Shown: positions 1 through 64,000 of the stretch, piece by piece
Position numbering within the stretch: position 1 is the stretch's first letter
Layout of the letters: the number at the start of each line of letters is the position of its first letter
Virus record (IMG/VR): IMGVR_UViG_3300028833_000087
Span: 57,434 to 121,433 of that record
Origin: a virus
Lineage: Duplodnaviria; Caudoviricetes
DNA length: 64,000 nucleotides
Direction: 5' to 3' (one strand)
The notes under the pieces: generated by a model
The model's database searches: none
The model's input: only the letters and a program-made list of their open reading frames with translations
What the model was told of the DNA's origin: nothing
Made by a program: the position numbers and the translations under genes

Positions 1-492
1 ATAAGGAATAGAAGCAGCTTCAAAATCGGTAAATTGTTTATCTTCTGATGAGTCTCTATCCTTAAATTTCCACATATCTTTAGCTGTACATTCTAACCCT
101 AATCTTTGCATATATCTTCTATATCTATTATTGAAAGAACAAGTAATGTGATAAATATTAAGTTTAACTTCAGGGTGTCTTTCTTGAATATCTTTAATAC
201 CATTAGGATCGATAATATAAACATTATGATCTTTCATTTGATCGGTTAAAGTAAAATATCTACGATTATTGATCTCAGTATATGCAAGAATTTTATCTTT
301 ATCTTTTAAAATTTCATCAGCTTTTTCTTCAGAAATAAATAAATGTTCCACTCCATCTGTTTCGCCTAATCTTTGAAGCCTTGTTGTATAAGATATAAAA
401 GGAATAAATTTCTTATCTGATATTAACTCTTTTACTGATTTACCGGTTTGCTCTTTTATTAAAAGTTTTACTGTTTCTTTATCGTATATCAT
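1..492 (-). CDS. Guanylate kinase-like protein (partial, runs off left edge)
   Basis: Hand translation from ATG 492 with GGAGG SD: SYTTRLQRLGETDGVEHLFISEE matches the GMK GMP-binding signature; P-loop degenerate (IKEQTGKS). Confidence 0.75.
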   Translation of the reverse strand, partial: MIYDKETVKLLIKEQTGKSVKELISDKKFIPFISYTTRLQRLGETDGVEHLFISEEKADEILKDKDKILAYTEINNRRYFTLTDQMKDHNVYIIDPNGIKDIQERHPEVKLNIYHITCSFNNRYRRYMQRLGLECTAKDMWKFKDRDSSEDKQFTDFEAASIPY

Positions 493-524
493 AGTTTTAT
501 CCTCCTTTATAAAAAATAAAAAGT

Positions 525-548
525 CCCGGGAATTATTCATTCCCGGGG
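525..548. terminator. Intrinsic terminator hairpin
   Basis: CCCGGGAAT-tattc-ATTCCCGGG, U-tract on minus strand. Confidence 0.7.
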
Positions 549-690
549 GCAACAAAATGAGTGTAAAGTATATAGAATTCGTGATGGTTTGTGTGCTATC
601 TGGGGGATAAGCGTTGTATGTATAGTTTAATATTTTCAGGGGTGGGTTATTAAACTATTTTGTAACGAATCTATATACTTTACACATATG

Positions 691-1482
691 TTATTCATTA
701 CTGTAAAATATTATTGGTATCTCTAGTTCTTCTTTTTTATTATCTTCTATCATTGGAAGCATATAATTATTACTCTTTAATACATCTATTCTATTATGCA
801 TATCTTGGTTAATATTAGTTATTTCCGGCAATCTATAGTTTTCATTTTTAATATCCACATTGACTTTATTATAATTCAAAATATCATTATTTAATAACTC
901 ATTAGATTGTTTTGCTGTATAATTTTCTATTCTCTCTAAAACATCTATCTGTTCATCTGTAATAAATGGACGATAGTATGTAACGAATAGGTCATATCTT
1001 CCTAAAACTGTATTTATAGGAATAAACAATCTATGAGCATGTACCAATTCATGAACTGTCTTAGATAAAGGAATAAGTCCTATCATATTTTTATAATGCA
1101 AAGACATTATTTCTTTAGCAACCATCCATACAGATACATTTTCATTATAATAACAGCGTTTCTTATAAACTATATTTGCTATATCATCTAATGAAAATGG
1201 ATAATGATGTATCTCTATGCGGATATCAAATCCTTCAGAATTACTTACTCCTTCTATGAAACTATCTTTATTCATTCCATATTTATCTCTGATAAAGTTT
1301 ATATATCTTCTATATTCAAAAGACTTTCTTACAACTTGTTTTATAGTAAGTATATATTTATTAAATTCTTTATCATCATCAAGATTAAATGGATTTACAT
1401 TTTCTATTTCAGGTACATCTTCTAAAGCTATATAATTTTGTAAATTATGATGCTGAGCTTGTATAGCATCAGGATCTATCAT
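691..1482 (-). CDS. Hypothetical protein with HNH-like motif
   Basis: 263 aa, GGAGG SD; IEIHHYPF...LSKTVHELVH resembles a His-Me finger. Confidence 0.6.
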   Translation of the reverse strand: MIDPDAIQAQHHNLQNYIALEDVPEIENVNPFNLDDDKEFNKYILTIKQVVRKSFEYRRYINFIRDKYGMNKDSFIEGVSNSEGFDIRIEIHHYPFSLDDIANIVYKKRCYYNENVSVWMVAKEIMSLHYKNMIGLIPLSKTVHELVHAHRLFIPINTVLGRYDLFVTYYRPFITDEQIDVLERIENYTAKQSNELLNNDILNYNKVNVDIKNENYRLPEITNINQDMHNRIDVLKSNNYMLPMIEDNKKEELEIPIIFYSNE

Positions 1483-1509
1483 AGTACCACCTCCAAAAAT
1501 ACAATATAA

Positions 1510-1522
1510 TTATATATTATAA
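1510..1522 (+). promoter_or_regulatory. Putative phage early promoter motif TTATATATTATAA
   Basis: Same motif recurs upstream of about 10 plus-strand units (8450, 10719, 11728, 14465, 24101, 34543, 37742, 42521, 47579). Confidence 0.65.
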
Positions 1523-1542
1523 ATCTGTAAAGGAGATCAATT

Positions 1543-2094
1543 ATGACTTTAAAATTTACAATAACAGTATTTGGAATATCTTTATTTTTAGGAATTGTTA
1601 TATATTCTATAAGAGTATTACTAAATGTATATAAAGTGTACTCTAAACCAAAATATGAATCTTCTAAAAAATATTTTAGGGAATTATTATTACTTTTGCA
1701 AGATGAAGCTTTAAAATTAAGAGATAATACTGATCAAAATACATTACTTATAGAATTTGATGGTACTAAAGATATTATATTTTATTTATATAATAAAAGA
1801 CCTAAAATAGATATAGATGGCGAAATATTCGTTTATATAGGCATAATGCCTTTTGGTAGAGTAATAAGCTATAGAGATTTAGATCCTATTTATATATTTG
1901 ATACAGCAACTGGTAAAGAATATTGCAAATATAATAGATCTGTTTATAAAAGAATAGATAAAATGCGCAAAGTATTATCATCAGATGATCCAAATGTAAA
2001 TGTGAATGTAACTTGGACAACAGAAGATAAAAAAGTTCAAGATATAAAAAGAGATTTTGTATTGGATAATTTAGAAAGGGGAAGATTACCATGA
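1543..2094 (+). CDS. Hypothetical membrane-anchored protein
   Basis: 183 aa, SD, N-terminal hydrophobic helix. Confidence 0.75.
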   Translation: MTLKFTITVFGISLFLGIVIYSIRVLLNVYKVYSKPKYESSKKYFRELLLLLQDEALKLRDNTDQNTLLIEFDGTKDIIFYLYNKRPKIDIDGEIFVYIGIMPFGRVISYRDLDPIYIFDTATGKEYCKYNRSVYKRIDKMRKVLSSDDPNVNVNVTWTTEDKKVQDIKRDFVLDNLERGRLP

Positions 2095-2630
2095 ATGGTA
2101 TTGATAAAAGCGTTTTATCTGTATTGATAAATATGAAATCTATAGGTATAGTCTATGATGAAAAGAAGGTGGAACCTATGGTTATTAAACCCATGGAAAA
2201 TTATTTAGAGATTACTTTAGATAGAAGAGAAAGAAAACTGTTTAGTTCAGATTGTATGAGTAGTTATATATGTGATATAGCTATAAAGAATACTATATGT
2301 AATCAGGAAATCCATATGAAAACTGATGAGATTATGATGTCTGTATTTATAGATACAATGTATTATGCAGAGAATAATCCATCTACAGGTTTATGTTTTA
2401 ACGATATGAATATAGCAATAACTAACGATGGTAAAATAGTAACCATGAATATTCATACTTTATTTAATAATAATCCTTTACAGCAGACAGTTACATTTAC
2501 TACAGATTCATTTGAATATTTTATAGATTGTTGTTACTTTATGTTTCTTATAGATATAGATGATGGAGATATGACAAAATATTATAATCATTATTACCAA
2601 GAGATGATTGAATGTAATGGAGGATTATAA
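2091..2630 (+). CDS. Hypothetical protein
   Basis: 179 aa, ATGA overlap with previous gene. Confidence 0.75.
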   Translation: MNGIDKSVLSVLINMKSIGIVYDEKKVEPMVIKPMENYLEITLDRRERKLFSSDCMSSYICDIAIKNTICNQEIHMKTDEIMMSVFIDTMYYAENNPSTGLCFNDMNIAITNDGKIVTMNIHTLFNNNPLQQTVTFTTDSFEYFIDCCYFMFLIDIDDGDMTKYYNHYYQEMIECNGGL

Positions 2631-3049
2631 TGATAATAGGAGAATATAAAACAAAAGAAAATTATACAGTATTAATATCTGCTGGATCATTATATCCTTT
2701 AATAAATATAAATATATTAGATTGCCTTGGACTTACTGTAACTTCTTTTATGATGTCTCAAGATATGATAAAAGAATTTTTTAACGATGTAGATCATTGT
2801 ATCAGCGAAGCAGACTCATTTATATTTAAAATACCATATAATGGTATAAGAGATATGATGATTAATCTTGTATATAATGATGAGGATAAAATTGTAATAC
2901 GATTAGCTGATACAGATGGAATTTGTATAAATCCTATAATAATGATGAATACAGATACTGAGCATTTAAAATTATTCTCTGCTCAAATTGAAAACGATAT
3001 ACATGATAAATATAATTTTTATAATGATTATATACAATATATATGGTAA
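2630..3049 (+). CDS. Hypothetical protein
   Basis: 139 aa, TAATG coupling, GGAGG SD. Confidence 0.75.
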   Translation: MIIGEYKTKENYTVLISAGSLYPLININILDCLGLTVTSFMMSQDMIKEFFNDVDHCISEADSFIFKIPYNGIRDMMINLVYNDEDKIVIRLADTDGICINPIIMMNTDTEHLKLFSAQIENDIHDKYNFYNDYIQYIW

Positions 3050-3087
3050 TATAAAACTATTCAATTTATTATAGGAGGTAATTTTAA

Positions 3088-3429
3088 ATGCATGACGGAC
3101 TTTTAACAAAAGTACAAGAAGAAGGCGATCCGAATTTCGATCCGAGAATGCCGTATGTTAAGAAAGATACTGTACAGCAGATGCAGAATCTTGCACAGCA
3201 ATTTAAGTATTCATCATGTGATGAGATGTTTGGTATTTTGGATGTTTTAGAAGAAAATATTCAAGATATTAAAAAATACATGGAAGAATATCAGATCGCT
3301 GATGCCAATTTTGCTAATGGATCTATCGACAAAAAAGATTTATCTAAATCGAAAGAAAATGTCTTGGCAAATATTAGCAAAATGCAATATCTTGCACAGA
3401 AGCTTACAGGAATGAGCGCGTATCTGTAA
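3088..3429 (+). CDS. Hypothetical coiled-coil protein
   Basis: 113 aa, AGGAGG SD. Confidence 0.75.
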   Translation: MHDGLLTKVQEEGDPNFDPRMPYVKKDTVQQMQNLAQQFKYSSCDEMFGILDVLEENIQDIKKYMEEYQIADANFANGSIDKKDLSKSKENVLANISKMQYLAQKLTGMSAYL

Positions 3430-3436
3430 ACAATAA

Positions 3437-3460
3437 CCCCTGGTTCATATGAACCAGGGG
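3437..3460. terminator. Bidirectional terminator
   Basis: CCCCTGGTTCATATGAACCAGGGG palindrome between convergent genes. Confidence 0.75.
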
Positions 3461-3470
3461 AATTTTATTT

Positions 3471-6400
3471 TTAAACTTTTGAATCATCATAAGGTATTCC
3501 CATAATATCTTTTACAGATCTATCAAGTTCAATCATAAGCTTATTAATAGATCCAATCAAAGGAATACTGGTAACAATACGCTTATCAATACTGGTATTA
3601 CCTACGAATGCAGATACATGCTCATTAGGTCTGAAAGCAGTATAAGGTTCTTTACCCAAAGGAATCAAGTTTTTCTCAACACCTTTATTTGCAGCAAAAT
3701 ATACAATCTTATCACCGATACCTAATGTATCATAGTATTCTACATAATACTCTACAAGTATAGCATCTTGTGCTCGTTTCATTTTACCTGTAGGAGGTAA
3801 CTTATAATGAGCAGGAAGCTCATTAGCATTAATACCATTATCTTTGTAGATTTTAGCTCTAGCCTTAATAGGCTTCTCATACTCATTAACCATTTTAGCC
3901 ATAGAAGGAGTCATCTCGTCTATGTCAATAGTTCTGAATATCTTAATGGCAGTAATAGTACCTGTTACTTCAGATATAAGTTTCTTTTTACCTAACTCAG
4001 ATACTTCATCTTTAGAAAGAGTTCTCATAAGAGAGTCAGCATCTTCATCTTTAAAAGGAACTTGCCAAGACATAAGAACATCGCCACATTCTACATGATT
4101 CCCTACTTTCAAATAGTTTACGATATTAACTTCTTTATCTAATACTGCTTTATATTGTAAGTCAATTCTTGTAGCCAAAGCCTTTGCCATTTCTTCTGTA
4201 ATAACACCAGAGTCTTCAAAGTTCTCATCAGAGTTAATAATAGCTACTTTAGCTAATTTACCTACATTGAAAGCAAGATTATCAGATTCACCCAAGCTAT
4301 TAGAGAAACTAAGTTTATCATATGCTAATACTTGATTAGCTTTAAACTTCATTCCTACTTTTATTTTTTCATCAGCATCAAGTTTAAGAGGCACAAAATA
4401 ACCACCATCAGAGTTATGCTGAATATTTTCTTGCAAATCAATATAATCTTTGGTACCATCTTTATATTGTACAAGAATATACTTATTTTCAACATACTCT
4501 ACAACTTCTCCATCTTGTTTAGACTTATAAGCAAATCTATTAGATGTCATATAAGGCATAGCTTCATCTGTACCATTAGTAACCAATAAAGGATCTGATT
4601 CTTCCGTACGAACCTGATGTTTACATGTTTGAATGAATGTCATACCAACACGCATTGGCGAATCATGTGTAGATACAAAAGGAGTAATACCCTCAGTTAC
4701 AGTAAGAGAATTAGTTGTATTCATCTTATCTGTAGAACCATCCGATGCTTTTACAAATCCTCTTTCAGGATCTACATTAGCATTCATAGTAAGCTGTCTA
4801 GTTACACCAGCATTACCAGCGAAACCTGTAGACATACCTAATACATTAAGCATAGTTTCATCATATCCACGCTTATCAAGTGAATAAGCTCTATCAGAAT
4901 TCATACCGGAAGGCCCTTTAAAGGTAACTGCATTAGTAGCATCAATTTCATTTAAAGCATTAATACAAGAATCGGTAGCAGATACAGAATCAGTTAAGAA
5001 TTTATCAATAACTGCAGTCTGCTTTATCGTAATACCAGGAGCATTTCTCTGATGTCTTATAGCATTAGCATAAGCTGCATAAGCATCAGCCATTACTTTA
5101 TAGGTATAAGCAGCTACTAATTCATATCTTCTAAGTCTTCTAGAAGATGTATCTGTATGCTTGATAAATTTATTATCACAAAGCAAACTATTAGCATATA
5201 ACAATACAGAAACATAGTCTGTAGGCATCTTATACTTCTGAAGAATCTCTTCAGTAATAGGATCAATAAGAAGATCTTTGAAGTTATCAAGACCATCAGC
5301 TTTCATTCTAGAAGCAAATTGATCCAAGAATTCCAAATATAAGTTTCTGGAATCTACTTCAGTAATAGAATGCGATTCTGTATCACATGCTTTAAGTCCA
5401 TTAAGTAACAAACTAGCATCATAATCATTAGCATTGAATACTACAAATCCATCTTTAAATTTGATCCAATCGTAATTTAAATTAGCTCTATCTGCAGATG
5501 TTATTTTGTCTACTATCTGATATTCAATCTTACCTTTTTCAAGTGTACTTCTTAATCCTTCATGTAATCCACAGATTACTATAGTAGGAATAAGACTACT
5601 CATTATAGAGCATCTAGAATAAGTACAAGACTTACTTGCTGATTGAGATCTTAATAAATCTAAGAAATCTTTCCAATCATGCTTTTCTTCTAAGAGTACC
5701 AGTAAATAATGAATGAATGATTCTCTAGCATCATTAGCCATATAAATAATTCTATCTTCTTCTTTATCATGAGCAAAAGGAATACCTTTAGTATCATCAA
5801 TCTTATATTTAGCTCTAATATCATCTTGATTAAAATATAAAGTTAATGATTTGGATTCAATTCTATCATAGACAGAACCAATATCAATATAATCTATAGG
5901 AAGATTATATTTATTAGATACTTTAATAGTATTACCAACCATAAACTTAATATTTCTACCCTGATATTTATCAGCAGCTTTTAAGAATCTAGATACATTA
6001 GCCATAGATCTACCAGTCTGAATCTTATTAGCACCACGAGGTCTATTATAAACAAAGATTTTATTATAATTAGATATAATCTGCGCAGCATTTACTTCAG
6101 TTTTCAATATAGGCATATTAAAGAACTGATTCTGTAAGCTATAATAGTTGCCTCTAAGAAGGAATCTATTATCTACCATAATAGGAATATCTAATTTAAT
6201 AGTAAATCTTTTACCTCTAAAGTCTTCCATTTCTACAGTATAAGTTTCAATTCTATCTTCAGAATTAGTAGCATCTTCTACAGAAATATTTCTAATACCA
6301 ATAGGAATTGATGTCTTAGTAAAATGCTTAAAAATATTAATAATATCTTTATCAATATTATAATGCTTATCAAATTCAGGATATTTCATATCTTTCCAAA

Positions 6401-8285
6401 GATCAGCATTAGGACCACTTACAGGAATATCAATAGTAGTAGCCTTTGTATCTACAGTTTCCTGCTTTAATATCTCATCTATAGTTTTACCTTTAATAGT
6501 TTTATTATTTAATTCTTCATCAAGTTTATTTAATCTTGTTGATCTACCAGCAGTCAAATCGATATTACTATCATCATTATTTTCAGCATCAAGATCCATA
6601 AGCATCTGCTTTAATTCTTCATCATTTTCCATATCATCCATTGCTTGATCTTCGGATGATACATCATCTTGATATACTGCAGTAGCTATTTTATCTGCTA
6701 TATGCTGTTTAGTAACATCGTTTTGCTTTATTTTACTGAATTTAGGATTCTGAGTAAGAGCAGTTTTAGAATAATTCTTCTTTTCTGCATTTTCCTCTTT
6801 CTCTATATTTTCAACTTTCTTATTAGTATTTTTATTATCTGCTTTATAATATTTCTTAGCAGTTTGAATATTTTTATTAATTAACGCTTTATTAGCTATA
6901 ACAGCTTTTGTAGCAATATTAAGTTCAGGAGTAATATCTACACCTTTAGCAAGTTCAATTTTATCTACAATATTGGCTTTAATTGCCTCTTTAGAATCAA
7001 TATTTTCAGCGCTTGTATCAATATCTTCTTCGTCAAAAGGCTCATTTTTGATCATCTTAGTAATAAATGTTTTATATTTAATACATAATCTTTTAAGAGG
7101 AATTCCTTCTGATTTAATATCTTTGAAATTCATCTTAAAATAATTACTATCAGATACAAATACAATATCTGTATCACCAAAAGTAGAATATAATGTATTG
7201 TCTTCTCCATTAAACATTAACCAATAGATTAATGATATTGGATTTACATCTTTCTTATAATTCCAGAAATCTGCAATATGCTTCTTATTCCAATCTAATA
7301 CTGGAATAAAAATAGTTTTCTTCTTGTAACCAGCAGCTTTCACATTAGGATTATTAATTAATCTATTCATAAATGATAAGAATAAATTTAATCCTTTATA
7401 TAAACTCCAGTTATTATTCTGGCAGAATATATTAATATAATAAGAAAGATCTACAAACAGATTTCTATTAGCATATCTTTTAATTTCAGGGAAAGTATAT
7501 TTAATCCAAGGATTATCTTTCTTAGCCTGATCATATAAAAGAATAACTTCTTTACGCTTTTTCATTCTATTAGCATAAAGAATTTGTTTTAATTTTGTAT
7601 CTTCTTTCTTACCTTCTAATATAGTATCTACATCTTCTCCAATAAACATCATTTTATCGCAAAGATTGATACCACCTATATATCTACCATTTGAATCAAA
7701 GTATTCTTGAATTTCTTTTACTGAAATTATACTTTCATCATTAAGACTTTCATTCACAGGATGATAATAATTACTAAATCTATTATTCTTTCCTACAGTA
7801 GGATGCATATTAAATTTCTTTATAGCTTTAATAATATTTTTTGCTAATTCTTCTTCATGCTCTTTATCTACATAATTAAAAAACTTAATAGCAGATTTTA
7901 CATGAGCTTCTGTATCAAGAGGATATTTCCTTTGAGAAGGAATACCAAAAGCAGAATCAGGCAATTTATTTCTTTCAGCTGCAGACATCTCTGTTATAGA
8001 CTGATAAGATTCAAATTCAGCAGATTCTTTTATATTTTCATCTTCTTCCTCTACCTCTTCTCCAACTTTACCGGAAATTAAGAATGTAACTCCTTTATCA
8101 ATATAATATGATTCGTATCTTAATTTATTGATAAAAAGTTTATGATTCATTAATCTATTAGAAGAACTATAATTTGGAGTAAGAAGATACAAAGCAGAGT
8201 ATTTCTTTTTACTATCTTCTATAGTAGGCAAAAAAGTTTTTGTCCTATAGATTTTTAAATTTTTCATATTATCTATGAGAATCAT
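3471..8285 (-). CDS. Phage multisubunit RNA polymerase beta-like subunit with long N-terminal extension (possibly virion RNAP)
   Basis: 1604 aa; C-terminal beta motifs THDSPMRVGMTFIQTCKHQV, NFEDSGVI, GDKI..ANKGV, KRI. Confidence 0.85.
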   Translation of the reverse strand: MILIDNMKNLKIYRTKTFLPTIEDSKKKYSALYLLTPNYSSSNRLMNHKLFINKLRYESYYIDKGVTFLISGKVGEEVEEEDENIKESAEFESYQSITEMSAAERNKLPDSAFGIPSQRKYPLDTEAHVKSAIKFFNYVDKEHEEELAKNIIKAIKKFNMHPTVGKNNRFSNYYHPVNESLNDESIISVKEIQEYFDSNGRYIGGINLCDKMMFIGEDVDTILEGKKEDTKLKQILYANRMKKRKEVILLYDQAKKDNPWIKYTFPEIKRYANRNLFVDLSYYINIFCQNNNWSLYKGLNLFLSFMNRLINNPNVKAAGYKKKTIFIPVLDWNKKHIADFWNYKKDVNPISLIYWLMFNGEDNTLYSTFGDTDIVFVSDSNYFKMNFKDIKSEGIPLKRLCIKYKTFITKMIKNEPFDEEDIDTSAENIDSKEAIKANIVDKIELAKGVDITPELNIATKAVIANKALINKNIQTAKKYYKADNKNTNKKVENIEKEENAEKKNYSKTALTQNPKFSKIKQNDVTKQHIADKIATAVYQDDVSSEDQAMDDMENDEELKQMLMDLDAENNDDSNIDLTAGRSTRLNKLDEELNNKTIKGKTIDEILKQETVDTKATTIDIPVSGPNADLWKDMKYPEFDKHYNIDKDIINIFKHFTKTSIPIGIRNISVEDATNSEDRIETYTVEMEDFRGKRFTIKLDIPIMVDNRFLLRGNYYSLQNQFFNMPILKTEVNAAQIISNYNKIFVYNRPRGANKIQTGRSMANVSRFLKAADKYQGRNIKFMVGNTIKVSNKYNLPIDYIDIGSVYDRIESKSLTLYFNQDDIRAKYKIDDTKGIPFAHDKEEDRIIYMANDARESFIHYLLVLLEEKHDWKDFLDLLRSQSASKSCTYSRCSIMSSLIPTIVICGLHEGLRSTLEKGKIEYQIVDKITSADRANLNYDWIKFKDGFVVFNANDYDASLLLNGLKACDTESHSITEVDSRNLYLEFLDQFASRMKADGLDNFKDLLIDPITEEILQKYKMPTDYVSVLLYANSLLCDNKFIKHTDTSSRRLRRYELVAAYTYKVMADAYAAYANAIRHQRNAPGITIKQTAVIDKFLTDSVSATDSCINALNEIDATNAVTFKGPSGMNSDRAYSLDKRGYDETMLNVLGMSTGFAGNAGVTRQLTMNANVDPERGFVKASDGSTDKMNTTNSLTVTEGITPFVSTHDSPMRVGMTFIQTCKHQVRTEESDPLLVTNGTDEAMPYMTSNRFAYKSKQDGEVVEYVENKYILVQYKDGTKDYIDLQENIQHNSDGGYFVPLKLDADEKIKVGMKFKANQVLAYDKLSFSNSLGESDNLAFNVGKLAKVAIINSDENFEDSGVITEEMAKALATRIDLQYKAVLDKEVNIVNYLKVGNHVECGDVLMSWQVPFKDEDADSLMRTLSKDEVSELGKKKLISEVTGTITAIKIFRTIDIDEMTPSMAKMVNEYEKPIKARAKIYKDNGINANELPAHYKLPPTGKMKRAQDAILVEYYVEYYDTLGIGDKIVYFAANKGVEKNLIPLGKEPYTAFRPNEHVSAFVGNTSIDKRIVTSIPLIGSINKLMIELDRSVKDIMGIPYDDSKV

Positions 8286-8532
8286 ATTTAAATCCTCCTT
8301 ATATCAAATTATAGTGATGTGAAAGCGCAGTAAATATTATAAAAGAAAAAAGTTCCCGGAGACTTTCGTCTCCGGGAATGGCATACGTAATGAATCTGTG
8401 GACCTATCATTTAATAGGTTTACTTTATAGTTACTAATTTTATAAATAATTATATAATATAATATTGAAAGGAGGTTAAATCATTTAAAAGTCACATAAA
8501 CAAAAATAAAATAAAAAAGAGAGGAAACCAAA

Positions 8533-9390
8533 ATGGAAAATCAAGTCGTAAATTTAACAATGGACGGAAAAACAATAGGAATAGGTATATATTCCTTGGT
8601 TGAAGACAAACAACTCACAAACAAACAGGGAGATATTCTTATTTTTAGAAATATTTCCCAGGCAAAAATGTATGTTGAAAATGCAAAAGGATATACAAAT
8701 CATTTTGATTATGACTTTAATATTATCATTAATGATAGTATTATAGATTATTCAGACTTTGATTTTGTAAATGGCGCATATCAATTATACGGTAAAGATG
8801 AAAATACCAATGGTAATTTCATCTACAATGTATATCCTGTGGAAAAATTTGCTGTTACCAGGCTTGGATATATTGTGTTTAATGACAATGCCAGAATTAT
8901 TGGTGATAATGAAGCCGGCAAAAAGATCTGCAAACAGAATTTTGATGATCTTAAAGAAGCAGTAAATAAGGTAGTGAAATATCCGAATAAGAAAAACGCG
9001 CTTCAGAGTGTCAAAAGAACTTATGATACTCTGAATATTAAAGTTAAAAGAACTTCCGGGTCTATCAATGTATTATATAATTCTCAGATTATGAATATTA
9101 ATCAGAATCGAAAGAATTTACAGCTTAGATCTTTCCAGTTCAACAAGGAAATGGATAAGTATAATACATTGTATTTCTTCATTCAGAAGGAATTTTATGA
9201 ACCGGACTTCTTCGGCACAACGCAGACATGTGTAGAAGCATTTGATGATATTATCAAAGAGCTTCAAAAGAAAAGACCAGATGTCAGATTGGAATATCTT
9301 GATATAAGAGTTCCGATCGAAATCGGTAATGATCTGGTTGAAAAATATAGTAGAAGGGAGAAGAAATATGATCAGAGTAATAAATCTTGA
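8533..9390 (+). CDS. Hypothetical protein
   Basis: 285 aa, GAGG SD, promoter motif at 8450. Confidence 0.8.
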   Translation: MENQVVNLTMDGKTIGIGIYSLVEDKQLTNKQGDILIFRNISQAKMYVENAKGYTNHFDYDFNIIINDSIIDYSDFDFVNGAYQLYGKDENTNGNFIYNVYPVEKFAVTRLGYIVFNDNARIIGDNEAGKKICKQNFDDLKEAVNKVVKYPNKKNALQSVKRTYDTLNIKVKRTSGSINVLYNSQIMNINQNRKNLQLRSFQFNKEMDKYNTLYFFIQKEFYEPDFFGTTQTCVEAFDDIIKELQKKRPDVRLEYLDIRVPIEIGNDLVEKYSRREKKYDQSNKS

Positions 9391-10132
9391 TCCCAACAGT
9401 GATAATTATATTATGAACGAAGAGGGAGAAAGAATTCGCCATCTCGATGATACTACGCTCTCCCGGATAGTTTATATCAATGGTCATGGATCATCTGAGA
9501 TTACATGGCAGTCTGAATTAAAGAAGCAATTCTGTGGTATGTATTATACAGAAAAGCTTTATGACGATGATAACGCTGTGTACTATTTCGATGATGGTTA
9601 TTACAACAAGATGTACAATTCCGGATATATCGTGTTGAATAACTATGACGGTATGAAGGCATCGAAGGAACTCGGAGAAAGTATTTCCAAAAAACTCTTT
9701 TTCAAGATTCATGAAACTTTCGAAATGCTTCAACATGAAAGTATCGAAAGAATCGATGAGAAAGAAAAAGATCCTGTGCTCATTGTGAAGATCAATAGTT
9801 TTCCGTATGAGTATACAATCAGATGTCGTAGTACAACTTCTTTGTCTGAAGCAAATCAGATGAGAAAGATCAATAATCTTCCATTTTATCCGTTTGATGT
9901 AAGAATGGATAAATATGGTACATATTACATTGCATGCTATGCTAAGCTGCAGAACGATGTGATTCTTGATGATCTGGATAGAGAAAGTATAACTCCTCCT
10001 GATAAATACATCATGAATCTACTTATGAATTTCACACAAAAGATAAATAACGAGAGTAAGAGTGATATCTATCATTATGAACCGGTAAAGGCAAAGAAGC
10101 CGGTGATCTATTCCGAGAGGAATGACATTTAA
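9368..10132 (+). CDS. Hypothetical protein (start moved to ATG 9368)
   Basis: GGGAG SD before 9368; followed by terminator 10137-10170. Confidence 0.75.
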   Translation: MIRVINLDPNSDNYIMNEEGERIRHLDDTTLSRIVYINGHGSSEITWQSELKKQFCGMYYTEKLYDDDNAVYYFDDGYYNKMYNSGYIVLNNYDGMKASKELGESISKKLFFKIHETFEMLQHESIERIDEKEKDPVLIVKINSFPYEYTIRCRSTTSLSEANQMRKINNLPFYPFDVRMDKYGTYYIACYAKLQNDVILDDLDRESITPPDKYIMNLLMNFTQKINNESKSDIYHYEPVKAKKPVIYSERNDI

Positions 10133-10197
10133 TGTTAACCCGCTGTGAAAAACAGCGGGTTTTCTTTTTTGACATATACGTAAAGGAGGTGATGCCA

Positions 10198-10656
10198 ATG
10201 GAACTTAAAGACTATGGAGAATCCAGTAAGTTCTACAAGGATGAGTATAAAGAATATAAGAAAGAACTTGAAAAAGTTGAAAAGAACAAAACTGCATTCA
10301 TGTGGATCACTGAATTTTCGAAAAAAGTAGTCGTGGTAATTTTTGTAGCATATATACTTATGGCTATTTTCTCTTGTGTTATGGTATTTCTGTCAATGCG
10401 AATTACAGGTATGGTATCAGGATTAGAAACCTTGATTACTGAAATGAATACTACATTTAGAGATATCGTTGGTGGATATCTTGTAAAAGCAGGTGTAGAG
10501 AATGCTGTAAAGATCGGTGGAAATTACTATGTAGGTGTAGCAGATGCTAGACTTCGAGAACTCAGAGAAAGATTAAATCTTAAAGGAAAAGACACATTTG
10601 AAACAGATGACTGTTCTGATGGAGCTTCCTTTGAGAACTTTGATGAAGAATCATAA
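10198..10656 (+). CDS. Membrane protein (start moved to 10198)
   Basis: AAGGAGGTG SD; the longer listed start overlaps a terminator hairpin; strong TM segment VVVVIFVAYILMAIFSCVMVFL. Confidence 0.7.
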   Translation: MELKDYGESSKFYKDEYKEYKKELEKVEKNKTAFMWITEFSKKVVVVIFVAYILMAIFSCVMVFLSMRITGMVSGLETLITEMNTTFRDIVGGYLVKAGVENAVKIGGNYYVGVADARLRELRERLNLKGKDTFETDDCSDGASFENFDEES

Positions 10657-10734
10657 AATAAGTCCCTAGGGAGAAAATCCCTAGGGATATTTATTTCTGT
10701 CAGCATTAAAAAATTCGATTATATATTATAATTG

Positions 10735-11235
10735 TGATAGGTGGATAGTCATACGGATCCACATTAACTATCCATGCAGCCGAAGCAACAAGTTTCGGAA
10801 CACAGTCGTATCTGGCTACGCAAGCGACGATAAATAAATCAAGTGTAGAAGATGACTCGTCGAACCATATCGCGAGTATAAAAATACATGGTTAAGAATG
10901 GCTTCTAACTTGTAAAAGAAGAATGCAATTTATATTGCATGACTTAGAGCCCGAGCAAAGCTCGTTAAACAATACTCGTAACAGGGTCCTGAATGCGAGT
11001 ATAAATAATATTTGGGTTGTAGCAAGGCTTGAGCTAGCGTAAAAACCAGAGAGCTACACGCTGCTGTAGTAGACCATCGCGTGTATAAATAAATAGAGTG
11101 GTCGAAGCCTTTGATTCCGCATGGAGCCCTGGGTCAAAGGAAAGCCAAGGAGAAAAAAGGGCTCCGTTTTAACAACAGGGCAAAAGAACAACGGGCTAGT
11201 GTAATACTAGCCCGCCCGTAATGGGTTTTATTTTT
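10735..11235 (+). ncRNA. Large structured ncRNA with four repeated pseudoknot modules
   Basis: No ORF, GC-richer than flanks, promoter motif 10719-10731, terminator 11192-11214, many complementary segments. Confidence 0.75.
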
Positions 11236-11678
11236 TATAAGTATTTATAAGGTTCTTCACTTCTACCATCTTTAGTTTCTACAACGATTATACTTCCATC
11301 AAAAAAGCTATAAATCTTAGGATCTAATAAACTGAATCTTGATACATATTTTCTTTTTTCATAATTATCCTGAGGGAATCTTAACACCTCAGCATAATTA
11401 TCACACAGTATAACTTGATGCATATTCTCATAATCTATATCTTGAGATTTTAATTTAAATATATCATAGTATTTATTATTATAAGAATAATGAGTATCAA
11501 TATATGCTTTAGTAGTTATAGGTAATAATTTATAAGTACCATTAAAATTATTAACTGAATTAATTTCATTTGCAATTATAAGCATTTTCTCATCTAAAGT
11601 TCTATATTTATAAAAATTATCCCAATCATTTATAATTTTTATAAGTTCTATTTCAGTATCATTATTTATACAAATCAT
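11235..11678 (-). CDS. Hypothetical protein
   Basis: 147 aa, GAGGAGG SD. Confidence 0.7.
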   Translation of the reverse strand: MICINNDTEIELIKIINDWDNFYKYRTLDEKMLIIANEINSVNNFNGTYKLLPITTKAYIDTHYSYNNKYYDIFKLKSQDIDYENMHQVILCDNYAEVLRFPQDNYEKRKYVSRFSLLDPKIYSFFDGSIIVVETKDGRSEEPYKYL

Positions 11679-11945
11679 CTAAGATACCTCCTCTTTTTAT
11701 TAAGAATGTAAAGCTGTATATTTATAGTTATATATTATAAATATGGAACATATAGTGATTCACCAAAATACTACGCTTACCTCGTAGTCATAACGGGTAC
11801 GATGCACCCGAAGCATCCCCACAGCAAACCTAAGCTAATGGTAAAAATTCTGGCACAGGTATTGGATTCGGCCTGGTTAAATAATAGAATTGTAGGGATA
11901 GGTAAGATCCCACTTCCTAATTATATTAGGAGAAAGGAGGTCGTT

Positions 11946-12965
11946 ATGATAACCTCTACAAATTTTGGTACCGAAAACTTTGCAAAGTCCGCATCAGAAG
12001 TATTGCGGAGCGCTAAATCTGTTGTGTTGTATGTCCACGACGGATTGTTTCATGCTGATGATGTACTGTGTGCTGTTCTGTTCGAGGCACATTATAAAAA
12101 TATCGACAGAAAGGTTATTCGCCGTCGAATGACAATTGATGATATCGAGGAGTTAAAATCACTCGACGATGGCATCACCCGTATTGTCTGTGATACAGGG
12201 TGTCAGGATTTAGTCACAGACAACTTGTTAGTGCTTGATCATCATTCGGATAACAAGTTAACTTACATGAATGGTGTACAGTATGCAGCTGTAGGAAAGT
12301 TTGCTAGCTGCTTACGCTGGGCATTTCCTGATTCCAAGATTGCATCATCAGGCCTGTATAATTTTCAGAAGACAGTGCTCTGGCCAGTTGAAGTTCAGGA
12401 CAATGGTCAGAAAGCTGAGGATCTGAACATCCAACTGTATCCTAATTTATTTAGCTGGATTAGTGTTTTCAACTGCTCATGGAATGAAGATTGGACCGAG
12501 TCTAGTGACAGATTCTTTGAAGCAGTTGAGCTGGCGACTAAAATCCTTGATCGCCAGTTTACAAGATTGGAAGGTCTGGTCGAAGCTTGGGAAATAGTAG
12601 AGAATGAAATTGAATCTCTGAATCCTTCCGAGATACTTGTTCTTGGCAAGTATGTTCCTTGGCAGGAGCCGGTAATTGGATATAATCAGCTACATTGTAA
12701 CCAGATTAAGCTGATTATATTTAAGTCCACCGGAGATCAGTGGAACTGCCAGTGCGTCCCTGTAGCACTTGGTAGTTTTGATACGATAATTAAAGCACCG
12801 GAAGAATGGGGAGGTAAGACAGGAGTTGAGCTTGAAGTCCTGTCTGGTATAGAAGGAGCAGTATTCTGTCACCGTGGACTTTGGCTCACTGTATGGAAAA
12901 CAAAAGACGCTGCTCTTAAAGCTGCAGAATTAATTCTGGATAAAAATTCTACAGAAAGCGAATGA
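11946..12965 (+). CDS. MYG1 (UPF0160) family DHH-like exonuclease; start moved to 11946
   Basis: HDGLFHADD, DHH, GAVFCHRGLW motifs; AAGGAGG SD before 11946. Confidence 0.85.
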   Translation: MITSTNFGTENFAKSASEVLRSAKSVVLYVHDGLFHADDVLCAVLFEAHYKNIDRKVIRRRMTIDDIEELKSLDDGITRIVCDTGCQDLVTDNLLVLDHHSDNKLTYMNGVQYAAVGKFASCLRWAFPDSKIASSGLYNFQKTVLWPVEVQDNGQKAEDLNIQLYPNLFSWISVFNCSWNEDWTESSDRFFEAVELATKILDRQFTRLEGLVEAWEIVENEIESLNPSEILVLGKYVPWQEPVIGYNQLHCNQIKLIIFKSTGDQWNCQCVPVALGSFDTIIKAPEEWGGKTGVELEVLSGIEGAVFCHRGLWLTVWKTKDAALKAAELILDKNSTESE

Positions 12966-13097
12966 AAGCCGCAGTGAAAGGTTAAAATCTGTTATATTAA
13001 ATAAACATCTAGGCTCATTTGCCTGGGTGTTTATTTTTAAGCAAAATCACACATATATAATCTATTAACTTTATTTTTTATTGTAAAGGAGGCTATA

Positions 13098-13808
13098 ATG
13101 ATAACAGTAGGTAGATTTATTATATTAAGTGCAATAGTATTTTCTTTATTATGTCTTGTTATTCTGTATTTTATTTATAAATCAGAATCACCAACACAAA
13201 AAGAACATTCTAAAGCAAAAGAATTTTTATCTAAATTTAATGATATTATATATCAAAAATTAGTAGAAGCTGCAAAGAAATATAATATAGATGAAAAATT
13301 TGATGATTATTTTGCTTTTGAAGATTCAATATTAGAATCTGGATTTATTTTATCTTGGAACTATATAAAGGATAAAGTAAATGAAGATACAGAATTAACT
13401 AAAAAGATTAAATATAAATTATTTAGCACAAGTGATTTTACAATAGACTATATAAGATCAAATATAGTAGTTAAATCTGATATAAGAAAAATAATTAATA
13501 ATATTTGGCTTGAGAAGTTTGAAAGGCGTATCGAGGAATTAGAAGAGGAAGAAGATATTTCTTATGGTATAGATGAAGAAGGAAACAAAGTACCATTAGT
13601 TGGAGATGATTATATCGAAGATGTAGATATGGAAGATATAGAAATAGAATCATCTGAAGACTTTGATTCTGGTATAGAACCTATGCTTCAACAAAAGATT
13701 ATTCCTCCTTCTGAAGCTGAATATGTTACAGAAGTAGATGAAAATGATGAGATTATAATTGATAATAATGGTAGAAAACGTAATAAGAAAAATGGTAGAT
13801 TTGTATAA
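13098..13808 (+). CDS. Hypothetical membrane-anchored protein with acidic C-terminus
   Basis: 236 aa, SD, N-terminal TM. Confidence 0.75.
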   Translation: MITVGRFIILSAIVFSLLCLVILYFIYKSESPTQKEHSKAKEFLSKFNDIIYQKLVEAAKKYNIDEKFDDYFAFEDSILESGFILSWNYIKDKVNEDTELTKKIKYKLFSTSDFTIDYIRSNIVVKSDIRKIINNIWLEKFERRIEELEEEEDISYGIDEEGNKVPLVGDDYIEDVDMEDIEIESSEDFDSGIEPMLQQKIIPPSEAEYVTEVDENDEIIIDNNGRKRNKKNGRFV

Positions 13809-13822
13809 GGAGGATAAATAAT

Positions 13823-14008
13823 ATGGAATTAAGAATAAATGGTAAAATAGTTAGTGATAATAATTCTTTATTACTTACACAATACAAATCAACTGAACCT
13901 TTTATAGCTCAGTCTGATGCTATATATAGAAAGAATCAGGAAGAATATAGAAAGAAGTTAATAGAAGAAATAAATAGAAGAAGTGCTGAAGGAAGTTATG
14001 ATGTTTAA
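13823..14008 (+). CDS. Small hypothetical protein
   Basis: 61 aa, AGGAGG SD. Confidence 0.65.
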   Translation: MELRINGKIVSDNNSLLLTQYKSTEPFIAQSDAIYRKNQEEYRKKLIEEINRRSAEGSYDV

Positions 14009-14055
14009 AAATAAAATACTCCTAGGCTATATAGCCTAGGAGTAAATTTTTCTTT

Positions 14056-14358
14056 TTACTTCAGAGACTCTTTGAAAGCCTTAGCCGGCTTAAACTTAGC
14101 AACCTTCTTAGCAGCGATCTTAATGGTCTCACCAGTGATCGGATTTCGCCCTTCACGAGCAGAACGCTTTACAGCTTCGAAAGAACCAAATCCAGCAATC
14201 TGAATCTTATCACCCTTAGCTACAGTCTTTTTGATTACATCAGCTGTAGTGGTGATTACATCAGATACAGTTGCCTCTGTAAGAGTGTTCTTTCCTGCTT
14301 TCTTGTACTCGGTGTTAACCTTTGCCTGTACTGTCTTTGTGAGTTCTTTTTGAGTCAT
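14056..14358 (-). CDS. hup: HU family DNA-binding protein
   Basis: IAGFGSFEAVKRSAREGRNPITGETIKIAA..KFKPAK. Confidence 0.95.
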   Translation of the reverse strand: MTQKELTKTVQAKVNTEYKKAGKNTLTEATVSDVITTTADVIKKTVAKGDKIQIAGFGSFEAVKRSAREGRNPITGETIKIAAKKVAKFKPAKAFKESLK

Positions 14359-14515
14359 CTCTCGTTCCTCCTTGTGTTTTAAAATGTTTATTGGTTAATA
14401 TTAGCATCATTGCTATATATTAATATGTAGTTATATTGTTAGAATTTAATAAAATATATTTTCATTATATATTATAGATATGACACAATAGTAAATTTAT
14501 TTGGAGGATTATATA

Positions 14516-14824
14516 ATGGACAAAATGAGTGATTATGGCGCAACTTATTATCGAAAGAAAATTTCAGATAAAATTGATTGTAAATTGCTTACAATACCAG
14601 AAACATATTGTTTTGACAAATTTGGTCAATATGGACAAGAATCAAATGAATTTTATAAATATACGAACAGAAATGAGATAGATGAAGAAAATGAAGAATT
14701 TGAAAAATATTCAAAGATAAGAAATTATGTAATGTGCGATAGTGTATCAGAATTTTCAGAAGTTAATTATAGAAATATATCTTCTGATCATAATTGGTGT
14801 GGACAATTATCAGATTATAAATAA
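14516..14824 (+). CDS. KISD-motif family small protein
   Basis: KMSD, KISD, QLSD motifs; GGAGG SD. Confidence 0.65.
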   Translation: MDKMSDYGATYYRKKISDKIDCKLLTIPETYCFDKFGQYGQESNEFYKYTNRNEIDEENEEFEKYSKIRNYVMCDSVSEFSEVNYRNISSDHNWCGQLSDYK

Positions 14825-14838
14825 AGGAGGTTAAGTTT

Positions 14839-15000
14839 ATGGTTATCGAAGATCCTGAAATTATGAACTACATTGAGCATGTAGAACAAATTTATTTTAT
14901 CACTGGAATGTTTTGTGGTATAACAGTAGCAGCTTTAATAATTTTTACAATAATAACTGTATACATTACAAAAAAGATGGACGTTAAGGAGGATAAATAA
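14839..15000 (+). CDS. Small membrane protein (not in ORF track)
   Basis: AAGGAGG SD, 53 aa with one TM helix. Confidence 0.6.
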   Translation: MVIEDPEIMNYIEHVEQIYFITGMFCGITVAALIIFTIITVYITKKMDVKEDK

Positions 15001-15134
15001 TATGGAAAAATCTATTGAAGAATCAAATAAATTATTAAGAATTATTATAATTCTTGAAATTGGCGGTTTAATTATAAACGCAATATCTACAACAGCTTTA
15101 ATGATTTTAATTGGAGAATAAGGAGGATTTATTT

Positions 15135-15608
15135 ATGAAAGAAATCAATATTACAGTATATGAAACTGAAGATGGTAAGAGATTTTATGATAAAGAAAAA
15201 GCTGAAGAATACGAGAAAAAATTTAATGAATCTACTGCTTTGTCTGAAGCTTTAAATAAATTTCGTATAAAAGAAAAAGGACCTCAATATCTTCCTAATG
15301 ATACACCTTCGTTGATGCCAAAAGATTATGATTGGTTTTATGTAGAAAGTGAAGAAGAATATGATGAATTGAATAAATTATTATATAAGATGTATAATGG
15401 AAGATTTCATCAGCAGTTCAGTAGTAGTAAACGAGATATGTTAAAATTTCCGACTTATATTTATTTGTCTCATACTTTTAATAATTTCGGTGCTTTAAGT
15501 ATATTAGAAGAAGAGCATAATAGATATGAAAATAACTGGAAATATTTTTTTAGTTTCTTTAACAATTTAGATGAAAAAAGAGATCACGGTGTATTGGAGG
15601 AAGAATAA
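15135..15608 (+). CDS. Hypothetical protein, paralog of 16281-16769
   Basis: Shared YxTxDGKxF..AEE and WFYVxSEEE motifs. Confidence 0.75.
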   Translation: MKEINITVYETEDGKRFYDKEKAEEYEKKFNESTALSEALNKFRIKEKGPQYLPNDTPSLMPKDYDWFYVESEEEYDELNKLLYKMYNGRFHQQFSSSKRDMLKFPTYIYLSHTFNNFGALSILEEEHNRYENNWKYFFSFFNNLDEKRDHGVLEEE

Positions 15609-15814
15609 TGATTCATGAAACGATAGGAGATAGATTAAAATATCAATTAAAATTACGCAAAATGTCTCAAAGAGAATTTGCAAATAAAATAGGAATTAAT
15701 GAAGTTACGTTGGGAAGATATATAAATGATAAAAGAATTCCGAATGCTGATGTAATTATATCAATATGTAGAACTTTATGTATATCGAGCGATTGGCTTT
15801 TAGGATTAATGTAA
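15608..15814 (+). CDS. XRE family HTH regulator
   Basis: MSQREFANKIGINEVTLGRYINDKRIP...SSDWLLG. Confidence 0.9.
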   Translation: MIHETIGDRLKYQLKLRKMSQREFANKIGINEVTLGRYINDKRIPNADVIISICRTLCISSDWLLGLM

Positions 15815-15827
15815 AGGAGATAGAATA

Positions 15828-16085
15828 ATGTCAGATGGTGATTTTATTGGTATATGTATCGGAATGGTAATATTGGGAATGATAATAGCAGATTTAATAC
15901 GAGTAATAAGAGATTGGAATAATGATAATTCGGAATGGATAATACTTCCTGACGAAAATAATGATGATATTATAAAATCATATACATATATTTGCAGTAA
16001 ATGTCATATGGTAATTAAAGATAAAAATTATAAGCATTGCCCAGGATGCGGACGATTTATGACTAATTATAAGGAGGAAAAATAA
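15828..16085 (+). CDS. TM plus zinc-ribbon small protein
   Basis: CSKC...HCPGCG. Confidence 0.7.
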   Translation: MSDGDFIGICIGMVILGMIIADLIRVIRDWNNDNSEWIILPDENNDDIIKSYTYICSKCHMVIKDKNYKHCPGCGRFMTNYKEEK

Positions 16086-16279
16086 TGTTAGCCGATTTGC
16101 GATATCCAAATATAGGTTTTGTGGATTTTTCTAAATCTGATAATACTGAAAGTTGTACATGTAGTAATTGTAGAGCAGAATATTTTTCAAAAGAATTTAT
16201 AGAAGAGACTTACGGATTTACAGTAGATGAAAGAAAATATCATGAAAAATTTGAAGCTAAGTTAAAGAAAGGAGTATAA
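16085..16279 (+). CDS. Small hypothetical protein
   Basis: 64 aa, translational coupling. Confidence 0.6.
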   Translation: MLADLRYPNIGFVDFSKSDNTESCTCSNCRAEYFSKEFIEETYGFTVDERKYHEKFEAKLKKGV

Positions 16280-16280
16280 T

Positions 16281-16769
16281 ATGAATTCTGATGATATTGA
16301 AGAGATAATTAAAAATGAAACTTATTATAAAACTTCAGATGGAAAAGAATTTTTAAGAAAATATGATGCTGAAGAACACTCTAAAAAATTAAAAGCAAAA
16401 CAAGAATTAGAAAAATATAAAACATTTTTTCTTATCATGGGTTCTGATATTCCTGAAATCTATAGTTTTCTTAATACTTCTTTTACTGAATGGTTTTATG
16501 TAAAATCAGAAGAAGAATTTGAAAAATTATTACAGTTATTAAATATTAGAGATGAAAGATACTATAATGATAAGGTATTACTGAGGGTTCAAATGCAATT
16601 TCCTGATTTTATATATAAAACTCTTTCAAGAGAAAATATGCCCAGTAATAATATTCATAATATCGGTAGTTTATATTGTTTAGAATATCTATTTAATATT
16701 TATAACAATTCTGCTACAAGATTTTTTAATAAAGTTAATAATCTAAAAAAAGCTAAGGAGAAACAATAA
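16281..16769 (+). CDS. Hypothetical protein, paralog of 15135-15608
   Basis: YKTSDGKEF, WFYVKSEEE. Confidence 0.75.
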   Translation: MNSDDIEEIIKNETYYKTSDGKEFLRKYDAEEHSKKLKAKQELEKYKTFFLIMGSDIPEIYSFLNTSFTEWFYVKSEEEFEKLLQLLNIRDERYYNDKVLLRVQMQFPDFIYKTLSRENMPSNNIHNIGSLYCLEYLFNIYNNSATRFFNKVNNLKKAKEKQ

Positions 16770-17152
16770 TGAAAGTATTTATATCACAGCCTATGAGCAG
16801 TAGAACAGATGAAGAAGTTTTTGAAATGAGAAGAAGATTAAAGCATCATATGATATTACATTGTCTGAATAAATATAAACCTGACGAGATAGAATTTTTA
16901 TCTACATATGATGATCAATATAATCTTAATCTTACCAAAGAAGATTTAGAAGGTAAGAAAGAAAATATATTCAGATTGGGACATGCTATTCAGTTATTAG
17001 CTGAAGCCGATTTTGTAATATTTGCTCCTGACTTTTATACATCAAGAGGCTGTAAAACTGAATATAAAATCTGCAGTTTATATAATATTCCTTTTTATGT
17101 AGCGTCAAATTTAAATGGAGAAAATAATGAGTCTCAAATCAACAAAAATTAA
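16769..17152 (+). CDS. DUF4406 / nucleoside deoxyribosyltransferase-like protein
   Basis: KVFISQPM...ADFVIF...SRGCKTEY. Confidence 0.75.
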   Translation: MKVFISQPMSSRTDEEVFEMRRRLKHHMILHCLNKYKPDEIEFLSTYDDQYNLNLTKEDLEGKKENIFRLGHAIQLLAEADFVIFAPDFYTSRGCKTEYKICSLYNIPFYVASNLNGENNESQINKN

Positions 17153-17375
17153 TATAAATACATTAGCGTATAGAAATAAAGTCTTTCTATACGCTAATTT
17201 ATTAAGTTTTCGTAGTATTTATAAAAGGAATAGGGAAGTTACTACTATAAAAACAGATAACAATAGAGAATATGTAATTTATAGAATGTCAGGCGTATAT
17301 AAAGCTACTATTTATCCAAAAATCTCATCTTATATAGGTTCAATAAACAAATTATCAGATAAAAATGGTGGTTAA
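17127..17375 (+). CDS. KISD-motif family small basic protein
   Basis: KISS, KLSD. Confidence 0.6.
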   Translation: MSLKSTKININTLAYRNKVFLYANLLSFRSIYKRNREVTTIKTDNNREYVIYRMSGVYKATIYPKISSYIGSINKLSDKNGG

Positions 17376-17378
17376 TAA

Positions 17379-17711
17379 ATGGAAATAAAATTTAGTTTGC
17401 AAGATCATATGAAGTATTTATGCGATTTAAAGATGTCTATGTATAATAAGTTTAGACTTGGGAGAAGATATAAAATATCTAATTGTAAATATAAAGCAAA
17501 CGGTGTATATGAATATGCAAATACAAAACCTGCAATTAAAACAGATAGTAGTACAAAATATGTATTATTTAATAATTCTAAAATAAGTAGTACTTATCAG
17601 AAAAAATATAAACGAATAAGTGGTTTTAATGATAAACTTGAATCTTTTACTGATGTAGCTTATAGACCTTATTTTTATGCAGAAGAAGATGAAGAATGGA
17701 ATGATAAATAA
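17379..17711 (+). CDS. KISD-motif family protein
   Basis: KISN, KISS, RISG; acidic Trp tail. Confidence 0.65.
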   Translation: MEIKFSLQDHMKYLCDLKMSMYNKFRLGRRYKISNCKYKANGVYEYANTKPAIKTDSSTKYVLFNNSKISSTYQKKYKRISGFNDKLESFTDVAYRPYFYAEEDEEWNDK

Positions 17712-17734
17712 CTTGTAATCAGAAAGGCATAGAT

Positions 17735-18115
17735 ATGAATAATCGAAAAATAAGTGATCATAATAAAATATATAAACATAAATTATCTAATATTCCACCA
17801 AATTATAATTCTATAACTCTTGAATGGGATGATGAATTCGATGGTCAGGTATATAGATGGAGTGGTCCAAATGCTAGGGCTTTCTGTTATTTTGCTGTAG
17901 AAAAATATAATAGAAAAGGTTATTCGTATAACTATGCAACAAAAAGAAAATCATATGCTTATAGAACTATGAGTGAATGGATAAATGATAAAAATATTTT
18001 TAGCAAAATATCAGATTATATATTAAACTGGGCTAAACGATTTAGCGTTGAAGGTGTATATTCATCAAATGATGAATATGAAGAAGATGAGGATTGGGAG
18101 TGGGATGATGAGTGA
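17735..18115 (+). CDS. KISD-motif family protein
   Basis: KISD twice; shares EKYN..YN..TK..SYAYR with next gene. Confidence 0.7.
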   Translation: MNNRKISDHNKIYKHKLSNIPPNYNSITLEWDDEFDGQVYRWSGPNARAFCYFAVEKYNRKGYSYNYATKRKSYAYRTMSEWINDKNIFSKISDYILNWAKRFSVEGVYSSNDEYEEDEDWEWDDE

Positions 18116-18470
18116 TTTTGATAAAATTAGCGATTTCTTCGGAGATCATAGACCAAAATTATTTTATCATAATTATAGAAAAAAATCTATATCTATGGTG
18201 TATAATACTGGAGGAGGATTTAGAGAACCTAGAGAAAATATAATGCCTAATAAATATTTTACAGAGGTTGCAAATGAAAAATATAATGAATGTATGACTG
18301 GTGGATGTCATTATAATGAAATAACTAAAAAAGTTTCTTATGCATATAGACGAATAAGCGAATTTATATTAGTTTGTGGTCATGTGAGAACTGGTAAAAA
18401 TAAAATAAGTTCATTTATCAATAAAAATAATAAATTTTGTAAATCAAGTCCGAGGGTTGAAAATGGATAA
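18105..18470 (+). CDS. KISD-motif family protein
   Basis: KISD, RISE, KISS. Confidence 0.7.
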   Translation: MMSDFDKISDFFGDHRPKLFYHNYRKKSISMVYNTGGGFREPRENIMPNKYFTEVANEKYNECMTGGCHYNEITKKVSYAYRRISEFILVCGHVRTGKNKISSFINKNNKFCKSSPRVENG

Positions 18471-18837
18471 TAAAGAACCAACTACATCTGATCTTCTTAA
18501 GAATTTTAATAGCTATAAATTTTCAAAAATTACATACTATCAGGTTCAATCTCATAAAAAGTTATCTGATAAAATACGTAGAGGAAAATGTGAATGTATT
18601 AGAGATGTATCTCTTGCATCTAAAAAGTCTTTAATATTATATAAAATAAAAAGTGCTATAGAAAATGCTTCTGATAATATTTTCTTTGATAAAAAAGAAA
18701 TTAAATTATTATATAGAAAAATATCTAGTGTTAAAAGCAATAATCTAAAAATATCTACTGAAGCTGTATGGAAATCTAGACGTATTATTTCTGATTATAA
18801 TTTATGCAGCGAGGAATACTATTATGAAGAAGATTAG
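18463..18837 (+). CDS. KISD-motif family protein
   Basis: KLSD, KISS, KIST, IISD. Confidence 0.65.
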   Translation: MDNKEPTTSDLLKNFNSYKFSKITYYQVQSHKKLSDKIRRGKCECIRDVSLASKKSLILYKIKSAIENASDNIFFDKKEIKLLYRKISSVKSNNLKISTEAVWKSRRIISDYNLCSEEYYYEED

Positions 18838-19120
18838 CGATTATAATACTGGATATTGTAAATGTCTTAAAAATTTTTATTCTTTTAATAAAAATCATAG
18901 GTTTGCATTAGCTAGATCTGATAAAAATAGTTATGTTAAGAGTTTACGAGATATAATAAGTCCATTAATATTATATAAATTTCGTGAAAAGCTTATTGAT
19001 AAATGCTGCAAAAGATATAAAATGTATTTGGAAAGCATTATATCTCGTAAATGTTTTTCTGTAGAAGCTAAATATAAAGATGATTTAGAAGAAGAGGTAT
19101 GGGATGATGAAGAAGATTAG
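18824..19120 (+). CDS. KISD-motif family protein
   Basis: MKKISD; shares I.RKC.S...YK.DL.E with next gene. Confidence 0.65.
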   Translation: MKKISDYNTGYCKCLKNFYSFNKNHRFALARSDKNSYVKSLRDIISPLILYKFREKLIDKCCKRYKMYLESIISRKCFSVEAKYKDDLEEEVWDDEED

Positions 19121-19412
19121 TGATTGGAACTGTCCCTGGCATAAACAAATTCTACTAAAAACTTCTGTCTTAGTAAAAACTTATAGAATATTTTCCAAGA
19201 AAAGTCATCTTAGTAGAAAAAATACATTAAGGAAAATTATAAATGATAATTTTATTGCATATAAATATAATAATATATCGAATATCAGTAAAATATCAGA
19301 CTGTTCAAATCAATATAATAGACATAAAAGAATAACTTCTGAAGCTGTTATAACTCGTAAATGTATTTCTCTAAAAGTTTATTATAAGGGCGATTTATTA
19401 GAGGAGAATTAG
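19104..19412 (+). CDS. KISD-motif family protein
   Basis: MMKKISD, KISD. Confidence 0.65.
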   Translation: MMKKISDWNCPWHKQILLKTSVLVKTYRIFSKKSHLSRKNTLRKIINDNFIAYKYNNISNISKISDCSNQYNRHKRITSEAVITRKCISLKVYYKGDLLEEN

Positions 19413-19413
19413 A

Positions 19414-19725
19414 ATGATGAGAAATAAATATTTTTATTAAAAAATAACTAAATATTCTAATTATCGTGATAATAAATCTATCAATCAGGTAGTTTATTTT
19501 GGTCATGGTGGTGCTGGTAAATTAAGTGATTTTAAATTATTTAAAAAATTTAAAAATTATGCCGATAATTGTAATCGTACATTTGAAGTTTTTTATAATA
19601 TTAATGGAAAAGACTATCATAAAGCTATGAGTGGATATGTTAATAAATTATATACAATATCAGAACAGCAATTTTTAATAAAGAATAAGAAAATTAAATT
19701 TTCAGAATTTTATGAGGAAAATTGA
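19414..19725 (+). pseudogene. KISD-family member with premature in-frame TAA (19438-19440)
   Basis: GAGGAG SD, ATG 19414, stop at codon 9, same frame then open for about 95 codons with KLSD/TISE/KFSE. Confidence 0.6.
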
Positions 19726-19727
19726 GC

Positions 19728-20028
19728 ATGGTAATAGGAAGACCAAAAAAAGATTAGCCAATTTATAAAATCAAGCACGATTTGTTTTTCAAAATACAGA
19801 AATAGAAAATATAATATTAGGCATCGGAAATTAAAAGAGCATCCAGGGTTTGATGATCAAATAGATTTTCCTCCTACATATAAACGAATATCAGAAGCTA
19901 AACTTGATAATGTTATATTTTCTATTGAAGCATATATTGAAAAATCTTCGTTGTCTAGATATAGATACGAAAGATATCATGGTAATAAATTTTCTAGTAT
20001 GGTAAATTGTACTATAGGAGTTAAATAA
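19728..20028 (+). pseudogene. KISD-family member frameshifted in an A7 run (19745-19751)
   Basis: Removing one A gives MVIGRPKKISQ... open to TAA 20026-20028. Confidence 0.6.
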
Positions 20029-20393
20029 TGCAAAAACTAAACAATATAAGTAGTGCTATTTTTAATAATTCTTATTATCATAACAAATTGTCTTTACATA
20101 GTTTATCTAATAAATTTGGTGTAAATGCAAAGTATGGTGGTAATTATGATAATTATCGTACAATGATGAAAGCTAAATTCGCTGAAGAAGAATATGAAGC
20201 TATATATCATGATAGACATAAGTATGATAGATTAAAAGATTATAAGAATCTTCTCTATTGTATTAGTGATTATGGAGAACGATTTTATAAAATCGAGAAA
20301 ATGACATATTATACCAAATCTATTGTATATTGTGAAATATTAAAGTTATCATATTATGCTGCAAGAGCTAAAAGAAAAGCTAGGAGAGAATAA
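20028..20393 (+). CDS. KISD-like family protein
   Basis: 121 aa, NISS, CISD. Confidence 0.65.
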   Translation: MQKLNNISSAIFNNSYYHNKLSLHSLSNKFGVNAKYGGNYDNYRTMMKAKFAEEEYEAIYHDRHKYDRLKDYKNLLYCISDYGERFYKIEKMTYYTKSIVYCEILKLSYYAARAKRKARRE

Positions 20394-20394
20394 T

Positions 20395-20757
20395 ATGAAA
20401 GTCAGTGATTATCAAAGATATGCTAGAAATAAAAAGAAAATAACTATTGAAGCTAAATCATCTAAATGCATATTTAATGATATCTCTAATAAATATATTT
20501 GTATATCTGATCATATTAATAATCCTATAAATAGAGACATCAATAAAGCTATAGAAAATATGAAAAAATCTATTATAAATTCATATTTTGGGATTGATGC
20601 AATTCCTCAAAAAATTATGATTCCTTTGTATAAAATTAATTCTAAAAATATAAAGCGAATATCAGAATCTAAAGGTGATAAACTATTTAAAATATCTAAT
20701 ACATATTGTAAACAGTTTAAACTTAGTAGAATAGGGAGATCATATGAAAATAAGTAA
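20395..20757 (+). CDS. KISD-motif family protein with PolB motif B-like peptide
   Basis: MKVSD, RISE, KISN; KSIINSYFG. Confidence 0.65.
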   Translation: MKVSDYQRYARNKKKITIEAKSSKCIFNDISNKYICISDHINNPINRDINKAIENMKKSIINSYFGIDAIPQKIMIPLYKINSKNIKRISESKGDKLFKISNTYCKQFKLSRIGRSYENK

Positions 20758-21121
20758 TTTTTTAAATTGGGATGATTCTTCAAAAAAGAAAATATCTTTG
20801 ATAGCTTTGAAACCAAAATGTTCCTGCGGGTTAAGTAAATATAAAAAAATAGATGATATGCTTTTATTGAATGAAAAAAGATATATTAGCTATAGACGAA
20901 AAACTGATAAAATAATTAATAATTCAGCTTTCGGAATTGCATTAAATATAGATTTTGGGTCTTTATATCCATCTGCTACAGGAAGTCATATATTTAATAA
21001 AATAAAGAAAATATCAGAATCAATTTCGCGAATCAATAAATTCTCAAAACGAGATATAATAGAACAGAAAAAGATGAGCAAAATAAGTGATACAATACCA
21101 TTATATTGTTATACTAAGTAA
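20744..21121 (+). CDS. KISD-motif family protein with PolB motif A/B-like peptides
   Basis: MKISN, KISE, KISD; KIINNSAFG and IDFGSLYPS. Confidence 0.65.
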   Translation: MKISNFLNWDDSSKKKISLIALKPKCSCGLSKYKKIDDMLLLNEKRYISYRRKTDKIINNSAFGIALNIDFGSLYPSATGSHIFNKIKKISESISRINKFSKRDIIEQKKMSKISDTIPLYCYTK

Positions 21122-21174
21122 AAAATTCACATTAGATCTACTAATATATAATATTAGAAAGGTGGTGATTATAT

Positions 21175-24088
21175 TTGATTTGGGACAATTCTCCTACTTT
21201 AACTAAGTATAAAGATACTATGGAGAGATGTATAAATTTATATTATAAAGATCCTCCTCCTAAATCAGAATTAGATAAGATATTAGATTATAGTATTCGA
21301 AAGCGTTATAAGAAATCTAAAATAGAAGTAAATAACAGTTATAAGAAAACTGTTAGTAATTCTACATTATTATCCATAGCAGATTATATCGAATCAAGAA
21401 AGCCTATAGTAACAGCATATGGTACAATGTTTGAAAAGCATTGTAACTCATCTAATCTAATGGCTGAAACTGTACAATCATTTCTTGATCTTAGATCTGA
21501 GCATAAGAAAACTATGTTTAAGTTTCCTAAGGGATCTGAAGATTTTGAAAAGTATAATCTGCTTCAGCAACTTGATAAGATCGACGCCAACGGTATTGGG
21601 TCCAAGAATTATATATGCCGCCCGGGTTCGAAAGGATCAGGTGAATAAATGCACGAAATTGCTGGGAAGTGATAATGCTCTTTAGCCTATATGGTGGGGA
21701 AACTCAGAAACAAGTAAAGAGATGGTATATGGTGATAGTAAGCCTAAGTACTTTATAATTCACAATCAGCCTCCATTATTATGGATCATCGACTATCGAA
21801 AGCTAACCAAAATAAGGTATAGAAATATACACGAAGTGAGTAGAGTAGGGAAATTCCCGAATAGTGCAGTACCTAAGTCTCTATGAGATATGGTAAAGAT
21901 ATAGTCAGCGTCGAACGATATATGGAATTCTTGGTTTATACACATCCTTGCTGTATAATGTAAACGTAGCAACTACAATTACATCTCAAGGTAGATCTTT
22001 AGTATCTTCTATGTGTATGCAGTTTGAGATGTTTTTGAATGATAATGTACAATTCGGATCTATCAATGAGGTATTACAGTTTATAGATAATATTAAATCA
22101 GAAGCTCATACTCGTAGATATAATGATATGGTAGAACTTGATGATTATTTTGCAGTAAAACCTCAGGATGTATTCTATAAATTGGTAAAGAATTGTACTT
22201 GGAGATGGGTAATCAATGAAGAGGAAATGGATATACTTTGGAAAGTAATAAATAATCTCAATCAAGAAGATTTGAATAGAGTATGGTATAAGAATAATCT
22301 ATTTGAATTTTGTGAGAATTCCAAAGTATTTAATAGAGTAAGAAATATACTGAAGAAATTAAACCGTCCGTTGTTTAATTCACTTGAGATTCCTGAAGAG
22401 ATTGCTGATGATATAAAAGAATTCGGTGATTTACTGATGGAGTATGTCTATTATAAATATATGATAATAGATAGAGTGGATAAATGTGATAATATGATTA
22501 AGTCTGTTGTTATGGTACTAGATACAGACTCTAATATAGTATCACTTGATGGATGGTATAGATATGTATCTGAAAAGATATCTGGTGAGGAATTTAATAT
22601 TACCAATTATGATATTCCAATGACAATATTTGATGTCATAGAAGGCGATACTTTTAATTTTGATAAGTTCCCTGCTAGATATAAAAATACAGATGCAAAG
22701 AATAATTGGATGCAATGTATGACAGAAGCAAATGGGTCTAAATATGATTATGATTTTGATACAGATGAGATTGTAGAAATGGATCATTTCAATCATCCAG
22801 AAGTAATAACCTGTAATGATAATATGAGATATTCTATAATGAATATTCTTGCATATGTATTAGACAGAGTTGTTAATGATTATATGAATCAGTACTGTAT
22901 TAATAATAATTCTGTTTATAAAGACCCCAATGATAAGTCGAAGTACTATCGTAAGTGTAGAATTATAGCAAAGAATGAGTTCAGGTCAAACATTTAATTA
23001 GTAGTATTGATTAAATGCTTAAAAATCGTAGATGTGAACTTGTATGAGGATGGAAAACTCATACTGGCAACCTCCTTAACTGCTGGGGTGATTTAATCAT
23101 ATATGCTACAACATAATCCGAAAGGATAAGTGTGAATGCTTGAAAAATATATGACATACTTCGGTCAGCAGCGAAGCCTACATTGAAATTTGTGGGAATG
23201 CTCATCGACTATCGAAAGCTATATATCTATATAGAAATATATAGATTGAAAATAAGGTATCCATTAGTAAGAAGATACACGAAGCAAGTAGAGTACACTA
23301 TTTATAGTGGAAAGAGGAGGACCCTCCATAGAACTTGGTAATAGAGTTCAAGGGATATAATATAGTCAGACGTAAATTACGTTGCATTTACCAGATTAAT
23401 GATGACTGTTACTAAAAAGAACTATGCTTCTCTTCAAGCAGTACAAGAAGGTAATATGGTTCCTGAGGATAAACAGTTAGATGTAAAAGGAATAGAATGT
23501 CTTACCAAATCATCTAAATCTGAGTATACTAGGGATGCTTTGAAGAAGATATTATTGGAAGATATTATGAAAGTTCCTGCTATAGACCAGTTGAAGTTTA
23601 TTAAGGATATAGCTATATTCCAGAAGAGAATTATTAATTCTGTAGAATCTGGTTCTAAGGAATATTTTAAGCCAGCTACAGTAAAGGCAGTAAATACGTA
23701 TGATAATCCGATGAGTCAGCAAGGTGTAAAAGCATCTGTAGTTTGGAATGGAATCAAATCTGCAGATTATCCTGCACTGAACTTAGAGGAAAGAAATGCT
23801 ATTGATATTGCCAAAGTCAAAATCAATAAAGCAAATGTATGTAAGATTCAAGAATCATTTCCAGAAGTTTACGAAAACTGTTTAACCCTATTAGAAGATT
23901 CCAATTTTAAAGATGGAATTGATTGCATAGGAATTCCGCTTGATACTCCAACTCCTGAATGGGTGATGGAATTTGTAGATTATCAAGAAATTGTTGATAA
24001 TAATATTGGTGGCTTCCCATATGAATCTATAGGAATTAAACAGATAAATAAAAATAACGTAAACTGGACTAATATTGTAGAACTGTAA
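21175..24088 (+). CDS. polB: Family B DNA polymerase, C-terminal subunit; exons 21175-21594, 21918-22980, 23382-24088 (about 729 aa)
   Basis: Splicing restores motif B KIDANG|IYG and KNEF|AFTRLMMTVTKKNY; also TITSQGR, DTDS, KGIE; no exonuclease domain or motif A. Confidence 0.9.
21595..21917 (+). mobile_element. Group I intron 1 in DNA polymerase (no homing endonuclease)
   Basis: 5' splice after U in U.G pair (CGGT/ATGCCG), P10 CCAAGAATTATATAT vs 3' exon, core AATTGCTGGGAA, CATCGACTA, AAGATATAGTC, terminal G. Confidence 0.9.
22981..23381 (+). mobile_element. Group I intron 2 in DNA polymerase (no homing endonuclease)
   Basis: TGAGT/GCTTA P1, TAAATGC P10, core AACTGCTGGG, CAGCAGC, CATCGACTA, ATATAGTC, terminal G; frame restored. 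Confidence 0.85.
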
Positions 24089-24117
24089 ATGCAGTAACAG
24101 TTATATATTATAATTAC

Positions 24118-24222
24118 GAGTGATGGCGGAATAGGTAGACGCTAATAGAGGTCGGTTAGATATCGAATGAATAGGCTAGGCCAGAGGTCGGTATTATGTA
24201 AGGTGCAAATCCTTACTCACTC
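24118..24222 (+). tRNA. tRNA-like RNA (Leu-type D arm) with aberrant expanded anticodon arm
   Basis: Acceptor GAGTGA/TCACTC, D arm TGGCGGAATAGGTAGACGC, T arm GTAAGG-TGCAAAT-CCTTAC; no assignable anticodon, no encoded CCA. Confidence 0.6.
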
Positions 24223-24239
24223 TAATTATAAACAGGGCT

Positions 24240-24335
24240 GGGTCGTACGGCAGCACGCTTACTAGATAAGCACTGATCCGAGAGTTGCTGGGGCGGTCTG
24301 ACTTGGTTAATATAGTGGTGGGGCGTATCGACCTA
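24240..24335 (+). ncRNA. Small GC-rich structured RNA
   Basis: GGTCGTACG...CGTATCGACC closing stem, CAGCA/TGCTG and GCTTA/TAAGC inner stems, no ORF. Confidence 0.4.
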
Positions 24336-24355
24336 TTTTTAAGAAAGGAGATACT

Positions 24356-24592
24356 ATGATAGTTACAAATCAAGACACGGAACTTGAGTTGAAAACTATT
24401 TTAGGAAAAATAAGTTCTGCTAGAAATAAAGAATTTTCTGGTACGAATAGAATGGGCTGTTCTGAGAATTGGCATGATATATACTATGCAATTGCTCAAG
24501 TATTTACAGATAATGAATTAGCCAGTATGTCAAAAAGAGAAATAGATAATTTAATAAAATTAGCAGAAGCGATCCAGGAGGCATTATATTGA
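24356..24592 (+). CDS. Hypothetical protein
   Basis: 78 aa, AAGGAG SD. Confidence 0.7.
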   Translation: MIVTNQDTELELKTILGKISSARNKEFSGTNRMGCSENWHDIYYAIAQVFTDNELASMSKREIDNLIKLAEAIQEALY

Positions 24593-24754
24593 GAAAATAT
24601 AAGTGGTTAATTGATGGTATAAAAATATCAAAAAAATAAGAAAATGTGGAATAGAAAAGTCAGACGAGCAAAAAACTTATCTAATCATTGTTTTTACAAG
24701 AAGCTTGCTGGTGAATCAATGTGGGATATGATACCTTAGAAGGGAGGTGATATA

Positions 24755-24895
24755 ATGGGACAGCAAATCGGAGTTATTACTGAAATTGGTGATATGGGTC
24801 TTGGATTCGAACCTCTTAATGAGACAGATCAGATGAAATATGATAAGTCTCAAAAAGAGAAAGACGAAGACAAGAAAGATGAAGAAAAGAAGTAA
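24755..24895 (+). CDS. Small charged protein (not in ORF track)
   Basis: GGGAGGTG SD, 46 aa. Confidence 0.55.
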   Translation: MGQQIGVITEIGDMGLGFEPLNETDQMKYDKSQKEKDEDKKDEEKK

Positions 24896-24938
24896 ATAAG
24901 AAATCTCGTACAGCTCTCCAACTGAAAAGGAGGATTGT

Positions 24939-25751
24939 ATGAATAATAATCAAGTTAAAGCTGGTATTTTAGATTTTTTAGTAAAAATACTGGCTATATG
25001 TTGTGTATTTATGGGATTAGCAATAATATCCTTAAAAGCACAATATAAAAAGGCAACAGAAGCAGCCGAAAGTGAAAAGGCTAATTACGAAGCAAAAATC
25101 TTTAATCTGTCATTTTCTAATACAGTAGCAAAGAATCAGATGGAGAACCAGATAAAAGATTATGAAGCGACAATAAATGATTTATATGATGCTTGTGAAG
25201 TATTAGATAATCAAAATAAGTCGCTGGTTGCGAGTAATGAAGAATATTACTCAAAGCTAGAAGAAGTTACTGATAAACTTGAGTTGTACGAGAAATATGA
25301 TTATGCATTATTCTTTGGAGGTAAACGAAATGATATTACTTACGATCAATTAGTTACTCTAGAGGATTGCATAGATGAATCCAGTATACCTGATCCAGAT
25401 TTAATTCTAGCATGGGTTATGGTAGAATCACACGGTTTTACTGGAGCCAACAATCCTAATTCTTCAGCTAAAGGATATGGGCAATTTCTAGATGGTACTA
25501 GTAAATTTGTTTATACAAAATTGCTTGGAGAGAAAGGATGGACACCTTCTGTAGCATATGATGGTGAAACCAATATTCGTATGATGGTTGCGTATACTGA
25601 CTATTTATATGATTATTATGGTGGACCTTATGGTATGCTCAAAGGATATACAGGATCTTCAAATCCTGAGTTTCTCAACAGTTATACAAGTAAGCTTAAT
25701 ACTTACTTAAGACATGCTGGGAAAAGTTTTAACGATATGTATCAATATTAA
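24939..25751 (+). CDS. Membrane-anchored lytic transglycosylase (SLT-like) with coiled coil
   Basis: VESHG..ANNPNSSAKGYGQF; N-terminal TM. Confidence 0.8.
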   Translation: MNNNQVKAGILDFLVKILAICCVFMGLAIISLKAQYKKATEAAESEKANYEAKIFNLSFSNTVAKNQMENQIKDYEATINDLYDACEVLDNQNKSLVASNEEYYSKLEEVTDKLELYEKYDYALFFGGKRNDITYDQLVTLEDCIDESSIPDPDLILAWVMVESHGFTGANNPNSSAKGYGQFLDGTSKFVYTKLLGEKGWTPSVAYDGETNIRMMVAYTDYLYDYYGGPYGMLKGYTGSSNPEFLNSYTSKLNTYLRHAGKSFNDMYQY

Positions 25752-25815
25752 CTAAGTTCCTTGAGGTGGAAGCCTCAAGGAATTATTTTTCTCAATGACA
25801 AAGGAGGACACCTAA

Positions 25816-26322
25816 ATGGCATATGCAATTCAAAGACAGAATTTAATATCGGAAGTAAAAGCTTATCTAGTAAATACAGTATCATGTAAAGATACAGATG
25901 AGTCTTTTTCGACAATGCATACTTATTCAGATGAAGTGAATGATGCAATAAAATTTAATGAACTTGAAGATGTAGTGAAGTATATAAAACGATTAATAAA
26001 TTCTGATGCTAAATTGAGGGATGGTCTGGTTGAAAAATATCTTAGCAAAGATAAAAGTTGTATTATGATGAACAGATTTGATATAGACAAACTAGAAAAG
26101 AGTTTTGATGATTTGTTTTTGGCATTTTTTATTGAGAATATTTCCACCTGTAATAGATATATTGTTTATGACTATGATAAAAATGAAGAGATATTGATAC
26201 TGGACGATATCGGAAAACGAGGAGAAGGTAGCCATATAATAATTACTATACCACATAATTCGAGTATACCAAAAGAATTGATATTGTTGACTCAAATTAG
26301 ATTAAACGAGGAGGATAATTAA
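25816..26322 (+). CDS. Hypothetical protein (A-x2-F-x5-A motif family)
   Basis: DAIKFNELEDV; SD. Confidence 0.7.
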   Translation: MAYAIQRQNLISEVKAYLVNTVSCKDTDESFSTMHTYSDEVNDAIKFNELEDVVKYIKRLINSDAKLRDGLVEKYLSKDKSCIMMNRFDIDKLEKSFDDLFLAFFIENISTCNRYIVYDYDKNEEILILDDIGKRGEGSHIIITIPHNSSIPKELILLTQIRLNEEDN

Positions 26323-26529
26323 ATGGATAAATTAGAGAAAGTAAACTAAAACATTAAAGAACTGATCGATATGATAATATTTTATTAGCAATTTGTTGGT
26401 CCAATGGCTAATGGTAATTGTGAGCATTTTGATTATTCCGGTCGAGATTGTGATAATTGTGATAAATGTAAAGAAATGTATTTTGAAAAACGTAAACAGA
26501 ATTATTTAGAAAGATTTATTGTAAAATAA
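26323..26529 (+). pseudogene. Small Cys-rich gene with two in-frame stops
   Basis: GAGGAGG SD, ATG 26323, TAA 26347 and TAG 26386 in frame, then C..C..C..C to TAA. Confidence 0.5.
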
Positions 26530-26543
26530 AGGAGGAAAATAAT

Positions 26544-26942
26544 ATGTCAATGCCAATCAAAAAGATAATCGATCTCAATACGATGAATAAAGCGGACTAC
26601 TTTAAAAAATATTATGTAATAACAAGAATGAGCAAAGATAAAAACGAATCAGAAAGAGTGCGTCTTTATCTTACATTTAGTGGTGATTTTAATCACTTAG
26701 ATGCAGATTGGGAACCTGATCCTGATAAAGCAGCAAGATTTATATCACCTGAATTTGCTGTTGAATGCTTTAAAAACTATGTATCTAAAATAGATATGCT
26801 TCTTGAAGATGGAACTAAAGAAAATAAAGAGATAATAACAATTCGTGAATTTTGCGAATATATAAAATATGATAAAGATTTAGAAATGGATTTTCATATA
26901 TATTTAGATGGAAATGTAAGCTATTTATATGAAAAAATGTAA
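26544..26942 (+). CDS. Hypothetical protein, paralog of 27391-27798
   Basis: KIIDL..YYVI.R..YL.F.GDFN..W..D..KAA.F. Confidence 0.75.
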   Translation: MSMPIKKIIDLNTMNKADYFKKYYVITRMSKDKNESERVRLYLTFSGDFNHLDADWEPDPDKAARFISPEFAVECFKNYVSKIDMLLEDGTKENKEIITIREFCEYIKYDKDLEMDFHIYLDGNVSYLYEKM

Positions 26943-26957
26943 AAGGAAGGAAATTAA

Positions 26958-27386
26958 ATGAAAGATGAAAAACAAAAAGTATTAATATTAGATCAATATA
27001 TGGATAGTGATATAAGTGTATACTATTTTATTATCGAGATATATCATTTTGAAGAAAAATTCTCATCATATTTTATTTTAAAAGAGAATAGTACTGATTG
27101 TTGGACTAATGATATAACAGAGGCTACTAAATTCATATCTAAGGATGAAGCTGAAAGAGAATTTTTTAAATACTATCGAGAATTAAAGATAAAAGAAGAG
27201 AGTTGTACACTTGTAGATTTTGCAGAAGTAACAGATATGGATAAGATAGAAAAGGGTAATTTTGACTTTGTTATAAGAAGTGTACTAGAAGTATTTTTAG
27301 AGAAAGAAAATACAATAGTTTATATCAAAAATTGTACAAAAAAGACAGCAGGTTTTTATAATATTATATATAAGAAAGGAGAATAA
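26958..27386 (+). CDS. Hypothetical protein (same motif family)
   Basis: WTNDITEATKFISKDEA. Confidence 0.75.
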   Translation: MKDEKQKVLILDQYMDSDISVYYFIIEIYHFEEKFSSYFILKENSTDCWTNDITEATKFISKDEAEREFFKYYRELKIKEESCTLVDFAEVTDMDKIEKGNFDFVIRSVLEVFLEKENTIVYIKNCTKKTAGFYNIIYKKGE

Positions 27387-27390
27387 AAAT

Positions 27391-27798
27391 ATGTCGAGTG
27401 GAGTAGAAAAGGTAATTAATTTATCAGAATTTAAAAAGAAAAATGGTTATAAATTTTTCTATATAATAAGCAGAGAGCGTGAAGGAGTTTCCGGTGAAAC
27501 TGGAGAATCGATTGAAGATGCGAAATATACAGAATATCTTCAATTTGAAGGCGAATTTAATGAATTAAAATATGACTGGACCGATGATATATCCAAAGCT
27601 GCTAAATTTAAAGCAGCTGAGCTTGCAAAAACAATGTATGAATATTATGTGGATGATATAAATATTATAGACGATGGAGGAAAAGGTACCATGTCTATAT
27701 GCAATTGTTATATGTATACTGAATATGATACAGATCTTGATATAAAATTTTGCATATATCAGTTAGGAAATGTGGAAACATATTTTGAAAATGTCTAA
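27391..27798 (+). CDS. Hypothetical protein, paralog of 26544-26942
   Basis: WTDDISKAAKFKAAELA. Confidence 0.75.
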   Translation: MSSGVEKVINLSEFKKKNGYKFFYIISREREGVSGETGESIEDAKYTEYLQFEGEFNELKYDWTDDISKAAKFKAAELAKTMYEYYVDDINIIDDGGKGTMSICNCYMYTEYDTDLDIKFCIYQLGNVETYFENV

Positions 27799-27827
27799 AT
27801 AAAAATAATATAATTAGGAGGAAATCA

Positions 27828-28097
27828 ATGGTTAATAGAGATGTAATAAAATGTATACAGATAATGCTTAATGATGATGCAGAAAAAGTACAACCTATGG
27901 CTAATGGTTTCGGCGAAGGATGTTCTTATTATCAAGGATATATAGCACATTGTAGAGATTTTTCTGCAAAGCTGGAAAAATTTGCAGAAACTTTTCCGCC
28001 TAATGAAATTAATATTGTTCCTGAGATTGCACTTTTAACAATTGAAACCTTATCGAAAGCATTAGAAGCGAGGGATAATGATAATGAAGAAATTTAA
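27828..28097 (+). CDS. Hypothetical protein
   Basis: 89 aa, AGGAGG SD. Confidence 0.7.
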   Translation: MVNRDVIKCIQIMLNDDAEKVQPMANGFGEGCSYYQGYIAHCRDFSAKLEKFAETFPPNEINIVPEIALLTIETLSKALEARDNDNEEI

Positions 28098-28650
28098 ATT
28101 TGTACTTGAAGCTGAAATTAAGGAAGAATTTGATGAAGATGTGAAAAATATTATAGCAGATGCTATAGAAAAATTGGTTCCTTATGCAGAAAATGGAGTA
28201 AAATCGAAATATGTTTCCAAAAATAAAATCTCCAAAAATATTACTAACAAGTCTATTTGTGATTTAATTAGAATACAAATTGAAAATAGGAAGAATGAAA
28301 TTCTGGATAATGGTTTTGGATGGATAATAGCTATTCAAAAGACTTCAGATAAAAAGATATACTTCGGAGAACCTGTTAGATCGAAGCCGACTTATGTTGA
28401 TGATTTTAAGAAAGCTGTTATCTTTTGGAGTAAAGAAGAAGCTATGCTAGCGTTCGAAAGTTCAACAGGGTTTAATTTAAAAAAGATAATTTATTCACAA
28501 GCATATCCTTTAGTACAGCTGTGTACTGTACCTGTAACAAAATCGGAAGAAAAATCTAGAGATGATTTTATTGTTCTTGTACCGATCGAGGGAGAAGTTG
28601 TTGTGAGTGAATATATTATACTAAATTACAATGGAGAGGAGTTTGAATAA
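28078..28650 (+). CDS. Hypothetical protein (same motif family)
   Basis: YVDDFKKAVIFWSKEEA. Confidence 0.7.
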   Translation: MIMKKFKFVLEAEIKEEFDEDVKNIIADAIEKLVPYAENGVKSKYVSKNKISKNITNKSICDLIRIQIENRKNEILDNGFGWIIAIQKTSDKKIYFGEPVRSKPTYVDDFKKAVIFWSKEEAMLAFESSTGFNLKKIIYSQAYPLVQLCTVPVTKSEEKSRDDFIVLVPIEGEVVVSEYIILNYNGEEFE

Positions 28651-28651
28651 T

Positions 28652-29554
28652 ATGGACAAGATTTTTAAAGAGATGAGTTTATGTAACAAGTACTATGATG
28701 GTGATTTTTATACAATTGCCATTAATAAGTACAATAAGAAGAATGAAAGGCGTGTAGAGTTTTATAAGAAAGCAAAGTCTGAGAAGTCCAAGATATGGGT
28801 AAAGGATGTATTAGATAGCACAAGATTCAAGGATTATGCTTCTGCTATAACTCATCTTGAGAAGACTTATGACTGTGAAATCGAGTATATATCTAGTGAT
28901 AGAGGTGATTGTGATTATATGATCTGTCATGTGGTACTCGAAAAGGGATTGCCAGTAGGATTTTCTTATCTCAACTTCAAAGCTAAAAGTTCAGAAAAAT
29001 ATAAGAATTATCCTCAGTATATTCATGATTCTAATGATGATAATGCTAACATTCATGTTCCGTTAGGACCTGCTTTACAACTTCATATACCTGAAGATGA
29101 GATAAACGATTTAAAAACCCTTATCAATGAATGCTATAAAGAAAAAGCCAAAGGTGGAAAACCTCCTGTGGTAGTTGATAGTATTCCTATGCCTGATTTG
29201 GTAAAAGATAATTCTTCAAATAACAAAGAAATACCTCATAAGTATTATGTAGAGTATTATGTATTAGTATTTCATAATGATGAAGGTAAAGATTGTTATT
29301 TTCAGGGGTTTAATGAATATGGTTGTGAGTCATACGATTCTTTTAAATATGCAAAGAAATTTAATGATTTCGACTCAGCATTATCAATGACGATAGCTTT
29401 AGAAGATCCTGTTCCTATTGAATCCTGTGAAAACAATGATCCATGTAAGTTATTCTCTATAACTAAAATAAGAGAATACAGTAATGGTAATTGGTTTGTA
29501 ATTGACAGTAAATCTTATAAAGATTTAGATGAAGAAGATGCAGATGAGGAGTGA
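28652..29554 (+). CDS. Hypothetical protein with two copies of the motif
   Basis: WVKDVLDSTRFKDYASA and YDSFKYAKKFNDFDSA. Confidence 0.75.
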   Translation: MDKIFKEMSLCNKYYDGDFYTIAINKYNKKNERRVEFYKKAKSEKSKIWVKDVLDSTRFKDYASAITHLEKTYDCEIEYISSDRGDCDYMICHVVLEKGLPVGFSYLNFKAKSSEKYKNYPQYIHDSNDDNANIHVPLGPALQLHIPEDEINDLKTLINECYKEKAKGGKPPVVVDSIPMPDLVKDNSSNNKEIPHKYYVEYYVLVFHNDEGKDCYFQGFNEYGCESYDSFKYAKKFNDFDSALSMTIALEDPVPIESCENNDPCKLFSITKIREYSNGNWFVIDSKSYKDLDEEDADEE

Positions 29555-29558
29555 TAAT

Positions 29559-30731
29559 ATGGCAGATATTAAGATCAATATTACTGGTATTTCAGCTGAG
29601 GACATTAAGTCCTTGGCTGATAAAATCAGCATTGAAACAGATAAAAAAGAAGAAATGTATTATGTATGTAATGATAGAGAAAAAGGTCCATTCAAGGACT
29701 ATGATAATAAATATGAGGCTATTGTAAAATACGAAGAAGAACATAATGTATTGCTCAGAGAAGTACCAAGAGAGATGCCCGAAGAAAAATATTCTTATTC
29801 GTCAAATATTGCTTATCTCTATACTTCAAATAGTAGAATGCTTGCAAGATTTGTTGAGATTCCTAACGATACATACTATGAAATAGATGAAGGAAATATA
29901 ACGGATGATGATTATCCTGATCTGTTCTTAGTTAGAACAAGCACTCTTGAGTCTTGCATAGATAAAATTATGACTTATACAGGTGCTGAATATATAATAG
30001 AAGTTAAGAGAGAAGAAGATAAAGAATTTTCTTATGATCTTATGGTAGATTATTGTGTTGGAGATGATCTTATCGATAGAAAATATTATAATCTTGCAGA
30101 AAGGCCAAGATATAAATATTATTTCAACACATTTCATGATTCTAACAAAAATCCTATATACTTCGATTCTGAAAAAGAAGCAATACAATATGTAGAAAGA
30201 AATTTCAAAGTAAAATTAGTTGAACCTAATGAAATGTTACAAATGTCAAATGATTCTTTAATAGAACTTATATGTTGTACACAAATAGGTCCGGAAGAAA
30301 AGATAATAGATTCAAAGATGTTTTATAGGATTAATATTGATGCACAGTATAAGAAAATTTTTGATCTAGGAATCTCAATTGAAGACAAGTTAAAAAATTT
30401 GCTTAAAAATCAGGAAAATAAAGATGCAAATAAAGAATATTATTGCTGGAACGATAATGAACTTCATGGATTTCCTAATATAAGATGTACACAAACACCA
30501 GACGGATTTGAATACATATATCCTCAAGAATTCAAATCTTGTAAAGAAGCTATTACATGGTATGAAAACAATAATCAAGTGCATCTTGAAAAGACAACCA
30601 TAACAAAAGTTCTAGCTTTAGAAGATCCGGACAAATTTACTATTTTAGAGCATCATTATCCTATCAAAGTAACCGATAATGATAAGAAAAGTACCAAGAT
30701 AGTAAATAAAGTATATTACGAAAAGATTTAA
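29559..30731 (+). CDS. Hypothetical repetitive protein
   Basis: Repeated F/Y.S..EAI..YE...V.L modules. Confidence 0.75.
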   Translation: MADIKINITGISAEDIKSLADKISIETDKKEEMYYVCNDREKGPFKDYDNKYEAIVKYEEEHNVLLREVPREMPEEKYSYSSNIAYLYTSNSRMLARFVEIPNDTYYEIDEGNITDDDYPDLFLVRTSTLESCIDKIMTYTGAEYIIEVKREEDKEFSYDLMVDYCVGDDLIDRKYYNLAERPRYKYYFNTFHDSNKNPIYFDSEKEAIQYVERNFKVKLVEPNEMLQMSNDSLIELICCTQIGPEEKIIDSKMFYRINIDAQYKKIFDLGISIEDKLKNLLKNQENKDANKEYYCWNDNELHGFPNIRCTQTPDGFEYIYPQEFKSCKEAITWYENNNQVHLEKTTITKVLALEDPDKFTILEHHYPIKVTDNDKKSTKIVNKVYYEKI

Positions 30732-30791
30732 CTATAAAGATCCCATTGTTATTAGCAATGGGATCTTTATTTAAAAGAAAGGAGTGTAATA

Positions 30792-31871
30792 ATGGAAATT
30801 AATTTTAATTTTAATGTATCTTGCGATAAAGAGCATTTAAAGAAACTTCAGCATTTATTAATTGATGAAGAATATGATGAAATATTGGATATACTTGCAT
30901 CCGAAAAAGAATATGAAATTAAAGATTTTAAAGGAGAAGTAGTTGATAATAATAAAAATAATGTGTTGACTATTCCTTATAAACAGGATGATTATACAAT
31001 TACAATACCTAAAACAATACCGTGTGACGGATCTGCACCTTTAAATGGAATTGATCATCTTTATAGACCTGATCAGGTAGTATATGAAACATGTAATGAA
31101 CCTGCAGAAAATGTATTAAAATTATATACTGAATCAAATATTTATTCAGCTGAAGGTAGTTCAGATCTACCGGATGATGTGAATATAAATAGTACTCCTG
31201 ATGATTTTCATTATTCAATGCCGATAACTACTGAAGAATTAGAAAAGGTTAAAGATATAACAGAGAAGACAGCTGAAACTTTTAATAATATAATGAAAAT
31301 GGTCGAGTTTACTGATGAGAAGAATCATATATTTGAATTTGCGGAATCAGCTAAAAATGGTTCTATACAATGTAGTACAATTGAAGCAGTAAATTTGGCT
31401 GAAGCTATAAGATGGTATGAATCTACAAATAATGTTGAGCTTGTATATTGTGATATCATAGATGAATATCATGCTGAATCTATAAAATTATTGGATGATG
31501 TTGTTCGTATTGTTATAGAAGGAACGTGTTATTTCTTTCGCAAAAGAAGCCCTCAATTTTATTATGTAATTAAGAATGATCATAATCTTTTCTATACTAC
31601 AATTAAATCTGATTTAACAGGAAAAGATATTATAACATTTATCGATTCTATAGAAAAAGCAGATCATTTTGAATTTATTCAAAGTGCAAAAAATGTTATT
31701 GATCATAATAAAGATTGTCAAGATAAAGATTTTACAATTATAAAATGTGCTAAGAGAATAGCTGAAATATATTGTGGTGAAGGTAGAATCATTAAATTTA
31801 ATGAATGGCATTACAAATGTGAGGGAAATAAAGATGACAGAAGTAGAAATAACAATGAAGATGAAGGTTGA
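30792..31871 (+). CDS. Hypothetical protein (mosaic of neighbouring motifs)
   Basis: 359 aa; EAIRWYESTNNVEL and IEKADHFEFIQSA. Confidence 0.75.
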   Translation: MEINFNFNVSCDKEHLKKLQHLLIDEEYDEILDILASEKEYEIKDFKGEVVDNNKNNVLTIPYKQDDYTITIPKTIPCDGSAPLNGIDHLYRPDQVVYETCNEPAENVLKLYTESNIYSAEGSSDLPDDVNINSTPDDFHYSMPITTEELEKVKDITEKTAETFNNIMKMVEFTDEKNHIFEFAESAKNGSIQCSTIEAVNLAEAIRWYESTNNVELVYCDIIDEYHAESIKLLDDVVRIVIEGTCYFFRKRSPQFYYVIKNDHNLFYTTIKSDLTGKDIITFIDSIEKADHFEFIQSAKNVIDHNKDCQDKDFTIIKCAKRIAEIYCGEGRIIKFNEWHYKCEGNKDDRSRNNNEDEG

Positions 31872-32364
31872 TGAAGATTTTATAAATGAATTAAAATATA
31901 TAATCGATCATCATATTGAACAATTAGTAGACTATGATAACTATCCTGAAATAAAGACTATCTATGATTGTAAGCTAAAAACACCTAATCAAGATGAAGA
32001 TCATTATGATAGATATATTGCAGGATTTGTTGATCCGATCAATTTTAATGTTCATTATATGAGTTATTTTGCCGCTTTTGATCCTAAATCCAAAACTCCT
32101 AATGGGTTTATGGTTAATAGTCCTAGACAAGCTTCAAGATATATTTCTATTGAAGATTTTGAAAAAGATTATGGATCAAAAATAAAAAATAAATTAACGG
32201 AAAAAAGATTATTATATACACCTGCAATAAATAGTAGAGAAAAAGAGATAAAATTTAAAAATATTGTAGAGATGATGAATAACGAACCGTATAATTTATT
32301 TATATTAAAAGTAGATCCTGGCTTTAATATAAAAGAAATGTATGTATTGAAGGAGGAAAGATAA
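31834..32364 (+). CDS. Hypothetical protein
   Basis: GAGGG SD; N-terminus resembles that of 30792 gene. Confidence 0.7.
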   Translation: MTEVEITMKMKVDEDFINELKYIIDHHIEQLVDYDNYPEIKTIYDCKLKTPNQDEDHYDRYIAGFVDPINFNVHYMSYFAAFDPKSKTPNGFMVNSPRQASRYISIEDFEKDYGSKIKNKLTEKRLLYTPAINSREKEIKFKNIVEMMNNEPYNLFILKVDPGFNIKEMYVLKEER

Positions 32365-32546
32365 TGAATGAAAAATTTTATTTTGACACAGATGTGATGA
32401 GTGAAGATGAAATACTAAAGGTATACATTCCTGATAAATCATTGGGAGAAAATGTTGGTCGTGTACTACCTATCATAACGAAATCTATATTTATTGAATG
32501 CTATAATAGGTGGATTAAAGAATCTGAAAAAGAAAAGGAGGAATAA
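32364..32546 (+). CDS. Small hypothetical protein
   Basis: 60 aa, coupled. Confidence 0.6.
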   Translation: MNEKFYFDTDVMSEDEILKVYIPDKSLGENVGRVLPIITKSIFIECYNRWIKESEKEKEE

Positions 32547-32549
32547 TAA

Positions 32550-33092
32550 ATGAGAGTTATTACAGCAGTAGAACAGTATATTCCTAAGGAAGGTGATATT
32601 ACAGTATTTCTTGCAGGTGGTATCACTAATTGCTGGGAATGGCAGGATAAGATAATTGAATTATTGATGGAAAAAGGAGATGCTAAGCAATCAAATGAAT
32701 TAGTTATCTTTAATCCTCGCAGAAAGAATTTTCCTATTGATGATCCGAATGCTTCTTATGATCAGATTTGCTGGGAATTTAAAATGCTTGAGAAAGCAGA
32801 TATCTTTTCTATGTATTTCTGCGGCGATACTCCTTCAGACCAGCCTATCTGCATGTATGAATTAGGTAGAAATATCGTTCGTATGCAGATGAAGTATCCT
32901 GCAGAGTGGCAGAAAAGAATCATTGTCAGCTTAGAAAGTAAATACAAGAGAAAAAATGATGTAATTATTCAGACTGAGTTAGCGACAAACGATAAGATTA
33001 ATGTAAGACGCTCCGATGATCCTCTTAATGTAATAGACATGCATGTAGCTGATATCTATACTAAATATATTAATTTAATAACTAAATTTTAA
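32550..33092 (+). CDS. Nucleoside 2-deoxyribosyltransferase-like protein
   Basis: VFLAGGI..WQ, FNPRR, QI.WE, ELG. Confidence 0.8.
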   Translation: MRVITAVEQYIPKEGDITVFLAGGITNCWEWQDKIIELLMEKGDAKQSNELVIFNPRRKNFPIDDPNASYDQICWEFKMLEKADIFSMYFCGDTPSDQPICMYELGRNIVRMQMKYPAEWQKRIIVSLESKYKRKNDVIIQTELATNDKINVRRSDDPLNVIDMHVADIYTKYINLITKF

Positions 33093-33104
33093 GAAGGAGT
33101 AAAA

Positions 33105-33299
33105 ATGAAAGTACCAGATGTAAAAGTTAGAGAGACAGTTGAGGTAAATCTTAAACTTGCTAGAACAGCATATATGGGTACATATGAAAATATAGATTTT
33201 TTATCAAAATTATACACTACTATCAATGAATTTTGCGAAAGATATGATGTTTATGCAGAAGATATCAAAGTAAATGCTAGTATATCTAATATAGATTAA
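33105..33299 (+). CDS. Small hypothetical protein
   Basis: 64 aa, AAGGAG SD, terminator 33305-33329. Confidence 0.65.
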   Translation: MKVPDVKVRETVEVNLKLARTAYMGTYENIDFLSKLYTTINEFCERYDVYAEDIKVNASISNID

Positions 33300-33399
33300 T
33301 GTTAAACCCTGAGGATTTCCTCAGGGTTTATTTTTTAATAATTAGCAATACTCTTAACTTGCTTATAATTAGTAATATTCTAAAAGGAGGAATATATTT

Positions 33400-34497
33400 A
33401 TGAAAGTTCTGCTTATAGGTATTGGTGCTGCTGGTAATAAAGCTGTAGTTCAAGCTGTAGAAGATAAGGTTATTGCTGAAGAAGATTCTATTATTATTAA
33501 TTCTACTGATAAAGATTTCCCAAAAGAATTTAATGGAAAGAAAATGATTTTATCTCCTAATAATCAGGGATGTGGTAAAGAAAGAGCAACTGCCTATGCT
33601 TTTACTAAAGCTCTAATTGAAAATGATACTCTTAATATTGATTGTTCTAAATATAATACAGTAATTGTTTGTGCATCTGTTGAAGGTGGTACAGGATCTG
33701 GTTCAGCTCCTTTGATTGCTAAATACTTTAAGCATGTCCATAATAGAAATGTACATGTGATTGCTTTTATTGGATTTGAAGATGATCCTAGAGGATTATC
33801 AAATACTGTAGAATTCTTTAAAGAATTAGAATCTGATCTTATTGTACAGACTATTAGAAATTCTTCTTTTATGAAACAAGCTGGTGGTAATAAGTTTAAA
33901 GCTGAAGAATTAGCTAATAAAGAAATGAGCAAGAGAATTAAGATTATTACTGGTCAGCAGTTTCTAAATTCTGAACAGAATATTGATGATACTGATATTC
34001 TTAAAGTATCAAATACTGCAGGATATATGACTGTAGAAGAAAAGTATTTAGATAAGAATTTAGAAACTGTAGAAGATTTTAATAAAGTGGTTAAGAATAT
34101 GATTTATAATTCTCACTCTATTAAATCTAATTCTCCTAAGGCTATTCGTATTGGTGTTATTCTTAATATTGAACCTGGTTCAGAAGATGCTATTGATTAT
34201 ACATTTACTGATATCACTGAAGCATATGGTAATCCTTATGAAAAATATCTTCAGAAACAATGGGATGGTAATAAAGAATATATTCAGTGGATTGTATCTG
34301 GTATGCAGATGCCGTTAGATGAGATTAAAGAGATTTATGATAGATATCTTGCTGAATCTGATAAGGTACAGAAAGACGCTGATACTTTCTTTAAAACAAT
34401 GGAAACAATGCAGATGGATAGTAGTAATTCTAGATTCGATATGATTAAACCTGAAGAAAAGAAAATGAGCAAAGATGCATTTTTAAAGAATCTATAA
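33400..34497 (+). CDS. Tubulin/FtsZ family GTPase (PhuZ/TubZ-like)
   Basis: GIGAAGNK, GCGKE, GGTGSG signature, IDDTD T7-like loop. Confidence 0.9.
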   Translation: MKVLLIGIGAAGNKAVVQAVEDKVIAEEDSIIINSTDKDFPKEFNGKKMILSPNNQGCGKERATAYAFTKALIENDTLNIDCSKYNTVIVCASVEGGTGSGSAPLIAKYFKHVHNRNVHVIAFIGFEDDPRGLSNTVEFFKELESDLIVQTIRNSSFMKQAGGNKFKAEELANKEMSKRIKIITGQQFLNSEQNIDDTDILKVSNTAGYMTVEEKYLDKNLETVEDFNKVVKNMIYNSHSIKSNSPKAIRIGVILNIEPGSEDAIDYTFTDITEAYGNPYEKYLQKQWDGNKEYIQWIVSGMQMPLDEIKEIYDRYLAESDKVQKDADTFFKTMETMQMDSSNSRFDMIKPEEKKMSKDAFLKNL

Positions 34498-34502
34498 TTA
34501 AA

Positions 34503-34528
34503 ACCCTGGACGAATATTCGTCCAGGGT
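34503..34528 (+). terminator. Terminator after tubulin gene
   Basis: ACCCTGGACGAATATTCGTCCAGGGT palindrome. Confidence 0.75.
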
Positions 34529-34542
34529 AATATATTAAATAA

Positions 34543-34555
34543 TAATATATTATAA
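34543..34555 (+). promoter_or_regulatory. Putative early promoter driving array 1
   Basis: TAATATATTATAA, one mismatch to window-wide motif. Confidence 0.6.
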
Positions 34556-34579
34556 ATATGAAAGGAGGTTAATAATTTT

Positions 34580-35093
34580 AGTAATTGTGTAGTTGCGTAC
34601 TACGATGTGCGGTTAGGCTAAGTATATGCTTTGTATTGTGCGGTAGAGCGATGTGGTGTATATGTATAGTAGTGTATTATTTTAGTTCAGTAGAGTAAAG
34701 TAAATGTGAAGTGAAGTGCTGAAACTTGTAGTGTGGCATATGTAAGGTTTGACAATGTATTGTCGAGTAAATGTATAGTGAAGTATGGTAACGCCTAGTC
34801 AAGTACAGTAGTGTAAATGCATAGTCGAGTCCTGTGTCGTAAATGTATTGCCAGGTAGTATGGTGTACTAGTATAGTCACTTACTGCTCAGTATAGTCAA
34901 GTAAATGTATTGTGACGTAGCATAACGTTATGTTCAGCGGTGTAAATGTATAGCGACGTAAAGTTTAGTTCTGTAAATGTATGGTAATACACATTGTGCC
35001 AATACGTGGTAATGTATTTGTAAAGTAAGGTATATTTAAATTACGTGAAGTAAATGTAAAGTAAGGTTGGGTAAAGTATTATTAAGTAAATAT
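34580..35093 (+). repeat. Pentamer-register array 1 (about 14 units: AWATGY + 4-8 x NNNGY); putative guide RNA array
   Basis: Hexamers at 34583, 34624, 34660, 34702, 34738, 34769, 34815, 34841, (34867), 34903, 34944, 34975, 35016, 35052, 35088; spacings 5n+1 except one 42. Confidence 0.85.
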
Positions 35094-35106
35094 TTAAAGA
35101 AAGGAG

Positions 35107-35412
35107 ATGGTGTTTATGCATGATATGAGAAGAAAGAAAGATCGAATTTGGCGTGAAGCCAAAGGAATCTGCTCTCATTGTGGTCATAAGATCTATAGTA
35201 TGAGAAATAAAACTTTAGATCATTTTATTCCAAAATCATGCTTCGGATCTTATGATGAGAGAAATTTATTTGCGCTATGTAAAAGATGTAATGAAGAAAG
35301 GGGGAATGCTCTTGTAGGACTTGATTACTATGTATATGCGTCTGAAAACAAAAAGATGCAAGCATATCAATACGGACTTGAATACAATACCAGAACATCT
35401 TCTATGCAGTAA
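35107..35412 (+). CDS. Small HNH endonuclease embedded between arrays 1 and 2
   Basis: CSHCG...TLDHFIPKS..G....NL..LCKRCN; AAGGAG SD. Confidence 0.9.
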   Translation: MVFMHDMRRKKDRIWREAKGICSHCGHKIYSMRNKTLDHFIPKSCFGSYDERNLFALCKRCNEERGNALVGLDYYVYASENKKMQAYQYGLEYNTRTSSMQ

Positions 35413-35745
35413 ATGTATAGTGTAGTGAAGTGGAGCCCAGTAAATGCAAGTTAAAGTCTAGTATCATATGGTATAGTACAGTAAAGTATATGTAAAGTAC
35501 GGTGTAGTAAAATACAGTAAATGTTTTGTAGGGTATTGTGCCATTTTGTGAAGTGATTGTATGGTGAAGTAGAGTACAGTAAATGTAAGGTGTAATGGAG
35601 TATGGTCTGGTAAAGTAGATGTGAGGTAACGCACAGTTTTGTGCTGTTGGATGATGTATATGTAAGGTGAGGCGTAGCAGTGCTGAGTCGTGTGGTGTAA
35701 TGGCGAAGTGGTGCAGAGTCATGCTTTGTGATGTAAAGTAATTGT
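35406..35745 (+). repeat. Pentamer-register array 2 (about 9 units)
   Basis: Hexamers at 35411, 35442, 35488, 35519, 35555, 35581, 35617, 35658, 35699, 35740; spacings 31,46,31,36,26,36,41,41,41. Confidence 0.9.
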
Positions 35746-35750
35746 TCGAT

Positions 35751-35790
35751 TATACAAGCATACTTACAATTTAGTAAGTATGCTTGTATA
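35751..35790 (+). terminator. 17-bp hairpin closing array 2
   Basis: TATACAAGCATACTTAC-aattta-GTAAGTATGCTTGTATA. Confidence 0.7.
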
Positions 35791-35811
35791 TATCCGAAAG
35801 GAGAATATTTA

Positions 35812-36705
35812 ATGAGTTTATTTGATAATTTTTTAAATCAAATAAAAGAAAGTCCTAAATCTGAAAAAGTTCATATTCCTCTATATAATACTATAGAGTA
35901 TAAAATATCTACTTTAGTAGATATGATAAATAATGTAGATTCTATATCTGATGAAGAATTAAAGAATGTAATCATAAGACAGCATAAAATGATATTAAAT
36001 TATGATCCATTCTTATCTAATCAAGATACTAGAAGATCTGCATTAAAGTTATTTACAAATAAAAGGTTCCTTAATTTATTTCTTGAAGTTATTGGATTCT
36101 TGGATTTATCAAGAGAACAAGTTATTTGTATAAATAAACTTGCTTATGATTATTATGTATCTAATAATAAAGAAAAAGAAATATCAGAACTATTATTATC
36201 TATTTGCTATCTTATCAATAATCAATTGATTATTCGACTTTCTGCAAAGATGGATATTACAAATGCGAGAGTTTTATCAATGATAGCTAACTCTACATTT
36301 AAAATAGAAAAGAAAGTTCATAGAGTAAATGTATTCTTTTTAAAGAAAGATACAAATAAAGAATTTACTGTACAAGATTATATAGATATTTATATAATAC
36401 TATTTGATCATTTTAGAGAATTATTTACATATTCAATGTTTGAAGCTTGGACAACTCCTATCACAGATGAGTGTGCTCAATTACAATATGATAGATTCTT
36501 AAGAATGTCAGCAGCTTTAATAATTATGCTTGATAGTTTAACAAGTAAAGATATAGCGACAGTATTAAGAGAATATGGCTACACTTTGTCTATGATACCG
36601 AATAGTCCTATTAGATTTTCTATAAAGAATATGAAAAAGTATGATAGAATCAAAGATATAGCACATAGTCTTGAAGTAAATGAAAATGATATTTTAATTC
36701 CCTAA
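35812..36705 (+). CDS. Hypothetical alpha-helical protein
   Basis: 297 aa, AAGGAG SD, terminator at about 36700-36722. Confidence 0.8.
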   Translation: MSLFDNFLNQIKESPKSEKVHIPLYNTIEYKISTLVDMINNVDSISDEELKNVIIRQHKMILNYDPFLSNQDTRRSALKLFTNKRFLNLFLEVIGFLDLSREQVICINKLAYDYYVSNNKEKEISELLLSICYLINNQLIIRLSAKMDITNARVLSMIANSTFKIEKKVHRVNVFFLKKDTNKEFTVQDYIDIYIILFDHFRELFTYSMFEAWTTPITDECAQLQYDRFLRMSAALIIMLDSLTSKDIATVLREYGYTLSMIPNSPIRFSIKNMKKYDRIKDIAHSLEVNENDILIP

Positions 36706-36803
36706 GGAGAAATCCTTAGGGATGTTTTTATTTTTTCACAATCATATAATGATATATCTAATATCACTTAACTAAATATAATTTAAGATTGGAGGATAGA
36801 TAA

Positions 36804-37694
36804 ATGAAAATTAAAGCTTTTAAAGGATTTAATCCTGATATGACTTGTAAAAAGTTTAAATTTGTTCCTGGCGTGGAATATAGTATGGATGAAGATAAAA
36901 TTAATTTGTGTACAAGAGGATTTCATTCTTGTATTATTCCTCTGCAATGTTTCAGCTATTACAAACCATTAGCAGGTGTATTTCATGAAGTAGAAATAGA
37001 TGGTGCTATGGAAATAGCAAAAGCTAATTCCAAGATAGTATCATCTAAAATTACTGTAGAAGAACATGAATTAGATTCTAAAGAAATAGTTAATGAAACT
37101 TATGATTGTATTGAGATGCTTACAGGTGATACAGATTATCACGATACAATATTAGAAGATCTTTCAGAAAAATTAAAAAATTCTAAAATTAAAGGATCTA
37201 TTAATGTTTCTAATGCTTATCGTTCTATAGCAGCATCTAATATAGATGATGATTTAGGAAATGGTTCTGTTATTAATACTGGCGGTAAATCTATTGCAGC
37301 ATCTGTTGGTAATGATAAATGCGTTGCTACATCTGATACTAATTCTATAGCTGCATCTGTTGGTAAAACAAATAATGTGATATCTGCTGGATCTAAATCT
37401 ATCGCTGCATCTATAGGAGATTATAATTTGGTAACTGCAGGTAATCAGGGTGTAATTGCAGTATCTGTTGGTGAGCAATGTAAAGTTATAGCTGAAAAAG
37501 CAGGTTCTATGGCTATTATTACTACAGATTCTATTGGAAAAGGAGCTTTAAATTCTTATCTTGTATTTGTAAATACAGTTAAGAATGCTGATGAAACTAC
37601 TATAGATAAAGTTATTACTATATTTATTGATGGTTCAAAATATCGTCCAAATACTTGGTATAAATTAGATAATGGTGTTGTAAAAGAAGCATAA
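36804..37694 (+). CDS. Hypothetical phage protein (DUF7666-like N-terminus, S-I-A-A-S-V-G repeats)
   Basis: KAFKGF..DMTC..F, GFHSC..PL.CF.YY; low-complexity repeats; WYKL C-terminus. Confidence 0.75.
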   Translation: MKIKAFKGFNPDMTCKKFKFVPGVEYSMDEDKINLCTRGFHSCIIPLQCFSYYKPLAGVFHEVEIDGAMEIAKANSKIVSSKITVEEHELDSKEIVNETYDCIEMLTGDTDYHDTILEDLSEKLKNSKIKGSINVSNAYRSIAASNIDDDLGNGSVINTGGKSIAASVGNDKCVATSDTNSIAASVGKTNNVISAGSKSIAASIGDYNLVTAGNQGVIAVSVGEQCKVIAEKAGSMAIITTDSIGKGALNSYLVFVNTVKNADETTIDKVITIFIDGSKYRPNTWYKLDNGVVKEA

Positions 37695-37821
37695 TATATA
37701 AGCCCTAGAGGAGAAATCCTCTAGGGTAAATTTTTTCATAATTATATATAATATATGTGTAAAATAGTTTTGATTGTATCCCTTATACAATCATTAAAAA
37801 TCATTTAAGGAGGAAACAAAA

Positions 37822-38586
37822 ATGGTTGAAGAACAGGTAATGAAGGTGCGTTTAACGTTCCTGCAGGATGTGCTGGGAACACAGCCCACAGACTCAAAGA
37901 TCTATGAGTCCTTTCTGGCTACCAAGATGAGAAAAGAAATGGAGAAATCTGGGTACAAGGAAGAGAAGATCGATGAGAAGATCAATAAGGGTATGGAAGC
38001 ACTTCCGAACAACGAAGATGGGGAATTCTATCGTGATGGCGTTACGGTATTTCCTCGTCTGAAGATCAAGGAAACCGGAGAAGAGATCCCGGCTATTGAA
38101 GGATACTTACTCAAAGGATTCTTCAAGAATGCATGCTGGGCATGTGCAAAAGCAGATGGATTGTCCGCAGAACTGTCAGCTTACAAAAAGTACATTGACA
38201 ATATGACTGATGTAAATGAGATCAGTCCTATCATTGTCAACGACGATGTAAAGAAATACATGGAGGAGCATAAAGGAACTCTTCCTTTATTTCAGCGTCC
38301 GATCAGAATTTCCGACAGAAATGGTGAGCGTGTAGCGCTTGCTTGCTCAGAGTATGTACCGGCTGGTAGCTATATCGATTTTGAAATCACAGCTATGTCT
38401 GAAGAGGCATTGAATTTCGTTATCGAATGGCTCAACTACGGCAAGCATAATGGACTTTGCTGCTGGAGAAATTCTGGTAAAGGAAAGTTTGACTGGATCG
38501 ATCTTGATCTTGGTGCTAAGAGGGAGATTAATCCCAAAGCAATCAAGAAAAAAGGTAAGAAAAAGAAAGCTGACGATGAGGAATAA
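37822..38586 (+). CDS. Stand-alone Cas7/Csm3-like RAMP protein (putative guide-binding effector)
   Basis: N-terminal strand MKVRLTFLQDVLG; PAIEGYLLKGFFKNA (cf. PxIPGSSLKG); EYVPAGSYIDFEI (cf. ExVPxGxxFxF); C-terminal Gly loop GLCCWRNSGKGKF. Confidence 0.75.
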   Translation: MVEEQVMKVRLTFLQDVLGTQPTDSKIYESFLATKMRKEMEKSGYKEEKIDEKINKGMEALPNNEDGEFYRDGVTVFPRLKIKETGEEIPAIEGYLLKGFFKNACWACAKADGLSAELSAYKKYIDNMTDVNEISPIIVNDDVKKYMEEHKGTLPLFQRPIRISDRNGERVALACSEYVPAGSYIDFEITAMSEEALNFVIEWLNYGKHNGLCCWRNSGKGKFDWIDLDLGAKREINPKAIKKKGKKKKADDEE

Positions 38587-38619
38587 AATGTAGCAACAGT
38601 AAAGTATAGTTTTGCTACG

Positions 38620-38654
38620 AATGCTGGGTGGAGAAATCTACCCAGCATTTTTTC
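38620..38654 (+). terminator. Intrinsic terminator between RAMP gene and array 3
   Basis: AATGCTGGGT-N10-ACCCAGCATT followed by U-tract. Confidence 0.75.
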
Positions 38655-38663
38655 TAAATCCTT

Positions 38664-39040
38664 GTATATGTAAGGCAGAGTGTGGTATCATCGTGTGTGG
38701 TAAATGCAAGGTGCTGCCAGGTAGAGTACATTATGTGTATAGTGCCGTCGAGTTATGTATATGTGTAGTATAGCATATTCCGGTCATGTATAGTATATAT
38801 GAGGTAACGTATATGTAAGGTGCAATCAGGTGAAGTGGTATTTCGTACAGTATATGTATTGTGAAGTGAAATACGGTCGGGTTTGGTTTAGTATATGCAA
38901 GGTGGGGTTAAGTATAGCTCCGTCGCGTATGGTAACGTATATGTGAGGTTTAGCGTAGCGCCGTGAGATATCGTATATGTGAGGCGGGGTATAGTGCAGT
39001 CTAGTAATGGTAAAGCTATGTGTAATTTGGTGATGTGCAT
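38664..39040 (+). repeat. Pentamer-register array 3 (about 11 units)
   Basis: Hexamers at 38666, 38702, 38733, 38759, 38795, 38811, 38852, 38893, 38939, 38975, 39006; spacings 36,31,26,36,16,41,41,46,36,31. Confidence 0.9.
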
Positions 39041-39058
39041 CATATTGCTAAGCACATT

Positions 39059-39097
39059 AATATGGTAGAGGGTTGTAATAACCCTCTACCATATTTT
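39059..39097. terminator. Long hairpin closing array 3 and the nrd operon
   Basis: AATATGGTAGAGGGTT-gtaat-AACCCTCTACCATATT. Confidence 0.75.
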
Positions 39098-39230
39098 AGT
39101 ATTTATTTTTTATTAATAATATCGCTTAATGAAATTTTATTTTTTGTTTCTTTAGTTCTATTACATGACTCTACAGATGTAATAGTAATCGGTAATTCTC
39201 TCTTTACTTGATCATTATATTTTTCTTGAT

Positions 39231-39836
39231 TCATTCTCCACACCCCTTACATTTAATTGTGTTTATAGGATCATCTTCATAATCGCCACAGTGTAATATT
39301 ACATGATCATTACTATACATAAGAACATTAGTATCATCAACATAAAATTCATATGTTCCGAATGTCTTTTTAGTATCTATCACTCTTTGATTAGAACTGC
39401 CCTTCCATAATAATTTAGGGTCCTTTAATGATTCTACAAATTCCCCATCCACTAATACATCTATACTGGTAAATAATCCTTCAGCTAATTGAGGATCTCT
39501 GTTCATCAGTTGTTCAAATGTAAATCCTGTATAAATCCATATAGTCTTATTAGGATATCTTTCTTTTACATCTTCAACAAAATCACATACTTCTTCAAAA
39601 TTATAAGCAGATAAAGGATCACCACCAGATATAGTAAGACCAGAAATATAATCTTTATCTAATTCATCATATATTTCCTGCTTAGCTTTTTCATCAAAGA
39701 TAATACCATCGTCAGGATCCCAGGTTATAGGATTATGACAACCTTTACAATGATGAGGACAACCAGATACCCAAAGAACCACCCTTAATCCATCACCATT
39801 TTTCATATCATCTTTGGTAATATCATGATACTTCAT
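39231..39836 (-). CDS. nrdG: Anaerobic RNR activating radical SAM enzyme (start moved to 39836)
   Basis: NGDGLRVVLWVSGCPHHCKGCHN, SGGDPL, LVDG.F, GSSNQR. Confidence 0.95.
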   Translation of the reverse strand: MKYHDITKDDMKNGDGLRVVLWVSGCPHHCKGCHNPITWDPDDGIIFDEKAKQEIYDELDKDYISGLTISGGDPLSAYNFEEVCDFVEDVKERYPNKTIWIYTGFTFEQLMNRDPQLAEGLFTSIDVLVDGEFVESLKDPKLLWKGSSNQRVIDTKKTFGTYEFYVDDTNVLMYSNDHVILHCGDYEDDPINTIKCKGCGE

Positions 39837-39865
39837 TATAATACCTCCTAATATGATAGTATAGA

Positions 39866-42319
39866 TCACATTGATATGCGATCCAAAACCTCTTTCATTT
39901 TAGCATCACTCATACGAGATTCACCATGGACTCTACTATATGCTAAATATCCATTCATTCTGTCAATTCTAGTAATATTTCTAGAACCACAATGAGGACA
40001 AACTTCAGGCATAGCAAGTTCTTCATATCCACAGTCATCACAATAAGCAAGGCTAAGATTTACACCTTCATAGAATCCCATTTCCATTGCTCTTCTTATA
40101 AGAGTTCTTATAGCTTCTTTATTATAGCTTAAAGGATATTTTACATACTGGATTTTTCCACCATTATGAGTATCCCAAAATCTATATTCAAGATCTTGTT
40201 TCTGAATAGGAGTAATATCTTCTGTAACATGACAATGGAAAGAGTTAGAGAAATATTCTCTATCGGATACATTCTTAATTATACCATATTTAGCTCTAAA
40301 TTGTCTAGATTGCAACGGAAGTAAATTTTCTCCAGGTGTGCCATATATAGCATACAATCTACCATCCTCTTTCTTAAATTGTTTAATCTTATCATTGATA
40401 TAATTCATAACTTCTAAAGCAAAAGCTCCATCTTCTACTAAAGATTTCTTATTATATAACTGCTGAAGTTCATTTAATGCTGTAATACCAAATGATGCAG
40501 TAAAAGTATCAATAACAGGTTTAATTTTATCATGAAAATCAAGATGACCGCCATAAAATCCACCAAAGCAATACATAAGAGGATTAGTAGAAGCTTTCAT
40601 TTCACCTAAATAATCATAGGTACGTAAATGAATATTTCTAATCATCTCAAGATAATAATCAAGTACATCATAAAAATCTTTACCTTCTTGTCTAGCTTTA
40701 GCTAATATCATCACTAAATTCAAAGAGACTACTCCACAGTTACCTCTTCCGCAGAATATAGGAGTATCATTCTCATCAGCAGGTTCTAATCCACCTCTTT
40801 CCCACCAAGGAGATAAAAATGCTCTGCACATGTTATTTACACTGACTATCTGTTCCCTCAGAACTCGCCAGGTTCTTCATCGGGCGATGCGCTCTGAACT
40901 GGTGCTTATCTCCAGTCCTCTTGTGGTACACTCATCCCACCTTAGTCGATACACCTTCCTATTACTAGGCTTGGCACGCACTCTCCATAGATCATAGCTT
41001 TTGACTCCCTATGGTCAATCCGTTAGCAAGATTATAAATCTCACACCCTATAAGCTAGGTTCACATCGTTATTATAATGGGCTACATTTACACTTACCCA
41101 TAGGCGATATCACTTTACCATACTTCTTATACATACTAGGCACATATCCTTCTCCAGTTAAAGATAACCAATCAGGATACATGGTCTTAGAAGAACATTC
41201 AATACCAGCTTCAAATACATCTTCTAATTCCTTACCAGGACCATGAAGATTTTCATCATATAAGAAAACAACTTTAGGGAATAATACAGGTTTCTTATGT
41301 CCTTCTTTACCCTGACCATTCATTCTAACTCTAAGCATTACTTTATTACACATTTTACCAAACTTAGTTGTAGATAAACCGCTGGTAACTGTAATAAAAG
41401 GATAATCACCTCTGGAAGATCCTACAGTATTAAACTTATATTCCCAACCCTGGAATCCTTGTTCAAATTCTCTCTGAACTTTTTCTTTGGCAAATTCATT
41501 AGCTTTCTCATCATCAGCACCAAGTCTCTTAGCATCTTCAAAATATTTATCATAAGATTTCTTAGCATAAGGTTCTAATAATTTATCTACTTCAGATATA
41601 GTAAATCCACCATATTGCTGAGATGCTGCTGAAAGAGTAACATCGCCAATTACATCAAATGCTACATCAAGAGAATTAGGTTCATTATACCATACATTAC
41701 CCATTTCAAATCCATCTTTTAATACGGCTCCTATATCAGGTAATGAGCAGTTCATAGTATCTCTACGAGCAGACATATCATGTATATAAATATATCCGTC
41801 TCTACAAGCTTGAAGCTCTTCTGTAGTCATAAAGAATTTCTGATATAATTCTTTATTTATCTGATTAAATATAAGACTTCTTTTTGTAGATACAAGAGCT
41901 GAATCCGAATTGGCATTCTCCTTATCTCCTACATACATAATAGATTGAGCTTTCTTATAGATATCATCCATCATATAAACAAAGTCATGTTTATAATTTC
42001 TATAATCTCTATATGATTTTGCTACAGCAGGCTTAATCTCATCAAGAGTTTTTTCTACAATATTATGCATATCTGATACTGAGATGAGATCTTTATCTAA
42101 ATCGTCAACTTTATTTACTACAGACTGACAAAGATATCTCTGTTCCTCTACAGTAAATTTAGTCAATGCTCTATATGCAGATTTACCAACAGCAATGATT
42201 ACTTTATTTACATTAAAAGGAGCATGAGTACCATCTTTCTTAATAATCATTACATCTCTTTTAGGTTTAAATTCTACACTAAAATCTTCATCAGTTTTTT
42301 CCATTTTTTCAATAGTCAT
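39866..42319 (-). CDS. nrdD: Class III ribonucleotide reductase; exons 42319-41096 and 40828-39866 (about 728 aa)
   Basis: ATP cone, YIHD, SPMG|CRAFL restored by splicing, C-terminal CxxC pairs and RMNGYL glycyl-radical motif. Confidence 0.95.
40829..41095 (-). mobile_element. Group I intron in nrdD (no ORF)
   Basis: P1 ATGGGT/GCCCAT with U.G at splice site; TATCGACTA and GATAGTCAG core; terminal G; frame restored. Confidence 0.9.
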
Positions 42320-42573
42320 ATTTATCAGATCCTTTCTGTAGATTTTTGAATGGTATTTTGATGTTTTGGCAAGTGTAATTTACTATATATCTGGAAATTT
42401 ATTTAGAAAAATTCTACCATATAAAAAGTATAATTTTTATATCTGAATAGATAAATGAATAAAATTTAAATATTCATTATCGAAAAATAAATGATAATAA
42501 ATTAGTAAATTTATTTTTTATTATATACTATAATAGTGATGCTATAAATAATATTTCAAAGAAAGGATATAAA

Positions 42574-43134
42574 ATGAAATACAAAATTACTATCGGATCA
42601 CCTATTAAAGATACTATTATTAGAAATATTGATGGAGATAAAATAGAAACTAATTCGTATGAATATTCATACGAATTTAAGAAATACTCTAAAATGACGA
42701 AATTTGTAAAGAAACTGCTTGATGATCCTGAGTTTGTGAAAAAATTGGTTAAAAAGAAAACAAAATCAAAAATAGCAGATAAAGGAGTTTGGTATTGCGG
42801 ATTAGATGTATGTATCTCTAATGACGATTGCCAGATGTTTAATCTTGGAGTATTTGAAGGATATGTATATTGCAAATATGATATAGATTTCTATATTTCG
42901 AATCATGATTTTGGTTTAAATACAGATGGTAAAGATAATATAACTATAGAATCTAAATCTGAATATAAAGCATATAGAAAGACAATTCTCAAAAGAATCA
43001 AAAAATATAATAAAATAGCTAAAAAGAAATTAAAGAAAACAACCACCAGTGAAAATATAAATCAAAATAATACAAATATACAACCTATAAGATATGATAT
43101 TGAACCTAAAGTTATTAAAGGATTTTGTGGATAG
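42574..43134 (+). CDS. Hypothetical basic protein
   Basis: 186 aa, SD, promoter motif 42521. Confidence 0.75.
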   Translation: MKYKITIGSPIKDTIIRNIDGDKIETNSYEYSYEFKKYSKMTKFVKKLLDDPEFVKKLVKKKTKSKIADKGVWYCGLDVCISNDDCQMFNLGVFEGYVYCKYDIDFYISNHDFGLNTDGKDNITIESKSEYKAYRKTILKRIKKYNKIAKKKLKKTTTSENINQNNTNIQPIRYDIEPKVIKGFCG

Positions 43135-43148
43135 AAAAGGAGAAATAA

Positions 43149-44204
43149 ATGAAAATTAAAGATAATTATGAAAATGAAAACTTGTATAATATTGATTTTA
43201 GCGGTAAAAATCTTGAAAATGTTAATTTTATAAATTGCACAATTGTTAATGTTAATTTTGAAGGTGCAAATTTACGTTCAGTTAAGTTTTATAGTTCGAA
43301 ATTAATGTCAGTCTATTTTGATAAAGCCATAATGTATCGCTGCGGTTTTTATAATTGCAAAATATATGATACTACTTTTGATAGTGCAGAAATAAGTGAT
43401 ACAGATTTTGCTTCAAATGATGCTTCAAAATTAGATTTTTCGAATTCAAAAATAGTATCATCTAATTTTAAATATCTAAGATGTCCAGATCATATTATAT
43501 TTAATTATGCAATTTTAAATGATATTAATTTAGCTTATTGCAATTTGCTTCATGGATCATTTGATTATACAGATATATCTGGTTCAGATTTTACAGGTGC
43601 TTTATTAATCGGTGCATCATTTAATAAAGCTCGCATTGCAGATACTTCATTTAAAGCAGCAAATTTACATGGAGCATTTTTTACTAAAACTAATCTTATT
43701 AATTGTGATTTATGTTTCAGTAATCTTGCAGAAGCTATGATACACTATTGGACTATATTTAAATGTAATTTAATTGGTGCTAATCTGTGTAAATGTGATT
43801 TGAAAAGCAGAAAAGGACGTAATTATATTTCATTGGCTGAATATAGGAAAGGAAAGATTCTGAGTGAAAATATTATAGGTTATAAGAAATGCAGAAGCTA
43901 TGATAAAATTTATCATTCATTAGATGATTGTAGAATTGCTATGGTGACTCTTGAAATACCAAGAGGAGCAATTGTATTTTCTATCAATGGTAATAAATGT
44001 AGAACTAACAGGGCAAAAGTTTTAGATATAGTTGATATTAACGGAAACAAAGTACCAAGAGCTAGATCATATATGGGCGAATTAACTTATTATGTAGGTG
44101 ATGATTTTACAATATATGATTTTGATTGTGAGTACAATAATGAATGCTCTACAGGTATACATTTCTTTATGACTAAAGAAGAAGCAGAAAAGTATAGAGG
44201 ATAA
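43149..44204 (+). CDS. Pentapeptide repeat protein with DUF5758-like C-terminus
   Basis: xxFxx repeats; LEIP.GA..FS.NG.KCR...GIHFF. Confidence 0.85.
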   Translation: MKIKDNYENENLYNIDFSGKNLENVNFINCTIVNVNFEGANLRSVKFYSSKLMSVYFDKAIMYRCGFYNCKIYDTTFDSAEISDTDFASNDASKLDFSNSKIVSSNFKYLRCPDHIIFNYAILNDINLAYCNLLHGSFDYTDISGSDFTGALLIGASFNKARIADTSFKAANLHGAFFTKTNLINCDLCFSNLAEAMIHYWTIFKCNLIGANLCKCDLKSRKGRNYISLAEYRKGKILSENIIGYKKCRSYDKIYHSLDDCRIAMVTLEIPRGAIVFSINGNKCRTNRAKVLDIVDINGNKVPRARSYMGELTYYVGDDFTIYDFDCEYNNECSTGIHFFMTKEEAEKYRG

Positions 44205-44276
44205 TATTAAAGGTGGTGTAATTTATGCACCACCTTTTAGTAAAATTATGAATTGACCAAAGAAAAGGAGGAATAA

Positions 44277-44768
44277 ATGGATCCTAAAGAATTAATATTT
44301 AGACATTATACATCATCTAAATTTTTAAGTGAATATAGACCCGAATGTGTTTTAGAAAGAGCTTCAGCTAATATATTTAAGCCTTTAGGATTTTGGGGTT
44401 CACCTTCACCAACAAATAAAAATTATTCGGATTTTTATACTTGGAAAGAATGGTTAATAGATAATGATTATGAAGAAGATGATCCTACTTCGTTTGGTAG
44501 TAAATATTTCTTTGATTTTAAAATCAAAGAAGAATCAAAAATATTATCTATATTGAACTATGAAGAAGATATAAAAATGTATAGAAAATATTGTGGTACA
44601 GAATATTACAAAGGAGGATTTTTTGATAAATCATTATATGAAGATTTTGACGGAATATTTTTATATCACGGATATGATCAATTCGAAATACACATGTCGT
44701 TAGAGTTTAATGGATGGGATGTTGATTCTATAGTAGTATGGAATCCGGAAATGATAGTTACAATTTAA
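44277..44768 (+). CDS. Hypothetical protein, possible ADP-ribosyltransferase-like fold
   Basis: RHYTS, GFWGS, FDGI, WDVDSIVVWNP. Confidence 0.6.
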   Translation: MDPKELIFRHYTSSKFLSEYRPECVLERASANIFKPLGFWGSPSPTNKNYSDFYTWKEWLIDNDYEEDDPTSFGSKYFFDFKIKEESKILSILNYEEDIKMYRKYCGTEYYKGGFFDKSLYEDFDGIFLYHGYDQFEIHMSLEFNGWDVDSIVVWNPEMIVTI

Positions 44769-44783
44769 AGGAGGAATAAAAAA

Positions 44784-45905
44784 ATGATAAGAAAACAAAT
44801 TCAAAAAGAATATTTAAATGAGAAGTTAATGAATATTGATTTTTCTAATATGAAATTCAAAGATACTCTATTTAAAAATTGCACAATTATTGATAGTACT
44901 TTTTCTGGTGCAGAACTTAGAGAAGTTAAATTTACAAATTGTACAATTGAATGCACTAATTTTGAAAATTCTACACTTATAAGTGTAAATTTTTATGATT
45001 CAATTTTAGATGAAGTTAATTTTGACAAAGCTGATATAGATTATTATGCATTTAATAAATGTAGATTGAACAGAATTCGTTTCGTGGGTGCAAATATTCA
45101 TGTTGCTAATTTTTATGGAAATAATTATATTTCAAAAGTTGATTTTAGCAATTCAAAACTGAAGTTAGTTAATTTTAAAAATACCAGCTTTCACGAATAT
45201 GCAACATTTGACTTTGCGGAAATAATAAAATGTAATTTTTATTATTCTTATTTATGCAGTTATTCAAGATTCAATAATACTGTTATAGAAAATACAGATT
45301 TTTCTTATTCTAATTTATATAAAGTAACTTTTTCTGATGCTAATATTACAGATAGCGAATTTCAATTTGCTAATTTATCAAGATCATATTTTATTGAATC
45401 AACGATTAATTGTTGTGATTTTTCCTATAGCAATCTTACAGATAGCACCATGCTTGATTCTCATTTGCAAAATTGTAATTTTAAAGGTTCTAATTTGCTT
45501 GGTATTTGCTTAGATCACGTAGATTCTCCTTTGATTGAATACGTAAGAGGAAAAATTTTAACAGAAAATATTATTGTTTACAAACAATGCAGAATCTTTA
45601 CCAGTTCATTATTTAAGCCTACATTAACTGATCAAATTGCTATATTAACCTTAGAGATACCAAGAGGAGCAATTGTATTTTCAATCAATGGTAGTAAATG
45701 CAGAACTAATAAGGCAAAAGTTTTAGATATAGTAGATGAGAATGGAAATAAATTGCAAAGAGCTAGATCATTAAGATGCAATATGTCTTATTATGTTGGA
45801 GACGAAATTACTATATATAATTTCAACTGTCAATATAATATAGAATGTGCTGAAGGTATTCATTTCTTTATGACTAAAGAAGAAGCAATAAATTACAATA
45901 GATAA
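44784..45905 (+). CDS. Pentapeptide repeat protein paralog
   Basis: Same architecture as 43149. Confidence 0.85.
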   Translation: MIRKQIQKEYLNEKLMNIDFSNMKFKDTLFKNCTIIDSTFSGAELREVKFTNCTIECTNFENSTLISVNFYDSILDEVNFDKADIDYYAFNKCRLNRIRFVGANIHVANFYGNNYISKVDFSNSKLKLVNFKNTSFHEYATFDFAEIIKCNFYYSYLCSYSRFNNTVIENTDFSYSNLYKVTFSDANITDSEFQFANLSRSYFIESTINCCDFSYSNLTDSTMLDSHLQNCNFKGSNLLGICLDHVDSPLIEYVRGKILTENIIVYKQCRIFTSSLFKPTLTDQIAILTLEIPRGAIVFSINGSKCRTNKAKVLDIVDENGNKLQRARSLRCNMSYYVGDEITIYNFNCQYNIECAEGIHFFMTKEEAINYNR

Positions 45906-45911
45906 TATAGA

Positions 45912-46088
45912 TTGGAGATAGAAAAATGTGATGATAAGATATATAAAGATTACGACGGGGTATTTTTATTTCATGGTAATGATTATTTCAATATTCATTT
46001 TGATAGATATATGAATTGTTGGGATGTAGATTCTATCGTTATTTGGAATCCGGAAATAATAATACCAATTAAAAGAAAAGGAGAATAA
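45912..46088 (+). pseudogene. 5'-truncated paralog of 44277-44768
   Basis: YKDYDGVFLFHG...WDVDSIVIWNPE. Confidence 0.65.
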
Positions 46089-46091
46089 AAA

Positions 46092-47075
46092 ATGAAACAT
46101 ATGACAGAAAATGAATTGGATGAATTGATAAAAAATTCAAAGAAAATAGAAGATAATAAAATGATAGAATTAGAAAATTATAATTTTAAATATTGTAATC
46201 TTTCAGAAAAGAATATTTCAAATATACGATTTGTAGGATGTGATTTTTCTAGTGCCATTTTAAATAGAACGGATTTTGATAATTGTGTATTTATGAATGT
46301 TATTTTTATAGGCGCTACTTTATATAATACTAAATTTATAAAATCTAAAATATTTTCAAGTTCATTTCATCATGTAATTTTAGATAATAGCATTTTTACA
46401 GATACGACAATAGAGAATACCAATATGAGTTATTCTTCTGCTCAATCTGCCAAATTCACAAATTGTTGTTTATTTAGTACAGATTTTAGTTCATCTAATT
46501 TATGTGATTCTAAATTTATTAATACATCATTGCGTTATATACAGTTTGGAATGTCGAATTTAGCATTTGCGATATTTAATGAATGTCCTACTGTAGAAAA
46601 CATTGATTTTAAGTTGTCTAATTTATGCGGAACAGTTCTTGATTGTTTTCAAAATGAATATGTAAGAGGTAAAATATTAACAGAAAATATTATTGGATAT
46701 AAAGCTAGTGTAGAAGGATATATCATAGTTTTAGAAATTCCTGCAGGTGCAATAGTATTTTCTATTAATGGTATTAAATGTCGTACAAATAAAGCTAAAG
46801 TAATTGATATATACAATCCTTTTGTCATAAAGACAGAGAGTAAGATTAAGAGTAAGGTTACTCGTGCATATTCTATGTTTGATAGGCGTTTCTCATATTA
46901 TATAGGAGATGAATTTAATATAAAAGATTTCGATCTCCAATATAATAAGGAATGTTCATCAGGAATTCATTTCTATGCAAATGAAGAAAAATTAATAGAG
47001 TTTATGAAAGAAAATTTATACATTTATCCTTCATCTGGGTATAATTTTAATACAACACTCGTGTTTTCTAATTGA
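46092..47075 (+). CDS. Pentapeptide repeat protein paralog
   Basis: Same architecture as 43149. Confidence 0.85.
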   Translation: MKHMTENELDELIKNSKKIEDNKMIELENYNFKYCNLSEKNISNIRFVGCDFSSAILNRTDFDNCVFMNVIFIGATLYNTKFIKSKIFSSSFHHVILDNSIFTDTTIENTNMSYSSAQSAKFTNCCLFSTDFSSSNLCDSKFINTSLRYIQFGMSNLAFAIFNECPTVENIDFKLSNLCGTVLDCFQNEYVRGKILTENIIGYKASVEGYIIVLEIPAGAIVFSINGIKCRTNKAKVIDIYNPFVIKTESKIKSKVTRAYSMFDRRFSYYIGDEFNIKDFDLQYNKECSSGIHFYANEEKLIEFMKENLYIYPSSGYNFNTTLVFSN

Positions 47076-47085
47076 GGTTATAATA

Positions 47086-47526
47086 ATGATTAATTCATTT
47101 AAAAATGATTACTTCTTTTTATCGAATTTTTATAATGCACCAGTTACATATAATGGTATAACCTATAAAAATAACGAAGCAGCATTCCAGGCTCAAAAAT
47201 GCCTGGATGCTGATATAAAAAATAAATTTGCAGATCTTAATCCTGGTCAGGCAAAGAGATTAGGAAGATGTGTAGATTTAAGAGAAGACTGGGAAGAAGT
47301 AAAATTTACTATAATGCAAGAAATTGTAGACAGTAAATTTGATCAGAATCCTGAGTTAGCAGAGAAATTGCTACAGACTGGTATCGAATATCTTGAAGAG
47401 GGAAATAACTGGGGTGATAAAATCTGGGGTACTGTAAAAGGAGAAGGACAGAATAACCTCGGAAAGATATTGATGAATACTAGGGACAGGATTAAAGGAT
47501 TAGAATCTCCTTTATTATTAAAATAA
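47086..47526 (+). CDS. NADAR (YbiA-like) family protein
   Basis: FLSNFY, EAAFQAQK, AKRLGR..LREDW, KFDQ, WG...GQNNLGKILM. Confidence 0.9.
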   Translation: MINSFKNDYFFLSNFYNAPVTYNGITYKNNEAAFQAQKCLDADIKNKFADLNPGQAKRLGRCVDLREDWEEVKFTIMQEIVDSKFDQNPELAEKLLQTGIEYLEEGNNWGDKIWGTVKGEGQNNLGKILMNTRDRIKGLESPLLLK

Positions 47527-47627
47527 GCATAAAAGGTGGTATAGTTTTATATCACCTTTTCTATAATTTTATTTTCTATTATATACTGTAACAATATGTC
47601 ATTATATATCAAAGAAAGGATAGTAAA

Positions 47628-49268
47628 ATGAAAGAAAAACAAAAATTCACATCAGGACAAATAGAGGAAATAATAAACGGTGTTTACTCAAAAGTAGACA
47701 TCTATCAGTATGCGGACTTTTTCTTAACTAAAAATCAAATGAAACAAATTCGTTTAGGATTAGAATCTGGTATAGATACTTCTATATATAATAAGAGGTA
47801 TTATAATTCTGATCAAATGGAACAATTAAGACTTGGTTTAGAAGAAGGACTAGATGTATCTATTTATGCTGATAGATTTTTTAATGAATATAAAATGGCA
47901 GAAATAAGAAAATGTCTAAAAAATGGTATTGATCCTGATATCTTTATAAACCAACATCATAATTTTGATAAATATCAGATAAAGTTATTAAGAAAAGGAT
48001 TAGAAAAAGGATTAGATATATCTGCATATGCAGATCCGGATTACACCATACAAGAAATGGAACAAATTATGGATGGACTTATGCATGGTATTGATATATC
48101 TGTTTATATTAGAGGATTTAATTTTGAGCAGATGAAAGAAATAAGGAAAGGTATGCAAGATGGATTGGATATATCAATTTATGCTAAAAAAGAATATAAT
48201 GATTTGCAGATGCTTATGTTACGCAAAGGATTAGAATACGGAATCGATACACAATATTATTCTGATCCAAATTTTAATTATATGCAGATGGGAGAAATAC
48301 GATATGGATTACAAGCTGGCATCGATATTTTTCAATATAATAAAATTGAATATCCTTGGTGGGTAATGAGAGAGACGAGAGAAAGGCTAATTTTAGAGAA
48401 AAGATTCAATAATCTTAAAAATTTTAAATTTAGCAATTTTCTTGAAGTTCAAAAAAAGAAAATATTTTATGGTTTGAATAAATTAAGAGATATATCGTTT
48501 TTTGCAGATCCAAGACTTACTGTAGAACAGATGCAAGAGATTATTATCGGTATTGAAGAAGGAGTAAATGTATCTTTTTTCTGTAGTCATAATATCTCCG
48601 CTTCAAAAATGAAAAGTATGAGAATTACTTTATTTAAAAATAAAGCGGAATATCCGATAATTGATCAGTACGGTAATAGATATTACGATAGCAATCTTAA
48701 ATATAAAATTGAAATCGAAAGGCAAATGGAACAAATATGTCTTGGAATATCAAAACAACTTGATGTATCTATTTATGCAGATCCAAAATTTACTGCAGAG
48801 CAGATGAGAGAAATCCGAGAGGGTTTGGAAGAAGGATTAAATGTATCTTTATATAACAATCAAAAATTTAATGCAGATCAGATGAGAGAAATCCGAGAGG
48901 GTTTGAAACAACATCTTGATGTATCAATATATGTAAATCCAAAATTTACTGCAGAGCAGATGAGAGAAATCCGAGAGGGTTTGGAAGAAGGATTAAATGT
49001 ATCTATTTATGTAGATCAAAAATTTAATGCAGATCAGATGAGAGAAATCCGAGAGGGTTTGAAACAACATCTTGATGTATCAATATATGTAAATCCAAAA
49101 TTTACTGCAGAGCAGATGAGAGAAATACGAATAGGTTTGGAGCAACGTCTTGATGTATCAATATATAATAGTCTAAAATATAATGCTGAAGAGATGTATA
49201 ATATAAGGACAGAAATGCATTATAAAGATTTATTTAGACGTTATAATAATGGCGGTAAAAGAAATTAG
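47628..49268 (+). CDS. 26-aa tandem repeat protein
   Basis: IYADPKFTAEQMREIREGLEEGLDVS-type repeats throughout. Confidence 0.85.
   Translation: MKEKQKFTSGQIEEIINGVYSKVDIYQYADFFLTKNQMKQIRLGLESGIDTSIYNKRYYNSDQMEQLRLGLEEGLDVSIYADRFFNEYKMAEIRKCLKNGIDPDIFINQHHNFDKYQIKLLRKGLEKGLDISAYADPDYTIQEMEQIMDGLMHGIDISVYIRGFNFEQMKEIRKGMQDGLDISIYAKKEYNDLQMLMLRKGLEYGIDTQYYSDPNFNYMQMGEIRYGLQAGIDIFQYNKIEYPWWVMRETRERLILEKRFNNLKNFKFSNFLEVQKKKIFYGLNKLRDISFFADPRLTVEQMQEIIIGIEEGVNVSFFCSHNISASKMKSMRITLFKNKAEYPIIDQYGNRYYDSNLKYKIEIERQMEQICLGISKQLDVSIYADPKFTAEQMREIREGLEEGLNVSLYNNQKFNADQMREIREGLKQHLDVSIYVNPKFTAEQMREIREGLEEGLNVSIYVDQKFNADQMREIREGLKQHLDVSIYVNPKFTAEQMREIRIGLEQRLDVSIYNSLKYNAEEMYNIRTEMHYKDLFRRYNNGGKRN
48781..49170 (+). 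repeat. Near-perfect 156-bp tandem duplication
   Basis: ATCCAAAATTTACTGCAGAGCAGATGAGAGAAAT at 48781, 48937, 49093. Confidence 0.85.
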
Positions 49269-49321
49269 TAATCAGTAAAAGGGTAGTGTGGTTTCCCACA
49301 CTACCCAATTGTGTTTATTTT

Positions 49322-51085
49322 TTATACAGTCGGCTTAAGACCCTTCGGATTCAAAATCTGGATACGACCCTGAACTTCGAACTGGCTATACATCTTGAAG
49401 CGATCGAAGCTGTGGATTGCAGGCAGGTTCTGATTCTGTGCGTTACGGATCTCGTTGCTGATGTACAGCTGATAATCATACAGTCTGTACATAATACGCT
49501 CAGAACCAACCGGATTCAGGATAACCATCATCTCATTGGTATCACGCATCTTATCAGTACCAACGTAGTTGTATACACGATGATCCTTGGTATCAACAAC
49601 AGTCAGAGTGTAATCCAACTGAACTGCACCCAAGTTACTCGGAGCCTGATATGTCCACTCAGACGGAGTCAGACGACGAATAATACGAGGATCGCCGTAT
49701 ACAGTAACAGTTACGTTCGGATCATTCCATACCTGGAACATACGAGTTACATAATCATCGAAGAAATCGCTGAATACAGCGTTACGATGAGTAACGTAGT
49801 CCAGTGCATAGCCTTCCGGTACAGCGAAATCGAACTCATCATAGAAGGAACGTCTCTCATCCAGACGAGCATAGCTGTCGTTCAGGTAGTTGTAGATCTT
49901 CTTGTCCTTGTATTCAGACAGAGCAGTCTTAGTCATGGACATGATCTTGGTAACCTGGCTAGCATCATACAGAGCAGCGATATCCTTAACTTCTTCCGGG
50001 GATACTGTGGTGTTGATAGCTGTTGCTTCCGGAATCTCTACATAATCAGTATCGAGTTTCCACTTAACGGAGCACTCATCATACATAGCATTAGTAGTAT
50101 TCAACTTAGCTGCCAGCATAACCTTCTTTACATTACCCTTAACTGCAGTCAGAGTAATCTTGTTGTTGTGCATTGCACCAAACAGAGTATCTTCCAGAGT
50201 AGCCAGAGTACCAGCTGCATCTGTCTTATACTGAATGATTACCGGCTTGGAGAATGCTCTCTCAAGACGATTACGATCACCGTAGGTCGGTGTAAACTGG
50301 ATATCTACATGATACCATACGTCTCTTACACCAGCTTCATCAGCAGTTGCAATCTTACCCTTGTTAGAGAACCATCCGTCATCATCCGGCAGACGATCGC
50401 CTTCAGCGAAGTATACACCCTGAACAAAGATACCATTAATATGAGTAGAAGTAGACAGTTCATCCATTGCAGTACCACCAAGAGCACCAACAATATCAGT
50501 TGTCTCATCTTCTGGAACATTGATCTCCATATTTACTGTCGGAGCGGAAGCTTCGATAGTATCAAAGATCTTGTTCTGCTCATAGAACATATCGATTTCC
50601 TTGCCATCAGAAGAAACAAGGATACGACGCTCTACAGATACTGTAAAGCTCGGCTTTGCAGCAGTAACACGCTGGATACCACCACCCTGAGAGAATACGT
50701 TGTTCATAAGGATATACTTATGAATAGGAATAGCCATACCAACCATCGGAGAGTACTCGGACTGATAAGTATTTTCCTGGATTCCCTTAACGTCGTTCTC
50801 GAATAACTGATTATAATCTTCAGTTGCTTCCTCTACATAATTTGCGTCAACATCAGGACGATTGGTGTCAACCAAATCAGCGGTAAAGAACTCACGCAGA
50901 GCCTCAGTTACACCCTGACTACGCAGAGCACGAGTCGGCTCCTGATAGAAATCAAAAGATTCACGATTTAAAATGTTGCTTGCAGCTTCGGTAAAAGCTT
51001 TTGCAAATTGATACATCGGGTCACGTCTGTAAGCAGATGCACCAATGGTACTACGAGCTTGGGAATTATCGCCACCTACTACCAT
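49322..51085 (-). CDS. Probable major capsid protein
   Basis: 587 aa, strongest high-expression codon bias in window, own terminator, in structural cluster; no diagnostic motif recognised. Confidence 0.6.
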   Translation of the reverse strand: MVVGGDNSQARSTIGASAYRRDPMYQFAKAFTEAASNILNRESFDFYQEPTRALRSQGVTEALREFFTADLVDTNRPDVDANYVEEATEDYNQLFENDVKGIQENTYQSEYSPMVGMAIPIHKYILMNNVFSQGGGIQRVTAAKPSFTVSVERRILVSSDGKEIDMFYEQNKIFDTIEASAPTVNMEINVPEDETTDIVGALGGTAMDELSTSTHINGIFVQGVYFAEGDRLPDDDGWFSNKGKIATADEAGVRDVWYHVDIQFTPTYGDRNRLERAFSKPVIIQYKTDAAGTLATLEDTLFGAMHNNKITLTAVKGNVKKVMLAAKLNTTNAMYDECSVKWKLDTDYVEIPEATAINTTVSPEEVKDIAALYDASQVTKIMSMTKTALSEYKDKKIYNYLNDSYARLDERRSFYDEFDFAVPEGYALDYVTHRNAVFSDFFDDYVTRMFQVWNDPNVTVTVYGDPRIIRRLTPSEWTYQAPSNLGAVQLDYTLTVVDTKDHRVYNYVGTDKMRDTNEMMVILNPVGSERIMYRLYDYQLYISNEIRNAQNQNLPAIHSFDRFKMYSQFEVQGRIQILNPKGLKPTV

Positions 51086-51188
51086 TTTTGTTTCCTCCTT
51101 AAAAATATTTTTTTATTTTATCCAAAATAGTTTAAGAATTATATATCCAATAACTACTAGTTACCAGATACCTAATTTTATTCTTATG

Positions 51189-51854
51189 TTATTCATCATC
51201 GTCTTCTATTCCTAATTTTTCACGTCTTTTTTCTACCAATCTATCTACAATTACTCCTATGGAATAGATTATGGATGAAAAACGATTAAAGTATACATCA
51301 TTTTCTACAAATGATTTAGTATTAAAAGTATGAGCCATATAATCTCTTAAATAGATTTTTAATTGATATAACTGAGAAGAAGTTCTGGATATAATTTCAA
51401 GAGTATCTTCTTCCACATCAAGATCATTCATCTTCTTTAAGAGATCATCAGTATAAGTATAAAGATCATTATAGAGTTTCTTTAACTCCATAATCTTTAC
51501 TTGTTGTTCTTCTGCAGTAAGAGTAACAAAGACATCATTATTTTCTGGTAATGGTTCACCTTCTCCATCCATTCCACCACCAGAATCTATAGAAGAATCA
51601 TCACCAGTATCCATATCATCACCACCGGAATCATCTCCTCCTTCATCACCGCCTTCAGAATCATCATCTACAGAAGTATCAATATTAAATTCATCATCCC
51701 CACTATCATCAGTAGCATTATCCGTATTATCATCTGTAGTTCCAGCATCATCTGCTCCAGTATCAGCAGCCTGATCTCCACCATTGATGATATCAGATCC
51801 ATCATCTTCATGAATAATTAAGTCTCTTATATTGAAATCAAATATATTAGCCAT
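51189..51854 (-). CDS. Acidic putative head/scaffold-associated protein
   Basis: Asp/Gly-rich N-terminal half then helical domain; adjacent to probable MCP. Confidence 0.55.
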   Translation of the reverse strand: MANIFDFNIRDLIIHEDDGSDIINGGDQAADTGADDAGTTDDNTDNATDDSGDDEFNIDTSVDDDSEGGDEGGDDSGGDDMDTGDDSSIDSGGGMDGEGEPLPENNDVFVTLTAEEQQVKIMELKKLYNDLYTYTDDLLKKMNDLDVEEDTLEIISRTSSQLYQLKIYLRDYMAHTFNTKSFVENDVYFNRFSSIIYSIGVIVDRLVEKRREKLGIEDDDE

Positions 51855-51865
51855 AATAAACCTCC

Positions 51866-54601
51866 TTAGTCTTCACCATATTTCTTTACTCCAATACTAG
51901 AATTAGGAAGCAAGTCTTTACCAAATTTTGCATTATATCTAATTCTTTGGTATTCTCTTTGGAGTGTTTTCTTTTGTTTCAAAAGAGCTTTATATTTCTT
52001 CATTTGATTTCTACTTTCTGCATTAGATATTTCTTTATCCAATACATTAAGTTCAATTTCAATATCATCAAGAAGTAAAAGTCTTTCTTTCTTAGTTAAA
52101 TGCTTAGACATAGCAAATCCACCGATAGCTGTTATAATAGCAAGTCCAGGATCTACAAATTTAGCAATACCAGCTAATCCAGCAGCAATCTTTAAGCATT
52201 TAGAAAATGAAGGAATAACTGATCCTTTAATAACAGCTTCTCTTCTATCAGATATCATAGCATCTCTCATACCTTTTACAAGTCTTCTTACAGTACTATC
52301 AAGATTTTTAGATAATTCTTTTTCTTTTTGACCTAAATTCTTAGCTTTAGATTCAATACCTTTAAGAACTAATCTGATAGAATTAAGATTAATACCTTTA
52401 AACGGATTTTTCTTTAATTCTTTCTTTTCTTCATCAGATAACTTTTCAGGTTTATCAAAATCTTCATCACCTTTAGTTTTCTTCAGATCAAATTTAAATT
52501 TCTTTTTATCAGATTTATCTTTTTTATCTCTTAAATCTAATGCATCTTCTAATACAGCTTGAAATACCATATAAGCTTCTAACTGAATATCTATAGAAAT
52601 ATTTTCTGTAACAGGTGACCAGTTATTAAAGGAAGTTTTTATTTTAGCACTTTCATTTACAAAATTCATATTATTACCATTTTTCATAAATAAACTAGCA
52701 CTAAACTTTTCAGAAAATAATTCTATATCATCTTTAGATACAGATAAATACTTAAGAGATTCTAATACAGCATTAAAATGATCTAAATCTAAAGCTGAAG
52801 TATCATAAGAAGATAAGGTTTCTTCTATTGGCTCTTCTAAAAACTCTTCTAAACTTTCAAGCGAAGCCATAGTCTCACATAAAGTTTCAATATAAATATC
52901 TAAACCAGGATCATTATATTTATTAATTTCTTCAATATCTGATTCTGATAATATAAGCTCTGTACAATCTTTAATATGAGCTTCTACTATAGAACCATTG
53001 ATAATATAATATGATCTTATAGTATCATATCCTTCTATTAAAAGTCTGCTGTTAAATTCCTTACAGATATTACCAAATAATTCATGTACTTTTTCAATAT
53101 CAGATTCATTGAAACTGTATTGTGCTACAGTAATATCTACTTTATTATCAGCACCAATAAACTCGTAAATAGAAGAATTTTCGTTGAATAATACCTTATT
53201 GACTTTAGTAAGAACTTTCTTTCCCTTTTCTTTAGCATTATTCATCATATCAATGCATTTATTCTTTAAATATTTATCAAGATTAATAGATGCTTTAATT
53301 AAATTATGAAATTTAAAGATCTTGAAATCTTTTATATCTTTCTTTTCTTTATCATCAGCATCTACAAATTCTACAGCTTCCAAATTAGTTTTCGGATAAG
53401 CCATATTTTTAATATCATTTAAAGGATTGATAAGATATTCTGATACTATATTACAAAATTCATCTGCTTGTTCCAGCTTAGATCTTTCTATAGCATCTGC
53501 TTTAATTTCTTCTATTGCAACAGATACAGAATTACAGATATCCATTATAGTATCTCTTCCAATAGAATGATTAATATCATTATAATTCAAACTATTATCA
53601 GAAATATTAGAAGATAATTTTGTATAAATATCTTGTAAATTTTCCATCATTTTATTTGCAAGATATAAACCGCAACTGAATACATTCCAAAGGAATTTAA
53701 TATATCTTTTAATATTATACTGAATATCTACTGGATCATAATAGTCAAGATTTGAATCTTGAGTTGTTTTAAAACTATTTTCATCTTTATCAGGAGTCAA
53801 TAAAAATGTATTAATAGATTCTGTAATAGTATGGCTTTCATTTTTCGATGGAGAAAACAAGAAAGATACAGAATCTATATCAGCTTCTTCAAGGAAATAA
53901 TTTTCCTGAAGAGCTAATTTATAATTATTGATATCTTTAAAAGATAATTGTTGATTACTTAATAAGAAATATTCCGTAATATTTCTAACAAGATCAGATT
54001 TATTTACCTTGTATCCATTTTTATTTATTAAATACATCATTTCTTCAATACATAAATTCAGTTTCTTATAAGAATCCATTTTATATGTATCAATCATTGT
54101 GCAGCAATTTTCTGCTACAGAATTCAATGATGTATATGGAATTTTGGATACTTCTGATTCAATATTAAATCTTTTAGAAATATTTCTATGATTTTTGATC
54201 ACTCTATCCGCTACATTATACATTGTAAGATATTCTTTTATCTCTTTCATATAATCTGCAGGAATATTAGAATGCTCTAAATAAGAATCAACACTGTTTA
54301 AATTCTCCACATAAGGAAGAATTCTTTTACAAAATGTATCAACTCTCTGGTTACTTGAATGAATCTCTAATATATCTAATGCATTATTAAAAGCATTATT
54401 TGCTTCTTCTTTACAGCATAATGCATTAAAATATGAATCGATAATTTTATTCTCAGAAAAAGATAAATCACCTTTACTGATTAATTTTTCTACATGCTGG
54501 TTAAAGAAAGTATCGGAACAAATAGTAGATTCACAAGGTGAATCTAGACAGCTAGATCTTTTAACTATAATTGAATAAGGAATAACTTTATCAGCCATCA
54601 T
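51866..54601 (-). CDS. Large putative virion protein
   Basis: 911 aa, C-terminal hydrophobic hairpin plus coiled coil. Confidence 0.65.
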   Translation of the reverse strand: MMADKVIPYSIIVKRSSCLDSPCESTICSDTFFNQHVEKLISKGDLSFSENKIIDSYFNALCCKEEANNAFNNALDILEIHSSNQRVDTFCKRILPYVENLNSVDSYLEHSNIPADYMKEIKEYLTMYNVADRVIKNHRNISKRFNIESEVSKIPYTSLNSVAENCCTMIDTYKMDSYKKLNLCIEEMMYLINKNGYKVNKSDLVRNITEYFLLSNQQLSFKDINNYKLALQENYFLEEADIDSVSFLFSPSKNESHTITESINTFLLTPDKDENSFKTTQDSNLDYYDPVDIQYNIKRYIKFLWNVFSCGLYLANKMMENLQDIYTKLSSNISDNSLNYNDINHSIGRDTIMDICNSVSVAIEEIKADAIERSKLEQADEFCNIVSEYLINPLNDIKNMAYPKTNLEAVEFVDADDKEKKDIKDFKIFKFHNLIKASINLDKYLKNKCIDMMNNAKEKGKKVLTKVNKVLFNENSSIYEFIGADNKVDITVAQYSFNESDIEKVHELFGNICKEFNSRLLIEGYDTIRSYYIINGSIVEAHIKDCTELILSESDIEEINKYNDPGLDIYIETLCETMASLESLEEFLEEPIEETLSSYDTSALDLDHFNAVLESLKYLSVSKDDIELFSEKFSASLFMKNGNNMNFVNESAKIKTSFNNWSPVTENISIDIQLEAYMVFQAVLEDALDLRDKKDKSDKKKFKFDLKKTKGDEDFDKPEKLSDEEKKELKKNPFKGINLNSIRLVLKGIESKAKNLGQKEKELSKNLDSTVRRLVKGMRDAMISDRREAVIKGSVIPSFSKCLKIAAGLAGIAKFVDPGLAIITAIGGFAMSKHLTKKERLLLLDDIEIELNVLDKEISNAESRNQMKKYKALLKQKKTLQREYQRIRYNAKFGKDLLPNSSIGVKKYGED

Positions 54602-54695
54602 AAACCTCCTTTAAATGCTAGAATTATAGTAGTGTTCTGCTAATCAAAATACTGTAAAACAATAGTGGTAGGCTTTAAAGCCTACCACTAATTGA

Positions 54696-54998
54696 TTAAC
54701 TTAAATAAATTGATACTTCAGAATCAGTTAGGGGTTTAACTGCTACTGATATTGGTCGTTGATAAATATAAATACAACCACCCAATCCAGATATAGCAGT
54801 TAAAGCCGAATCTCTATTTCCCTTATTCTTAAATTTTACAGCAAAGGATAAAGATGTTGGACCGCTCTCGAGTACTGTAACTTTTCCTTGATCTTCTACT
54901 AAAGCTTTTAATGCAATAAAATGATCAAAGAAATTAGCTAGCATATCAGGATATTGGATACCTTGAACTGATTCCAAAAAGTTAACTCTATCTATCAT
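54696..54998 (-). CDS. Hypothetical protein
   Basis: AGGAGG SD before ATG 54998. Confidence 0.7.
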   Translation of the reverse strand: MIDRVNFLESVQGIQYPDMLANFFDHFIALKALVEDQGKVTVLESGPTSLSFAVKFKNKGNRDSALTAISGLGGCIYIYQRPISVAVKPLTDSEVSIYLS

Positions 54999-55164
54999 CG
55001 TCAACCTCCTGCTAGTTCTTCAAGTTGATTTTGCATCTCCATTGCTTCTCTTTCAGGTTTACTTGTATCTTTATACATTTTAAAGATAGCATGCACAAAA
55101 GAATTCGGCATGCTATCTAAATCCATAAATGAAACTGTACCTTTAAGGAATCTGGATAATACAA

Positions 55165-57090
55165 CTAATTTATTGATGTACTCGTAAGTGCTCCCAACTG
55201 ATAACGGGTAAAAACCAACTCTTCTGCAGAAATGGTTTGCTCATCAATAGTAGATCCACAGCTAGGACAATTAGTTTCCGGAATAATATAATGGAAACCG
55301 ATCTTAGATCTCTTAGAGATCAATGCATTTACATAAGCTTTAATAGGTCCAAACTGATCAATAGTAAGAGTCTCTAAAGCCTTGTTAAGCATAACAATCT
55401 TAGACATAGTTGTCTTTCTCGGATTATCTGCATAAATCTTGTGACCAATCGGAACAAGTTCTCTCTTTTCCTGATCGATAAGATACACACAATCGATATA
55501 CGGGAAGTAATCCAAAATATTAGCAAACTTGCTCTTAAATTTACTATCAAGAGAAGCAATTTCAAATAAACTATAGATGGTAGCTTCTTTAAATCCAACT
55601 GCAATCTTATCAGACAAAGGAACTACTTCTGTAGTATACAGTTTACCAGCTTTCTCATTAGTAGACTTATAAAGATCAGTAAACTTTTCTTTAGCTTCCT
55701 CATTATCAAATTTAACCATTGCTAATACAGGAATATTATCTGTCAAATGCATCTTATTCTTGCAATCTTTATTATCGCAAGTAATCGGAATAAAGTTTGT
55801 TCCATAGAAAGATGCAATAAATGCACAGAAGAAATAGTGATCTACATCTGCATACGGAGTAGTCTTGCACCATACTTCAAAAGAATCCGGCTTAGCAGAT
55901 ACAATATGATCATAAATCATCTTATATCTTGTATTAAGCTTGTAGAAATTATCATTAGAATCCGAATTCATTCTAAGAGTTTCTAATTCAGATCCCAAGA
56001 ATTCTTTCATTCTAACAATAGCATTCTGCTCAGGAAGTACCCAAGAAGCAACTTTAACATTTGTTGATTCAGTGCTCTTTAATGCCTTAAGATTAGCTGT
56101 CGGTTTCTTAGCTCTAGTAAAGCTTCTAATATCAAGAACTTTAGAAACAGGTTTCATCTTCTCTGTAGCTAATTTCTGAAGTTCCTTAAGAACATCTTCT
56201 TCACTTTCTTCAATCTCAGATTCATCTTCATCCGCTACATCGATTTCTTCACCTTCATCATTAAGCTGTTTAAATTCAGTAACAGCCATATCCATTTCAA
56301 TATCGATTTCATCCTCAGACATAATTACAGATGCATCTTTTTTAACTTCTTTCTTCTTTGGTTTCTCTTCTTCTTTTCCTTCATTTTCAATGCTATCTAA
56401 TTCAGCATCCATATCAACATCGTCGATATTTAATTCTTTCTTTTCATTCTCTTCAACAACTTCTTTTGTAAGATCTTTTACATTATCTACATTGGGAGAA
56501 TGAACTGCAAAATTCATCTTCGGTTCTTCCTGTACTACTTCTTTAGTTTCTTCCATAATTTCCTCTTCCTCTTCATTATCATTTTCATCTAAAGAAAAAT
56601 CTTCTTTAGATTCTTTAATATCATCTAAATCAAGATCAATATTATCAAAATTAGTGGCGTCTTCTACACTAATACCTTCTTTATTGAAATCTTCTTCATT
56701 TACTAAAGTTTCAACACCGATCTCAGCAGTTTCGCCATCTTCATCTTCATATACATTTCCTTCATCATCAATAAACTGGTTCTCTGCTAATTTATCATGT
56801 TCATCTATCTTTTTGATGAATTTATCCATCTCCTTCTCTTTTCTTTCAATATATTTAGACATAGGAGAATCCGGATTATCTAAATTCAAAATATCATCCT
56901 GAAGAGATTTCTTATAAGTAATATTTGGTTCTTCTTTCTTAGGTTTCATATCAGAAAGATCTATTACTATTCTTTCTCTTTCAGTTTCCATTCCACCTGC
57001 ATCTTTTTTAATGTTTTTCAGATCTGTAGGTCTTACTACAGATACTCTAACAGGGGATGCATTCTTTTTTAAATCATCAATGTTTGCCAT
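55165..57090 (-). CDS. Baseplate hub / tail assembly chaperone-like protein (T4 gp26-like) with acidic N-terminus
   Basis: CDNKDC and CPSCG zinc motifs; possible -1 frameshift extension to 55001. Confidence 0.6.
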   Translation of the reverse strand: MANIDDLKKNASPVRVSVVRPTDLKNIKKDAGGMETERERIVIDLSDMKPKKEEPNITYKKSLQDDILNLDNPDSPMSKYIERKEKEMDKFIKKIDEHDKLAENQFIDDEGNVYEDEDGETAEIGVETLVNEEDFNKEGISVEDATNFDNIDLDLDDIKESKEDFSLDENDNEEEEEIMEETKEVVQEEPKMNFAVHSPNVDNVKDLTKEVVEENEKKELNIDDVDMDAELDSIENEGKEEEKPKKKEVKKDASVIMSEDEIDIEMDMAVTEFKQLNDEGEEIDVADEDESEIEESEEDVLKELQKLATEKMKPVSKVLDIRSFTRAKKPTANLKALKSTESTNVKVASWVLPEQNAIVRMKEFLGSELETLRMNSDSNDNFYKLNTRYKMIYDHIVSAKPDSFEVWCKTTPYADVDHYFFCAFIASFYGTNFIPITCDNKDCKNKMHLTDNIPVLAMVKFDNEEAKEKFTDLYKSTNEKAGKLYTTEVVPLSDKIAVGFKEATIYSLFEIASLDSKFKSKFANILDYFPYIDCVYLIDQEKRELVPIGHKIYADNPRKTTMSKIVMLNKALETLTIDQFGPIKAYVNALISKRSKIGFHYIIPETNCPSCGSTIDEQTISAEELVFTRYQLGALTSTSIN

Positions 57091-57106
57091 TATATTTTAA
57101 ACCTCC

Positions 57107-57499
57107 TTAATTATTTTCAACGTCTGATAAATTTGTATAAGGGCTAGTATTATCTGGTTCAGCTTTAAATACATATATTTCTCCGGTAGGAGTAGCAATT
57201 TCAATATTTAATACTTTATCAGGAGTAAGTATTAAATCTACAGCAAGATCATTATCAAAATCAGGTAAATATATAGATTTTTGTCTAATTATTTCTTGTT
57301 TTAGCTCTTCAAGTCTATCAACAGTATATCTAAAATTAGATCTTATTCCTATTCCCATTTCAGGATGAAGTGGATTTGATCCAGGTTCCATTAAAATTAA
57401 TCTAGCTAATAAAAAAGCTTCTGCTAAAGCACCATCAATAACAGTTGGTTGATTAAAAGTATCATACGATAATAAGTATTCTCTTTTTTCTACAGCCAT
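57107..57499 (-). CDS. Baseplate wedge gp25-like protein
   Basis: LILMEPGSNPLHPEMGIGI resembles gp25/GPW motif. Confidence 0.6.
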   Translation of the reverse strand: MAVEKREYLLSYDTFNQPTVIDGALAEAFLLARLILMEPGSNPLHPEMGIGIRSNFRYTVDRLEELKQEIIRQKSIYLPDFDNDLAVDLILTPDKVLNIEIATPTGEIYVFKAEPDNTSPYTNLSDVENN

Positions 57500-57612
57500 T
57501 ATATTACCCTCCTTTGGAGATTATTAGTTTGTATATATTATTAAAAATTACTAAATTGTAAATTGAATTTCACTTATACATAATATTTATATTATTAGGA
57601 GGGTTATAAATA

Positions 57613-59358
57613 ATGGATGCTTATTATGTAATCGATATTACAGATAATCTTACAGATCTTATCAATGACTACAATAAGTGGGCTATGCTTACTTTTGATT
57701 TCAGAAAACGTGGGGATGAAGAATGTATCAGAAGACATAATTGTACTAATACTGATTTATTTAATAGATTAAGATCTGCTATTATAGCAAAAAACTCTGA
57801 ATTACCTGAAGGCACTGTAGAAGATATTGAATTAAAAGAATCTGTAAATAATTTAGAAAGTAATGATTTTGCTGAAAAAGTAGCAATGTCTAGAGCTGTT
57901 AATAATGGTAATAGTATTTGTATTTTAATTCCTGGTGAATATAAAACAGCTGGCGAATTAACAATGGCATATATGAGATATGTAAATCTTCCTGATAATC
58001 TTAAGAGACAATCAGATTCTTATTCTTTATCTATATGGGGATTATCTGTATATAATATGTATAATCAGATTACAGCTTCTATAGAACCTGCATCATATAC
58101 TCCATTGTATGTAGATGAATCTTATTGGGAATTCTGTGTAGAAAGTAATATAGAAAAGAATGGTATAATTCAAAATGTATTATTTGATCTTGACAGTTGT
58201 GATGATAATATTATTGGTGATGAAAAAGATAAGTATGATGAATGTAAGGCTAATTTAAGAAGAACTCCTAAAGATTTTGAATCTGTAATGAATGATTTTG
58301 TACCTTACTTTACTCCTGATGAATTATCTGAATATGAATCTGATCTTTTATTTAATGAAGCTAGTATAGCTAATTATAAGAAATTAATTACCGGATTAAT
58401 GAAAGATTATGATAAGATTAAGGAAAGAAAATCGGAATTAAAGAGTAAATTAGAGAGTACTATATTAAGTTTAGGATGGAATCCGGAAGTTCCTATTACA
58501 GAGAAATCTATTGCTTATGCTAAAGAAAGACAAGCTAAGTATTATGAAAATTATACCAGACCTCGTATTATAGATATATCTCATTTAGGAGAATCTATTA
58601 CTGAATCTACTATAGGTATGAGAAGAGAATATAATAATCATGGATTATATCCTATATATATTGTATTATCTTATAATGGTACTATATTTAATAATCTTGT
58701 AAAGCTTACGCAAGGTTCTACTTATACTCATGCAGGTTTAGCATTAGATTCTGATCTTAAAAAGATATATACTTTTACTAATAATAAGTATTATCAAGGA
58801 TTTGGATATGATGATCTTGATATGTATAATGCTACAGCCGGTGATAAAGGATTATTAAGTGTATATACTATATTTGTAAAGAAAGAAACTTTAAATACTA
58901 TAAATAATGTATTAGATGATTTTGTAAAGAATAAAGCTCAGACTAAATATGGTACATTAAATCTTATTAATATATTATTTAATAGAGCTAAAGCTGATAA
59001 TCTTCAAGCAAAAGAATTAGTATGTAGTCAGTTTGTAGATTTAGTATTAAAATTATCTAATATTAATCTTACAGGAAAAGCTAATAATCTTGTAATACCT
59101 GAAGATTTCAGATCTAAAGCTAATCCTAAAGTATATAAAGTATACGAAGGGCCTACTAAAGTATATAAAGATAAAACTATTGAAAAGAATATTAGAACTT
59201 TATTTAGAGATTATTCTGATACAGCTTTAAAATATTCTAATTTAGTAGAAGGATCATATGAAGGATTAGATATACTTGATTATATGACAGAAAATATTAA
59301 AGCTAATGAAGTTATTAAGTACTATAGAGAATTACTTACACCTGAAGCATTAGTATAA
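57613..59358 (+). CDS. Protein with permuted papain-like (NlpC/P60, YiiX-like) domain
   Basis: YTHAGL...YG...LVCSQFV. Confidence 0.7.
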   Translation: MDAYYVIDITDNLTDLINDYNKWAMLTFDFRKRGDEECIRRHNCTNTDLFNRLRSAIIAKNSELPEGTVEDIELKESVNNLESNDFAEKVAMSRAVNNGNSICILIPGEYKTAGELTMAYMRYVNLPDNLKRQSDSYSLSIWGLSVYNMYNQITASIEPASYTPLYVDESYWEFCVESNIEKNGIIQNVLFDLDSCDDNIIGDEKDKYDECKANLRRTPKDFESVMNDFVPYFTPDELSEYESDLLFNEASIANYKKLITGLMKDYDKIKERKSELKSKLESTILSLGWNPEVPITEKSIAYAKERQAKYYENYTRPRIIDISHLGESITESTIGMRREYNNHGLYPIYIVLSYNGTIFNNLVKLTQGSTYTHAGLALDSDLKKIYTFTNNKYYQGFGYDDLDMYNATAGDKGLLSVYTIFVKKETLNTINNVLDDFVKNKAQTKYGTLNLINILFNRAKADNLQAKELVCSQFVDLVLKLSNINLTGKANNLVIPEDFRSKANPKVYKVYEGPTKVYKDKTIEKNIRTLFRDYSDTALKYSNLVEGSYEGLDILDYMTENIKANEVIKYYRELLTPEALV

Positions 59359-59393
59359 AATATCCGGCTAGGGATTTCCCTAGCCGGTATTAT

Positions 59394-60662
59394 TTATTTT
59401 TTAATTATCTTTTTAGATTCTTTAAATTGTTTAATTTTTCTTACACTAATTTCCATATCTTCTATGGTTCTTTCTAATTTTTTCATATTAGCTAAAGCAT
59501 TAATCTTTAATACATTAGGATTTTGTTCTCCTTCTTTCTTAGCTTTAGCTATTTTATTAAGATCTATTAAACACTGAATAGAAATTCTTACATATCCTAT
59601 TATATGAATATTAATATTAATTTCTATTTGAGATATTAATTCACCTAATATAGATTGTTCTATAGAAGTAAATACTGATTTAAAGTTTATATTTTCTCCT
59701 CTAGCAGCTGCTAATGCTACACCGGATACAGATTGTACTGTAACTCTAGCTATACCCATACTAATCATAAGAGAAGTAGCACCAGATACTAAAGTTTTAA
59801 AATTACTAATCAAAGATGAAATTAAAAATCCCAAAATAGATTCAAAAACATTTGAATCTAAAGCTTCTAATCTTCTCCTTGCGGCAGATAATGATCTTTT
59901 GCATTTGCTTAATTCTTTTAAACATAAATCATATTCTTCTTTTTTAAGATATCTATTAGCTTCTCTAAGATATCCTGTATATTCTTTCAAAGAATATAAA
60001 TATTCTTCTATAATTTCTTTATTAGCACCCTCAATAATAGGTTCTGAATAATAAGCTCCACCAATTAAAATCTGCTCCATTATAGTTTTATTCTGATTAG
60101 CTTCTATATAGAATCCAGGATATACTTCTGACTGTTTATATTCTTTTAAAGTCTTAAGATTATACCAATTACCATTATTATTTGGAATCATATAATTTTG
60201 GTATATAGAAGATTCTACCATAGAAGGAATAACCGATTCATCTATTTCACAAATTACTTTCTTAGAGAATTGTAATTGATCCCAAGTATATAATGTCTCT
60301 TCAAATACAGATGAATATAAATCTCTTTTAGAGATTTCTTTTCTCATATATTTACATAATTTATTATTTATTTCTGCTCTTGGGATGCTTAAAGCAAATA
60401 TTCTAGAAGAATCTAATATATTTTTATCTATATTATCTTTATAAGTGCTTTCTAAGTATCCAGCATTATTTACAAATACTATATTATGAAGACCAACATC
60501 ATCTGCTATACCAAAAAACGTATTATCCTCATCTGCAAATACATTATTCATGCTTGTATTTAATATAGCATATGAATCACAGTCTTTAAATCCAGGAAAA
60601 TATCCAGAAGTTAAAGCATTCATTATTTCATTTAAAGTCATAGGTTCATCTAATATACTCAT
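59394..60662 (-). CDS. Hypothetical (putative virion) protein
   Basis: 422 aa, SD, hydrophobic C-terminal region. Confidence 0.7.
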   Translation of the reverse strand: MSILDEPMTLNEIMNALTSGYFPGFKDCDSYAILNTSMNNVFADEDNTFFGIADDVGLHNIVFVNNAGYLESTYKDNIDKNILDSSRIFALSIPRAEINNKLCKYMRKEISKRDLYSSVFEETLYTWDQLQFSKKVICEIDESVIPSMVESSIYQNYMIPNNNGNWYNLKTLKEYKQSEVYPGFYIEANQNKTIMEQILIGGAYYSEPIIEGANKEIIEEYLYSLKEYTGYLREANRYLKKEEYDLCLKELSKCKRSLSAARRRLEALDSNVFESILGFLISSLISNFKTLVSGATSLMISMGIARVTVQSVSGVALAAARGENINFKSVFTSIEQSILGELISQIEININIHIIGYVRISIQCLIDLNKIAKAKKEGEQNPNVLKINALANMKKLERTIEDMEISVRKIKQFKESKKIIKK

Positions 60663-60736
60663 TGTATCAAACCTCCTTTATTAATAAGAAGTTTTGAAAA
60701 TTAAAACCTCTAGGAATTTAATCCTAGAGGATATAA

Positions 60737-61246
60737 TTATTTATCATTCGTATTCAATGTATTATAAGAATCATAACTGATAATACTACCTTCCATATAC
60801 ATTTCTGTACTTTCTCTAGGATACTTTTCTTTTAATTCTTTTATTCTTTCCGTTATAGCATCTTTGCAAGTAATTTTAAAGAATTTTATAGTCGGATCAA
60901 AATCTTTAATATCTACTCCAGTATTATCTAATTTTTTACATACAGTATTATCTTGATATTTATTACCTCTTTTATATTCAGAATATATTTTTTTAAGATT
61001 AGAATAAAATGTAGTAGCAGTATTTAAATCTTGTCTTACATATTTTAAATCTGATAAGTATTTTCTTGTTTGAATATATTTTAAATACCCGGGATATTCA
61101 TGTTTCTTCAATGTTTCATCGTAGTTTTGATGAGGATGAATTTCCGCTCCCATAAAAACCTTTCTCCAATGAGATAAAAATTTATTATCATCAAAAAAGT
61201 CATGAACTTTTCCTTCATTAATATTATCATAATCGGAATATTTCAT
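60737..61246 (-). CDS. Hypothetical protein
   Basis: GGAGG SD before ATG 61246. Confidence 0.7.
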   Translation of the reverse strand: MKYSDYDNINEGKVHDFFDDNKFLSHWRKVFMGAEIHPHQNYDETLKKHEYPGYLKYIQTRKYLSDLKYVRQDLNTATTFYSNLKKIYSEYKRGNKYQDNTVCKKLDNTGVDIKDFDPTIKFFKITCKDAITERIKELKEKYPRESTEMYMEGSIISYDSYNTLNTNDK

Positions 61247-61247
61247 A

Positions 61248-63494
61248 TCATTTACCTCCACTCAAGGCTTTATCCAAAGCTTCTTCTATTTTATTTTCAA
61301 GTTCATCAGTGATAGCATCAGGATATTTATCATTTATTAATTTATAATAAGCAGCTTTTTGTTTTTCATAATTGCTAGTATTCTTTCTAACCTTTAATGT
61401 TTCATTGATTATTTCTTTTATCTGATCAATTTGATTCTGAATCATTTCTTTCTTTTTAGGATCGCAATCAACTTTTTTAAGTTCTCTTTCTAATAACTTT
61501 ATTTCTTCATATGCTCTTTGAATATTATGAGGATGAACGTCATAATTATGAGTATCTAATGTAGCCAATTTAAAAGCTTCATTAAATCTAGCGAATATAG
61601 ATGATCTTTCCATAAATATTTCAGCATAAGATTTTCTATCTGTAAGTTTCATTAATGCTGATGCTTGTTCAGGACCATATCCATAAATGCCAGCAAATTT
61701 ATCAGCTATTACTTCATTCTGTCTACCAGTAGATTTCTTCACTAATTCTTTATATCCCATCGTATCCAAAGAATCTTTATATTTTTTATAAAGTTTTCCA
61801 GAATATATTACTCTAGTAATTACTCCACTTATAAAATTCATAATATCTTGTCTAGTACCATTCCAACCATTTATAAGACCTCTAAAGATATTATAAAATT
61901 TACTTTTTCCTTTAGCCATTCTATAAGAATTTACTTGAGATAAATATCTCTGTAACGGTCCGGTGCCTAATTCTCCATCTATAATAGATAATATTAGCAT
62001 ATATATTGAATAGTAAATTAAAAATAAACCTTCACAATACATAGCATATGTATTAGCATATTTAATATCATCATATATAGCATCAGCAAAATTATGACCT
62101 ATTTCATGTAATAATATAGCAACTATTTCAGCATTAGTAAAAGTCTCATCTCTTAATACTCCAAGATATATAGAAACATCAATACATAATCCGTTTCCTT
62201 TTTTCCATCTAAATCCATTTACATTATCGCCTTCAACATATTTGGATATATTTCTTGCAAATGCAATATCAAATCGTCCCTGAACAACTTCTGTAAACGC
62301 ATTTGTTGAATCTTCTTGTATAATAGAAAGACAAAAACAATCCATTCCAAATTGCTTTTCTACTAATCTGTTTAACTTAAGAACTTCAGGAGATTTATTT
62401 ATATCAGTAAACTTCTTTAAAGCTTTCTCCCTTACAATTCCAATTTGTTCTTCTATTTCTAATAAAGTTTTTGTTTTACCAATATAAGCTTCAGAAAGAT
62501 ATTCGAATTCATTGTATTCAGAATCAAGAAAATCTCTAGCTTCTTGAATATAAGCCGATTCATCTTTTGGTGAAGATGATACTGTGAAGAAATTATCAGA
62601 TTGCTTATATGTATTATATTCAACTATTAATTTCTTTGAAATTACAACTGCAGCATCTTTTATTTGTTTAAGAATACTAGCTGTTATTCTTTCCAAATTC
62701 TTATAAGTAAATTTATCATCTTCTTTACATTTCTCTTTGTTAGCTTCTAATTTCTTAGAATAAACTTCAAATTCTTTAGTAAAAGAATCAAGTTCTTTAT
62801 TTATAGTTTCATCAAATTTTATATCAGGATGCTTTATACCAAGATATTCCCAATATGTTTTTCCAGAATGCTTTTTGGCTTGCTCAATAATATCTTGTAC
62901 CTGATAATAGTCTAATTCTTTCTTTTTATAATAAGGCTCTTCTTTGTCTTCTATTTTATTTTTCATTTCACCAAAATATGGATTGGGAAAATCATTCTTT
63001 GAAAGATACACTCCTACATCACTATTTCCATTAGTTATATCCGTAGCAATATCATTCAAATCAATATCGGCTGCTAATTGTTTAAGTTTTTCTGAGCTAT
63101 AAGCATTAATAAGAGGAACAAATTTAGATTTATAATAATTTATAGATTTTTTAAGCATATCATATTTCTTTTTAAAATCTTTCTGAATTAATTCAGTATC
63201 ATAATATGGTATTACTCTTTTTCCTCTTTCTACGGTTCTAGGATCTACAGAAGCAGCTTTTCTTTCAAAAGATTCCTTTTTAAAAAATCTTCCAATAGCT
63301 TCAAATATTTCTTTAATCTTATCAAATATCCATTTAATAAGATTTTTAATAAGATTAATAATTTTACCAAGAATAGTATCATCAAATGATTCATTTATAG
63401 CAATATCTGCCATATTACATAATCTGTCTATTTCTCTACTGGTATCTTCTATAACAAGATCGTCACCAGCTCTATCATCATAATAATATATCAT
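61248..63494 (-). CDS. Putative virion protein with M48-like zinc metallopeptidase domain
   Basis: AILLHEIGH, EVIADKFA, HP....R. Confidence 0.7.
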   Translation of the reverse strand: MIYYYDDRAGDDLVIEDTSREIDRLCNMADIAINESFDDTILGKIINLIKNLIKWIFDKIKEIFEAIGRFFKKESFERKAASVDPRTVERGKRVIPYYDTELIQKDFKKKYDMLKKSINYYKSKFVPLINAYSSEKLKQLAADIDLNDIATDITNGNSDVGVYLSKNDFPNPYFGEMKNKIEDKEEPYYKKKELDYYQVQDIIEQAKKHSGKTYWEYLGIKHPDIKFDETINKELDSFTKEFEVYSKKLEANKEKCKEDDKFTYKNLERITASILKQIKDAAVVISKKLIVEYNTYKQSDNFFTVSSSPKDESAYIQEARDFLDSEYNEFEYLSEAYIGKTKTLLEIEEQIGIVREKALKKFTDINKSPEVLKLNRLVEKQFGMDCFCLSIIQEDSTNAFTEVVQGRFDIAFARNISKYVEGDNVNGFRWKKGNGLCIDVSIYLGVLRDETFTNAEIVAILLHEIGHNFADAIYDDIKYANTYAMYCEGLFLIYYSIYMLILSIIDGELGTGPLQRYLSQVNSYRMAKGKSKFYNIFRGLINGWNGTRQDIMNFISGVITRVIYSGKLYKKYKDSLDTMGYKELVKKSTGRQNEVIADKFAGIYGYGPEQASALMKLTDRKSYAEIFMERSSIFARFNEAFKLATLDTHNYDVHPHNIQRAYEEIKLLERELKKVDCDPKKKEMIQNQIDQIKEIINETLKVRKNTSNYEKQKAAYYKLINDKYPDAITDELENKIEEALDKALSGGK

Positions 63495-63506
63495 GATAAT
63501 CCTCCT

Positions 63507-64000
63507 TTAGGCATTTTTTAATTCATCTTCTGAACACCAACCCTGTCTGTTATTGTAAACAGAAGATGCAATACCATAATTATATTGATATTCTGCAGGA
63601 TCTAATACATCTACAACATACATTGTTACATTCTCTTTTTCTATGTAATTACCAGATCCATCAGGATTTTGATAAAGATTTCCATTTACTAAAACTTTAT
63701 CTCCAACAGCATATTTATACGGTTTCATTAAAATATCATCTAATGATACCCAACCACCATCACAACCATTTACCCCAACACCATTAATAGAATGAGTAAT
63801 TCTTATTCTATTATTTCTTACATTGCTATCAAATATATAAACTATACCTGATATAGAAGCATTATATTTTCTACTTCCAAATTGAGAATATACAGGAGCC
63901 TTCTCTATTTTTACAGGAAGACCTCCAATTAATTGCTCAGGGTATTGAGGATTCTGAGGTGTAGGTTCTTCTTTATCTATAATACCTGTATCAAACGATT
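63507..64000 (-). CDS. C-terminal part of a gene entering from the right edge, two SH3b-like modules
   Basis: Frame of the listed 73-aa ORF is open to 63998; GWVSLDDI and GWCSEDEL. Confidence 0.65.
   Translation of the reverse strand, partial: SFDTGIIDKEEPTPQNPQYPEQLIGGLPVKIEKAPVYSQFGSRKYNASISGIVYIFDSNVRNNRIRITHSINGVGVNGCDGGWVSLDDILMKPYKYAVGDKVLVNGNLYQNPDGSGNYIEKENVTMYVVDVLDPAEYQYNYGIASSVYNNRQGWCSEDELKNA

What the first reader, a model, noticed from the sequence alone, without database searches (positions are those of the whole stretch)
10719..11235. About 500-nt phage ncRNA with four repeated H-type pseudoknot modules
Seen: promoter motif, ORF-free GC-richer RNA, terminator. Four modules share stem - loop - stem - ATAAA(T/A)AAT linker - loop-complementary segment: GTCG/CGAC with CTACGC:GTGTAG (10805-10848); ACTCG/CGAGT with AACCAT:ATGGTT (10855-10893); ATACTCGT/GCGAGTAT with CCTGAAT:ATTTGGG (10972-11016); TACACGC/GCGTGTA with GACCAT:GTGGTC (11055-11103). 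The pairing sequences differ but complementarity is kept, i.e. internal covariation. Long-range pairs also exist (AAGGCTT/AAGCCTT, GGAGCCCT/AGGGCTCC). Inference: a multivalent decoy (for example a type III antitoxin-like mimic), a nuclease-resistant RNA, or a member of a large ornate RNA class. The stem+AUAAA unit recalls pistol ribozyme and preQ1-I pseudoknots, but I do not see their full cores.
Basis: partly seen in the sequence, partly recalled or inferred. Interest (0 to 1): 0.75.

Follow-up and report, generated by a model that had tools for sequence, protein, structure and literature searches.

The report
Abundant four-pseudoknot RNA of a rumen phage
A large uncultured rumen phage carries an optional gene for a very abundant, protein-free RNA of about 440 bases built around four copies of one small knot-shaped fold; it matches no catalogued RNA family, and I infer but have not shown that it soaks up a host protein.

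Summary
All four modules sit at the stated coordinates on the + strand. Each has a G+C-rich stem, a conserved (G/U)AUAAA A-rich linker, and a segment that pairs with the stem's own loop. Shuffled copies of the region give 0.03 such modules on average, against 4 observed.

The RNA is real. An exact copy of a recurring phage promoter motif lies at 10719-10731. In two sheep-gut metatranscriptome studies a contig covers 10745-11180, about 30 times deeper than the flanking genes in one of them. Both stop at 11180, before the terminators.

In a bovine-gut relative about 95% identical, exactly 10694-11231 is missing, so the gene is an optional cassette.

No Rfam family reaches its threshold. The only weak hits are to the pistol ribozyme. 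Its P1-plus-linker consensus (acUCGUC...GAguAUAAAuA) is the stem-plus-linker of modules 2 and 3, but the catalytic junction, P3 and the GU site are absent.

I found no homologue of the whole RNA. Two unrelated phage groups carry single knots with the same stem and linker and with compensatory changes in the second helix.

Function is untested. My best guess is a stable, multivalent decoy for a host RNA-binding protein or nuclease. This scan has noted comparable pseudoknot-array RNAs in other phages.

The parts
10662..10688 (.). Bidirectional terminator-like hairpin that closes the upstream gene (10132-10656). It separates that gene from the RNA gene.
   Evidence: 11-bp stem, then a T-run, on both strands
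10694..11231 (+). The optional cassette: promoter, RNA gene and terminators. Exactly this stretch is absent from a relative about 95% identical.
   Evidence: table 5: a 2415-nt contig of DNA run X4 joins 10693 to 11232 (skips 538 nt, 3 nt of shared letters at the joint)
10719..10731 (+). Phage promoter motif TTATATATTATAA
   Evidence: five exact copies in the window (1510, 10719, 11728, 14465, 24101), all on the + strand and just upstream of + strand genes or RNAs
10745..11180 (+). The accumulating RNA (about 436 nt), as covered by metatranscriptome contigs
   Evidence: table 8: X5 contig 10745-11180, depth 114, no differences; X18 contigs 10750-10949 and 10923-11180. Strand assigned from the promoter and from 7 G-U pairs that would be A-C mismatches on the - strand.
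10780..10798 (+). 7-bp hairpin CCGAAGC / GTTTCGG with loop AACAA (predicted only)
10805..10848 (+). Module 1: S1 GUCGU/GCGAC, linker GAUAAAUAAAUCAA, S2 CUACGC/GUGUAG
10855..10893 (+). Module 2: S1 ACUCGU/GCGAGU, linker AUAAAAAUAC, S2 AACCAU/AUGGUU. It gives the best (sub-threshold) pistol hit over 10855-10914.
10923..10940 (+). 7-bp hairpin ATGCAAT / ATTGCAT (predicted only)
10952..10964 (+). 5-bp hairpin CGAGC / GCTCG with an AAA loop (predicted only)
10972..11016 (+). Module 3: S1 AUACUCGU/GCGAGUAU, linker AAAUAAU, S2 CCUGAAU/AUUUGGG (two G-U pairs). It gives the second sub-threshold pistol hit.
11024..11111 (+). Long-range helix AAGGCUU (11024-11030) / AAGCCUU (11105-11111) that encloses module 4. 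The 3' arm can alternatively pair with 10897-10905.
   Evidence: (I8); thermodynamic prediction only
11055..11103 (+). Module 4: S1 UACACGC/GCGUGUA, linker UAAAUAAAUAGA, S2 GACCAU/GUGGUC
11123..11165 (+). 3' hairpin GGAGCCCU / AGGGCUCC with a 27-nt A/G-rich loop (contains AAGGAAA and AAGGAGA). The RNA contigs end 15 nt after it.
11193..11235 (.). Two terminator hairpins (GGGCTAGTGTAATACTAGCCC; GCCCGTAATGGGT plus a T-run). They serve the + strand RNA gene and the convergent - strand ORF 11235-11678.

Best explanation
This is a self-contained, optional gene of an uncultured rumen jumbo phage. It is read from one of the phage's own recurrent promoters and gives a very abundant non-coding RNA of about 436-445 nt (roughly 10745-11180).

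The RNA is organised around four H-type pseudoknots of one design. Each has a G+C-rich stem closed by C-G and G-C pairs. The stem is followed directly by an A-rich strand, (G/U)AUAAA(U/A)AAU, of the kind that lies in the minor groove of stem 1 in preQ1-I, pistol and frameshifter pseudoknots. A second helix of 6-7 bp then forms with the stem's own loop.

Shown: the modules exist, they are far beyond chance, the RNA accumulates, and the cassette is dispensable.

Inferred: the same shape and the same A-rich strand are kept four times while the helices differ, the RNA is present in large excess over the neighbouring messages, it has no antisense target and no reading frame, and it is an accessory cassette. 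From these I infer that it most likely works as a stable, multivalent decoy. In this reading it binds and titrates several copies of one host RNA-binding protein or ribonuclease (a defence or RNA-decay factor) during infection.
For: - Modules and statistics: and (core signature absent from 16 related records).
- Own promoter. Terminators.
- Expression as a discrete species. X5 depth is 114 over 10745-11180, against 2.9 and 4 on flanking contigs. X18, from another study, has depth 7-9 against none. Both end at 11180, while DNA run X3 reads on to 11256.
- Accessory nature: (X4 contig skips 10694-11231).
- No ORF of 60 aa or more.
- No complementarity beyond chance AT-rich 12-14-mers to the rest of the 121-kb record.
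- Strong predicted folding (z -5.07).
- The same S1-linker-S2 design is kept by compensatory changes in two unrelated phage lineages, so the fold itself is under selection elsewhere.
- From established knowledge: multivalent RNA decoys are a known strategy, for example CsrB/RsmZ for CsrA, pseudo-ToxI of phage PhiTE for ToxN, and flavivirus sfRNA for XRN1.
Against: - No partner protein is known or predicted.
- No homologue of the whole RNA was found, so only the four internal copies and two external single-knot families support the fold.
- The helices outside the modules are thermodynamic predictions only.
- If the A-rich strand is buried in a triplex, it may not be available to a protein.
- Contigs cannot show strand, exact ends or true abundance.
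- High abundance alone would equally fit a scaffold RNA or a merely nuclease-proof RNA.
Confidence: 0.45

Rival explanations
1. A nuclease-resistant RNA in the manner of viral xrRNAs and sfRNA. In this reading the pseudoknots mechanically stop a host exoribonuclease (RNase J-type 5'-3', or PNPase / RNase R-type 3'-5'). The RNA then survives and may saturate the decay machinery, which would protect phage messages.
For: - Very high steady-state level relative to neighbours.
- The 3' end lies 15 nt after a stable hairpin rather than at the terminators, as expected from 3' trimming.
- Compact H-type knots with an A-rich strand after stem 1 are the design of coremin-type xrRNAs (PMC10321173, PMC10520033).
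- Family B knots sit just after stop codons, ahead of a hairpin.
- Strong Shine-Dalgarno use in this phage suggests a Bacillota host, which would have RNase J. This last point is inference.
Against: - The RNA has its own promoter, and its 5' end coincides with that promoter, not with a knot. Its making therefore does not need exonuclease stalling.
- The defining features of coremin (3-4-bp hp1, YGAD or YGNNAD loop) are absent.
Confidence: 0.2
2. A polyvalent mimic of type III antitoxins. In this reading each knot neutralises a ToxN/AbiQ-type endoribonuclease of the host's abortive-infection systems.
For: - Phage-borne, toxin-less, multi-pseudoknot RNA.
- The linkers contain AAAU, the ToxN cleavage motif (my own knowledge of Blower et al.).
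- The accessory status of the cassette fits an anti-defence role.
Against: - Modules are not near-identical tandem repeats. Only a 14-nt core recurs, at spacings of 48, 123 and 84 nt.
- The A-rich motif lies inside each knot, not between knots as in ToxI.
- No match to any antitoxin family in Rfam.
- No ToxN-like gene in the 121-kb record. A phage decoy would not need one, however.
Confidence: 0.1
3. A structural or scaffold RNA of a phage ribonucleoprotein, or a large 'ornate' RNA that works through its own architecture (as proposed for ROOL and GOLLD). In this reading the knots are rigid building blocks, not binding sites.
For: - Size, G+C enrichment and a strong fold.
- Possible closing helices that would bundle all four modules: 10772-10777/11119-11124 and 11024-11030/11105-11111.
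- Abundance.
Against: - It is dispensable in a close relative.
- It was not found in more distant relatives.
- No Rfam match to ROOL, GOLLD or others.
- No co-varying partner gene.
Confidence: 0.15
4. An array of self-cleaving (pistol-type or related) ribozymes, or of ligand-binding preQ1-I-like aptamers.
For: - The two best pistol-model hits in the whole 121-kb record are modules 2 and 3.
- Module 2 can even draw a P2 (UACA/UGUA) and a P3 (AGAA/UUCU).
- The order of strands is that of preQ1-I.
Against: - Scores are 15.5 and 11 bits against a cut-off of 34.5.
- There is no junction carrying the catalytic purine-32, G40 and G42, and no GU cleavage junction of the fixed 2-nt length (features from PMC4604425 and PMC6154101).
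- No preQ1 model hit at E <= 10.
- No downstream gene on the + strand to regulate.
- A full-length contig spans all the modules.
Confidence: 0.05
5. The stretch encodes small proteins (39-aa ORF 10923-11042, 36-aa ORF 11111-11221), and the folds are incidental.
For: The two short ORFs exist.
Against: - No Shine-Dalgarno sequence at a workable distance, whereas this phage's genes have strong ones.
- Module 3 lies inside the first ORF.
- The second ORF starts with TTG and runs into the terminator.
- The four modules are far beyond chance.
Confidence: 0.03

Closest known systems
Pistol self-cleaving ribozyme (Rfam RF02679; Harris et al. 2015, PMC4604425)
   Same: - The Rfam consensus for P1 plus the following linker, acUCGUC...GAguAUAAAuA, is letter for letter the stem 1 plus linker of modules 2 and 3.
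- In both, the loop of that hairpin forms a 6-bp pseudoknot.
- Both are phage-associated and common in Bacillota settings.
   Different: - Here the loop-complementary strand follows the linker directly.
- There is no P2-P3 junction with the conserved catalytic nucleotides.
- There is no convincing P3 and no 2-nt GU cleavage junction.
- Scores are 15.5 and 11 bits against 34.5.

It shares a structural sub-module with pistol and is not a member.
preQ1-I riboswitch aptamer (RF00522)
   Same: - The same order of strands: P1 5', loop with P2 5', P1 3', A-rich tail, P2 3'.
- An AUAAAAA-type tail directly after P1. This comparison rests on my own knowledge of the Bacillus subtilis queC aptamer.
   Different: - P2 here is 6-7 bp instead of 3-4 bp, which leaves no obvious ligand pocket.
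- No model hit at E <= 10.
- No regulated gene follows.
Coremin motif xrRNA-C and its Watson-Crick variant xrRNA-WCC of RNA viruses (PMC10520033, PMC10321173)
   Same: - A small hairpin, then a spacer of the type (G/U)UAAA..., whose end pairs with the hairpin loop.
- A compact H-type knot that blocks Xrn1 and ribosomes.
- Earlier notes of this scan liken many small phage knots to it.
   Different: - Coremin has a 3-4-bp hairpin, a 4- or 6-nt YGAD/YGNNAD loop, a 3-bp second helix and an obligatory second hairpin.
- The modules here have 5-8-bp stems, 13-17-nt loops and 6-7-bp second helices.
- Resistance is untested.
Type III antitoxin RNAs (ToxI, CptI, TenpI) and pseudo-ToxI of phage PhiTE
   Same: - Several pseudoknots in one RNA.
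- Phages are known to use toxin-less copies as decoys.
- A-rich motifs.
   Different: - Antitoxins are near-identical tandem repeats of 34-45 nt that are cut between knots.
- Here only a 14-nt core recurs, at irregular spacing, with other hairpins in between.
- No sequence or model similarity.
Strings of pseudoknots in stable RNAs: tmRNA PK1-PK4, the tobamovirus 3'-UTR upstream pseudoknot domain, flavivirus sfRNA
   Same: An RNA of a few hundred nucleotides with three or four H-type knots in a row. sfRNA is abundant and acts as a sponge and nuclease inhibitor.
   Different: - No tRNA-like domain or tag ORF (ARAGORN found none).
- Made from its own promoter rather than by degradation.
- No sequence relation.
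GOLLD and ROOL, large ornate RNAs of phages and prophages
   Same: A large, strongly structured, phage-borne, abundant RNA of unknown function.
   Different: - No model hit.
- Smaller.
- Modular repeat architecture.

Membership tests
Pistol ribozyme (RF02679) | Covariance-model score at or above the gathering score of 34.5 bits | tested here: not met
   15.5 bits for 10855-10914 and 11 bits for 10974-11020
Pistol ribozyme (RF02679) | P1 hairpin followed by the conserved A-rich linker | tested here: met
   The alignment pairs consensus acUCGUC..GAguAUAAAuA with ACUCGUC..GAGUAUAAAAAUA. Module 3 has the same ACUCGU/GCGAGU-AUAAAUA.
Pistol ribozyme (RF02679) | [quoted passage not shown] | tested here: not met
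   The loop-complementary strand follows the linker with 0-1 nt on either side. No junction nucleotides are left to align.
Pistol ribozyme (RF02679) | P3 and P2 joined by a strictly 2-nt junction, usually GU, where cleavage occurs (PMC4604425) | tested here: not met
   In module 2, AGAA/UUCU then AACU then UGUA gives a 4-nt junction. It is 2 nt (CU) only if an A-A mismatch is tolerated. Modules 1, 3 and 4 have nothing comparable.
Pistol ribozyme (RF02679) | Self-cleavage | not testable with these tools
   Needs an in vitro Mg2+ assay
preQ1-I riboswitch (RF00522) | Match to the family model | tested here: not met
   No hit at E <= 10 in 701-nt and 321-nt scans
preQ1-I riboswitch (RF00522) | Sits in the leader of a regulated gene | tested here: not met
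   Terminators and a convergent ORF follow. The next + strand gene has its own promoter at 11728.
Type III antitoxin RNA (ToxI/CptI/TenpI) | Tandem, near-identical repeats of about 34-45 nt | tested here: not met
   Only a 14-nt core recurs, at spacings of 48, 123 and 84 nt
Type III antitoxin RNA (ToxI/CptI/TenpI) | Adjacent ToxN/AbiQ-type toxin gene (a phage decoy may lack it) | tested here: not met
   No PF13958 match at E <= 1 in the 121-kb record. Neighbours have no such domain.
Type III antitoxin RNA (ToxI/CptI/TenpI) | Neutralises, and is processed by, a cognate toxin | not testable with these tools
   Needs co-expression assays
Coremin motif xrRNA-C / xrRNA-WCC | 3-4-bp hp1 with a YGAD (or YGNNAD) loop | tested here: not met
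   Stems are 5-8 bp and loops 13-17 nt. Definition from PMC10520033.
Coremin motif xrRNA-C / xrRNA-WCC | Conserved spacer (GUUAAACUAC) whose end pairs with the loop, followed at once by hp2 | tested here: inconclusive
   The linkers are (G/U)AUAAA..., similar in kind but not in sequence. A hairpin follows some modules closely (M1 is followed by M2), but not all.
Coremin motif xrRNA-C / xrRNA-WCC | Stalls a 5'-3' exoribonuclease | not testable with these tools
   Needs digestion assays
GOLLD, ROOL, raiA, OLE, tmRNA, RNase P, 6S and all other Rfam 15 families | Match at the gathering score | tested here: not met
   No match in the whole 64-kb window. ARAGORN finds no tRNA or tmRNA.

The most novel reading that the evidence does not exclude
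The RNA is a new kind of phage counter-measure: a highly expressed, optional 'RNA moron'. Its four pistol-P1-like, A-minor-braced pseudoknots would act as pseudo-substrates that trap a host RNA-targeting defence nuclease or the main exoribonuclease of a rumen Bacillota host. That would be a bacterial-virus counterpart of flavivirus sfRNA, built from a module shared with a ribozyme class.
Probability: 0.2. Interest if true: 0.85.

Novelty: new variant of a known kind. Interest (0 to 1): 0.6.

Why it matters
Large phages of the gut and rumen carry many unexplained structured RNAs, and very few have any evidence of expression. This one has four things going for it:

- a defined promoter;
- defined approximate ends;
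- high abundance in independent metatranscriptomes;
- a natural presence/absence contrast between close relatives.

That makes it a practical starting point for asking what pseudoknot-array RNAs do.

The finding also links the module to the P1-linker unit of pistol ribozymes and to single gene-end knots in unrelated phages. This suggests a reusable RNA building block (a G+C-rich stem braced by an AUAAA strand and a loop helix) that phages deploy in several settings. If the decoy or nuclease-blocking reading is right, it would add an RNA-based anti-host strategy. It would also provide a compact RNA-stabilising part for engineering.

Tried and rejected
Searches for a homologue of the whole RNA, all negative:
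- blastn (distant mode) of 10690-11240 against 50,697 phage records gave no match.
- Single-protein searches of IMG/VR with the three neighbouring genes gave no close relatives.
- An alignment-based search with the upstream 174-aa protein family gave 23 loci. In all of them the gene is followed directly by a large ORF, and neither blastn nor nhmmer finds the RNA.
- The JGI metagenome scan for two module cores at the M2-M3 spacing returned only tandem repeats, TPR-coding repeats and the like.
- The IMG/VR scan for two degenerate cores 25-55 nt apart returned mainly type I-E CRISPR arrays (GCGGGGATAAA is in that repeat). No locus had two good modules.
- The degenerate module pattern matched nowhere in the 16 records of related phages; among all 24 phage records its 9 matches were 8 sites already picked by my exact pattern plus 1 new one.
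- My own module scanner, run on the full records G001-G005, G008 and G015, found only scattered background hits and no clusters.

Is the stem 1 sequence a widespread motif?
- ACTCGT N8-20 GCGAGTATAAA gave 51 IMG/VR loci.
- A control with a non-complementary 3' arm gave 38.
- So most hits are chance.
- Only a subset has a loop-complementary strand: 10 of 43 distinct hits at p < 0.1, against 2 of 30 in the control.

Other negatives:
- Rfam found nothing on 18 of those loci except two tRNAs.
- Families A and B gave no pistol hit.
- 16 phage records held no true pistol.
- There are no antisense targets in the 121-kb record.
- 'Relatives' cannot be drawn for a virus record.
- MAFFT could not align the four modules' 5' arms, so their pair table was made by coordinates.
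- The runs laid showed no sequence variants inside the RNA, so they gave no covariation.
- The array of ACTCG-NNNN-CGAGT palindromes in L088 and L093 has a 21-nt sub-period and looks like DNA iterons, not an antitoxin array.
Full report
**What is there.** The window is the second half of a 121-kb IMG/VR virus contig, estimated 49% complete. It is therefore a phage of roughly 250 kb. It has a 1604-aa multisubunit-type RNA polymerase beta-like gene 2.4 kb away.

Between the gene at 10132-10656 and the convergent ORF at 11235-11678 lies a stretch with no ORF of 60 aa or more. Its G+C content is 40-45%, against 20-35% around it. It is bounded by terminator-like hairpins at 10662-10688 and 11193-11226. 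As RNA it folds far better than shuffles: z is -5.07 on the + strand and -4.46 on the - strand.

**The four modules are real.**
Among hits with at least three G-C pairs in stem 1, it found only one other, inside the ORF at 12069.
- The repeat finder reports four copies of a 14-nt core, GCG(A/T)(C/G)(G/T)ATAAA(T/A)A(A/T), at 10824, 10872, 10995 and 11079.
- One thousand dinucleotide-preserving shuffles of 10745-11180 gave a mean of 0.03 modules and never more than one. The definition was written after seeing the modules.
- The degenerate signature with a 5' arm matched nowhere in the 16 records of related phages. Across all 24 phage records (about 3.3 Mb) it matched 9 times in 8 records, 8 of them sites already selected by my exact pattern. 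The backwards control matched 4 times.
- Two long-range arms sit 2 nt away from where a simple count puts them: AAGCCTT is at 11105-11111 and AGGGCTCC at 11158-11165.

**Anatomy and internal covariation**. Counting outwards from the loop-closing pair, stem 1 reads as follows:
- M1: U-G, G-C, C-G, U-A, G-C
- M2: U-G, G-C, C-G, U-A, C-G, A-U
- M3: as M2, plus U-A, A-U
- M4: C-G, G-C, C-G, A-U, C-G, A-U, U-A

Two pairs are therefore invariant (G-C, C-G), and two show changes on both sides (U-A to A-U, G-C to C-G).

Stem 2 differs in every module but stays complementary: CUACGC/GUGUAG, AACCAU/AUGGUU, CCUGAAU/AUUUGGG and GACCAU/GUGGUC. Duplex energies are -5.5 to -8.9 kcal/mol.

The strand after stem 1 always begins (G/U)AUAAA. 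Seven G-U pairs would be A-C mismatches on the other strand. Together with the promoter, this assigns the RNA to the + strand.

**It is transcribed and accumulates.**
- TTATATATTATAA at 10719-10731 is one of five exact copies in the window. All are on the + strand and each is just upstream of a + strand gene or RNA (1510, 10719, 11728, 14465, 24101). Further copies lie in the other half of the contig.
- Twenty-four public runs from 13 studies, from sheep and bovine gut or rumen, hold part of the 3-kb stretch. I laid four of them.
- In sheep-gut metatranscriptome X5, one 436-nt contig covers 10745-11180 with no difference, at depth 114. The only phage contigs on either side have depths of 2.9 and 4.
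- In X18, from a different study, two contigs cover 10750-11180 at depth 7-9, and the flanks are empty.
- Both runs stop at 11180. That is 15 nt after the hairpin at 11123-11165 and short of the terminators. DNA run X3 reads on to 11256.
- Contigs cannot give strand or exact ends. The pattern nevertheless fits a discrete, stable RNA of about 436-445 nt whose 3' end is trimmed or terminated early.

**It is an optional cassette.** In bovine-gut DNA run X4, a 2415-nt contig of a relative joins 10693 directly to 11232. The relative shows 111 differences over about 2230 aligned bases. The contig thus skips exactly the promoter, the RNA and the terminators (table 5). Whether this reflects an insertion here or a deletion there cannot be told. 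There are no terminal repeats, only 3 shared letters at the joint.

**Comparison with known families.**
- No Rfam 15 family reaches its threshold in the window.
- At permissive thresholds the only module-related hit is the pistol ribozyme: 15.5 bits for 10855-10914. In the whole 121-kb record the two best pistol hits are modules 2 and 3, at 15.5 and 11 bits against a cut-off of 34.5.
- The alignment is informative. The pistol consensus for P1 and the following linker, acUCGUC...GAguAUAAAuA, is the stem 1 plus linker of these modules.
- Pistol is defined by P1, P2, P3, a pseudoknot between the P1 loop and the P2-P3 junction, ten conserved nucleotides and a 2-nt GU cleavage junction (PMC4604425, PMC6154101). 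Here the loop complement follows the linker directly, so the catalytic junction is absent.
- The modules therefore share a structural sub-unit with pistol but are not ribozymes of that class.
- preQ1-I has the same strand order, but gives no hit.
- Antitoxin families give no hit. The modules are not near-identical tandem repeats, and the record has no ToxN.
- The features that define coremin-type xrRNAs (3-4-bp hairpin, YGAD loop; PMC10520033, PMC10321173) are not met.

**Relatives.**
- I found no homologue of the whole RNA.
- The exact stem 1 plus linker of modules 2 and 3 occurs in 51 IMG/VR loci. A non-complementary control gives 38, so most of these are chance.
- A subset is real.
- Family A comprises seven marine-type phage contigs. 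Family B comprises three phages of about 210 kb, four copies in all, each placed just after a stop codon and ahead of a hairpin.
- In both families the second helix is kept through compensatory changes at three pairs. Paired cells are 97-98%, against 19-44% when the partner is slid.
- This design is therefore a selected RNA fold in independent lineages. Whether those knots are homologous to the modules here or convergent is open.

**How it most likely works.**
- Shown: four copies of one fold, high accumulation, own promoter, dispensability, no reading frame with a ribosome-binding site, and no antisense target in the 121 kb available.
- Inferred: selection keeps the shape and the A-rich strand while the helices drift. 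This is what one expects if each module presents the same surface to a protein, and four of them on an abundant RNA make a sponge.
- My leading reading (about 0.45) is a multivalent decoy for a host RNA-binding protein or nuclease.
- The main rival (0.2) is that the knots simply make the RNA exonuclease-proof, like sfRNA. A type III antitoxin mimic is a narrower version (0.1). A scaffold RNA (0.15), a ribozyme or aptamer array (0.05) and small proteins (0.03) follow.
- The helices outside the modules are thermodynamic predictions only. They include a possible closing helix at 10772-10777/11119-11124 and the alternatives around 11104-11112.

**Novelty and score.**
- The RNA belongs to no catalogued family. 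In the data I could reach it appears confined to one rumen phage lineage.
- Its kind, however, is not unprecedented: a phage-borne structured RNA made of serial pseudoknots. Earlier notes of this scan describe comparable pseudoknot-array RNAs in other uncultured phages. I used those notes as leads only.
- I rate it a new variant of a known kind, with interest 0.6. The evidence for reality and expression is strong, it offers a neat natural presence/absence contrast, and the link to the pistol P1-linker unit is unexpected. Against that, there are no homologues and no functional evidence.

Noticed in passing
L034:9117-9178, L051:2831-2892(-), L068:7223-7284, L043:814-875(-), L045:2287-2348(-), L046:1628-1689(-), L052:1275-1336(-): Family A is a conserved intergenic element of marine-type phage contigs: ACUCGU(A/C)GUUGAU-N5-UAAUUUAGCGAGUAUAAA...ACGAAC-N5'. 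Its loop and downstream strands covary (CACCA/UGGUG against AGUCA/UGACU). No Rfam family matches. In two loci a tRNA-like sequence follows.
   Followed up: partly
L036:1345-1396, L042:9618-9669, L070:248-299 and 577-628: Family B is a compact 40-nt H-type pseudoknot. It has a 6-bp stem ACUCGU/RCGAGU, a 9-nt AUAAAYAAW strand and a 7-bp second helix with three compensatory pairs. It is placed a few bases after stop codons, ahead of a hairpin, in three phages of about 210 kb. It may be the 'gene-end pseudoknot' that earlier notes of this scan describe.
   Followed up: partly
L088:72-393 and L093:8321-8457: An array with a 63-nt period and a 21-nt sub-period, made of ACTCG-NNNN-CGAGT palindromes, next to a 245-aa ORF on the opposite strand. 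It looks like DNA iterons or operators rather than an RNA array.
   Followed up: partly
L129, L136, L138, L146, L161, L178, L180 and others: The degenerate core GCGNSKATAAA also matches the type I-E CRISPR repeat (…GCGGGGATAAACCG). The pattern scan therefore pulled out many 61-nt-period CRISPR arrays in IMG/VR proviruses. Anyone reusing this motif should be aware of that.
   Followed up: no
window 11235-11678 (- strand): A 147-aa ORF with only about 20% G+C and no family hit, convergent with the RNA gene. In DNA run X3, the stretch 11421-11723 attracts many contigs under 90% identity at high summed depth. This suggests a widespread or low-complexity sequence.
   Followed up: no
window 11802-12965: A MYG1/UPF0160 (DHH-type exonuclease-like) gene with its own copy of the promoter motif at 11728. 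In the relative about 95% identical (X4), a 97-nt patch at 12017-12113 is replaced by diverged sequence of the same length.
   Followed up: no
window 10132-10656 and loci L002-L024: The upstream 174-aa protein belongs to a family with no Pfam domain (PHROG 17876, unknown function). It has invariant EK.K...W..EFSKK and GGY..K...EN..KIGGNYY motifs. In 23 IMG/VR phage contigs it is followed directly by a 750-950-aa ORF that this phage does not have at that place.
   Followed up: partly
window 14056-14358 (- strand): An HU-type DNA-binding protein gene (PF00216, E 2.8e-25).
   Followed up: no
window 10250-10283: A 34-nt piece inside the upstream gene is matched, with 4-5 differences, by very deep 41-nt contigs in both RNA runs (depth 173 and 600). 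These are probably an unrelated abundant RNA sharing a short stretch.
   Followed up: no

What the first reader, a model, noticed from the sequence alone, without database searches (positions are those of the whole stretch)
34543..39097. Candidate phage RNA-guided system: lone Cas7-like RAMP protein plus three pentamer-register arrays and an HNH nuclease
Seen: three non-coding plus-strand arrays with the same grammar (about 34 units), an HNH gene between arrays 1 and 2, and a 254-aa protein directly upstream of array 3. Array 1 and that gene each have a copy of the phage promoter motif, and arrays 2 and 3 end in long hairpins. Established: the protein carries the RAMP/Cas7-Csm3 motif order (PxIxGxxLKG, ExVPxG, C-terminal Gly loop), and Cas7 polymerises along guide RNA with a fixed nucleotide periodicity. 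No cas1/2/3/5/6/8/10 and no repeat-spacer CRISPR is in the window. Inference: each array unit is a guide RNA on which protomers bind the fixed (N)GY of each pentamer while the variable bases read a target non-contiguously, plausibly against competing phages or host genes. From memory this resembles recently reported phage VIPR systems (GGY/NN RNAs), which I cannot verify here; the NGY core, hexamer punctuation and embedded HNH would make it at least a distinct variant.
Basis: partly seen in the sequence, partly recalled or inferred. Interest (0 to 1): 0.96.

Follow-up and report, generated by a model that had tools for sequence, protein, structure and literature searches.

The report
Jumbo-phage VIPR guide-RNA system
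This phage carries a VIPR system, a kind first described in 2026: a small Cas7-like protein plus three arrays of 5-base-periodic guide RNAs that probably silence rival genetic elements, so it is a new example of a known kind, not a new kind.

Summary
Three plus-strand non-coding arrays (34581-35091, 35409-35745, 38664-39040) consist of GYNNN pentamers, punctuated every 2-8 pentamers by a 6-base delimiter (GTAAAT or GTATAT). No other part of the window shows this periodicity.

ORF 37822-38586 matches no Pfam, PHROG, NCBIfam or PADLOC model. It folds confidently (pLDDT 88.7) as a single-RRM RAMP, closest to Csm3/Cas7 (Z 12.4, Foldseek E 4e-8).

Its family is large (2,239 clusters at 50% identity) and mostly viral. 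In 76 of 91 homologous loci the gene lies within 1.5 kb of same-strand arrays of this type.

This matches the VIPR systems described in 2026 bioRxiv preprints, which already list YNNNG repeats, staggered arrays and HNH accessory proteins.

Sequence similarity to the published SUSP1 Vipr is weak (hhalign E about 1e-4) but centres on the G-loop.

The HNH gene and the DUF7666 gene are absent from syntenic relatives. ORF 35812-36705 is a PhuZ-linked core phage gene. None of the three is a conserved accessory.

No targets were found, and the reading rule for three variable bases remains open.

Verdict: new member of a known kind, moderate interest. Earlier notes of this scan describe this same stretch read again, not other DNA.

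The parts
34545..34560 (+). Promoter-like motif ATATATTATAAATATG just upstream of array 1
   Evidence: An exact copy recurs at 11730, with 1-2 mismatch copies on the plus strand at 1512, 14467, 10721 and 24103. Function is not shown. The motif as a whole is not enriched over shuffles.
34581..35091 (+). vrRNA array 1: GYNNN pentamers with mostly GTAAAT delimiters, about 16 hexamer-bounded units
   Evidence: Lag-5 identity is 0.42. The parse gives 70 in-phase GY pentamers and 16 hexamers. There is no plus-strand ORF of 40 aa or more.
35107..35412 (+). Minimal HNH endonuclease gene (98-101 aa; the likely start is the ATG at 35116, 9 nt after AAAGGAG), sitting exactly between two GTAAAT delimiters
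   Evidence: PF01844 E 3e-8 and many HNH PHROGs. The stop TAA lies inside the delimiter at 35409. There is no paralogue in the 121-kb record. It is absent from the syntenic loci L089 and L091. Among the 80 viral loci only L061 gave a weak match.
35409..35745 (+). vrRNA array 2, continuing array 1 with the same GTAAAT delimiter, about 10 units
   Evidence: Lag-5 identity is 0.48, with 49 GY pentamers. As RNA it folds no better than shuffles (z -0.11).
35752..35789 (+). AT-rich hairpin closing arrays 1 and 2
   Evidence: Inverted repeat read directly from the sequence. The terminator scan did not call it, because the stem has too few G-C pairs.
35812..36705 (+). All-helical 297-aa protein: a PhuZ-linked core jumbo-phage gene, not part of the system
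   Evidence: It follows PhuZ in 9 of 12 jumbo-phage loci that hold neither a vipr gene nor arrays. In the contig of L002 its homologue lies about 100 kb from vipr. The model is helical, pLDDT 83.7.
36804..37694 (+). DUF7666 protein in a variable cargo slot; probably not part of the system
   Evidence: PF24703 E 4e-24 and phrog_4433. Related ORFs lie within 6 kb of vipr in 9 of 80 viral loci by tblastn, or 14 of 81 loci by ORF clustering with the window counted. The same slot holds unrelated 80-aa and 114-aa ORFs in L089 and L091.
37822..38586 (+). vipr: stand-alone single-RRM RAMP protein (254 aa) with thumb hairpin, G-loop GLCCWRNSGKGKF and a Lys-rich C-terminal tail
   Evidence: AF2 pLDDT 88.7. 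Foldseek gives Csm3 at E 4e-8. VIA gives Z 12.4 to 9g9a_D. The family has 2,239 clusters. hhalign against the SUSP1 Vipr clade gives E 1.2e-4 to 2.9e-4. GC3 is 0.46, against 0.09-0.16 in the phage genes orf297, DUF7666 and PhuZ, and 0.28 in the HNH gene.
38590..38654 (+). 3' UTR of vipr: a hairpin whose loop follows the array grammar, then an intrinsic terminator
   Evidence: MFE -31.2 kcal/mol, z -7.2. The loop-unit hairpin is not conserved across the clade.
38664..39040 (+). vrRNA array 3: GYNNN pentamers with mostly GTATAT delimiters, about 12 units
   Evidence: Lag-5 identity is 0.38, with 52 GY pentamers and 12 hexamers.
39059..39095 (+). Intrinsic terminator closing array 3
   Evidence: 17-pair stem followed by a T-rich tail.

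Best explanation
This is a VIPR (Viral Interference Programmable Repeat) system carried by an AT-rich jumbo phage that encodes a PhuZ tubulin.

Inferred mechanism:
- The three arrays are transcribed from the plus strand.
- Vipr protomers (37822-38586) bind one pentamer each, holding the fixed G and pyrimidine through the G-loop and thumb. This leaves the variable bases exposed.
- The 6-nt A/U-rich delimiter (GUAAAU or GUAUAU) breaks the 5-nt register. It therefore ends one filament and starts the next, and it is probably where the transcript is cut into guides of 16-46 nt (longer where a non-canonical hexamer intervenes).
- Each ribonucleoprotein then recognises double-stranded DNA of a competitor (a co-infecting phage, a prophage or a satellite) by gapped pairing and blocks its transcription. 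This is what was shown for type II VIPR.

Shown here: the array grammar, the RAMP fold, and the family-wide linkage of gene and arrays.

Inferred by analogy with the published SUSP1 system: transcription, processing at the delimiters, filament formation, DNA targeting and silencing.

The HNH gene is most likely a later insertion into what was a single array (arrays 1 and 2), not a core part of the system.
For: Array grammar.

RAMP fold with thumb and G-loop: pLDDT 88.7; all top Foldseek and VIA hits are Csm3, Cas7 or Cmr4; the nearest named Atlas structure cluster is Csm3.

No cas genes and no CRISPR array.

Linkage: 76 of 91 homologous loci have same-strand arrays within 1.5 kb. Array density is 11.6% near the gene against 1.25% farther away.

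Strand: arrays lie only on the vipr strand in AT-rich loci, as expected for an RNA.

Structure: array RNA has no structure beyond shuffles, as expected for a linear scaffold.

Relatives: jumbo-phage relatives also have hexamer-punctuated GYNNN arrays, up to about 4.6 kb in L002.

Similarity to the published protein: hhalign of the family against the SUSP1 Vipr clade aligns GxGQWRNSGKGRF with GVGDWRPR-FGRF (E 2.9e-4 over 180 columns; E 1.2e-4, probability 55%). The W and R that hold G2 and Y3 in the cryo-EM structure are conserved. The two residues that read G1 (D177 and H17) are replaced here, and G1 is also the base that is not conserved in these arrays (G at 22%).

Literature: the discovery paper lists YNNNG repeats, staggered arrays and a phage habitat.
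Against: There is no expression, binding or targeting data for this clade.

Sequence similarity to the characterised Vipr is marginal (probability 41-55%).

No target was found under any skip rule. This covers the phage's own 121 kb, 1.24 Mb of fetched related loci, and exact scans of IMG/VR and of 185,579 genomes.

Units are short (mostly 2-8 pentamers). Under the published NN-plus-one-skip rule that gives only 4-16 specified bases, which is little specificity.

In SUSP1 a GGY-to-AGY change abolished silencing. Recognition here must therefore differ at that position.

The VIPR type could not be assigned, because the paper's supplementary data are not held.
Confidence: 0.85

Rival explanations
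1. Same VIPR system, but the embedded HNH protein is a working accessory (Vap-like) nuclease. It would be recruited by the Vipr-vrRNA filament, so this system would cut its targets rather than only silence them, as proposed for VIPR types III-V.
For: The gene is intact, has a good Shine-Dalgarno sequence and would be co-transcribed with the arrays. It is a bare HNH domain of about 100 aa with no DNA-binding module, so it would need a partner to find a target. The discovery paper reports HNH-domain Vap proteins and nuclease-bearing types. Its GC3 (0.28) lies between that of the phage genes and that of vipr.
Against: It is absent from the syntenic relatives L089 and L091, whose arrays are uninterrupted. 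Among the other 120 vipr loci only one gave a weak 52-aa match. No close relative was found in IMG/VR. It replaces the body of one unit exactly between two delimiters, which looks like an insertion. The nuclease-bearing published types are cellular and sit in defence islands, not in phages.
Confidence: 0.2
2. The arrays are not this phage's own weapons. They would be decoy or hijacking vrRNAs that redirect or soak up Vipr proteins of competing phages, as shown for satellite-encoded and orphan vrRNAs of SUSP1-family elements.
For: The third VIPR preprint reports stand-alone vrRNAs used in this way. Arrays 1 and 2 use a different delimiter variant (GTAAAT) from array 3 (GTATAT). They are also separated from vipr by two unrelated genes.
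Against: An intact cognate vipr gene lies in the same locus, and all three arrays share one grammar. The same layout (array, core gene, vipr, array) is kept in L089 and L091. The two delimiter variants differ by a single base.
Confidence: 0.07
3. A remnant or minimal CRISPR-Cas class 1 module: a lone Csm3/Cas7 captured by a phage. The periodic DNA would be unrelated, for example protein-binding repeats.
For: The best structural matches are Csm3 and Cas7.
Against: There is no CRISPR repeat-spacer array, no Cas1 and no match to Pfam RAMPs or NCBIfam Cas models. The protein has a single RRM. Gene and pentamer arrays travel together across 76 of 91 loci of very different composition.
Confidence: 0.03

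Closest known systems
VIPR type II (Escherichia phage SUSP1, Pseudomonas fulva prophage), bioRxiv 10.64898/2026.04.26.720920 and 10.64898/2026.04.26.720927
   Same: Both are phage-encoded. Both have a small stand-alone single-RRM RAMP with thumb and G-loop. Both have non-coding arrays of 5-nt repeats with fixed G and pyrimidine and variable bases, on the same strand, before and after the gene. Neither has cas genes. The G-loop W-R pair that holds G2 and Y3 is conserved.
   Different: - Repeat: GYNNN (three variable bases) here, against GGY/NN. The first G is only 22% G here, whereas GGY-to-AGY inactivates SUSP1.
- Guides: mostly 2-8 repeats, bounded by a 6-nt delimiter and with no structured 3' tail. 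SUSP1 guides have 9-16 repeats plus a pseudoknotted tail.
- Number: about 37 units, against 4 vrRNAs.
- No conserved vap gene.
- The protein is 254 aa, with a helical insertion and a Lys-rich tail.
- Sequence similarity is only marginal.
Other published VIPR forms: YNNNG/NNNGG/NNNNG repeats and 'staggered' vrRNA arrays (fig. S17, S18 of the discovery preprint)
   Same: The pentamer here is exactly YNNNG when read one base later. Successive units are offset by one base from the 5-nt lattice, which is what a staggered array would look like.
   Different: The figures and data tables are not held. I therefore could not confirm that the published staggered arrays are the same 5n+1 grammar, or that this protein clade is among the seven types. 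The paper says the staggered form was not among those confirmed by sRNA-seq.
CRISPR-Cas type III backbone subunit Csm3/Cmr4 (Cas7)
   Same: Same fold and closest solved structures (Z 12.4, rmsd 3.4 over 166 residues to 9g9a_D). Both polymerise along a guide RNA with a fixed nucleotide period (established knowledge for Cas7; inferred here).
   Different: The period is 5 nt, not 6. There is no CRISPR array, Cas10, Cas6 or adaptation gene. There is no match to the Pfam RAMPs model. The published VIPR target is double-stranded DNA read discontinuously, not RNA.

Membership tests
VIPR system | Stand-alone RAMP protein with RRM core, thumb and glycine-rich loop, lacking a second RRM | tested here: met
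   AF2 model, pLDDT 88.7, with one beta-alpha-beta core, a long beta-hairpin at 156-179 and a flexible G-loop at 211-222. Csm3/Cas7 top hits: E 4e-8 and Z 12.4.
VIPR system | Sequence relationship to published Vipr proteins (PSI-BLAST family seeded on X1U2U4, which includes SUSP1 Vipr) | tested here: inconclusive
   hhalign of the family against the SUSP1 clade gives probability 41%, E 2.9e-4, 180 collinear columns. With larger profiles it gives probability 55%, E 1.2e-4, over the G-loop only. The published family list is not held.
VIPR system | Flanking non-coding arrays of tandem pentanucleotide repeats with conserved G/Y and hypervariable N (YNNGG, or the listed alternatives NNNGG, YNNNG, NNNNG) | tested here: met
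   171 in-phase pentamers: G 100%, Y 100% (T 84%), and three positions with 0.1-0.2 bits each. This is the YNNNG form.
VIPR system | Non-CRISPR context: no cas operon, no CRISPR repeat-spacer array | tested here: met
   No regular repeat-spacer family in the window. No Cas1 or Pfam RAMP match in the 121-kb record. Neighbouring genes are phage genes. Only about half the genome is held.
VIPR system | Gene-array linkage conserved among homologues; mainly viral or proviral | tested here: met
   76 of 91 loci have same-strand arrays within 1.5 kb. At least 559 IMG/VR contigs encode relatives. Many lie beside an integrase, a CI-like repressor and an antirepressor.
VIPR system | A vipr-accessory (vap) gene in the operon ('typically' two genes) | tested here: not met
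   No neighbour is conserved with vipr. orf297 is a PhuZ-linked core gene. The slot before vipr holds unrelated ORFs in the relatives. HNH is unique to this phage. The paper describes vap as typical, not universal.
VIPR system | vrRNAs are expressed and co-purify with Vipr | not testable with these tools
   Needs sRNA-seq or a pull-down.
VIPR system | DNA recognition by the variable bases with a one-nucleotide skip | tested here: inconclusive
   No enrichment over shuffled guides under skips 0-3 or contiguous NNN. Exact 1-nt-skip scans returned only chance-like hits, and their skip positions matched at the binomial rate.
CRISPR-Cas type III (Csm/Cmr) | CRISPR repeat-spacer array and partner subunits (Cas10, Csm2/4/5, Cas6) | tested here: not met
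   No such array. No further RAMP and no Cas1 in the record. The neighbours are unrelated phage genes. Cas10 itself was not searched for by a model.

The most novel reading that the evidence does not exclude
In this YNNNG clade the base at the position of the lost first G is not sequestered but read. Each pentamer would then specify a full contiguous triplet of target DNA: a 5-to-3 code with no skipped base. This would make short guides of 4-8 repeats specific enough (12-24 nt). The one-base register break at the A/U-rich delimiter would be the signal that both ends a filament and directs cleavage of a long transcript into dozens of guides, without a Cas6-like enzyme or a ribozyme. A further possibility is that the bare HNH domain is recruited to these filaments.
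Probability: 0.2. Interest if true: 0.7.

Novelty: new member of a known kind. Interest (0 to 1): 0.4.

Why it matters
VIPR was described only in 2026, and experiments so far cover types II, III and V. This locus and its relatives show that AT-rich, PhuZ-encoding jumbo phages carry the YNNNG form as very large arrays of short guides. The window holds about 37 units, and a related 243-kb phage holds about 4.6 kb of arrays.

The guides have three variable bases per repeat and a simple 6-nt delimiter. That makes two open questions directly testable: how a pentamer with three free bases is read, and how staggered arrays are matured.

The locus also suggests which contacts set the repeat consensus. 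The two published residues that read the first G are replaced here, and that base is the one no longer conserved in the RNA.

As a compact protein with short guides it could also interest tool builders. It does not change the picture of what kinds of RNA-guided systems exist.

Tried and rejected
1. Target searches. Guides were scanned, allowing mismatches, against the phage's own 121 kb and against 1.24 Mb of related loci. The rules tried were skips 0-3 and contiguous NNN. Observed scores equalled those of shuffled guides. A clade-wide test used 42 eight-pentamer guides against 2.5 Mb of strand sequence (about 1.26 Mb of loci read on both strands) and was also null. Exact 1-nt-skip scans for two 8-pentamer units found 6 and 23 IMG/VR stretches. 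The hits were scattered across taxa, and their skip positions matched at the chance rate.

2. Codon-likeness of the NNN triplets. TAG and TAA were the two most depleted triplets (99 stop triplets seen against 173 expected). The control then showed that the triplet biases correlate equally with every frame and both strands of ordinary phage DNA. This is general trinucleotide bias, and I dropped it as evidence.

3. G-loop residue against G1 conservation within the clade. Loci with the same GQW loop range from 9% to 79% G at that position, so that residue alone does not set the consensus.

4. orf297 as an accessory protein: rejected.

5. DUF7666 as an accessory protein: present near vipr in only 9 of 80 viral loci by tblastn, or 14 of 81 loci by ORF clustering with the window counted, at varying distance.

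6. Hammerhead or other known RNA families in the arrays: no match near any family's gathering score.

7. The 3' UTR hairpin with an array-like loop as a conserved element: not conserved across the clade.

8. Recent horizontal transfer of vipr, judged from its GC. The same excess is present in the diverged relatives L089-L091, so it is not a recent event in this phage alone.

A first metagenome scan found nothing. The second found only relatives of 45% identity or less.

10. There is no sequence match in the PDB. The fold library (entries released up to 8 April 2026) returned only CRISPR RAMP chains among its top hits. No direct structural comparison with a solved Vipr was made.

Full report
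**1. What is there**

The region 34.5-39.1 kb of the window lies in a 121-kb IMG/VR virus record. CheckV estimates that record to be about half complete. The identical protein also occurs on a 236-kb contig. The phage has 29% G+C. It encodes a PhuZ-type tubulin directly upstream (33400-34497). Anaerobic ribonucleotide reductase genes lie directly downstream on the other strand.

The gene order on the plus strand is:
- PhuZ and its terminator
- a promoter-like motif
- array 1
- the HNH gene
- array 2 and a hairpin
- a 297-aa gene and its terminator
- a DUF7666 gene and its terminator
- the 254-aa gene, followed by two hairpins
- array 3 and its terminator

**2. The arrays**

Base identity peaks at lags 5, 10 and 15 in all three arrays. 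No other part of the window or of the 121-kb record behaves this way, on either strand.

A register parse gives 171 in-phase pentamers of the form G-Y-N-N-N, with T at 84% of the Y position. The three N positions carry only 0.1-0.2 bits each, and 53 of the 64 possible triplets occur.

The 5-nt lattice is shifted by one base at 37 hexamers. Of these, 27 are the delimiter G-Y-A-W-A-T, each followed by a biased first pentamer (G-Y, then A or G, A or T, and no C). Spacings between canonical delimiters are 16, 26, 31, 36, 41 or 46 nt, that is 5n+1. The longer spacings (42, 57, 62, 77) contain a non-canonical hexamer.

Arrays 1 and 2 mostly use GTAAAT, and array 3 mostly uses GTATAT. The arrays are poor in C. 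As RNA, array 2 folds no better than shuffled sequence (z -0.11). That suits a linear scaffold. No Rfam family matches near its gathering score, so there are no hammerhead ribozymes.

**3. The protein**

The 254-aa product (P0001) matches no model in Pfam, PHROGs, NCBIfam or PADLOC, and no PDB sequence.

With a 52-sequence alignment, AlphaFold2 gives pLDDT 88.7 and pTM 0.83. The top Foldseek hits are all Csm3 or Cas7 subunits, at E down to 4e-8. The search that does not rely on Foldseek gives Z 12.4 to Csm3 (9g9a_D, rmsd 3.4 over 166 residues). The next hits are Csm3, Cmr4 and the Cas7 subunits of types IV, VII, III-D and III-E. The nearest named structure cluster in the ESM Atlas is also Csm3, and the closer clusters there are unnamed viral proteins.

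Y95, G99 and K102 are invariant, as are G211, W215, N217 and G221.

**4. The family and its neighbours**

A profile search finds 2,239 clusters at 50% identity. At least 559 IMG/VR contigs encode relatives.

I fetched 120 loci, and 91 of them contain the G-loop motif. In 76 of those 91, same-strand GY arrays lie within 1.5 kb of the gene. Arrays cover 11.6% of those flanks, against 1.25% of the more distant flanks.

In AT-rich loci the arrays lie only on the gene's strand. Most of these arrays are also GYNNN, with no conserved first G.

Large-phage relatives (L002, L017, L081, L078, L101) and the nearest relatives found (L089-L091) have the same hexamer-punctuated grammar. In L002 the arrays span about 4.6 kb with 148 hexamers.

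In the many temperate phages of about 40 kb, the gene sits beside an integrase, a CI-like repressor and an antirepressor.

**5. Comparison with the literature**

Three 2026 preprints describe VIPR systems. A Vipr protein, a single-RRM RAMP, forms one-protomer-per-repeat filaments on vrRNAs made of GGY/NN pentamers. The complex recognises double-stranded DNA through the NN bases, skipping one DNA base per repeat, and silences transcription of competing phages and satellites.

The discovery paper defines seven types. It lists the alternative repeats NNNGG, YNNNG and NNNNG, 'staggered arrays with overlapping vrRNAs', ribozyme-interspersed arrays, and accessory proteins that include HNH domains.

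I located the SUSP1 locus in KT454805, with the vipr gene at 28474-29061 on the minus strand, flanked by GGYNN arrays. I then compared profiles. The window's family against the SUSP1 clade gives E 2.9e-4 (probability 41%) over 180 collinear columns. Larger profiles give E 1.2e-4 (probability 55%) over the helix and G-loop. This is weak, as the authors say RAMPs generally are, but it falls on the signature element.

In that alignment, W178 and R179 of SUSP1, which hold G2 and Y3, correspond to W215 and R216 here. D177 and H17, which read G1, correspond to C214 (Q in most of the family) and T20. The base that is not conserved in these arrays is that same G1.

This is suggestive only. The N-terminal part of the alignment has low confidence. 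Within the clade, G at that position ranges from 9% to 79% with the same loop.

**6. What belongs to the system**

- The 297-aa gene does not belong. It is homologous to the gene downstream of PhuZ in L089 and L091. It also follows PhuZ in 9 of 12 other jumbo-phage loci that have no vipr and no arrays. In the contig of L002 its homologue lies about 100 kb from vipr. The arrays and vipr have therefore settled on either side of a PhuZ-linked core gene.
- The DUF7666 gene occupies a slot that holds unrelated small ORFs in L089 and L091.
- The HNH gene is absent from those syntenic relatives and has no paralogue in the record. Only one other locus gave a weak match. It sits exactly between two GTAAAT delimiters, and its stop codon lies inside the second one. 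Arrays 1 and 2 share a delimiter variant, so they look like one array split by an insertion.
- I rate a functional, recruited HNH at about 0.2. In its favour, the gene is intact, is a bare domain that would need a targeting partner, and has precedent in the published HNH accessory proteins.

**7. Mechanism, and what is not known**

The best explanation is a VIPR system working as published. Vipr filaments on the pentamers display the variable bases for gapped recognition of competitor DNA.

The new inference is about the delimiter. By breaking the 5-nt register it would bound each filament and leave an exposed A/U-rich linker, where cellular RNases could cut the transcript into short guides. 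Nothing here tests transcription, processing, binding or targeting.

The reading rule is open. With mostly 2-8 repeats, the published two-bases-per-repeat rule gives only 4-16 specified bases. Reading all three variable bases would give up to 24.

My target searches were all null. An apparent depletion of stop triplets proved to be ordinary trinucleotide bias.

**8. Verdict**

The class is already published, and the features thought distinctive appear in the paper's list of variants. I therefore file this as a new member of a known kind.

I could not assign a type, because the paper's supplementary data are not held.

Interest is moderate. This is a clean natural example of the uncharacterised YNNNG, staggered form, in jumbo phages with very large guide arrays, and it raises two testable mechanistic questions.

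The scan's earlier notes on this genome cover this same stretch read again, and they agree with what I found.

Noticed in passing
window 37822-38586; L089, L090, L091 vipr genes: The vipr gene is far richer in G+C than its phage. GC is 0.43 and GC3 0.46, against GC3 0.09-0.16 in neighbouring genes. The same excess (GC 0.42-0.45) is kept in three diverged AT-rich relatives, so it is not simply a recent transfer. The cause is unknown.
   Followed up: partly
C-terminal tails of P0001 and of the vipr products in L089, L090, L091: This jumbo-phage subclade has a basic C-terminal tail that most of the family lacks. In L089 it contains an AT-hook-like K-R-G-R-P-K-K. This suggests extra contact with AT-rich DNA.
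   Followed up: no
L002 6740-11350 (IMGVR_UViG_3300035520_000350, 243 kb): A related jumbo phage has about 4.6 kb of hexamer-punctuated GYNNN arrays downstream of its vipr gene: 755 five-base chunks (563 in-phase GY pentamers) and 148 hexamers. This is far more guide sequence than the window holds.
   Followed up: partly
window 33400-34497 and 35812-36705; L129-L140: A PhuZ tubulin gene followed by a conserved all-helical protein of about 295 aa with no known family is a recurrent pair in AT-rich jumbo phages. It was seen in 9 of 12 loci fetched through the 297-aa protein. The helical protein may be a PhuZ partner.
   Followed up: partly
window 38590-38618: A hairpin right after the vipr stop codon has a loop that follows the array grammar (CAGTAAAGTATAG), followed by a strong terminator. 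Together they give z -7.2. It might be a binding site for the protein on its own mRNA. It is not conserved across the clade.
   Followed up: partly
window 11802-12962 and 49325-51085: Two other ORFs have foreign composition (GC 0.42-0.44 in a 0.29 phage). One is a MYG1-like exonuclease (PF03690, E 7e-33), preceded by an exact copy of the promoter-like motif at 11730. The other is a 587-aa protein with no Pfam match on the minus strand.
   Followed up: no
window 48763-49152: Five tandem copies of a 78-nt repeat, 78-95% identical. They may encode a 26-residue protein repeat; the reading frame was not checked.
   Followed up: no
window 39231-40831, minus strand: An anaerobic ribonucleotide reductase (NrdD C-terminal part) and its radical-SAM activase lie next to the locus. 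This points to an anaerobic host.
   Followed up: no

Follow-up and report, generated by a model that had tools for sequence, protein, structure and literature searches.

In the 64,000-nt stretch of phage DNA analyzed here (the window), a small HNH nuclease gene interrupts an array of putative guide RNAs exactly at a guide-unit boundary, and the best explanation, to which we give a probability of roughly 45%, is a free-standing phage HNH gene captured as a cassette and co-transcribed with the guides. From sequence and a structure model, the setting is identified as a VIPR system, with a 254-aa RAMP protein as the predicted Vipr and three arrays as the predicted vrRNA arrays. The features of the locus are listed below.

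33400..34497, plus strand: PhuZ/TubZ-like tubulin gene (Pfam Tubulin 2.8e-10; PHROG tubulin PhuZ 1.5e-13), left conserved flank of the insertion
34503..34528, plus strand: hairpin 3' of the tubulin gene (-21.1 kcal/mol, z -7.2), followed by an AT-rich leader
34560..34568, plus strand: orphan Shine-Dalgarno GAAAGGAGG heading array 1, with no start codon after it
34578..35091, plus strand: predicted vrRNA array 1 (tiling 145 versus shuffles 8±6; about 15 units; AWATGY delimiters)
35085..35091, plus strand: left direct repeat AGTAAAT, the last boundary motif of array 1, read directly
35092..35414, plus strand: HNH cassette of 323 nt (24-nt 5' UTR with Shine-Dalgarno, CDS, no 3' UTR)
35116..35412, plus strand: HNH nuclease CDS, 98 aa (ATG 35116 to TAA 35412)
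35408..35414, plus strand: right direct repeat AGTAAAT, overlapping the HNH TAA stop, read directly
35409..35745, plus strand: predicted vrRNA array 2 (tiling 109 versus shuffles 8±6; about 9 units)
35745..35798, plus strand: long hairpin closing array 2 (-26.5 kcal/mol, z -10.5)
35812..36705, plus strand: ORF297, core jumbo-phage gene, right conserved flank of the insertion
37822..38586, plus strand: predicted vipr, lone RAMP (Cas7-like) protein of 254 aa, from its model and array context
38619..38656, plus strand: intrinsic terminator between vipr and array 3 (14-bp stem, then UUUUUU; -31.2 kcal/mol fold)
38660..39020, plus strand: predicted vrRNA array 3 (tiling 104 versus shuffles 16±6; ATATGY delimiters)

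The arrays were scored against shuffles with a tiling model of NNNG[TC] pentamers and 6-nt A[AT]ATG[TC] delimiters, and no stretch of the 121-kb record other than these three, which all lie on the plus strand, exceeded the threshold. The window contains 21 copies of the boundary motif GTAAATGT versus 3 expected. Arrays 1 and 2 are one array split by the HNH cassette, since the gene lies exactly at a guide-unit boundary. In silico removal of the 323 nt left a 36-nt (5n+1) junction unit in a seamless array, and the junction window then scored 27 versus -9 to 1 for windows within the cassette; this seamless excision and the 7-nt flanking direct repeat argue for a captured gene. Capture of the gene would have relied on microhomology at the repeated boundary motif, or else the gene would have homed there, and it may persist because an in-register boundary insertion spares every guide and gains strong transcription free. 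No known RNA family and no hammerhead were found in the Rfam scan, no tRNA was found in the tRNA search, and a 28-mer spanning the start of array 2 had no exact match in IMG/VR.

The HNH open frame extends from 35107 to 35412 on the plus strand. The true start is most likely the ATG at 35116, giving 98 aa, because the Shine-Dalgarno AAAGGAG (35100-35106) lies 9 nt upstream, versus 0 nt for the ATG at 35107, and because MHD/MFD is the start in all homologues and in the gene callers. The original prediction, that the ORF begins about 14 nt past the last array 1 hexamer and that its stop overlaps the first boundary of array 2, agrees with the distances of 15 nt to ATG 35107 and 24 nt to ATG 35116 and with the position of CAG TAA ATGT at 35407-35416, where the stop codon (35410-35412) falls inside the GTAAATGT boundary at 35409-35416. 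The boundary motif itself contains TAA, and any ORF entering the array would end there regardless; the stop is the gene's own, since homologues outside arrays (L100) end at the same residue. Codon use of the gene is non-native (CAI 0.59 versus 0.70±0.09 for the genome).

The ORF matches Pfam HNH (3.3e-8, above cut-off) and HNH_5 (6.9e-8). Zinc ligands C19/C22/C55/C58 and the catalytic residues D35-H36, N50, and N59 are all invariant among 10 homologues with 47 to 99% identity, and the structure model (pLDDT 92) is nearest to the HNH domains of Cas9 and Cas9d, McrA, and the Gme HNH nickase. Pfam, invariant residues, and model all place the protein in the HNH/His-Me finger family (PF01844), and on its sequence the ORF is a genuine gene for a bare HNH nuclease with intact catalytic residues. 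Small stand-alone HNH nickases and the HNH domains of Cas9 and IscB (PDB 4H9D, 9K32, and 8F43) have the beta-beta-alpha-metal core, the CxxC...CxxC zinc site, and the D-H...N...N catalytic set in common with the 98-aa HNH. The profile match to 4H9D has an E value of 2e-7 and the Foldseek match to a Cas9 HNH one of 1.6e-4, at a sequence identity of just ~25 to 29%. Unlike the Cas9 and IscB domains, the 98-aa HNH does not lie within a larger RNA-guided enzyme; its model consists of the HNH core with N- and C-terminal helices only and no DNA-binding module. Site-specific homing endonucleases seldom consist of a bare catalytic domain and partner-dependent nucleases typically do, which counts against the captured-gene reading.

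An inert passenger, the inactive and decaying leftover of an old insertion, would be in keeping with a small, lineage-restricted gene surrounded by non-coding DNA. The invariance of the zinc ligands and catalytic residues, the confident model, and a frame intact in several samples speak against it and make it very improbable.

The array-HNH-array block is an insertion between the tubulin gene and ORF297. ORF297 has 200+ homologues, on contigs up to 273 kb, and native codon use (CAI 0.74). Of 15 related jumbo-phage loci, 11 have its homologue directly after the tubulin gene, with a gap of 4 to 40 nt; the relatives with an uninterrupted junction are distant and are without the whole array. With a gap this short in relatives, the block sits between genes, where free-standing homing endonuclease genes classically insert, which is a further reason for the captured-gene reading. 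The hairpin at 34503-34528 is absent from the short junctions of the relatives. The 8-mer GAAAGGAG of the orphan Shine-Dalgarno recurs before ORF297, at 35797-35804, and the two copies form a direct repeat on either side of the inserted block. The neighbors of the HNH gene are the tubulin gene, ORF297, a gene for a DUF7666 protein, vipr, and NrdD/G. A terminase-associated HNH of the HK97 gp74 type was ruled out, as no terminase is among these neighbors.

Free-standing HNH homing endonuclease genes are known in large phages, e.g., the T4 mob genes. They likewise are small, have their own ribosome-binding site, lie intergenically between conserved genes, and are patchy among relatives. Unlike them, the 98-aa HNH has no DNA-binding module and is nested inside a guide-RNA array, and their hallmark, presence/absence polymorphism, is indicated only indirectly at this exact site.

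The claim of a RAMP protein accompanied by guide arrays matches the VIPR systems published in 2026. VIPR, an RNA-guided DNA silencer, first appeared in 2026 preprints (bioRxiv 10.64898/2026.04.26.720920, 10.64898/2026.04.26.720927, and 10.64898/2026.10.15.759431), whose available text gives the array variants GGY/NN, NNNGG, YNNNG, and NNNNG and, for the phage-encoded types, reports silencing of DNA, not cutting. The AlphaFold model of the predicted Vipr (pLDDT 88) had only Csm3/Cas7 subunits among its best 30 Foldseek matches (Csm3 E 3e-7), and its profile matched the G-loop regions of Csm4/Cas7 (E 3e-3). The protein is a minimal RAMP with RRM core, G-loop, and thumb, and pentanucleotide arrays flank its gene. 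The hhalign comparison with the Vipr of the reference Escherichia phage SUSP1 was weak (E 0.004, probability 9%), with the G-loop motif aligned; the motif G-x-G-x-W-R...G-[KR]-F is common to both proteins. When the tiling was checked on SUSP1, the known vrRNA tract downstream of vap1 was recovered, and the NNGGY repeats of all four vrRNAs were visible in two intergenic sequences.

As far as the preprint text describes it, SUSP1 likewise has a phage-borne lone single-RRM RAMP with non-coding arrays in a 5-nt register alongside, and an alternative YNNNG repeat and head-to-tail ('staggered') arrays comparable to those here are mentioned. The repeat here is NNNGY versus NNGGY in SUSP1, and SUSP1 D177, which reads the first G, is replaced by Q or C in the family of the 254-aa protein. 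Unlike in the reference VIPR, the units are short (3 to 9 pentamers) and without a tail, and arrays 1 and 2 sit 2.1 kb from vipr, past two native phage genes. A protein-coding gene embedded in the array, as found here, is not described in the text of the three VIPR preprints. The vipr gene itself has non-native codon use (CAI 0.45 versus 0.70±0.09 for the genome).

The HNH gene is probably read out together with the guides. No terminator-like site was found in the scan from 34529 to 35750, as the original prediction of an uninterrupted path from promoter motif to hairpin had held, and the hairpin it placed at 35751 is real (35745-35798). The ribosome-binding region of the HNH gene is unstructured, and one contig from an RNA library, a metatranscriptome contig without differences covering 35347-35503, spans the 3' end of the gene into array 2. 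Array 1, the junction of the HNH gene with array 2, and vipr are covered by Logan contigs from a single metatranscriptome, a library in which DNA carry-over is possible. These observations make co-transcription plausible. The promoter motif proposed at 34543 is not established, because the motif at 34544 has 8 occurrences versus 3.1 expected (1 of 100 shuffles reaches 8) and the sigma-70 scan was not above chance. Under the captured-gene reading, read-through of the array precursor would supply the HNH transcript, with translation starting from the gene's own ribosome-binding site.

The distribution of the gene points to capture as well. Of 80 related Vipr loci, 75 have arrays within 1.5 kb of the Vipr homologue, and none of the 80 has an HNH gene inside or adjoining the array, so that the conserved synteny with vipr expected of a Vap was not found. 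Some HNH occurs within 10 kb in 13 of the 80 loci, the nearest 512 nt off in a replication module. In six Vipr loci, HNH ORFs lie 1.8 to 2.3 kb past the arrays with several genes between. The 71%-identical homologue L100 sits among genes for a DnaA-like ATPase and a WYL/WCX regulator on a 6.2-kb contig with no 5-nt periodicity and no vipr, and no array accompanies the 46%-identical homologue L101. The 191-aa gene downstream of the L100 HNH belongs to no family, is not ORF297-like, and has no Atlas match. More distant HNH relatives (30 to 40% identity; 18 viral and 14 genome loci) sit among ordinary phage early and DNA-metabolism genes without arrays. The HNH profile matched 14,585 proteins at E<=1e-3, including ~100-aa stand-alone forms and N-terminal domains of 340- to 430-aa proteins, and no fusion with a Vipr-like or RAMP domain was among them. 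A blastn search of the locus against INPHARED phages returned nothing, and tblastn returned only unannotated gut phage records at 31 to 33% identity. The captured-gene reading rests on the 80 loci without such an HNH, the array-less L100 and L101 homologues, the ordinary surroundings of the distant relatives, the lack of a fusion, and a relative with a 56%-identical Vipr and no HNH on record.

This relative, on an 18,009-b contig (ORF297 76% identical), is probably HNH-less, and a further lineage on a 4,563-b contig (Vipr 60% and ORF297 89% identical) probably carries the HNH at 82% identity; co-occurrence on both contigs was inferred from equal contig sizes, a method that one case confirmed (P0126, on a 4,402-b contig, is run X4 record 18). 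The HNH was seen only in this phage, its strains, and probably the one further lineage. In three other ruminant-gut samples the gene is intact and in the same position while the surrounding guides are replaced or deleted. Strain X4 has 34907-35087 replaced and 35557-35661 missing, and in both X4 and X5 homology resumes at 35087. An HNH-less joint of this array was not seen in 4 runs, which counts against the captured-gene reading, as does the retention of the HNH through guide turnover, probably also in the diverged lineage. Its intactness in the strains and in the lineage with the 60%-identical Vipr suggests that selection keeps the HNH working.

A second, tentative explanation is that the HNH is the nuclease arm of VIPR, a Vap-like accessory recruited in trans by the Vipr-vrRNA filament. 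The filament would find and open target DNA, and the HNH from the same transcript would nick or cut it, converting silencing into destruction or allowing guided homing of the cassette. The bare, Cas9-HNH-sized catalytic domain without a targeting module fits this role, as do the probable co-transcription with the guides, the catalytic residues kept intact across strains and the diverged lineage despite guide turnover, and the non-native codon use shared by vipr and the HNH gene. The sole PF01844 HNH of the 121-kb record, moreover, lies in these ~1.2 kb of VIPR arrays, which also counts against the captured-gene reading. So do the predicted nucleases, including an HNH-domain Vap, reported for VIPR types III to V (10.64898/2026.04.26.720920, Fig. 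S21), which likewise place an HNH nuclease within a VIPR locus. By their description in the preprint, these HNH-domain Vaps are larger, with extra regions, and belong to host-encoded systems enriched in defense islands, and the nuclease-bearing types III and V are host-encoded and defense-island-associated; the protein here, by contrast, is a 98-aa bare domain, phage-borne, and not conserved across the Vipr clade. The 0 of 80 loci, the array-less L100 and L101, the probable HNH-less relative, and the lack of an HNH-RAMP fusion also stand against recruitment. The guides were decoded under seven pairing rules (among them N1N2+x and N1N2N3) and compared with the record, with every related locus collected, and with the cassette-flanking genes of this phage and of 8 relatives; they matched no more often than shuffled guides did, which says little for guides this short.

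For recruitment by the RAMP filament, the original prediction had named absence of the HNH from most related loci and close homologues in unrelated contexts as contrary evidence, and both were found, although the bare domain, its intact retention, and the HNH accessory proteins of other VIPR types still lend the proposal some likelihood. A specific form of it, a trans-acting HNH cutter for phage VIPR that is delivered to rival phages and whose mRNA is one in-register unit of the guide precursor, is somewhat less likely; Vipr-delivered cutting may then copy the array-HNH cassette into rival phages by RNA-guided homing. The evidence leans toward the remaining suggestion of the original prediction, namely a mobile HNH that inserted into the array.

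The HNH might instead serve the array, by precursor processing at AWATGY boundaries or by boundary DNA nicking that leads to guide gain and loss. The boundary motif does bound the cassette, and the adjacent guides vary by strain in the segments replaced or missing in X4. Against this, arrays with the same grammar persist in 75 of the 80 related loci, where no such gene is present, and array 3, remote from the HNH, also differs between strains. Enzymes in this HNH class cleave DNA and do not process RNA. No supporting evidence was found for the guide-diversifying enzyme proposed earlier, and a role in the array is improbable.

A captured free-standing HNH would not be a core VIPR component. It would be a small metal-dependent enzyme that nicks or cuts DNA on its own, and its cutting may promote recombination that moves the HNH and neighboring guides into sister phages. 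Even as a mere passenger, it shows that vrRNA arrays tolerate in-register gene insertion at a guide boundary, and the locus shows arrays moving into conserved gene junctions and quick guide turnover between strains. Should the HNH cooperate with Vipr, a 98-residue nuclease made from the guide transcript would arm a minimal RAMP filament in trans; this would be the first nuclease-armed VIPR encoded by a phage, as well as the first whose nuclease gene is embedded in the array. Such an arm would bear on how CRISPR effectors gained nucleases and would suggest a very compact programmable cutter.

The HNH gene was delimited as an open frame at 35107-35412 on the + strand (Pfam HNH, 3.3e-8; HNH_5, 6.9e-8) in a 121-kb IMG/VR record of ruminant gut origin (29% G+C, completeness estimate 49%), whose final 64 kb make up the window. 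Its start is almost certainly the ATG at 35116, corresponding to a 98-aa product, because the ribosome-binding site AAAGGAG extends to 35106 and all homologues begin at the matching Met. As originally predicted, the gene closely follows array 1, whose last motif AGTAAAT (35085-35091) lies 15 nt from the ATG at 35107 and 24 nt from that at 35116, and its end, CAG TAA at 35407-35412, overlaps the first boundary of array 2, with the TAA inside GTAAATGT at 35409-35416. The TAA (35410-35412) is the gene's own stop, since a 71% homologue located outside any array (locus L100) ends at the same residue. The gene is a mild compositional outlier (GC3 0.26 and CAI 0.59, compared to 0.20 and 0.70 ± 0.09 for the genome), and the RNA around its ribosome-binding site is unstructured (z -0.7).

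Arrays were detected by dynamic-programming tiling with NNNG[TC] pentamers and 6-nt A[AT]ATG[TC] delimiters. Three non-coding stretches, all on the + strand, scored 145, 109, and 104 compared to 8 to 16 (SD about 6) for shuffles, and no others exceeded the threshold in the entire 121-kb record. Pentamer position 4 was G in 86% and position 5 was T or C in 98%, and delimiters were spaced by 5n+1 or by two such units summed; the three arrays are thus real and specific. Excision of 35092-35414 (323 nt; seven registers are equivalent, as AGTAAAT lies on both flanks) joined ...ATTAT TAAGT to [AAATGT] ATAGT..., which restored a regular unit of 36 nt, and tiling scored high across the junction. The excised cassette is minimal, its ORF being preceded by 24 nt of leader that carries the ribosome-binding site and followed by no 3' UTR, and tiling found no array grammar in its interior. 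Because its removal leaves a regular unit and its interior lacks the grammar, arrays 1 and 2 form a single array that the cassette splits precisely at the border between two guides, leaving all guides intact.

On the left of the interrupted array is the PhuZ-like tubulin gene, and on its right is ORF297, which belongs to the core genes of a large jumbo-phage group (200+ homologues, contigs up to 273 kb). In 11 of 15 IMG/VR relatives, the two genes are 4 to 40 nt apart, with just a Shine-Dalgarno sequence between them, and no array, HNH, or vipr was found within 10 kb in these 11. The corresponding junction in this phage (34498-35811) measures about 1.3 kb and contains the following.

Elements of the tubulin gene-ORF297 junction, in order
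34503-34528, hairpin
AT-rich leader
34560-34568, orphan Shine-Dalgarno sequence GAAAGGAGG
34578-35091, + strand, array 1
35116-35412, + strand, HNH gene
35409-35745, + strand, array 2
35745-35798, long hairpin
35797-35804, native GAAAGGAG before ORF297

Copies of GAAAGGAG bracket the inserted block, the native one being that at 35797-35804 and the orphan one lying within 34560-34568. Since the tubulin gene and ORF297 are near-contiguous in the relatives, the block is an insertion with a nested structure, an HNH cassette within an array cassette within a conserved gene junction. In large phages, free-standing homing endonuclease genes typically reside in such junctions. The terminator scan found none between the hairpins at 34503-34528 and 35745-35798, which agrees with the uninterrupted transcript proposed originally. 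The tubulin gene/ORF297 pair (33400-34497 and 35812-36705) is conserved in many jumbo phages and apparently translationally coupled, and the family-less ORF297 may be a tubulin partner.

A 254-aa protein encoded at 37822-38586 had no match in Pfam, PHROG, NCBIfam, or PADLOC, and its AlphaFold model (pLDDT 88) matched Csm3/Cas7 RAMP subunits with Foldseek E values down to 3e-7. Within 1.5 kb of its homologues (111 listed; at least 471 IMG/VR loci), 75 of the 80 loci examined carried a pentamer array that follows the same grammar. The 2026 preprints on VIPR, an RNA-guided DNA silencer (bioRxiv 10.64898/2026.04.26.720920, 10.64898/2026.04.26.720927, and 10.64898/2026.10.15.759431), describe seven types with accessory Vap proteins, Vipr as a lone ancestral RAMP polymerising on guide RNAs (vrRNAs) of GGY/NN pentamers, alternative repeats (NNNGG, YNNNG, and NNNNG), and 'staggered' head-to-tail arrays. 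In the reference member, phage SUSP1, vipr was found between NNGGY tracts. Profile comparison of SUSP1 Vipr with the family of the 254-aa protein was weak (E 0.004), yet the G-loop aligned, G-V-G-D-W-R...G-R-F in SUSP1 and G-L-G-Q/C-W-R...G-K/R-F in the family. SUSP1 D177, the reader of the first G in GGY according to the structure preprint, is replaced by Gln or Cys in the family (C214 here, consensus Q); in our interpretation this fits a repeat with the first G changed to N (NNNGY), a possible structural basis of the dialect.

The locus is a VIPR system, VIPR itself being already published, and differs from the published ones in its NNNGY dialect, short units without tails, and split layout. 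Its vipr and array 3 (38660-39020) are set apart, 2.1 kb downstream of the array-HNH-array block, with a DUF7666 gene in between; this gene and ORF297 have native-looking composition. In composition, the vipr gene departs strongly from the genome (GC3 0.46 and CAI 0.45, compared to 0.20 and 0.70 ± 0.09). Immediately after its stop, 38586-38656 holds a small hairpin with array-like sequence inside, followed by a strong intrinsic terminator with a 14-bp stem and U6, which the pattern scan did not pick up; array 3 would therefore need its own promoter or read-through. In a 243-kb phage (IMGVR_UViG_3300035520_000350), a vipr homologue is followed by about 4.5 kb of unbroken pentamer array (10700-15300 of the locus), far exceeding the array lengths that the preprints describe.

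Ten homologues of the HNH protein (47-99% identity) all retain both CxxC zinc pairs along with D35-H36, N50, and N59. The model (pLDDT 92) consists of a helix, a beta-beta-alpha-metal core, and a C-terminal helix, and the closest structures were the HNH domains of Cas9 and Cas9d, McrA, Cap5, and the 112-aa Geobacter HNH nickase 4H9D. The nearest NCBIfam models, IscB and Cas9, were far below cut-offs. The protein is a bare catalytic domain without a DNA-binding module. A bare domain needing a partner favours the possible reading that the HNH is the nuclease arm of VIPR, as do HNH-domain Vaps published for other VIPR types; the nuclease-bearing types are, however, the host-encoded III and V according to the preprint.

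Strains were compared by aligning Logan contigs from three further ruminant-gut DNA runs and one metatranscriptome to the locus. A 4,402-b bovine-gut contig kept the HNH gene with 9 differences in 471 nt, had guides 34907-35087 replaced by other sequence, lacked 35557-35661 (103 nt) of array 2, and carried an altered array 3; homology restarted at the cassette's left edge (35087). The same pattern was present in a second run, and no contig skipping the cassette occurred among the four data sets. Guide content varied at 34787-35087, 35557-35661, and 38673-38849, with units that were exchanged, lost, or trimmed in steps of whole pentamers, and flanking genes were >95% identical between the strains. 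This indicates rapid guide turnover between strains of the same phage. That the HNH serves array maintenance is improbable. A 157-nt contig of the RNA library (35347-35503, zero differences) extended from the 3' part of the HNH gene into array 2, and further contigs covered array 1 and vipr, hinting at co-transcription of HNH and guides, with DNA in the RNA library possible.

Gene co-presence on three further contigs was deduced from matching contig sizes. A 4,563-b JGI contig thus matched had ORF297 at 89%, HNH at 82%, and Vipr at 60% identity; an 18,009-b Logan contig (ORF297 76%, Vipr 56%) and an 8,331-b contig (ORF297 46%, Vipr 47%), also size-matched, were in no HNH cluster. From these matches, the HNH appears old enough to have diverged alongside a native gene. 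It is under purifying selection and probably not universal among VIPR-bearing relatives. Between lineages, vipr (60%) diverges far faster than ORF297 (89%) or HNH (82%). An inert remnant is the least credible explanation of the gene. Its retention despite guide turnover and lineage divergence, and its probable co-transcription with the guides, speak for a nuclease arm.

Close HNH clusters (64-100% identity) numbered five among 5.8 billion clustered proteins. An exhaustive profile search gave 14,585 proteins at E ≤ 1e-3 and just 2 at E ≤ 1e-30, including stand-alone forms (about 100 aa) and N-terminal domains of 340-430-aa proteins, none with a Vipr-like part. At L100 (6.2 kb), the 71% homologue lies between genes for a DnaA-like ATPase and a WYL/WCX regulator, and neither vipr nor 5-nt periodicity in any dialect was found on the contig. 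No arrays were found at the locus of the 46% homologue or at 18 viral and 14 bacterial loci of 30-40% homologues, where inspected neighbours included Mom-like and MazG-like phage genes. Some HNH lay within 10 kb in 13 of 80 Vipr loci, the nearest 512 nt off in a replication module. The record's single PF01844 HNH sits in the arrays, a further point for the nuclease arm; its only other HNH, outside the window (G000:C1:30684-30770), is an HNH_3-type, homing-endonuclease-like domain in a 268-aa open frame.

The original prediction had the HNH possibly recruited by the RAMP protein; an HNH in or against the array was found in 0 of 80 related Vipr loci and close homologues occur outside VIPR, two of the outcomes named there as refuting recruitment, and the gene is therefore not classed as a Vap. 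We favour, with a probability of roughly 0.45, a captured, autonomous nuclease gene, based on its seamless insertion within a nested block, the lack of an HNH in every related Vipr array, close HNH homologues that occur without VIPR, one relative that probably has no HNH, and a location classic for homing endonucleases. The available VIPR preprint text does not describe any protein-coding gene set in register inside a vrRNA array. As a captured gene, the HNH would be a commonplace mobile nuclease at an uncommon site; on the minority reading, second in probability, a phage VIPR would be armed by an HNH that acts in trans, perhaps in the service of guided homing.

What the first reader, a model, noticed from the sequence alone, without database searches (positions are those of the whole stretch)
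35406..35745. Array grammar: invariant 5-nt register with 5n+1 unit lengths
Seen: array 2 parses as aaatgt-atagt-gtagt-gaagt-ggagc-ccagt / aaatgc-aagtt-aaagt-ctagt-atcat-atggt-atagt-acagt-aaagt / atatgt-aaagt-acggt-gtagt-aaaat-acagt and so on. Across all three arrays the hexamer spacings are 16, 26, 31, 36, 41 or 46 nt, with a single 42. Positions 4-5 of each pentamer are almost always GT/GC, positions 1-3 vary, the first pentamer after the hexamer is biased (ATA/AAG/ATT/GAG), and I saw no two identical units. Inference: this is repeat information interleaved with spacer information rather than a decaying satellite; the register-breaking hexamer may mark processing or filament boundaries.
Basis: seen in the sequence. 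Interest (0 to 1): 0.88.

Follow-up and report, generated by a model that had tools for sequence, protein, structure and literature searches.

The report
Phage VIPR guide-RNA arrays, hexamer-punctuated
The odd five-letter rhythm is real and is most likely a set of guide-RNA arrays of a VIPR system, a CRISPR-related phage weapon first described in 2026, so it is a clear new example of a known kind and not a new kind of element.

Summary
Three plus-strand non-coding arrays (about 34589-35077, 35409-35745 and 38664-39036) are chains of NNNG(T/C) pentamers. The only register break is a +1 step, usually A-W-A-T-G-Y. I counted 197 five-base steps, 32 six-base steps and no four-base steps. Positions 1-3 carry 1.83-1.90 bits of entropy and positions 4-5 carry 0.68 bits. 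No two units are identical.

The 254-aa gene directly upstream of array 3 (37822-38586) folds as a Cas7/Csm3-like RAMP protein. Its family sits beside same-strand pentamer arrays in 77 of 80 viral contigs. All five contigs found by the DNA pattern alone also encode it.

This matches the published VIPR systems: a Vipr filament with one protomer per five-base repeat, the YNNNG and WGT/NN repeat variants, and "staggered" arrays.

Three things remain untested:
- Processing at the hexamer.
- Targets: none found in the phage's own contig or in IMG/VR.

This scan has already reported VIPR arrays on other DNA, including this protein family. Verdict: new member of a known kind, of moderate interest.

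The parts
34589..35077 (+). Array 1: about 15 units. Each is a six-base delimiter (mostly AWATGY) followed by 2-8 NNNGY pentamers. It lies after terminator 34503-34528 and an exact TATATTATAAA motif at 34546.
35107..35412 (+). 101-aa HNH endonuclease gene between arrays 1 and 2. Its TAA stop is part of the first GTAAATGT delimiter of array 2. It is either a homing nuclease inserted in the array or a lineage-specific accessory nuclease; this is not resolved.
   Evidence: only weak similarity in 2 of about 88 related loci
35409..35745 (+). Array 2 (the finding): 9 units, 63 steps (55 x 5 nt, 8 x 6 nt).
35751..35790 (+). 17-bp perfect hairpin that closes array 2 (terminator or 3' end structure).
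36804..37694 (+). 296-aa DUF7666 / phrog_4433 protein, a weak candidate accessory (vap) gene. Homologs lie within 1-3 kb of the vipr-like gene in 11 of about 88 loci.
37822..38586 (+). vipr-like gene: a 254-aa stand-alone Cas7/Csm3-like RAMP protein with G-loop GLCCWRNSGKGKF. Its GC content is 42-45% in a 29% GC genome.
   Evidence: AF2 pLDDT 89.5; Foldseek Csm3 E 4e-8, prob 1.0; VIA Z 12.7 to Csm3; profile hit to the type VII Cas7 G-loop; composition
38620..38653 (+). Hairpin plus T-run between the vipr-like gene and array 3.
38664..39036 (+). Array 3: 11 units, 71 steps (61 x 5 nt, 10 x 6 nt). Delimiters are mostly ATATGY.
39059..39095 (+). 17-bp intrinsic terminator that closes array 3.

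Best explanation
The three arrays are VIPR RNA (vrRNA) arrays, and the 254-aa gene at 37822-38586 is their Vipr protein.

Mechanism, inferred by analogy with the characterised SUSP1 system: the arrays are transcribed from the plus strand. Vipr protomers polymerise along the RNA, one per five-base repeat. They hold the fixed G-Y (the G2 and Y3 positions of the canonical GGY) and expose the variable bases, most likely N1N2. These pair with a gapped DNA target in which every third base is skipped, and binding silences a competing phage or mobile element.

Here the repeat is the relaxed Y-NNN-G / NGY-NN dialect. The arrays are of the 'staggered' kind. Every 2-8 repeats a six-base step, A-W-A-T-G-Y followed by a biased A-W-R-G-Y pentamer, shifts the register by +1. 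This step most likely marks the boundary between adjacent short guides, as a processing site, a filament start or stop, or both. That gives about 35 different guides.

Shown here: the grammar, the RAMP fold, and the co-occurrence and co-orientation of gene and array. Inferred: transcription, processing at the hexamer, which bases pair, and the targets.
For: 1. Grammar: fixed G-Y, three high-entropy positions, only +1 steps, no identical units.

2. The adjacent 254-aa protein is a confident Cas7/Csm3-like RAMP. Its G-loop matches a type VII Cas7 at E 3.7e-4.

3. Its homologs flank arrays of the same grammar in contigs found by DNA pattern alone. All 5 such contigs encode it at E 1e-51 to 2e-91.

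4. In 77 of 80 IMG/VR loci encoding the family, the strongest period-5 G signal lies within 1 kb of the gene (30% expected by length). In 76 of those 77 it is on the gene's strand. In those arrays 6-nt steps are the commonest non-5 step.

5. The published VIPR description fits: one Vipr protomer per pentamer, alternative YNNNG repeats, staggered arrays, loci without cas genes, mostly viral. WGT/NN motifs are also reported.

6. Profile-profile alignment to the SUSP1 Vipr family is collinear over 188 columns, with GxGQWRNSGKGRF aligned to GxGDWRPRFGRF. W178 and R179, which contact G2 and Y3, are kept. D177, which reads G1, is replaced, and G1 is the position relaxed in these arrays.

7. The N1N2 dinucleotide usage fits sense codon positions 1-2 best: -3.93 bits against -4.20 to -4.43 for other frames. 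N2N3 shows no such preference. This is what the wobble-skipping rule predicts.

8. The record has no Cas1 and a single vipr-like gene.
Against: Sequence-level homology to the experimentally studied Vipr is weak: hhalign probability 14-21%, E about 1e-3. The available structure libraries did not return a Vipr structure, so the fold evidence shows 'Cas7-like RAMP' and not 'Vipr'.

No target was found. The own 121-kb contig shows no excess of matches under ten pairing rules. IMG/VR hits for the two longest guides are at chance level and share no contig.

Units are short, 2-8 repeats or about 4-16 informative bases, against 9-16 repeats in SUSP1. It is unclear how a single unit could be specific. 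No per-unit 3' tail is present. Expression and RNA ends were not tested.
Confidence: 0.85

Rival explanations
1. The arrays are RNA partners of the RAMP protein but do not act as DNA-targeting guides. They could be an RNA scaffold or sponge, an RNA-targeting complex, or one long filament read through the delimiters instead of about 35 separate guides.
For: Gene-array association holds, but no targets were found. Units are unusually short. Top structural matches are the RNA-targeting Csm3 proteins.
Against: The hypervariable positions and the lack of identical units argue for information content, not a scaffold. The codon-like N1N2 usage fits the published DNA-target rule. The G-loop residues that hold G2 and Y3 in SUSP1 Vipr are conserved.
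Confidence: 0.08
2. The arrays act as double-stranded DNA. They would be a phased protein-binding array, for example a centromere for the neighbouring tubulin-like partition or positioning protein. GT would fall every half helical turn, with the +1 step keeping phase at about 10.3 bp per turn.
For: Array 1 starts 90 nt after a tubulin/FtsZ-family gene (33400-34497). Unit lengths of 31 nt for 6 steps give 10.3 bp per two steps.
Against: The tubulin gene has no counterpart in the related array-bearing loci; only the RAMP gene is shared. Arrays are co-oriented with the RAMP gene in 76 of 77 loci and are closed by plus-strand terminators, which points to an RNA. Known tubC centromeres use 12-bp iterons (from established knowledge, not tested here).
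Confidence: 0.03
3. The arrays are a decaying pentanucleotide satellite without function.
For: Tandem Repeats Finder sees only weak period-5 and period-15/16 repeats here.
Against: Decay would blur all five positions equally and give indels of both signs. Instead two positions stay 85-87% fixed, three are near maximal entropy, and all register breaks are +1 at a conserved motif. The same grammar recurs beside one protein family whose members share only 27-40% identity with the window's protein.
Confidence: 0.01

Closest known systems
VIPR 'staggered vrRNA arrays' with alternative YNNNG repeats (bioRxiv 10.64898/2026.04.26.720920, fig. S18 and methods)
   Same: Both have a stand-alone RAMP gene in a phage and five-base repeats with fixed G and Y and variable remaining bases. 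In both, adjacent guides abut with a one-base offset, there is no per-guide tail, and there are no cas genes.
   Different: The preprint text gives no delimiter sequence and says the staggered architecture was not confirmed by small-RNA sequencing. Here the delimiter is explicit: A-W-A-T-G-Y plus a biased first pentamer. Units hold only 2-8 repeats, there are three arrays (about 35 units), and an HNH gene sits inside the array region. I could not see the figure, so the equivalence is inferred from its legend.
Type II VIPR of Escherichia phage SUSP1 (Vipr agp039, PDB 36pp; vap1; four vrRNAs)
   Same: The protein is a RAMP with a GxGxWR G-loop, and the arrays have pentamer periodicity on the gene's strand in the flanking intergenic regions.
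   Different: SUSP1 repeats are NNGGY with 9-16 repeats, and each guide has a structured 3' tail. Here G1 is relaxed (NNNGY), guides are shorter and tail-less, and vap1 is not found. Protein similarity is only at profile level (E about 1e-3).
Non-canonical VIPR clusters (WGT/NN, TGH/NN, GAC/NN) found by entropy periodicity (bioRxiv 10.64898/2026.10.21.760802)
   Same: The fixed trinucleotide here is (A>T=G>C)-G-T, close to WGT/NN, next to a Vipr-like fold.
   Different: That paper describes runs of about 10 repeats and, in the text I read, does not mention +1 delimiters.
Class 1 CRISPR Cas7 backbone (Csm3/Cmr4) on crRNA
   Same: It has the same protein fold (Z 10-12.7), and the protomers polymerise along a guide RNA with periodic base flipping.
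   Different: CRISPR uses a 6-nt period on a contiguous spacer flanked by 25-40-nt repeats, with Cas5, Cas6, Cas10 or Cas3 partners. None of these is present here.
TRAP (trp RNA-binding attenuation protein) binding sites
   Same: The RNA has a short fixed motif every 5 nt with occasional longer spacers, read by an oligomeric protein. This was my first lead, from memory.
   Different: TRAP reads 11 (G/U)AG triplets with one ring and has an unrelated fold. No TRAP-like gene was seen near the arrays, which sit beside a RAMP gene.

Membership tests
VIPR system | Stand-alone RAMP (Cas7-like) protein with RRM core, G-loop and thumb | tested here: met
   AF2 model pLDDT 89.5. Foldseek gave 135 PDB hits at E<=1e-3, the top ones all Csm3/Cas7. 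VIA Z is 12.7 (rmsd 3.6, 166 aligned) to Csm3. The G-loop matches a type VII Cas7.
VIPR system | Homology to an experimentally characterised Vipr (SUSP1 agp039 / PDB 36pp) | tested here: inconclusive
   hhalign of A1 against SUSP1 Vipr gives prob 14%, E 0.0019. Against its family A2 it gives prob 21.5%, E 0.001, 188 collinear columns with aligned G-loops. 36pp is in the sequence copy of the PDB but did not appear in the fold libraries searched.
VIPR system | Tandem five-base repeats with fixed and hypervariable positions in the intergenic DNA flanking the gene, on its strand | tested here: met
   for the window. In 77 of 80 related loci the period-5 signal is within 1 kb of the gene, and in 76 of those 77 it is on the same strand.
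VIPR system | Viral genome, minimal locus, no CRISPR array or adaptation genes | tested here: met
   The record is a virus record, 49% complete. There is no Cas1, no Rfam CRISPR or other family, and no 25-40-nt repeat-spacer array. Half of the genome is unseen.
VIPR system | Accessory vap gene next to vipr | tested here: inconclusive
   The DUF7666 protein (36804-37694) recurs near vipr in 11 of about 88 loci. HNH recurs weakly in 2. The 297-aa neighbour has no hits.
VIPR system | Arrays transcribed, processed and bound by Vipr | not testable with these tools
Only plus-strand terminators and hairpins support transcription.
VIPR system | Variable bases match DNA targets under the 1-nt skip rule | tested here: inconclusive
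   The own contig shows no excess of matches under 10 rules. IMG/VR hits for two 8-repeat guides are at chance level with no shared contig. A two-unit pattern found nothing. N1N2 usage is codon-position-1-2-like.
VIPR type II (SUSP1-like) | GGY/NN repeats, 9-16 per guide, each followed by a conserved structured 3' tail | tested here: not met
   The G1 position is 43% A, 23% G, 23% T. Units have 2-8 repeats and no tails; there are only array-terminal hairpins. Compare the SUSP1 sequence.
CRISPR-Cas (class 1) | Repeat-spacer array with 25-40-nt direct repeats, plus Cas5, Cas6 and large-subunit genes | tested here: not met
   No such repeats. No Cas1. Neighbours carry no cas domains.

The most novel reading that the evidence does not exclude
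The delimiter may not be just a cut site. It could define a distinct VIPR operating mode in which very short guides (4-16 informative bases) act cooperatively. Alternatively the filament may read through the +1 step, so that a whole 60-95-repeat array recognises one long or composite target. The embedded HNH gene might then serve as a nuclease arm. This would be a combinatorial or long-range version of the non-contiguous code in giant gut phages.
Probability: 0.12. Interest if true: 0.65.

Novelty: new member of a known kind. Interest (0 to 1): 0.35.

Why it matters
VIPR systems were described only in 2026, and the staggered array architecture has, according to the preprint, not yet been confirmed experimentally.

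This locus gives a clean, explicit grammar for that architecture: a fixed G-Y, three free positions, and only +1 breaks at A-W-A-T-G-Y followed by a biased pentamer. The same grammar holds across at least 80 viral loci of one Vipr clade. This clade includes 240-280-kb jumbo phages that carry kilobases of array.

The grammar offers a simple rule for annotating such arrays. It also gives a concrete processing site, GT^AWATGY, to test by small-RNA sequencing. Finally, it poses a question about specificity, because the guides are much shorter than those studied so far.

It does not reveal a new kind of system.

Tried and rejected
**Leads that changed or fell away**
- A Fourier period-5 scan in 200-nt windows missed the arrays because the +1 steps scramble the phase. 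What it flagged instead was a pentapeptide-repeat gene.
- TRAP-like RNA binding and a tubulin centromere were my first ideas. I dropped both once the RAMP gene was found.

**Searches that found nothing**
- Rfam: no family in the window.
- Nucleotide and protein searches of the phage collection: no relatives of the region or of the tubulin gene. The RAMP gene gave only four unannotated faecal phage records.
- A hexamer-only IMG/VR pattern gave mostly chance hits and ordinary tandem repeats.
- Pfam, PHROGs, PADLOC and PDB sequence searches do not recognise the 254-aa or the 297-aa protein.

**Close relatives out of reach**
Whole-unit gain or loss between orthologous arrays was therefore not tested.

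**Target searches**
- The own contig was searched under ten pairing rules.
- Two single guides and one two-unit pattern were scanned in IMG/VR, with follow-up enrichment tests. All stayed at chance level.

**Other checks**
- A promoter motif noted by other readers (TATATTATAAA) is not enriched above shuffles in this AT-rich window, although one exact copy lies at 34546.
- The fold libraries did not return the Vipr structure 36pp, so no direct structural comparison with Vipr was possible.

Full report
**What is there**

The window belongs to a 121,433-bp, 29% GC virus record that CheckV rates 49% complete. An identical copy of the key protein is on a 236-kb contig elsewhere, so this is probably a jumbo phage.

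Between 34.5 and 39.1 kb lie three non-coding, G+T-rich, C-poor stretches on the plus strand. Array 1 follows a tubulin-like gene and a terminator. Array 2, the finding, starts at the stop codon of a 101-aa HNH gene and ends in a 17-bp hairpin. Array 3 follows a 254-aa gene and ends in a strong terminator.

**The observation**

Splitting the sequence at A[AT]ATG[CT] shows runs of NNNGT pentamers after each hexamer. A dynamic-programming parse that may take steps of 4-7 nt uses 197 steps of 5 and 32 of 6, and none of 4 or 7. With equal penalties for all non-5 steps the result is 194 x 5 and 31 x 6, plus four odd steps in a degenerate part of array 1. Chain scores are 68-87 against about 5 for shuffles.

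Autocorrelation of G[TC] peaks at lags 5, 10 and 15 and leaks only to 11, 16 and 21. Position 4 is 87% G and position 5 is 85% T plus 14% C. Positions 1-3 have 1.83-1.90 bits of entropy.

The six-base step is A-W-A-T-G-Y, with some degenerate versions. These explain the long hexamer spacings (52, 57, 62, 77) and the single 42. The pentamer after the step is biased to A-W-R-G-Y, and the pentamer before it always ends in GT. The parse gives 35 units of 2-8 pentamers, none identical. Nowhere else in the record does this signal occur.

Uniform drift from one ancestral pentamer cannot give two fixed and three near-random positions with only +1 indels.

**What it is**

A DNA pattern built from the grammar alone found the same grammar in a few IMG/VR contigs. 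These include phage contigs of 117, 263 and 278 kb with quite different base composition. A blastp comparison of ORFs from seven such loci (six contigs) with the window's record gave one shared protein. This is the 254-aa gene at 37822-38586, 27-31% identical, lying next to the array in three of them. A profile search of five of the contigs found the protein in all five, at E 1e-51 to 2e-91.

The family has at least 111 clusters in the large protein collection and no Pfam domain. It has at least 570 loci in IMG/VR. In 77 of the 80 loci kept, the strongest period-5 G signal lies within 1 kb of the gene, against 30% expected by length. In 76 of those 77 it is on the gene's strand. These arrays also move by 5-nt steps, with 6 nt as the main exception.

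The AlphaFold model of the protein (pLDDT 89.5) matches Csm3/Cas7 RAMP proteins. Foldseek gives E 4e-8 at probability 1.0. VIA gives Z 12.7, with the next 25 rows nearly all Cas7-like. The family profile hits the glycine-rich loop of a type VII Cas7. The record has no Cas1, no CRISPR array and no second copy of the gene.

**Link to the literature**

A look-up in this scan's earlier notes pointed to VIPR systems, and I then read the papers.

The discovery preprint (bioRxiv 10.64898/2026.04.26.720920) describes the following:
- phage-borne stand-alone RAMP proteins (Vipr);
- vrRNAs made of GGY/NN pentamers whose NN bases pair with DNA while every third target base is skipped;
- alternative NNNGG, YNNNG and NNNNG repeats;
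- 'staggered arrays with overlapping vrRNAs', which were not among the architectures confirmed by small-RNA sequencing.

The structural preprint (10.64898/2026.04.26.720927) shows one protomer per repeat. G1 is read by H17 and D177, G2 by R138 and W178, and Y3 sits in a pocket that includes R179, C173 and T175. A later preprint reports WGT/NN and other non-canonical motifs next to Vipr-like folds (10.64898/2026.10.21.760802).

Rotated by one base, the NNNGY unit here is YNNNG, that is NGY/NN with G1 relaxed.

I fetched SUSP1 and confirmed that its agp039 is the protein of PDB 36pp. I then compared profiles. The alignment is collinear over the whole length but weak (E about 1e-3, probability 14-21%). 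The G-loops align as GxGDWRPRFGRF against GxGQWRNSGKGRF. The Trp and Arg that hold G2 and Y3 are kept, while the Asp that reads G1 is lost. This agrees with an array that fixes G-Y and frees G1. This last point is an inference from a weak alignment.

**How it most likely works**

Shown here: the grammar, the RAMP fold, and the gene-array association and co-orientation.

Inferred from the SUSP1 work:
- The arrays are transcribed.
- Vipr polymerises along them, one protomer per pentamer.
- The variable bases guide the filament to DNA of a competitor, which it silences.

The six-base step with its conserved sequence most likely separates adjacent guides, as a processing site, a filament boundary, or both.

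The usage of N1N2 resembles sense codon positions 1-2 more than any other frame, while N2N3 shows no preference. This fits the wobble-skipping rule and suggests that N1N2 are the pairing bases. The proxy was the phage's own codon usage, so this is only suggestive.

**What remains open**

- No target was found. The own contig shows no excess of matches under ten pairing rules, consistent with the paper's report of no self-targeting. IMG/VR hits of the two longest guides are at chance level and share no contig. A two-unit pattern found nothing.
- The guides are short. With 4-16 informative bases per unit, single-guide searches have little power. This also raises the question of how such short guides achieve specificity.
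- Expression, RNA ends and unit-wise evolution could not be examined.
- The role of the HNH gene inside the array region and of the DUF7666 neighbour is unresolved.

**Rivals**

- A DNA-level role, such as a centromere for the tubulin-like gene, is unlikely. The tubulin gene is not shared by other array-bearing loci, and the arrays follow the RAMP gene's strand.
- A decaying satellite is excluded by the position-specific conservation and the one-directional register shifts.
- A non-guide RNA partner of the RAMP protein cannot be excluded, but it fits the hypervariability poorly.

**Verdict**

It belongs to a system that is already published, and earlier reports in this scan noted it on other genomes, including this protein family. 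I class it as a new member of a known kind.

What it adds is an explicit delimiter grammar for staggered vrRNA arrays, evidence that this grammar is clade-wide, and a concrete, testable processing site.

Noticed in passing
window 43149-44204 (+): A 351-aa ORF encodes a pentapeptide-repeat protein (A/N-L-x-x-x runs). Its 15-nt periodicity gave the strongest period-5 Fourier signal in the window and is unrelated to the arrays.
   Followed up: partly
window 37822-38586: The vipr-like gene has 42-45% GC in a 29% GC genome, which suggests recent horizontal acquisition. The arrays are also GC-enriched (37-44%).
   Followed up: no
window residue N210 of the 254-aa protein; loci L167-L250: The base after the fixed G differs by clade: T in 9 loci including the window, C in about 67, and A/C in about 10. 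The G-loop residue two before GxGQWRN tracks this: R in 58 of 67 C-type loci, against H, N or K in 8 of the 9 T-type loci. That residue aligns with C173 of the SUSP1 Y3 pocket. The pattern may be confounded by phylogeny.
   Followed up: partly
L167:6119-10392 (IMGVR_UViG_3300035520_000350, 242,978 bp, 99% complete): A jumbo phage carries about 4.3 kb of NNNGT array (about 820 steps, roughly 120 units) just downstream of its vipr-like gene. The six-base steps are looser and A-rich (AANNGT).
   Followed up: partly
G001:C1:221626-222042 (-), contig of L143: A 263-kb phage contig has a second, much weaker match (E 1e-10) to the Vipr-family profile, about 28 kb from its main vipr-like gene. It may be a divergent paralogue.
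   Followed up: no
window 33400-34497 (+): A tubulin/FtsZ-family gene (Pfam Tubulin, E 2.8e-10) has no detectable relative in the phage collection or in IMG/VR by the pattern search. It sits directly upstream of array 1.
   Followed up: partly
window 35107-35412 (+): A minimal 101-aa HNH nuclease lies between arrays 1 and 2. Its stop codon forms part of the next delimiter, which suggests either insertion into a formerly continuous array or recruitment as an accessory nuclease.
   Followed up: partly
window 48754-49186: Tandem Repeats Finder reports a 78-nt / 156-nt tandem repeat (5.2 / 2.8 copies, 82-89% matches). It is a multiple of 3, so it is probably a coding repeat.
   Followed up: no
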